A stretch of 16,326 bases of DNA from contig JBHLME010000102.1 of assembly GCA_048938445.1 (NCBI GenBank), forward strand, positions 1-16,326, given 5' to 3'. Below, piece by piece: positions 1 through 16,326 of the stretch (positions are counted from its first letter, which is position 1; every line of letters starts with the position of its first letter). The position numbers and the translations under genes are program-made. The notes below the pieces were generated by a model that was given only the letters and a program-made list of their open reading frames with translations, was not told the origin of the DNA and did no database searches. The DNA comes from Promethearchaeota archaeon (lineage in GTDB: Archaea > Asgardarchaeota > Lokiarchaeia > Sigyniarchaeales > SOKP01).

Positions 1-583
1 TATTAATAAATTCTGAAATATTTTCGAGAGGGATGGTAAATAACAATGGAATGTATTGTTCATCATCATCTCTATTTTTAAAAGCAACTTGATAAAATGA
101 TTCTAAAGCTTCTATAGATACTACATGAATACTTGGTAGATTCACGAATACAATATCGCGATTTATTTCAAAGTCTTCTAAGTTTGTTATTGGATTTTTC
201 ACGTAATCAATTTCAAATACATTGTAAGATTTTTGGATTAAACGCTTGTCAGTAATGATAGAAATTTCTGAATATTTCATCAAATTCTTTGAAGTGGTTT
301 TTAAATTATCCATTATTTTAAGATATTTTAATATTCCAGGAATTATTAAAAATATTCCAAATATGACAAAACTAGCTATAGATAATGAGAGTATTGATAT
401 TAATACGGCTATTGGATCTTGGATTAGGATATAATACAATAAGTTAAATAAGATACTTAGAGATATCGTTAATATTATGCCAATTACTATTTTTAAAATT
501 GGAATTTTTAATAGATTCTTTGTTTCCACATACTTCCATAGAATTTTTTCTTCTTCTAATAAATATCTTTCAATTTCTTCCAT
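1..583 (-). CDS. Membrane protein with 2 N-terminal TM helices and a probable bacterial-type PH domain (bPH_2-like); 3' end runs off the window
   Basis: Not in the ORF track. ATG at 583-581 reads open to the edge: MEEIERYLLEEEKILWKYVETKNLLKIPILKIVIGIILTISLSILFNLLYYILIQDPIAVLISILSLSIASFVIFGIFLIIPGILKY...SIITDKRLIQK... The 'E.ILW' N-terminus, two hydrophobic segments and 'ITDKR' resemble bPH_2/DUF304-type membrane proteins. Confidence 0.75.
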   Translation of the reverse strand, partial: MEEIERYLLEEEKILWKYVETKNLLKIPILKIVIGIILTISLSILFNLLYYILIQDPIAVLISILSLSIASFVIFGIFLIIPGILKYLKIMDNLKTTSKNLMKYSEISIITDKRLIQKSYNVFEIDYVKNPITNLEDFEINRDIVFVNLPSIHVVSIEALESFYQVAFKNRDDDEQYIPLLFTIPLENISEFIN

Positions 584-753
584 TTTGAGCAACAAAAAAA
601 CCTATATATTGAATACCAACTTGAATTTAACTTCGAAATTATTTTTAAAAGATCGGTATGAAAGATTAAAATATAATATGATAAAAGTATTACTTTTAAA
701 TATCACTTAATTAAAATAACATATAAAAAAGACAAAAAAAGTGGGCGATAAAA

Positions 754-2175
754 ATGGTGAAGAGACCGAGTAACAAAATTATTGCAATTATTATCATCTT
801 TATCGTGGTTGGAGGTTCTCTTGGAATTATAGGTATTTACTTCTTCTTAAATAATATGGATAATGGAAATTCTGATGGTCTTAATAATATTATTATATGG
901 ACATGGGTGTCGGGAAATAAAACAACTAATATAAATGGCACATATGGTATTAAAGGTATTCCAGATTCGAGAAATCAACCAGGGAGTAGAACAGGTGCGA
1001 TTTCTTGGATAGATACAAATGATACTCTCTGGCTCTATGGAGGGTGGGGATATGGAGAATCGGAACAGGAAGGATTATTAAATGACCTGTGGAAATTTGA
1101 AGATGGGATCTGGACGTGGGTGTCAGGAAATAAAACAACTAATCTAAGTGGTACTTATGGTATTAAAGGTGTTCCTGATAAGGAAAATCATCCCGGTGGT
1201 AGAGCTTATGCTGTTTCTTGGACTGATTCTTATGATAATCTCTGGCTCTTTGGGGGATTAAGTGTTAATGAAACAGGTGTAGAAGGAGGATATAACGACT
1301 TGTGGAAATACAATGGAGTGAACTGGACCTGGGTGTCGGGAAATAAAACAGCTAGAGTGTATGGGGTGTATGGCACGAAGGGTGTTCCTGACACGGCCAA
1401 TTATCCCGGAAGTAGAGGTGCAGCGATATCTTGGATTGATTCCGATGATAATTTTTGGCTCTTTGGAGGTATAGGTTATTCTGAGCCAGAAAATATAGGA
1501 TATTTAAACGATTTATGGAAATATAATGGAGTGAACTGGACTTGGATGTCCGGGAATAAAACAATAGAACAATTTGGCGAATATGGTACAAAGGGTGTTC
1601 CTGATATGGCTAATTATCCTGGAAGTAGGGAAGATGCTATTTCTTGGACGGATTCTGACGATAATCTCTGGCTTTTTGGCGGCTGGGGGTATGCTGAACC
1701 GTTAGAGTCGGATCTCTTAAACGATCTATGGAAATTTGATGGTAAGAACTGGACATGGGTTTCAGGACAAAAAACTGCTAATTCAATTAGTGTTTATGGT
1801 ACAATGGGGGTACCAGATGCAGCAAATTATCCTGGATCTAGAGAACTTAGCCTTTCTTGGATTGATTCGAATGATAACCTCTGGCTATTTGGAGGACAAG
1901 GTTGTCTTGAGTCGGTAGGAACAACACATCTAAATGACTTGTGGAAATTTGATGGTATTAATTGGACTTGGATATCGGGAACTAAAACACTAGAGTCATT
2001 TGGCAATTATGGCACTCAAGATTTACCTGATATTACAAATTATCCTGGTGGTAGAAGCCATGCCATTTCTTGGACGGATTCTGACGATAATCACTGGTTA
2101 TTTGGAGGGTGGGGGTTTTCCGAATCAGGATCAGCAGGGCGTCTTAATGACCTGTGGAAATTTCATCTTATATAA
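754..2175 (+). CDS. Membrane-anchored Kelch-like (galactose-oxidase-type) beta-propeller protein, 6 repeats
   Basis: N-terminal basic residues plus a hydrophobic anchor (IIAIIIIFIVVGGSLGIIGIYFFL), then six repeats of WTWxSG...GxYG..G.PD..N.PG.R...SW.D..D.LWLFGG.G........LNDLWK(F/Y). GG and W are Kelch hallmarks. Confidence 0.9.
   Translation: MVKRPSNKIIAIIIIFIVVGGSLGIIGIYFFLNNMDNGNSDGLNNIIIWTWVSGNKTTNINGTYGIKGIPDSRNQPGSRTGAISWIDTNDTLWLYGGWGYGESEQEGLLNDLWKFEDGIWTWVSGNKTTNLSGTYGIKGVPDKENHPGGRAYAVSWTDSYDNLWLFGGLSVNETGVEGGYNDLWKYNGVNWTWVSGNKTARVYGVYGTKGVPDTANYPGSRGAAISWIDSDDNFWLFGGIGYSEPENIGYLNDLWKYNGVNWTWMSGNKTIEQFGEYGTKGVPDMANYPGSREDAISWTDSDDNLWLFGGWGYAEPLESDLLNDLWKFDGKNWTWVSGQKTANSISVYGTMGVPDAANYPGSRELSLSWIDSNDNLWLFGGQGCLESVGTTHLNDLWKFDGINWTWISGTKTLESFGNYGTQDLPDITNYPGGRSHAISWTDSDDNHWLFGGWGFSESGSAGRLNDLWKFHLI
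898..2172 (+). repeat. Six intragenic tandem repeats of exactly 213 nt (71 aa)
   Basis: The WTW codons (tggac.tgg) begin at 898, 1111, 1324, 1537, 1750 and 1963, a constant 213-nt spacing. Confidence 0.95.
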
Positions 2176-2376
2176 TTCAATCAATATTGGAAAGTAAAAT
2201 CATGAATATATTTCCAACAAGTTTAAATAATGACTCATTGGTAAAAATTATTTTATCCTTATCTTTAGATAATCATTATCCAATATCTTTCATTGTAAAT
2301 AATAATAAAAATTTATAAAAGATTATTTCAAATTGTTAATAACTTGATATTTTAAACAATATATCATTGTATAATT

Positions 2377-2393
2377 ACTCAAATTATTTGAGT
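2377..2393. promoter_or_regulatory. Palindrome ACTCAAAT-T-ATTTGAGT, candidate operator next to a TTTATAAA box
   Basis: Perfect 8-bp inverted repeat with a 1-nt spacer, directly followed by ttttataaa (2394-2402). Confidence 0.3.
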
Positions 2394-2870
2394 TTTTATA
2401 AATAAGTCTCATCCAACACGTTATCAGGTGTAAAACTGTAATGATAAATAAATGGAATTTTATGAGATTTTTTAAGATATTTATTTAAATCAAATGCTAA
2501 TTATGTAATATATTTTGTTGATAAAATGGAAATAAATCGCTTAATCCTTAAATATGTTAGATTCTGCCTTATTTTTTATTAAATAAACTCCAAATGATTA
2601 AGAAAAATTAGTTTTCTTTCGTTTAATGCAATTTTACCATTATGAACATCTTAATAAAAATGTGCATTTTCAAGATTTTTTGTATAATTTTTTTATATTC
2701 TTTTTAAAAACTGGATAATCATTTTTAAATAAAATTATTTTTGTCATGAGAAATAAAAGAAAATTTTTTTTTTTAAATTAAATTCGTGCGTTTTTTTTGC
2801 TCATATCTTTACAAATAAGAAGTATATTAAAAATCTAATAATTAATTATGTGATAAATGAGATTAAAGAG

Positions 2871-2999
2871 CTATTTAACGGAATAATTAAACAGAAAATC
2901 CATGAAATCGCCGAAAGATTTAAATTTTTGTTTTGTTAAATAAGTAACGACGAAGTGAAATTCGTCACTCATCGTAGTGGAATGTTTGTTTTGAGCCAT
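2871..2999 (-). CDS. Small 42-aa protein, possibly ribbon-helix-helix/antitoxin-like
   Basis: MAQNKHSTTMSDEFHFVVTYLTKQKFKSFGDFMDFLFNYSVK*. GGAGG (minus strand 3013-3009) lies 9 nt before the ATG, and the segment is visibly GC-richer than its flanks. It is below the ORF-track length cutoff. Confidence 0.65.
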   Translation of the reverse strand: MAQNKHSTTMSDEFHFVVTYLTKQKFKSFGDFMDFLFNYSVK

Positions 3000-3054
3000 A
3001 ATTTTATTCCTCCACAACGCTTATAATAATAAGCATTCCATTACTCTTTTTTTT
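2974..3054 (+). ncRNA. Candidate structured (antisense) RNA: 17-bp stem plus 5-bp inner stem, followed by a U-tract
   Basis: 2974-2990 GUAGUGGAAUGUUUGUU pairs fully with 3028-3044 AAUAAGCAUUCCAUUAC (3 G-U pairs, no mismatches). 2992-2996 pairs with 3019-3023. A T-run follows at 3047-3054. Confidence 0.35.
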
Positions 3055-3314
3055 AATTTTCTGAGAATCATGCCTAAATAAATAATGCTATCTGCTTTAT
3101 AATTTATGATTTAATTGCATATTTACTTTTTTTAATTCAATTTATTATGTTGATTGTCCTAATAATCCTTTTTATTCTTATTGTCCACATTTTTGAATTT
3201 TTTTAGGTTTATAAACGAGAAGTATTAGTTAGATTCATAATTTTTTATAAAAAATTTTATTTAAAATGGAGCGTAGTATAGTAAATAAATTATAATAACT
3301 TGAGGTTAATAAAA

Positions 3315-4106
3315 TTGAATAGATTTGAAGGAAAAGTTGCTTTTATAACTGGTGGTGCTTCTGGTTTGGGAGAAAAAACAGCAAAAGATTTTGCAATGGA
3401 GGGTGCAAAGGTTGTACTATTTGATTTCGACAAAGAAAATGGAGAACGTGTAGAAAAAGAAATAAAAGATAATGGTGGGAACGTGATTTTCATCGAAGGG
3501 GATGTACGATTAAAAGATCAAGTCGAAAATGGAGTAAAAACCGCATTTGAAAAGCATGGCACTGTTGATTTCTTATTGCACTCTGCAGGGATCTTACAAG
3601 ACGGGATGATAAATAAATTATCTGAAGAACGCTGGGATAATGTCATTAATACACACCTTAAAGGATTTTTCTTAGTGTTACAAGCTTGCGTTATTAGATG
3701 GATTAATTATTGCAAAGAGAATCCAAAAGAGAATATTGCGGATTATCCCGATAAAAGAGTTATAACGATTAGTAGTCAAGCAGCTGAAGGTAATATTGGC
3801 CAATTGAATTATTCCGCAGCAAAAGCTGGAATGTTAGGAATGGTTAAAACTGCCGGATTAGAATTAATACGATACAATATTAAAACCCACGCGATAATGC
3901 CTACGCTAATAGAAACCCCAATTCTAGGGGAATTATTATCAAAAGACGATGGAAAATGGAGAAAATATTATTCAGGGAGAATTCCTCTAGGAATTGGTGT
4001 TCCTGATTATGTATCAAAGGTAATTCTCTTTCTATGCAGTGAAGAATCTTGGTTCATGAATGGAGAGATCATCGGCATTAATGGTGGACGATTAGATAAA
4101 GTATAA
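3315..4106 (+). CDS. Classical short-chain dehydrogenase/reductase (FabG/3-oxoacyl- or 3-hydroxyacyl-CoA-type)
   Basis: TGGASGLG cofactor motif, Asp at the end of beta-2 (LFDFD, suggesting NAD(H)), catalytic S (ISSQA) and YSAAK, C-terminal NGEIIGINGG. The start is probably TTG at 3315 behind GAGGT (3302-3306) rather than 3300. Confidence 0.9.
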   Translation: MNRFEGKVAFITGGASGLGEKTAKDFAMEGAKVVLFDFDKENGERVEKEIKDNGGNVIFIEGDVRLKDQVENGVKTAFEKHGTVDFLLHSAGILQDGMINKLSEERWDNVINTHLKGFFLVLQACVIRWINYCKENPKENIADYPDKRVITISSQAAEGNIGQLNYSAAKAGMLGMVKTAGLELIRYNIKTHAIMPTLIETPILGELLSKDDGKWRKYYSGRIPLGIGVPDYVSKVILFLCSEESWFMNGEIIGINGGRLDKV

Positions 4107-4166
4107 AAAAATTTATATCTATTTATTTCTTTTAATAATTTTAAAAATTAAGGAGTTAATATTTTA

Positions 4167-4844
4167 ATGTCTGAACCAGTTTTATTTTACATATCTTTTG
4201 GTTTTACTATTGGATTAGTAACTGTCAAATTTATCGTTGCATACCTTCTGTTTAAAATTTTTCAGAAATCGAAAGAAAATGAATTAGTACTTGGAGCATC
4301 TTTACTCTTTTTATTTAATGGGATAGGAAGGATTTTTATGATTATTTTTGATTATGTCCTGACAAGATTTAATTCCAATTTTTACTCTACCTATTTAATT
4401 TTTTACAAGATTGGATTTTTTATTGGATTTACAGGAATTGCTTGTCTATTATTTATTTCAGAAAGAGTCATACTAAAAAAAAAATCAAAATATATGATTA
4501 CAATCGTATTTAGCATATTTTTAATTATTGCACTCATCCCTGTAGATATTAATATAGTCCAAATAATTACTATTATACCTACTACGTTTGCTATGATCTA
4601 TCTCCCATTTAGTTATCTATATCTTGCCCGATATGATAAAATCAGAATACGAGCTTTATCGATTTTTGCAGGATATTTTCTCTTTTTCTTGGTTGGTTTT
4701 TCAATTTTAGCAGAAGGTATAGTTCAATTCTATATCTCACTTAATCCTACTCATCCCTTGGAAATCAGAAGCATAATTCATATAATCTCAGTTTTTTTTA
4801 AAGTTCTTGGAATGGGGCTTATTTTATATGGTTATCGTAGGTAA
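4167..4844 (+). CDS. Polytopic membrane protein, about 7 TM helices, function unknown
   Basis: Seven hydrophobic segments in 225 aa with no soluble domain; AGGAG ribosome-binding site upstream. Confidence 0.85.
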   Translation: MSEPVLFYISFGFTIGLVTVKFIVAYLLFKIFQKSKENELVLGASLLFLFNGIGRIFMIIFDYVLTRFNSNFYSTYLIFYKIGFFIGFTGIACLLFISERVILKKKSKYMITIVFSIFLIIALIPVDINIVQIITIIPTTFAMIYLPFSYLYLARYDKIRIRALSIFAGYFLFFLVGFSILAEGIVQFYISLNPTHPLEIRSIIHIISVFFKVLGMGLILYGYRR

Positions 4845-4926
4845 ATAAAATGATAAAAATCTTTCTTTTCATATATAAAAAGATTATCTTCAATTTTATT
4901 TTGAAAAATTTCTAACTAATTGTTGT

Positions 4927-5778
4927 TTAAAGTCCAAAACTAGGAAAAAAATAATCAGACAATCTTGAAAGGTTGAATCCAAAATAATATTTAACAATAT
5001 TTAACAAAAATTCTAAGTATTCAAATTGTATTTTTGTATCATATTCTTTAGATAGAAAATCGACCAAATTTTTTTTGCTTATTTTATTATCATCTGGATA
5101 ATTTTGAAGGATTTCTATTATAGATTTAGACATTAGAAATGATTTATTGATTTCATTTTTAAAAATGATTATTGCAGATTTGGAATCTGGTTCTGACCAA
5201 AATTTCCTAACAATAATATTTTCAATTTTGGTTTTATTAGAAAATTTTTCTTTATTCTGCTGTCTTAATACAGGATTCATTCCTACAATTATATGATTTT
5301 TATATTTTTTTTTATTTTTGATATACATTGTTCTATTACTAACTGAAAAGTCATGTTCAAACGTATTAAAAAAGAGAAATTTTATTAGATTGGCAATCTG
5401 ATTAACCACAACCTCACTATCATTTATAAATAAGATATCTTTCTTTATTAATATACAATTTAAGATATTAGCTAACTCATCTTCTTTAAGATTTAGTTTT
5501 ATTAAATAAAGATCAATTTCATTCATTATTTCAGGATTAATTTGATAAGGTTCTTCCGTCATATTTATTTGAGGAAGCTCTATCATAAAGTCTGGAGTAA
5601 AAGAATCACGCATCATGAAGTTTTTATCCACATATGCAACAAAAGAATGGGGGCAGATTAATAATTCTGGGACATTTAAGGATGCTATTCCCTTCTTACT
5701 TTGTTCTACTAAAGATTCATCAATTTCGATGATCCCCATCTTAGAACAAGAAGGACATTTGACTTTTACTTTTTTCAT
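4927..5778 (-). CDS. Hypothetical protein with N-terminal CPxC...CxH zinc-ribbon and possible DENN-like core
   Basis: KVKCPSC...ICPHSFVAYVDKNF N-terminus, a pattern I associate with an expanded Lokiarchaeal family. The central LANILNCILIKKDILFIND segment resembles the cDENN core (weak). Confidence 0.8.
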   Translation of the reverse strand: MKKVKVKCPSCSKMGIIEIDESLVEQSKKGIASLNVPELLICPHSFVAYVDKNFMMRDSFTPDFMIELPQINMTEEPYQINPEIMNEIDLYLIKLNLKEDELANILNCILIKKDILFINDSEVVVNQIANLIKFLFFNTFEHDFSVSNRTMYIKNKKKYKNHIIVGMNPVLRQQNKEKFSNKTKIENIIVRKFWSEPDSKSAIIIFKNEINKSFLMSKSIIEILQNYPDDNKISKKNLVDFLSKEYDTKIQFEYLEFLLNIVKYYFGFNLSRLSDYFFPSFGL

Positions 5779-5873
5779 ATTAAGGATAATAGTGTTAATT
5801 TACTTATTTAAATAATATATAAAAATGTCAAATATTTAATAAAGAATTAAATTCCTATATAAAAATAAAAAAA

Positions 5874-6431
5874 TCAAGGAGTCCAAGTGAGTATATATTG
5901 AGTTATCTTATCTCCTTCCCATGATTTTTTTAGGAATTCAAATTTCACTTTCTTTTTAAGGCACATCTCAAAAGATTTTTGCATCCATCCTATTGATGTA
6001 TAAAACCAATATTCAAACTTAGGTTCAAAATCAATGTATGCAATATGCACTTCGTTATCTGAAACCTTTTCTAATTGTAATTTACCAAAATTAAAAAGTA
6101 GTTTATGAAATCGTGGATACATTTCTAAAAGTTTATCAACTTTGCCCTCAACGATAATATTTTTATATATTGTAGACATTACAGCTTCACCGAATTGTTG
6201 CCCCCATTTTATTAAAATTTCCTTTGATTCACGTGCAAAAATCGTAGTTAAAGCATGATAACATTCATAATATGCATCAAAAGGATACCAAATTGAATCA
6301 AGAATGCGTTTATTTACTAATTCTTTCGCCTCATCAGAAAGAATGTTATCATAATCTTTGGCATTAAATTTATCTGATTTAATCCCTTTTATAATTAATT
6401 TAACTAAAGTTCCTTTTACTTTCCTCTCCAT
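5874..6431 (-). CDS. H-NOX/V4R-fold-like protein, array copy 1
   Basis: 185 aa; VKG, LSD, RILDSIWYP, WG..FGE, RFH, FNFG and GW motifs shared across the array. Confidence 0.85.
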   Translation of the reverse strand: MERKVKGTLVKLIIKGIKSDKFNAKDYDNILSDEAKELVNKRILDSIWYPFDAYYECYHALTTIFARESKEILIKWGQQFGEAVMSTIYKNIIVEGKVDKLLEMYPRFHKLLFNFGKLQLEKVSDNEVHIAYIDFEPKFEYWFYTSIGWMQKSFEMCLKKKVKFEFLKKSWEGDKITQYILTWTP

Positions 6432-6485
6432 GTTAATATCCCAACTTAAATAAAAAATTAAGTTATGATTATTATAAAAATTAAA

Positions 6486-6494
6486 GTATAAATA
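6486..6494 (-). promoter_or_regulatory. TATA-like box upstream of copy 1
   Basis: Minus-strand TATTTATAC ending 55 nt before the start codon; equivalent boxes precede the other copies. Confidence 0.4.
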
Positions 6495-6627
6495 ATTACT
6501 CTTAATGATAATATAGCTCTTTCTTTATAGAAACAAAAATTTAAATATATTTATGAATTTCCTAAAATCCATTTTGGTTCATTTTAATAAAATATGTTTA
6601 ATTTTTTTTATAGTTAAATCATTTAAC

Positions 6628-7179
6628 TTAAGAAGACCATGAAAGTTTAAATTGTGTTAAATCGGCACCTTCCCATGATTTTTTTAAAATTTCATATTGA
6701 GCTTTTTTACCAATACACAAGTCGATAAATTTATCAATCCATCCTATTGCGATATAGTAGAAGTTTCTGAAATCTTTTTCAAATTCTCTATAATTTACAA
6801 TGATTTGATTATCTGAAATGAGTTCGGATTGAATTTCACCAAAATTAAAAACCATTTTATGAAAACGGGCATATTTTTCTATGGCACTTTCAATATTTCC
6901 CTCGGTGATTGCTTGGGAATAAATTCGTGTCATCAACCGCTCACTTTCCACCCTACCCCATTTTATTATGACTTCTTTCTTATCGTTAGCAGTAACTTTA
7001 CATAATGCATTAAAGCACTCTTTATAAATGTCAAAAGGATACCATATCGAATCAAGAATTCTTTGATTCATCATTTCTTTTGCTTTATCTGAAAGGATAT
7101 TATCATAGGTCCCACTCTTATCAGCTTTTATTGCTTTAATAATCATTTTAAACATTGTTCCTTTTACTTGTTTCAACAT
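6628..7179 (-). CDS. H-NOX/V4R-fold-like protein, array copy 2
   Basis: 183 aa; same motifs; His107 codon at 6861-6859. Confidence 0.85.
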   Translation of the reverse strand: MLKQVKGTMFKMIIKAIKADKSGTYDNILSDKAKEMMNQRILDSIWYPFDIYKECFNALCKVTANDKKEVIIKWGRVESERLMTRIYSQAITEGNIESAIEKYARFHKMVFNFGEIQSELISDNQIIVNYREFEKDFRNFYYIAIGWIDKFIDLCIGKKAQYEILKKSWEGADLTQFKLSWSS

Positions 7180-7243
7180 AATACCAACCTTATCAATTAC
7201 TTAAATAAAGAAATAATTCCCCATGAATCATATGAAAACTCAA

Positions 7244-7252
7244 GTATAAAAA
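7244..7252 (-). promoter_or_regulatory. TATA-like box upstream of copy 2
   Basis: Minus-strand TTTTTATAC, 65 nt from the start codon. Confidence 0.55.
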
Positions 7253-7487
7253 TGTAATATATATTCAATAGGAATTATTTGCCTTTTTTTTATTCCTTTT
7301 GTTTAAATTTCAACGAAATCAATTACTAGAACAATTAACAACTTTAAAATAAGGATTCCAATTACTTTTAAACTGTTTCACGAAATTTTTCGATGAAATA
7401 ATAAAGTTATATTTAAATTTTTATAAATTCAACCATAAATGAATTAATCAAATAATTAAGGCGGACTATTTAAAACCTGAGTTCAAA

Positions 7488-8039
7488 TTATGAATTCCAA
7501 TATAACGTGAATGTTGTAGCAGTATCCCCATTCCATGATTGTTTTAAGATTCTAAAATTAACTTTTTTTCCAATACATAATTCCATGAATCGTTGCATCC
7601 ATCCAATCGCTATGTAGTAAAAAAATTCCCAATCCCTTTCAAATCTTTCATAAGTAATATTTATTTGAGTCTCTGAGATTTTTTCAGTTTTTATTTCCCC
7701 CCAATTGTAAACTAATGTATGAAAACGCCTATATCTTTCAAGAAGTTTCTCGATATCACTGTCAACAATAGTGTTTTTATATATTGATGTCATTATCCCT
7801 TCCCCAAATTTTTGACCCCATTGATTAAGAATTTTAGGATTATCTCTACCATCAATCTTAACAACCGCATCATGAATGCTTCGATATGCTTCATATGAAT
7901 ACCAAATTGAATCAAGAATTCTTTGGGATACTAAATTTTTTGCATCATCTGTAAGTATATTATCATAATCTCCATTTTTATTGGCTCTTGCTGCCTTAAC
8001 CATTAATTTAACCATTGTTCCTTTTACTTGTTTTGACAT
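7488..8039 (-). CDS. H-NOX/V4R-fold-like protein, array copy 3
   Basis: 183 aa; VKG, QRILDSIWY, RFH, NWGE, IAIGW. Confidence 0.85.
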   Translation of the reverse strand: MSKQVKGTMVKLMVKAARANKNGDYDNILTDDAKNLVSQRILDSIWYSYEAYRSIHDAVVKIDGRDNPKILNQWGQKFGEGIMTSIYKNTIVDSDIEKLLERYRRFHTLVYNWGEIKTEKISETQINITYERFERDWEFFYYIAIGWMQRFMELCIGKKVNFRILKQSWNGDTATTFTLYWNS

Positions 8040-8103
8040 GATGAAATTCTTATTATTTACTCAAATAAAAAAAACCTCCCCTCTATTTCTAATAATAATC
8101 CAT

Positions 8104-8112
8104 GTATAAAAA
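8104..8112 (-). promoter_or_regulatory. TATA-like box upstream of copy 3
   Basis: Minus-strand TTTTTATAC, 65 nt from the start codon. Confidence 0.55.
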
Positions 8113-8375
8113 TTTATCTTATATTATTAAATACCAGTCAAAAATCCTTTTTGATTTTAATTTAAATTCTATTTTAAAGCATTTACAAAAAAAAACCATA
8201 AATAAAGAATTAAAAATATAGTAATATGATCCCTTAGTTGTAATAAAAATTCATATTAAGTAAAAGAGATGGTTAGAATCGATATATCTAATAATTTTAT
8301 GTAATGTAATTATAGGAGAAGGTAAGAATTTATGTCAAATAATTCTGAGGTATATACATTATTCTATTTTTAATA

Positions 8376-8927
8376 CTAAGAAGACCAAAAAAGAATGAAT
8401 TCGGTTGAATCGTCTCCTTCCCAAGATTTTTTTATAATTTTATACTCAATCTTTTTACCAATACATAATTCCATGAAACGGAGAACCCATCCTATTGCTA
8501 TGTAATAAACATCTTGCCAATCTTTTTGAAAATTTTCATAAATGATCTTTATTTGGTTATCTGATGTTAATTTTGCTTTGAACTCGCCCCAATTGAAGAC
8601 TAATGGATGAAAACGCTGGTATTTATCTAAAAGTATTTCGATATCTCTATCAACCATGGTATTTTTATAAATTGACGTCATTAAAGCTTCGCCAAAACGT
8701 TTACCCCATTCAACAAGGATTTTAGGATTGTTTTTACCATCAACTTTAACGACGGCATCATGAATGTTTCTATATACCTCATATGGATACCAAATTGAAT
8801 CAAGTATTCTTTGTTCTGTTATTCTTTTAGCCTCATCTGAAAGCAGGGTATCATAGATTCCACTTTTATTTGCTCTCACTGCCTTTACCATTAATTTAAA
8901 TAATGATCCTTTTACTTTTTTCTCCAA
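8376..8927 (-). CDS. H-NOX/V4R-fold-like protein, array copy 4
   Basis: 183 aa; TTG start preceded by GGGGA; most similar to copy 3. Confidence 0.85.
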   Translation of the reverse strand: MEKKVKGSLFKLMVKAVRANKSGIYDTLLSDEAKRITEQRILDSIWYPYEVYRNIHDAVVKVDGKNNPKILVEWGKRFGEALMTSIYKNTMVDRDIEILLDKYQRFHPLVFNWGEFKAKLTSDNQIKIIYENFQKDWQDVYYIAIGWVLRFMELCIGKKIEYKIIKKSWEGDDSTEFILFWSS

Positions 8928-8991
8928 TAAAAATCCCCTATGATTATATGTTGATGAAAAGAAAAAATCTATTATAATAATGAAAATTTAA

Positions 8992-9006
8992 CTATAAATA
9001 TTTTTC
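8992..9006 (-). promoter_or_regulatory. BRE/TATA-like element upstream of copy 4
   Basis: Minus-strand GAAAAA-TATTTATAG, 65 nt from the start codon. Confidence 0.55.
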
Positions 9007-9077
9007 ATATTTACAAAGCAATTCATATTAATAAGGATTAGAAATTCCTATAAAAAAAAAATAGTCTTTTATAAAAT

Positions 9078-9629
9078 TCAAGAAGGCCATGAAAGTAAAC
9101 ATTGCGTAATACTTCCACCTTCCCATGATTTATTTAATATCTTAAGAGTCGGTTTTTTATTAATACATAACTCGACAAATTTTTCTAACCAACCAAAGGC
9201 GATATAATACCAATTTTTAAAATCTCGATCTACTCCTTGATAAGTTACTATAAGTTGATTATCGGCAGGAAACTCTACTAGTATTTTACCAAAATTATAT
9301 ACCAGGTTGTGAAAGCGCCGATATTTTTCCATGCTTCTTTTAATATCTCCCTTAACAACAGATAATTTATAAGTTGATGTCATTGCCATTTCACAATATT
9401 GATTACCCCATCGCATCAACGTTTTAGGATTTTCCTTTCCTTCAACTATGCTTAAAGCATTATATAACTCTTTATATAATTCAAAAGGATACCATATGGA
9501 ATCAAGGATTCTCTGAGTGATAAAACTTTTTGCTGCATCCGAAAGAATATCATCATACACTCCACTTTTATTTGCCCGAATAGGTATCACAACTATTTTA
9601 AGGAGTGTACCTTTTACTTGTTTTTTCAA
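9078..9629 (-). CDS. H-NOX/V4R-fold-like protein, array copy 5
   Basis: 183 aa; TTG start preceded by GGGGAG; RFH conserved. Confidence 0.85.
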   Translation of the reverse strand: MKKQVKGTLLKIVVIPIRANKSGVYDDILSDAAKSFITQRILDSIWYPFELYKELYNALSIVEGKENPKTLMRWGNQYCEMAMTSTYKLSVVKGDIKRSMEKYRRFHNLVYNFGKILVEFPADNQLIVTYQGVDRDFKNWYYIAFGWLEKFVELCINKKPTLKILNKSWEGGSITQCLLSWPS

Positions 9630-9691
9630 AATATCTCCCCTGATAATTTATAAAAAAGAAATAAATACTTAAATTAGTATTAAAATTCCAA

Positions 9692-9704
9692 ACATAAATA
9701 TTTT
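9692..9704 (-). promoter_or_regulatory. BRE/TATA-like element upstream of copy 5
   Basis: Minus-strand AAAA-TATTTATGT, 63 nt from the start codon. Confidence 0.5.
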
Positions 9705-9856
9705 AGTTTAAATAGAAAAATTCGTGTCCATATCTCAAAAAGAAATTATGTGTGAATTTTTAAATTTTTTTTTGTTTGAATTGAAATTAAAGAATAAGAT
9801 TATAATAATGTATAAAGATTTAATTCAAATTCATAAAAATGAGGCTATATATATTC

Positions 9857-10405
9857 TTAAGAAGGCCATGAAAGCTTGAATTGTGTTTCATTGTCTCCTT
9901 CCCATGATTTCTTCAATATTTCAAGAGTCAATTTTTTATCAATAACTATTTCAATAAACCTTTCTAACCATCCAAATGCGAGATAATACCAATTTTTAAA
10001 ATCTCGATCGATATCTCTGTAAGTCACTATGAGTTGATTATCGGTAGGAAATTCTATTAAAATTTTACCGAAATTATATGTGAGTGTGTGAAAGCGTTGA
10101 TATTTATCAATGCTTCTTTTAAGATCTCCCTTAACGATTGATAATTTATAAATTGATGTCATTAAGATTTCACCAAAATGCTTACCCCATTCATGTATGA
10201 TTTTTGTATTATCTCTCGCTTCAACCTTGCATAAAGCATTTAAGCATTCTTTATAAACGTCAAATGGATACCATGCGGCATCAAGAATTCTTTGTTTCAA
10301 CATTTCTTTCGCTTTATCTGAAAGAAGATTTTCATATGCCCCATTTTTATTTGCTTTTATTGCCTTTATGGTAAATTTAGCCATTGATCCTTTTACTTGC
10401 TTCAT
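9857..10405 (-). CDS. H-NOX/V4R-fold-like protein, array copy 6
   Basis: 182 aa; ATG start preceded by GGGGAG; RFH conserved. Confidence 0.85.
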   Translation of the reverse strand: MKQVKGSMAKFTIKAIKANKNGAYENLLSDKAKEMLKQRILDAAWYPFDVYKECLNALCKVEARDNTKIIHEWGKHFGEILMTSIYKLSIVKGDLKRSIDKYQRFHTLTYNFGKILIEFPTDNQLIVTYRDIDRDFKNWYYLAFGWLERFIEIVIDKKLTLEILKKSWEGDNETQFKLSWPS

Positions 10406-10480
10406 TTTATATACTCCCCAGTAAATAAAAAATTATAAAAAAACCTATAAGAAAAATAGAAATACAATTGTTAATATTTT

Positions 10481-10489
10481 GTATAAATA
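10481..10489 (-). promoter_or_regulatory. TATA-like box upstream of copy 6
   Basis: Minus-strand TATTTATAC, 76 nt from the start codon. Confidence 0.4.
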
Positions 10490-10515
10490 ATAAAATTTCA
10501 GTTATAAAAATATAT

Positions 10516-11718
10516 TTAGTCTTTATTGGCTTTTGTTTTTTGTATTTCTTTTATGAGAATGGGAATTACCTTGTTTAAATCTCCTACAATACCATAATGA
10601 GCGACTTTAAAAATCGATGCGGCAGGATCCTTATTTATCGCAACTATTATATCCGAGTTCTGCATTCCAACTTGATGTTGTATGGCACCAGAGATACCGC
10701 ATGCAATGTATAACTTGGGTGAAACAGTTTTTCCAGTTTGACCCACCTGCCTATCATGGTCAATCCAATTCAATTCAACCGCTACTCTTGATCCCCCTAT
10801 TTCAGCACCTAATACATTTGCTAACTCTTCGATGGTCTTGAAATTCTCTTTACTTCCTACGCCTCGTCCACCAGAGACAATGATTTCTGCATCTTCAAGG
10901 TTTACAGAAACCTTTTGTTTAGATATAACCTTAACAATCTTGGTGATGGAATCATTCTTACTATAGTCTCGTTCTATCGTGTTAATTTTAACATCTTTTT
11001 GCTTCTTTTTAAGAGATTTAAAAATACCTGGTCTCACGGTTGCCATTTGAGGTCTACTCGTGGGAGTCCTTATTGTCGCCATGATATTACCCCCAAAAGT
11101 AGGTCTTGTCTGTCGTAAATTTCCCGTCTCATCTTCAATATCTAAACCCGTACAATCTGCAGTTAATCCAGCATTCAACCTCTTTGCCACTCTCGGAGCA
11201 AAATCGCGACCAGTTGGAGTTGCTCCTATTAAAACAATTTCAGGTTTATATTCTTCTATTAATTCTGTTAAAATACTTACATATAAATCAGAATAGTAAT
11301 CTTTTAAAACATCAGATTTTACATATATTATCTCATCTTCTCCAAATTGGCTAAGATCTTCTAATTGATCGGTAAAATTTGCGCCTAATACCACTAAAGT
11401 CAAGTTTACTTTCAATCTATCAGCTAATTGTCTCCCTTTTCCTAGAAGTTGGTAAGCTACAGGATGTATCTCATTTTTATAATGTTCTGCAATTACCCAA
11501 ACACCTTTATATTGAGTAATATCAATTTTTTTTGCTTTAAATTCCTCACGTTCTAAAATGATTGCATCAACAGGGCACGAGTCAACGCAAGCACCACAGA
11601 GGTTGCAAGTATCTTGAATGCAAGCCTTTCCATCTATAACTTCAATTCCTCCATAAGGGCAATTTACTACACAGCTTTCACATCCTGTGCATAATTCATC
11701 TTCAATTCTTATACTCAT
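10516..11718 (-). CDS. etfA: Electron transfer flavoprotein alpha subunit with N-terminal 2x[4Fe-4S] ferredoxin domain
   Basis: CTGCESCVVNCP and CNLCGACVDSCP, then GLTADCT, TRPTFGGN, VSGGRG, RQVGQTGKTVSPKLYIACGISGAIQH and AINKD. Confidence 0.95.
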   Translation of the reverse strand: MSIRIEDELCTGCESCVVNCPYGGIEVIDGKACIQDTCNLCGACVDSCPVDAIILEREEFKAKKIDITQYKGVWVIAEHYKNEIHPVAYQLLGKGRQLADRLKVNLTLVVLGANFTDQLEDLSQFGEDEIIYVKSDVLKDYYSDLYVSILTELIEEYKPEIVLIGATPTGRDFAPRVAKRLNAGLTADCTGLDIEDETGNLRQTRPTFGGNIMATIRTPTSRPQMATVRPGIFKSLKKKQKDVKINTIERDYSKNDSITKIVKVISKQKVSVNLEDAEIIVSGGRGVGSKENFKTIEELANVLGAEIGGSRVAVELNWIDHDRQVGQTGKTVSPKLYIACGISGAIQHQVGMQNSDIIVAINKDPAASIFKVAHYGIVGDLNKVIPILIKEIQKTKANKD

Positions 11719-11730
11719 TCATATTTCACC

Positions 11731-12537
11731 TCAGATTAACTTGTCTTCTTTCAAATATTCGCATAATTTTTCTACTTGTTGCTCTATTTTCCCTTCTAAA
11801 ATAATGTGTTCTCCTTTTCTTTTTGGAACAAAAATCTTCCATACTTCAGTCATCGATCCTGATAAACCAATATTTTCTTTTTTAGCACCTAAAGAGATAG
11901 AATTTAAATGCATTACTTCTTTTTTAGAGTAAGCATTTTCAATATCTTTCAATGTAGGATATCTAGGATGATTTATTTCTTTTAATACAGAAATTAGTGC
12001 TGGTAATTTAGTTTCAATTACTACTGTTTCATCTTGTCGGAAAGCTCTCTCAATAATTACTTTATTCCCCTTGATTTCAAACTTCAAGACGTAAGTTATT
12101 TGTGGGATATCCAGCTCTTCAGCCATTTCCGGACCCACTTGGGCAGTATCTCCATCTATGGCTTGGACACCACAGATGACGAGGTATTTATCTTTATTAC
12201 CAGTGTCTTTTAAAATCTTTTTTACAGCTAATGCTAAAGTATAAGATGTTGCAAGAGTGTCTGCTCCCGCAAATGCCCTATCCGTAAGCAGATATGCCTT
12301 GTCTGCACCCATTGCTAGTGCTTCTCTTAATACTTCTTCTGCTTGAGGGGGGCCCATGCTGAGAGCAATTATCTCTCCATTATAATTTTCTTTTAAAGTT
12401 AAAGCTAACTCCACGGCGTGCTTGTCATGGGGATTCATGATGGAAGGTATTCCTTCTCGTATTAAAGTATTAGTCTTTGGATCAATCTTCACCTCAGAAA
12501 TTCCAGGAACTTGCTTAATACAAACAAATATTTTCAT
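11731..12537 (-). CDS. etfB: Electron transfer flavoprotein beta subunit
   Basis: VCIKQVP, LSMGPP, ALAMGAD, DRAFAGADTLATS, CGVQAIDGDTAQVGP. Confidence 0.95.
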   Translation of the reverse strand: MKIFVCIKQVPGISEVKIDPKTNTLIREGIPSIMNPHDKHAVELALTLKENYNGEIIALSMGPPQAEEVLREALAMGADKAYLLTDRAFAGADTLATSYTLALAVKKILKDTGNKDKYLVICGVQAIDGDTAQVGPEMAEELDIPQITYVLKFEIKGNKVIIERAFRQDETVVIETKLPALISVLKEINHPRYPTLKDIENAYSKKEVMHLNSISLGAKKENIGLSGSMTEVWKIFVPKRKGEHIILEGKIEQQVEKLCEYLKEDKLI

Positions 12538-12540
12538 ATT

Positions 12541-13698
12541 TTATACCTCCGGAAATTGCCCTCTTAATAAATGGTTCGCGATTACCATTCTTTGGATCTC
12601 TGAAGTTCCCTCATAAATTTCTCCCATTTTTGCGTCCCGAAAATATCTTTCGACAGCATACGCTTTCATTAAACCATATCCTCCATGAATTTGAACTGCT
12701 GAATGGGTTGCTTTCATTGCGGCTTCAGAAGCCTTGAGTTTAGCCATTGATCCTACTAAACCATAAGGGATTCCTTGATCGCACATCCAAGCTGCTTTAT
12801 ACGTTAATAAACGACCAGTCTCTACATCTACACCCATATCTGCCAATTTCCATTGAATTCCTTGGAAACGGCTAATAGGTTGGTTAAATTGCACTCTCTC
12901 TTTAGAATATTTTATAGAGGCCTCTAATGCTGCTTGACCTAAACCAACACATTGAGCTGCCATTAAAATTCTTCCATAATCTAGTACTTTAAGTCCAAGT
13001 TTAAATCCATCTCCAACTTTCCCTAAAACATTATTTTCTGGAATTCTGACATTATCAAAAACGAGTTCACACGTGCTAGATGCTCGAACACCAAGTTTAT
13101 CTTCTTTTACTCCCACAGAATAACCCGGGGTATCCGTGTCAACAATGAATAATGTCAATTGTTTTCTCTTTCCCACTTCACTAGTATTTGCGACAACAAG
13201 AAGGGTATTAGCAATTCCTCCGTTTGTAGCAAAAATCTTACTACCATTCAAAACCCATTCATCTCCATCTAGATATGCATTAGTTTCAACGCCTCCCGCA
13301 TCCGAACCTGCATTAGCTTCTGTCAAGCAGAAAGCACCTATTTTATCACCTTTAGCAACATCGATCAGAAATTTTTTTCTCTGGTCTTCTGTACCATATT
13401 TATATATGGGATAAGCACAGACACTTGCATGGACAGCAAAAGTGATTGACCAGGAAGCGTCTATTCGCCCAATCTCTTCAGTAGCAATCGCAAAACCTAA
13501 GGTATCTAATCCCGCTCCTCCATATTCTTGTGGTATGCTAGCTCCAAAGTAATTCATCCTTTTCAATTCTTCCATTACTTTTGGGTCTAGTTGCGAGTTT
13601 TGATCACTTTCTTCGGCGACAGGCTCTATAAACTCTTCTGCAAATTCACGAGTAATTTTTCTTACCATTTTATGCTTTTCTGTTAATGAGAAATCCAT
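12541..13698 (-). CDS. bcd: Short-chain acyl-CoA dehydrogenase (butyryl-CoA dehydrogenase-like)
   Basis: AFCLTEANAGSD, LNGSKIFATNG, EDKLGVRAS, RVQFNQPI, QIHGGYG, YFRDAK and EIYEGTSEIQR (catalytic Glu). Exact substrate uncertain. Confidence 0.9.
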   Translation of the reverse strand: MDFSLTEKHKMVRKITREFAEEFIEPVAEESDQNSQLDPKVMEELKRMNYFGASIPQEYGGAGLDTLGFAIATEEIGRIDASWSITFAVHASVCAYPIYKYGTEDQRKKFLIDVAKGDKIGAFCLTEANAGSDAGGVETNAYLDGDEWVLNGSKIFATNGGIANTLLVVANTSEVGKRKQLTLFIVDTDTPGYSVGVKEDKLGVRASSTCELVFDNVRIPENNVLGKVGDGFKLGLKVLDYGRILMAAQCVGLGQAALEASIKYSKERVQFNQPISRFQGIQWKLADMGVDVETGRLLTYKAAWMCDQGIPYGLVGSMAKLKASEAAMKATHSAVQIHGGYGLMKAYAVERYFRDAKMGEIYEGTSEIQRMVIANHLLRGQFPEV

Positions 13699-14157
13699 CT
13701 ATTATCACGAATTTAGTAATTTTACTTTAATTAGGTAAGAAAAGAGAGTAAAAAATTAAAAATTTTGTGAATGAATTACATAAGGATATTCTTATTGATA
13801 ATAATAAAATAACTAGTGAGTTTAATCAATAAATATAACAATAAAAATGAAAAAATGAAAAATATTTACCACTCAGCTGAATGACTTCATATTTAATATG
13901 GTTTTACAGCAGAACTATAATTATTCATTATTTTATATGGTTTTTAAAAGTACTTTAACATTGCAGTTAATGATTATTATTTTTTTATATCATATTTTAT
14001 GAATAAATATAAATTAGTTTTTTTTTATATTGTTTTTATAATAATATATTTAATCAAATTTCTTGGTCAAATATTTTGATCAGATTTTTTTTAAGAAAAA
14101 GTATCAAGTTTTATGATCTATTTGAAAAAAAAATAAAAAAATAAAAGATGGTCATTA

Positions 14158-14577
14158 TTGTCGAAAGATGGAATATTAAATAAATTGAATAATTTGGTTG
14201 GTGAATTTACAGATTCGCAAAGCGATGTTCAAGGACAAATCGTCATAGCTTTTCCTGCAGGAGTTCCAATTGCGAATACTTGGAAGGGAGAATTGGATCC
14301 CGTTTTAATTGGTGCTGTTTCTGCTGCAGTTAACCTCACTTTTCAAAATTTATGCATGAATTTAAAAAAAGGACTCATAAAAAAAATATTTGTAAATAGT
14401 GAATTGGGGAGAGTTATTATTCAGAAAATAGGAGAACGTGCAATATTAACAACTATTATTGCTGAAGAAGCAGATGTATTCCGCATTTCTTTTGGTATTA
14501 GCAGTTTATCAATTAAAATAAATGATCTATTAAAATCATTTAAAGGGAGTCTTGATGATCTTTTGTTTACGATTTAA
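14158..14577 (+). CDS. Roadblock/LC7 (MglB/LAMTOR-like) domain protein
   Basis: 139 aa; helix, beta-hairpin (GQIVIAFPAGVPIA), helix (IGAVSAA), three strands (IFVNSELGRVII...AILTTI), helix. TTG start. Confidence 0.85.
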   Translation: MSKDGILNKLNNLVGEFTDSQSDVQGQIVIAFPAGVPIANTWKGELDPVLIGAVSAAVNLTFQNLCMNLKKGLIKKIFVNSELGRVIIQKIGERAILTTIIAEEADVFRISFGISSLSIKINDLLKSFKGSLDDLLFTI

Positions 14578-14597
14578 TAGGATGGTGAATTGAGAGA

Positions 14598-15569
14598 ATG
14601 TCAGATAATATAAATCTAATGGAATATTTACATGAAATTGAAGATACTACTGATTTGAATGGATGTTTTTTTATAAATGTTGAAAGTTATAAAGTAATCG
14701 AATCAACAATTCCTTTTGCTGTTCCAGAAGAGATTTTATGGGAATTAAGTGTATTAAGAGACACATTCCAGCAGTTTGGAAAGGGATTCCAACATGGTAA
14801 TCTCCAAGAATTAATGATAGAAGGAGATAGAGGATACATCTTATTTTACAATGTTCCACCTCATTTGATTTTATTAGCAATGGGAAAAGATGATATAAAT
14901 TTAGCATATGTAAAACTAGCAATGATAGATGTCTTGAAAAACATAAGAGATGAGATCAGAGCTCTTGGAGATAAAGTATTAACCATACCTGCTAAAGGAT
15001 TCGGAAAAATTGGCATCGAGGTAGAACCCATCAAACCAATCTCTGCTTCTGAATCTACAATATCTGAACCTATTCCAGTTGAACAACCCATTTCTGAACC
15101 TGAGGCTATTAAAACAACCATACCTGAAATGGAAGTGAAAGAAATCTCTATTTCTGAACCAGAAACATTGGAGGCACCTCCTTCTGAACCAGTGATTGAA
15201 AGAGCTACGAGTCTTGTACCTGTTGAAACAACTACTACATTACCCGCTTCTGAAGCTGAAGAAATACCAAATTTATCGGATCTTATTAATTCAATAAAAC
15301 AAGCTTCTGATGAAGAAAAATTTACAATTTTAAATGTAGCATTTAATAGGCTAAAAGAAGAAATCGTTAATTTAACAGGAGTAAAAGTTGCAGAAATTCT
15401 TGAACAATTAAAAGATGCGATATTGGAAAGAATTGGAACATCATTAGCCTTATTTGATATTTCAAGAACTTCTCGTGAGGTAAACAAAAATCATAGTACA
15501 CTCCAACCAAATGAAATTGAGAAATATAAAGATAGAATTCAAAATTGGGCAACAAGAATTATAAAATAA
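14598..15569 (+). CDS. Roadblock/LC7-domain protein with Pro/Glu/Ser-rich linker and helical C-terminal domain
   Basis: N-terminal ~125 aa contain GNLQELMIEGDRGYILFYNV...INLAYVKLAM (Roadblock pattern), followed by a SEP-rich linker and a ~95-aa helical tail. Confidence 0.8.
   Translation: MSDNINLMEYLHEIEDTTDLNGCFFINVESYKVIESTIPFAVPEEILWELSVLRDTFQQFGKGFQHGNLQELMIEGDRGYILFYNVPPHLILLAMGKDDINLAYVKLAMIDVLKNIRDEIRALGDKVLTIPAKGFGKIGIEVEPIKPISASESTISEPIPVEQPISEPEAIKTTIPEMEVKEISISEPETLEAPPSEPVIERATSLVPVETTTTLPASEAEEIPNLSDLINSIKQASDEEKFTILNVAFNRLKEEIVNLTGVKVAEILEQLKDAILERIGTSLALFDISRTSREVNKNHSTLQPNEIEKYKDRIQNWATRIIK
15036..15265 (+). repeat. Degenerate TCTGAA(CC) / (I)SEP repeats encoding a low-complexity linker
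   Basis: tctgaa recurs six times (ASES, ISEP x3, PSEP, ASEA) with irregular spacing. Confidence 0.6.
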
Positions 15570-15583
15570 TGGGTGATAAATAG

Positions 15584-16138
15584 TTGAGCATAACATTATA
15601 TAAAATTGAGGGTCGGGAAATAATTCCAACAGAAGAGACTGAATTCAAGGAGGATAGTATCTATATTATAATCGATAAGAGTAGAAAAAAAGGAAAGATT
15701 TGGATATGGAGTGGATCTGAGGCAAAAAGCATGGATCGCTATTTTGCGGGAGTATCCGCAACAAAAATAAAATCGAATAAGAGATTATATGGTGCAAGCA
15801 TTGAAGTGGTTGAGGGTGGAAATGAACCTGATTATTTTCCAGATCTGAAAAATGTTGCGATAAAAGAGGCTACAGAAGAGAAAATTAAGTTTGAAAAAAT
15901 AATTGTTCCCGTTTCAGAACAAGAGGAAATAAAACTAATTAAAGCTAAAAGCAAAGGTTCAGCACCTCAAGTAAAATCTAAACAAGCCCCTGTACAAGAG
16001 GTATCTAAAGAAGAAATAAGCAAAGAAAAAGAATCAAAATTATTGTTAAAACAAAATATTACTTCTTTGCTAAAAGAAATCTCCTTAGACATGGAGAAAA
16101 TTCAAAATAAAATACAATCATTTTTAAATAATTTATAG
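15584..16138 (+). CDS. Single gelsolin/villin-domain protein with C-terminal coiled-coil-like tail (Asgard gelsolin-like)
   Basis: DSIYIIID...KIWIWSGSEA...RYFAGVSATKI...IEVVEGGNEPDYF matches the gelsolin repeat pattern (D.FILD, IFVW.G, V.QG.EP..F). The tail ITSLLKEISLDMEKIQNKIQSFL is heptad-like. TTG start after GGGTGA. Confidence 0.85.
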   Translation: MSITLYKIEGREIIPTEETEFKEDSIYIIIDKSRKKGKIWIWSGSEAKSMDRYFAGVSATKIKSNKRLYGASIEVVEGGNEPDYFPDLKNVAIKEATEEKIKFEKIIVPVSEQEEIKLIKAKSKGSAPQVKSKQAPVQEVSKEEISKEKESKLLLKQNITSLLKEISLDMEKIQNKIQSFLNNL

Positions 16139-16190
16139 AAATGGATGGTAAAATGTTATTAACAAATCATAATATGGATGTGAGAAATAA

Positions 16191-16326
16191 ATGTTGGACG
16201 CGGGTGTAGGTATAACCACAGAAAAAGATAGTTATTCTGCAGGGAAAATTGTTGCTAAAGAAGCTTTAGAGAATATGAGTGTAAAACCAAAATTAGCGAT
16301 ATTGGTTATAGACGCCCTTTCACGTA
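16191..16326 (+). CDS. Probable FIST (NosP-like) domain protein, N-terminal fragment
   Basis: Not in the ORF track. MLDAGVGITTEKDSYSAGKIVAKEALENMSVKPKLAILVIDALSR... is open to the edge and fits the GVG.S...D...AG..AA..AL....P.L N-terminus of FIST proteins. Confidence 0.7.
   Translation, partial: MLDAGVGITTEKDSYSAGKIVAKEALENMSVKPKLAILVIDALSR

Follow-up and report, generated by a model that had tools for sequence, protein, structure and literature searches.

In Myxococcus, the MglA-MglB(-MglC) proteins form a polarity switch that is fed by the Frz chemosensory pathway, and here Roadblock-fold regulators are tied to both polarity and motility. In the Ragulator-Rag system, heterodimeric Roadblock pairs serve as a platform in nutrient sensing. 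Proteins of the FIST family act as readers of small molecules. To our knowledge, Asgard gelsolins and profilins have been assayed only as isolated proteins.

The Asgard Roadblock proteins with solved structures (Tran et al. 2024, PMC10933270; PDB 7yh1, 7f8m, 9jue, and 9jq8) are stand-alone homodimers; we found no paper on 9jue in the literature. According to passages of Liu et al. (10.1101/2020.10.19.343400), in which neither FIST nor LuxC appears, a conserved Asgard operon with LAMTOR1-like, Rab-like, and DENN genes also holds a Roadblock-superfamily gene. For the Thorarchaeota gelsolins, passages of Akil et al. 2020 (PMC7444086) describe 1DGelX, which has one gelsolin domain and a coiled-coil X, binds actin with a Kd of 7.7 uM, and does not need calcium to sever filaments; the words "operon" and "neighbor" do not occur in these passages. 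Che genes have been reported in Lokiarchaeia (PMC9834061).

The window, i.e., the whole stretch of DNA that was analysed, is contig C12, with a length of 16,326 nt. Three of its genes, RoblA, RoblB, and Gel, had been presented in a preliminary description as an operon and a candidate GTPase-regulator-to-actin module, in which the two Roadblock proteins would form a heterodimer coupled to an actin regulator. The features are as follows.

13699..14157, no strand: intergenic region of 459 nt, AT-rich (GC 0.27), from the divergent acyl-CoA dehydrogenase gene to RoblA
14158..14577, + strand: RoblA, open reading frame of 139 aa with a TTG start; stand-alone Roadblock with both terminal helices, putative first cistron
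14584..14588, + strand: GGTGA, Shine-Dalgarno-like motif by sequence, 9 nt ahead of the RoblB ATG
14598..15569, + strand: RoblB, open reading frame of 323 aa with an ATG start; Roadblock, disordered linker, and helical bundle
14598..15002, + strand: RoblB residues 1-135, Roadblock domain; AF2 fold at residues 1-130, pLDDT about 90
15003..15263, + strand: RoblB residues 136-222, linker, Pro/Glu-rich and disordered, pLDDT below 50 (AF2)
15267..15566, + strand: RoblB residues 224-323, conserved helical bundle; five helices at residues 226-322 in the model, pLDDT about 90 (AF2)
15572..15576, + strand: GGTGA, Shine-Dalgarno-like motif by sequence, 7 nt ahead of the Gel TTG
15584..16138, + strand: Gel, open reading frame of 184 aa with a TTG start; one gelsolin domain, linker, and conserved C-terminal helix
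15584..15868, + strand: Gel residues 1-95, gelsolin domain, pLDDT about 90 (AF2)
15896..16006, + strand: Gel residues 105-141, linker, acidic, variable, and disordered, pLDDT below 50
16010..16132, + strand: Gel residues 143-183, amphipathic, conserved C-terminal helix (LLKEIS.D...IQ.KI..FL), pLDDT about 90
16191..16326, + strand: 5' part of the FIST gene, first 45 codons, broken off at the contig end
Contig C240 of the same genome: FIST residues 21-438, then LuxE, LuxC, and a convergent HEAT/PCI-like gene

The trio is co-directional and as tightly spaced as had been described, with gaps of exactly 20 nt between RoblA and RoblB and 14 nt between RoblB and Gel, and the domains assigned to the three proteins (a Roadblock, a Roadblock with linker and helical domain, and a gelsolin with a tail) were all borne out by profiles, Pfam, AF2, and Foldseek. 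The region at 13699..14157 is presumed to be the promoter region of the block, and the GGTGA motifs before RoblB and Gel may be signs of internal cistrons. The idea of a three-gene operon has to be given up, as the unit is larger. The FIST gene, with GTGA 7 nt ahead of its start by sequence, begins 52 nt downstream of Gel as the next cistron, and LuxE, LuxC, and the HEAT/PCI-like gene follow on C240. The block of this genome is complete across the two contigs, with an exact overlap of 77 nt between the end of C12 and the start of C240. In its own genome and in relatives, the full block consists of RoblA-RoblB-Gel-FIST-LuxE-LuxC plus the convergent HEAT/PCI-like gene, and these are inherited together. 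RoblA-RoblB-Gel-FIST quite plausibly form a tightly packed four-gene operon, with the trio as its first three cistrons; the median gaps across loci are 2 nt for RoblA/RoblB, 14 nt for RoblB/Gel, and 51 nt for Gel/FIST. Further downstream, the medians are 186 nt from FIST to LuxE (range of the gap before LuxE, 60-307 nt), 87.5 nt from LuxE to LuxC, and 36 nt between LuxC and the convergent HEAT gene, and the gaps ahead of LuxE allow separate transcription. As judged from gene content and order, the trio is the front end of a seven-gene FIST/LuxCE block and not a stand-alone GTPase-to-actin unit.

RoblA and the head of RoblB show the complete RB architecture, including the helices at both termini, as do the solved Asgard Roadblocks, but here two dissimilar Roadblocks lie side by side, one of them with a tether and an extra helical domain. 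As a single sequence, RoblA scored 15.3 bits against Pfam Robl_LC7 (PF03259), short of the threshold of 23 bits. When 16 orthologues with a mean column identity of 62% were combined into a profile, it matched three PDB chains, MK-D1 Roadblock3 9jue (E 1.6e-19), the Thor Roadblock 7f8m (1.6e-7), and 7f8f (0.0015), and by this profile RoblA is a member of the Roadblock/LC7 family. RoblB as a single sequence reached only 13.7 bits against the Pfam Roadblock/LC7 family. The AF2 model of its head has the alpha-beta-beta-alpha-beta-beta-beta-alpha secondary structure of the Roadblock fold and matched 9jue in Foldseek (E 5e-7, TMt 0.81-0.83) and MglB 6hjm in VIA (Z 15.8, rmsd 2.2, 123 aligned). RoblA and the RoblB head are distant paralogues only (hhalign E 1.7e-4, 18% identity). 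Because the two genes are paired, dissimilar, and co-inherited, we infer that their products form a heterodimer. Complex prediction with RoblA, RoblB 1-135, and RoblB 224-323, in which only Gel was scored as a partner, gave an ipSAE of 0.00, a value from two runs without controls that counts neither for nor against binding.

The RoblB linker varies in length and sequence among orthologues, with no conservation in the alignment, and in locus L041 an EEARRKA-type charged repeat takes its place. The bundle that follows has the conserved motifs GTSLALFDIS and RIDNW..RIIK. In VIA it aligned with the C-terminal domain of yeast Vps28 (2j9u_A) with a Z of 10.1 and an rmsd of 2.4 over 87 of the 94 residues in that chain, a Z that helical bundles attain by chance. 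In the Atlas, its TM was 0.66-0.68 with Vps28-type models and 0.74-0.80 with proteins from Promethearchaeota. One Atlas row for the bundle belongs to a DUF11 cluster, which is a structural lead only. For the tail of RoblB, searches with 8 members gave no match to Vps28 (PF03997) at an E of ≤10, and there was no PDB sequence match and no Pfam match. Kinship with Vps28 was therefore dropped for want of sequence support, and any likeness is one of fold only.

Gel scored 21.0 bits against Pfam Gelsolin (PF00626), with the cut-off at 21 (E 3e-4), and one orthologue scored 24.4 bits. A profile of 26 relatives matched Thorarchaeota 2DGel3 (7c2h) with an E of 1.7e-10 and gelsolin G2 with about 3e-6. 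With the AF2 model, Foldseek returned 112 matches at an E of ≤0.001, and among the matches listed all were gelsolin-family chains, some of which carry the title of an actin-complex entry named after actin; Thor ProGel (7c2f_B) aligned with a TMt of 0.78 and an rmsd of 1.8 over 83 columns. By sequence and by predicted fold, Gel is a member of the gelsolin family, with the same gelsolin/cofilin-type core as Thorarchaeota ProGel/2DGel (Akil et al. 2020, PMC7444086; 7c2f, 7c2g, and 7c2h). Among the 26 relatives, the long helix at residues 49-65 and a GNEP..FP motif are near-invariant and E81-P82 is invariant. In the alignment, this invariance of helix 49-65 and E81-P82 shows constraint and does not reveal the partner. 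1DGelX, as described in the passages of PMC7444086, and Gel are alike in outline: in each, a helical, coiled-coil-like extension comes after a single gelsolin domain. The Thor protein, however, ran near the size of actin on gels; Gel, with 184 aa, appears to be much shorter, and its extension consists of a disordered tether and a single helix at the end. A weak search for fused forms found no Gel relative among proteins of 323-2000 aa.

The orthologues of the FIST fragment are 438-aa proteins (Pfam FIST_N, E 2.7e-16; FIST_C, 3.2e-7) with an invariant cysteine within FDCAIR in 10 orthologues. In a comparison aimed at FBXO22, the FIST protein had no sequence match in the PDB at an E of ≤1. LuxE and LuxC of the block match the same Pfam families (E 2.6e-41 and 1.9e-79, respectively) as the LuxC-LuxE fatty-acid reductase of luminous bacteria. 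They differ from that system in that Pfam scans of the block found no luciferase or LuxD family, FIST and Roadblock genes lie alongside, and the LuxC is of a long type, 553-588 aa, with an insertion that is absent from ordinary LuxC, so that the profile matched in two pieces. Long LuxC always occurs with FIST and Roadblock genes, whereas LuxC of the short types, with about 430-490 aa, has AMP-ligase, ACP, and Fe-ADH genes as neighbours and neither FIST nor Roadblock genes beside it.

The preliminary description had made its proposal depend on conserved synteny across the class, and the order is strongly conserved. RoblA-RoblB-Gel-FIST occur in this order at every locus where the contig permits, i.e., at 22 loci including the window, which are not all independent. 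The arrangement goes far beyond chance, because the genes were seen in the same order at each related locus that was examined. The flanking genes are swapped in nearly every genus, and the gene upstream of RoblA varies among relatives; the borders of the block are defined because the flanking genes vary between loci. In a survey of 154 genomes of the Lokiarchaeial order, RoblB was found in 19, about one in eight, and 18 of these 19 have a syntenic Gel in the order RoblA-RoblB-Gel. With the queries used, the block was not found in single-contig genomes of the order. The patchy presence, in 19 of 154 genomes, indicates that the block is not a core cytoskeletal regulator; it is an accessory, specialised circuit that Asgard archaea do not share universally. 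A metagenome scan with the FIST alignment gave eight loci, six of which are the same Lokiarchaeal block and two of which are distant FISTs without it. We found no published description of the block in a literature search in which most subscription journals lay outside the scope.

Two loci bear on the role of the gelsolin. L041, from the same order as the window genome, has the block without Gel, and this means that the block works without Gel. In L052, which belongs to a different family of the class, HEAT-like, FIST, LuxE, and LuxC (553 aa) genes are accompanied by two Roadblock genes, one of 121 aa (Pfam, 26.9 bits) and one Roadblock-like of 152 aa, and gelsolin is absent. Since the Roadblock pair occurs with FIST-LuxE-LuxC without gelsolin at both loci, its conserved partners are FIST/LuxCE and not an actin regulator. 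The earlier proposal that the pair is coupled to an actin regulator is, as it was worded, not supported by these loci; the pair goes primarily with FIST/LuxCE, to which gelsolin looks to have been added as an output.

We propose, with a rough probability of one half, that the block encodes a chemical-sensing unit in which the Roadblock heterodimer would be the platform for FIST/LuxCE and Gel the actin output. LuxE and LuxC would make or remove an aldehyde, and FIST, with its invariant cysteine, would read a small molecule. RoblA and RoblB would be the heterodimeric adaptor platform for FIST/LuxCE, and Gel would be an output arm, gained within this order, that relays the signal to filaments of Lokiactin. 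RoblB and Gel share a layout in which a long disordered tether joins a folded head to a conserved helical module at the terminus, which suggests that they join one assembly via their terminal modules. A small GTPase encoded outside the block may participate.

Alternatively, RoblA and RoblB may pair up in the manner of MglB or Ragulator and, as a heterodimer, regulate a small GTPase encoded elsewhere, with Gel as the actin effector of a polarity or cytoskeleton unit and FIST/LuxCE merely co-located. In structure, RoblB is matched best by MglB (first in VIA) and by LAMTOR2 or Rag C-terminal domains, and the genome has about 51 Ras-like places. A small GTPase adjoins the block at 2 of the 11 loci analysed, a Ras/Roc-LRR gene (G020) and an Arf-like gene (G011), which is above the roughly 1% expected per neighbour, but the two differ in family and orientation. 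As had been noted before, the window has no small GTPase; no small-GTPase-like sequence was found on C12 or on C240, and 9 of the 11 neighbourhoods also lack one. A cognate small GTPase kept with the Roadblock genes, as in an MglA/MglB- or Ragulator/Rag-type module, was thus not found in these places, and the view of the trio as a module for small-GTPase regulation is not supported in its original form, as no GTPase is conserved with the block. Where Ragulator-Rag and the Asgard LAMTOR1-like operon contain a GTPase, the block has FIST, LuxE, LuxC, and gelsolin instead; likewise, it lacks the cognate Ras-like GTPase gene of the Mgl system, whose output in Myxococcus is not a gelsolin. Moreover, Roadblock domains are described in passages of PMC12962969 as common prokaryotic adaptors that are not restricted to GTPase systems, and the association of the pair with FIST-LuxE-LuxC persists without gelsolin at L052 and L041. 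We consider regulation of a distant GTPase unlikely as the main function, and Asgard Roadblock pairs need not imply GTPase regulation.

There is one further point on the side of a GTPase. Chemotaxis operons of Lokiarchaeia encode a paralogue of Gel that matches it in head, tether, and C-terminal helix, next to a gene for a Roadblock-Ras fusion, and this gelsolin type thus recurs in sensory operons. The operon resembles the block in that a Gel paralogue and a Roadblock domain are found together, as well as the Myxococcus switch with its chemosensory link, but its input is the Che pathway and not FIST/LuxCE, and the Roadblock is fused to the GTPase there. The paralogue lends indirect support to the idea that a Roadblock, a small GTPase, and this kind of gelsolin may act together. 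A chemotaxis-type Gel paralogue was not found in the window genome at an E of ≤1e-3. An HMM of the RoblB tail gave no match among the chemotaxis-operon proteins, which leaves the notion of the same docking domain in both without sequence support.

It is equally improbable, in our view, that the block is an enzyme scaffold, in which the Roadblocks, Gel, FIST, and HEAT/PCI proteins would be structural or regulatory subunits of a long LuxC/LuxE reductase (for example, for the synthesis of lipid-derived aldehydes or alcohols) and the gelsolin domain would be a protein-protein module without actin contact, as in Sec23/24. The tightest phyletic link is indeed with the long LuxC, which is found in 17 of the 19 genomes with RoblB and in none of the 135 others, and its insertion sets it apart from ordinary LuxC. 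According to passages of PMC11914678, Sec23 has gelsolin-like domains with no actin-related role. An acyl-CoA dehydrogenase/ETF operon adjoins the block in the window, but such fatty-acid oxidation neighbours are found in this genome only, and ordinary LuxE/LuxC pairs do without partners of this kind. Furthermore, the nearest relatives of Gel by profile and fold are the actin-binding Asgard gelsolins, and its paralogue is in a signalling operon and not a metabolic one. That the trio is adjacent by chance or recent shared ancestry, without functional coupling, is hardly credible. The loci are not independent, since the majority stem from a single family of close relatives among uncultured archaea. 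Yet the order persists where protein identity has fallen to 33-45% and in a second family (G035) while the flanks are replaced, and presence and absence are coupled across the 154 genomes; these synteny and phyletic data contradict chance adjacency.

Within the block, a conserved putative operon unites a gelsolin, a pair of Roadblock adaptors, and a presumed FIST sensor, and this operon is locked to an aldehyde-forming enzyme pair. The four to seven proteins can be cloned as a set, which makes it a concrete question whether the sensing of chemicals is coupled to actin in these archaea. More tentatively, and with a chance that we put clearly below that of the sensing unit itself, the tethered gelsolins might be a family of actin-directed outputs of prokaryote-type sensory modules in Lokiarchaeia, one with chemotaxis and the Roadblock-Ras fusion, and that of the window acting via a Roadblock heterodimer with a FIST that reads the aldehyde of its own LuxE/LuxC. 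Were this so, an operon would link the sensing of small molecules directly to the remodelling of actin in the prokaryotes closest to eukaryotes, and Roadblock adaptors would there already occupy the place that is seen in eukaryotic nutrient and polarity signalling. A second copy of Gel in G013 adjoins a second HEAT/PCI copy, away from the other block genes.

The window is an entire contig (C12) of a 4.63-Mb genome assembled in 256 contigs, and the two Roadblock genes and the gelsolin gene lie at its right end. The ORF coordinates reproduce exactly the three plus-strand genes with gaps of 20 and 14 nt of the preliminary description, and a further reading frame follows them:

14158-14577, plus strand: RoblA, the plain Roadblock, 139 aa, TTG start
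14598-15569, plus strand: RoblB, the Roadblock with linker and helical tail, 323 aa
15584-16138, plus strand: Gel, the one-domain gelsolin, 184 aa, TTG start
from 16191, plus strand: start (ATG) of a FIST gene, its ORF 52 nt past Gel and running off the contig

GGTGA stands 9 nt ahead of the RoblB start and 7 nt ahead of the Gel start, and GTGA 7 nt ahead of the ATG at 16191; these motifs, read from the sequence, are probably the ribosome-binding sites of the internal cistrons.

Orthologues of the truncated ORF are 438-aa proteins with FIST_N and FIST_C domains, and the gene order in relatives is RoblA, RoblB, Gel, FIST, LuxE, a long LuxC and a convergent helical-repeat gene. LuxE of this block has about 394 aa and LuxC 553 to 588 aa, the latter matching its Pfam model in two pieces. 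The convergent protein (520 to 600 aa) gives weak Adaptin_N/Cnd1 matches and, in one copy, a PCI match of 24.7 bits (cut-off 22). Another contig of the same genome, C240, opens with FIST residues 21 to 438; LuxE, LuxC and, convergently, the HEAT/PCI-like gene come next. The end of the window (16250-16326) overlaps positions 1-77 of C240 by exactly 77 nt, inside the FIST gene, so the two contigs are neighbours in the genome, and the block is therefore complete there and split only by the assembler. The unit is thus larger than the three genes to which it had been confined, as Gel is followed at 52 nt by FIST and, on C240, by LuxE, LuxC and the HEAT/PCI-like gene. Over 22 loci including the window, some of them near-duplicates, the median gaps are 2 nt (RoblA to RoblB), 14 nt (RoblB to Gel), 51 nt (Gel to FIST), 186 nt (FIST to LuxE), 87.5 nt (LuxE to LuxC) and 36 nt (LuxC to the HEAT/PCI-like gene). 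We read RoblA to FIST as a putative single tight operon and the HEAT/PCI-like gene as a probable convergent seventh member of the block; the LuxE-LuxC unit may have its own promoter. Among RNA runs, none was found to cover the locus.

For the trio, Pfam scans of single sequences score low (Robl_LC7, 15.3 bits for RoblA and 13.7 for RoblB, cut-off 23; Gelsolin, 21.0 bits for Gel, cut-off 21). The domain assignments were settled by profiles and AF2 models, which bear out two Roadblocks and a one-domain gelsolin. The RoblA profile (16 sequences) matches Roadblock3 of Prometheoarchaeum MK-D1 (9jue, E 1.6e-19) and a Thor Roadblock (7f8m, E 1.6e-7), and the solved MK-D1 Roadblock is close to RoblA. 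The RoblB model, from a 28-sequence alignment (mean pLDDT 75.8), places a Roadblock head at residues 1-130 and a confidently predicted bundle of five helices at 226-322, with a disordered stretch rich in Pro and Glu (136-222) between them. The head resembles 9jue (Foldseek E 5e-7, TMt 0.81) and MglB (VIA Z 15.8, rmsd 2.2, 123 aligned), and LAMTOR2 is also among its structural matches. The tail aligns with the yeast Vps28 CTD (2j9u_A, Z 10.1, rmsd 2.4, 87 aligned of a 94-residue chain), a Z that helical bundles reach by chance. In the ESM Atlas it reaches TM 0.74-0.80 to domains of many Promethearchaeota proteins and 0.66-0.68 to Vps28-type models, and its 8-sequence profile found no relative in Pfam or PDB. 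For these reasons we call the modelled tail Vps28-CTD-like by fold only. RoblA and RoblB are distant paralogues only (hhalign E 1.7e-4, 18% identity over 107 columns). Elsewhere (L045, G163:C19, 4409-5386, plus strand), the C-terminus of a 325-aa protein that has no Pfam family matches the RoblB tail HMM over residues 260-324 (E 4.4e-4), and a short-type LuxE/LuxC pair lies a few kb away.

RoblB occurs in 19 of the 154 genomes of the order, and a Gel orthologue lies directly downstream in 18 of these, so the synteny of the trio is conserved. The exception is genome G037, in which locus L041 runs from RoblB to FIST without Gel. The linker of this RoblB orthologue (1666-2490 of the locus) is a charged EEARRKA-type repeat, not Pro/Glu-rich, and would form a single long helix. 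The long LuxC is found in 17 of the 19 RoblB genomes (the two others being G002, 68% complete, and G282) and in none of the other 135. LuxC as such is present in 59 of 400 Asgard genomes; the ordinary types, of 430-490 aa, stand beside genes for AMP-ligase, ACP and Fe-alcohol dehydrogenase and lack FIST or Roadblock neighbours, and it is the long type that accompanies FIST and Roadblocks. A cluster in another family of the same class (L052, genome G168) holds, in this order, a HEAT-like gene (258 aa), FIST, LuxE, LuxC (553 aa), a Roadblock gene (121 aa; Pfam 26.9 bits, above the cut-off) and a Roadblock-like one (152 aa) without the tail domain; it has no gelsolin gene. Together, L052 and L041 say that the conserved partners of the Roadblock pair are probably FIST and LuxE/LuxC, and that Gel and the RoblB tail were likely added within the order. 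The operon interpretation stands in part, as to a real and conserved linkage; its three-gene limits do not hold, the anchor is FIST/LuxCE and not a GTPase, and roles in actin and GTPase control are candidates.

LuxE and LuxC reduce activated acids to aldehydes, and FIST is a presumed small-ligand sensor domain. We propose that RoblA and RoblB form a heterodimer that would scaffold FIST, and perhaps LuxE/LuxC too; that FIST, whose Cys in FDCAIR is invariant among 10 orthologues, would read a metabolite linked to the aldehyde; and that Gel, on a flexible tether and held through its terminal helix, would act on Lokiactin. We give this mechanism as a whole a probability of about 50%, of which the block acting as one functional unit carries the greater share and the direction of signal flow the lesser.

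The Gel profile (26 sequences) matches the Thorarchaeota 2DGel3 (7c2h, E 1.7e-10) and eukaryotic gelsolin domains (E about 3e-6). In the model a gelsolin domain (residues 1-95, pLDDT about 90) is joined by an acidic, disordered linker (105-141) to a helix that is conserved (143-183). The Foldseek matches listed belong to the gelsolin family, some of the chains standing under the titles of actin-complex entries, with Thor ProGel at TMt 0.78 (rmsd 1.8, 83 columns). The 1DGelX/ProGel group contains the closest described proteins, and Asgard gelsolins, the one-domain-plus-X form included, bind and sever actin according to the available part of PMC7444086. That the block is an enzyme scaffold whose gelsolin domain has no actin role is improbable beside this likeness. 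The single complex prediction with Gel as a partner, run without controls, gave ipSAE 0.00, a value that speaks neither for nor against binding, and a search of proteins of 323-2000 aa found no fused long form of Gel, which is weak evidence. Genome G013 has a second Gel orthologue (L072, G013:C14:32600-45200; 196 aa, 6029-6619, minus strand) convergent to a second HEAT/PCI-like copy (593 aa, PCI 24.7 bits, 3613-5394, plus strand), with no Roadblock, FIST or Lux genes nearby. The two appear to have been duplicated together, which hints that Gel and the HEAT/PCI protein work together.

A GTPase switch encoded in trans is about as improbable as the scaffold reading. Obligate dimers, Roadblock proteins serve as adaptors or regulate GTPases (PMC10933270). 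Of the genome's Ras-like places, about 51 in number, none is on C12, as had been noted, and likewise none on C240. Among 11 loci analysed, two have a small GTPase as upstream neighbour, more than expected with GTPases at about 1% of genes; these are a divergent 946-aa Ras/Roc-LRR protein (G020) and a 514-aa Arf-like protein on the same strand (G011), different in kind and orientation, and at the other nine loci there is none. A GTPase partner might be encoded elsewhere, but nothing here points to one.

The genes of the block are established, as are the folds, the order, the spacing and the joint inheritance, and a metagenome scan with the FIST alignment added six copies. The distribution is patchy (1 of 54 genomes in one genus, 0 of 42 in another) and the queries used found no block in the order's single-contig genomes, which marks it as accessory. 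Upstream of RoblA the neighbouring gene varies in nearly every genus, being an acyl-CoA dehydrogenase (the window), a six-gene paralogue array (G005), an FGGY kinase, a PIN protein, an FrhB-like gene with ribosomal-protein genes beyond, a succinyl-CoA-ligase-like gene, an unknown protein or, in the two cases, a small GTPase. A chance neighbourhood is very hard to reconcile with this co-inheritance.

Genomes that lack the block yielded weaker Gel matches (E 1e-12 to 1e-18, 171-195 aa), and these pointed to nine loci of another conserved cluster. Its order, from L064 and L068 in which the whole cluster was Pfam-scanned (the seven others being L065-L067, L069-L071 and L073), is CheA, a DUF11 protein, an unknown 280-aa protein, a CheW-CheC fusion, the Gel paralogue, CheR, CheB, CheD, CheC, a 318-aa protein with an N-terminal Roadblock match and a Ras domain, and a second CheB-like gene. 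In these paralogues, as in Gel, a short and variable tether joins the gelsolin head to a C-terminal helix that is conserved. The RoblB tail HMM found no match in the chemotaxis loci, and the genome of the window has no chemotaxis-type paralogue at E <= 1e-3. Lokiarchaeum ossiferum has Che genes and eight gelsolin-like genes, unconnected in the available part of the text (PMC9834061). Gel and its paralogue are thus one gelsolin family that serves in two distinct sensory operons, both of which include Roadblock domains. The parts of the block are members of known families; what is new is their inheritance as a combination of two Roadblocks, a tethered gelsolin, FIST, a long LuxC with LuxE and a HEAT/PCI protein. 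We found no published description of it in the available parts, supplements aside, of the literature on Asgard gelsolins, Roadblock, FIST-LuxC and chemotaxis.

Divergent from RoblA, the minus strand of the window (10516-13698) encodes the acyl-CoA dehydrogenase (385 aa), an ETF-beta-sized protein (268 aa) and an ETF alpha fusion (400 aa) with an N-terminal 2x[4Fe-4S] ferredoxin domain; this operon has been seen next to a LuxE/LuxC block in this genome only. Six tandem paralogous genes of 182-185 aa follow at 5874-10405 (minus strand), 34-54% identical to the array that directly abuts the block in G005. The copies scanned match no Pfam family, and by language-model features they resemble hypothetical proteins of about 185 aa, mostly from Myxococcota (score 0.95; DUF2378 on 11% of one cluster). 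At 754-2175 (plus strand) lies the gene of a 473-aa protein in which a membrane helix at the N-terminus is combined with six or seven very regular Kelch-type repeats (NDLWKF..W.W.SG.KT).
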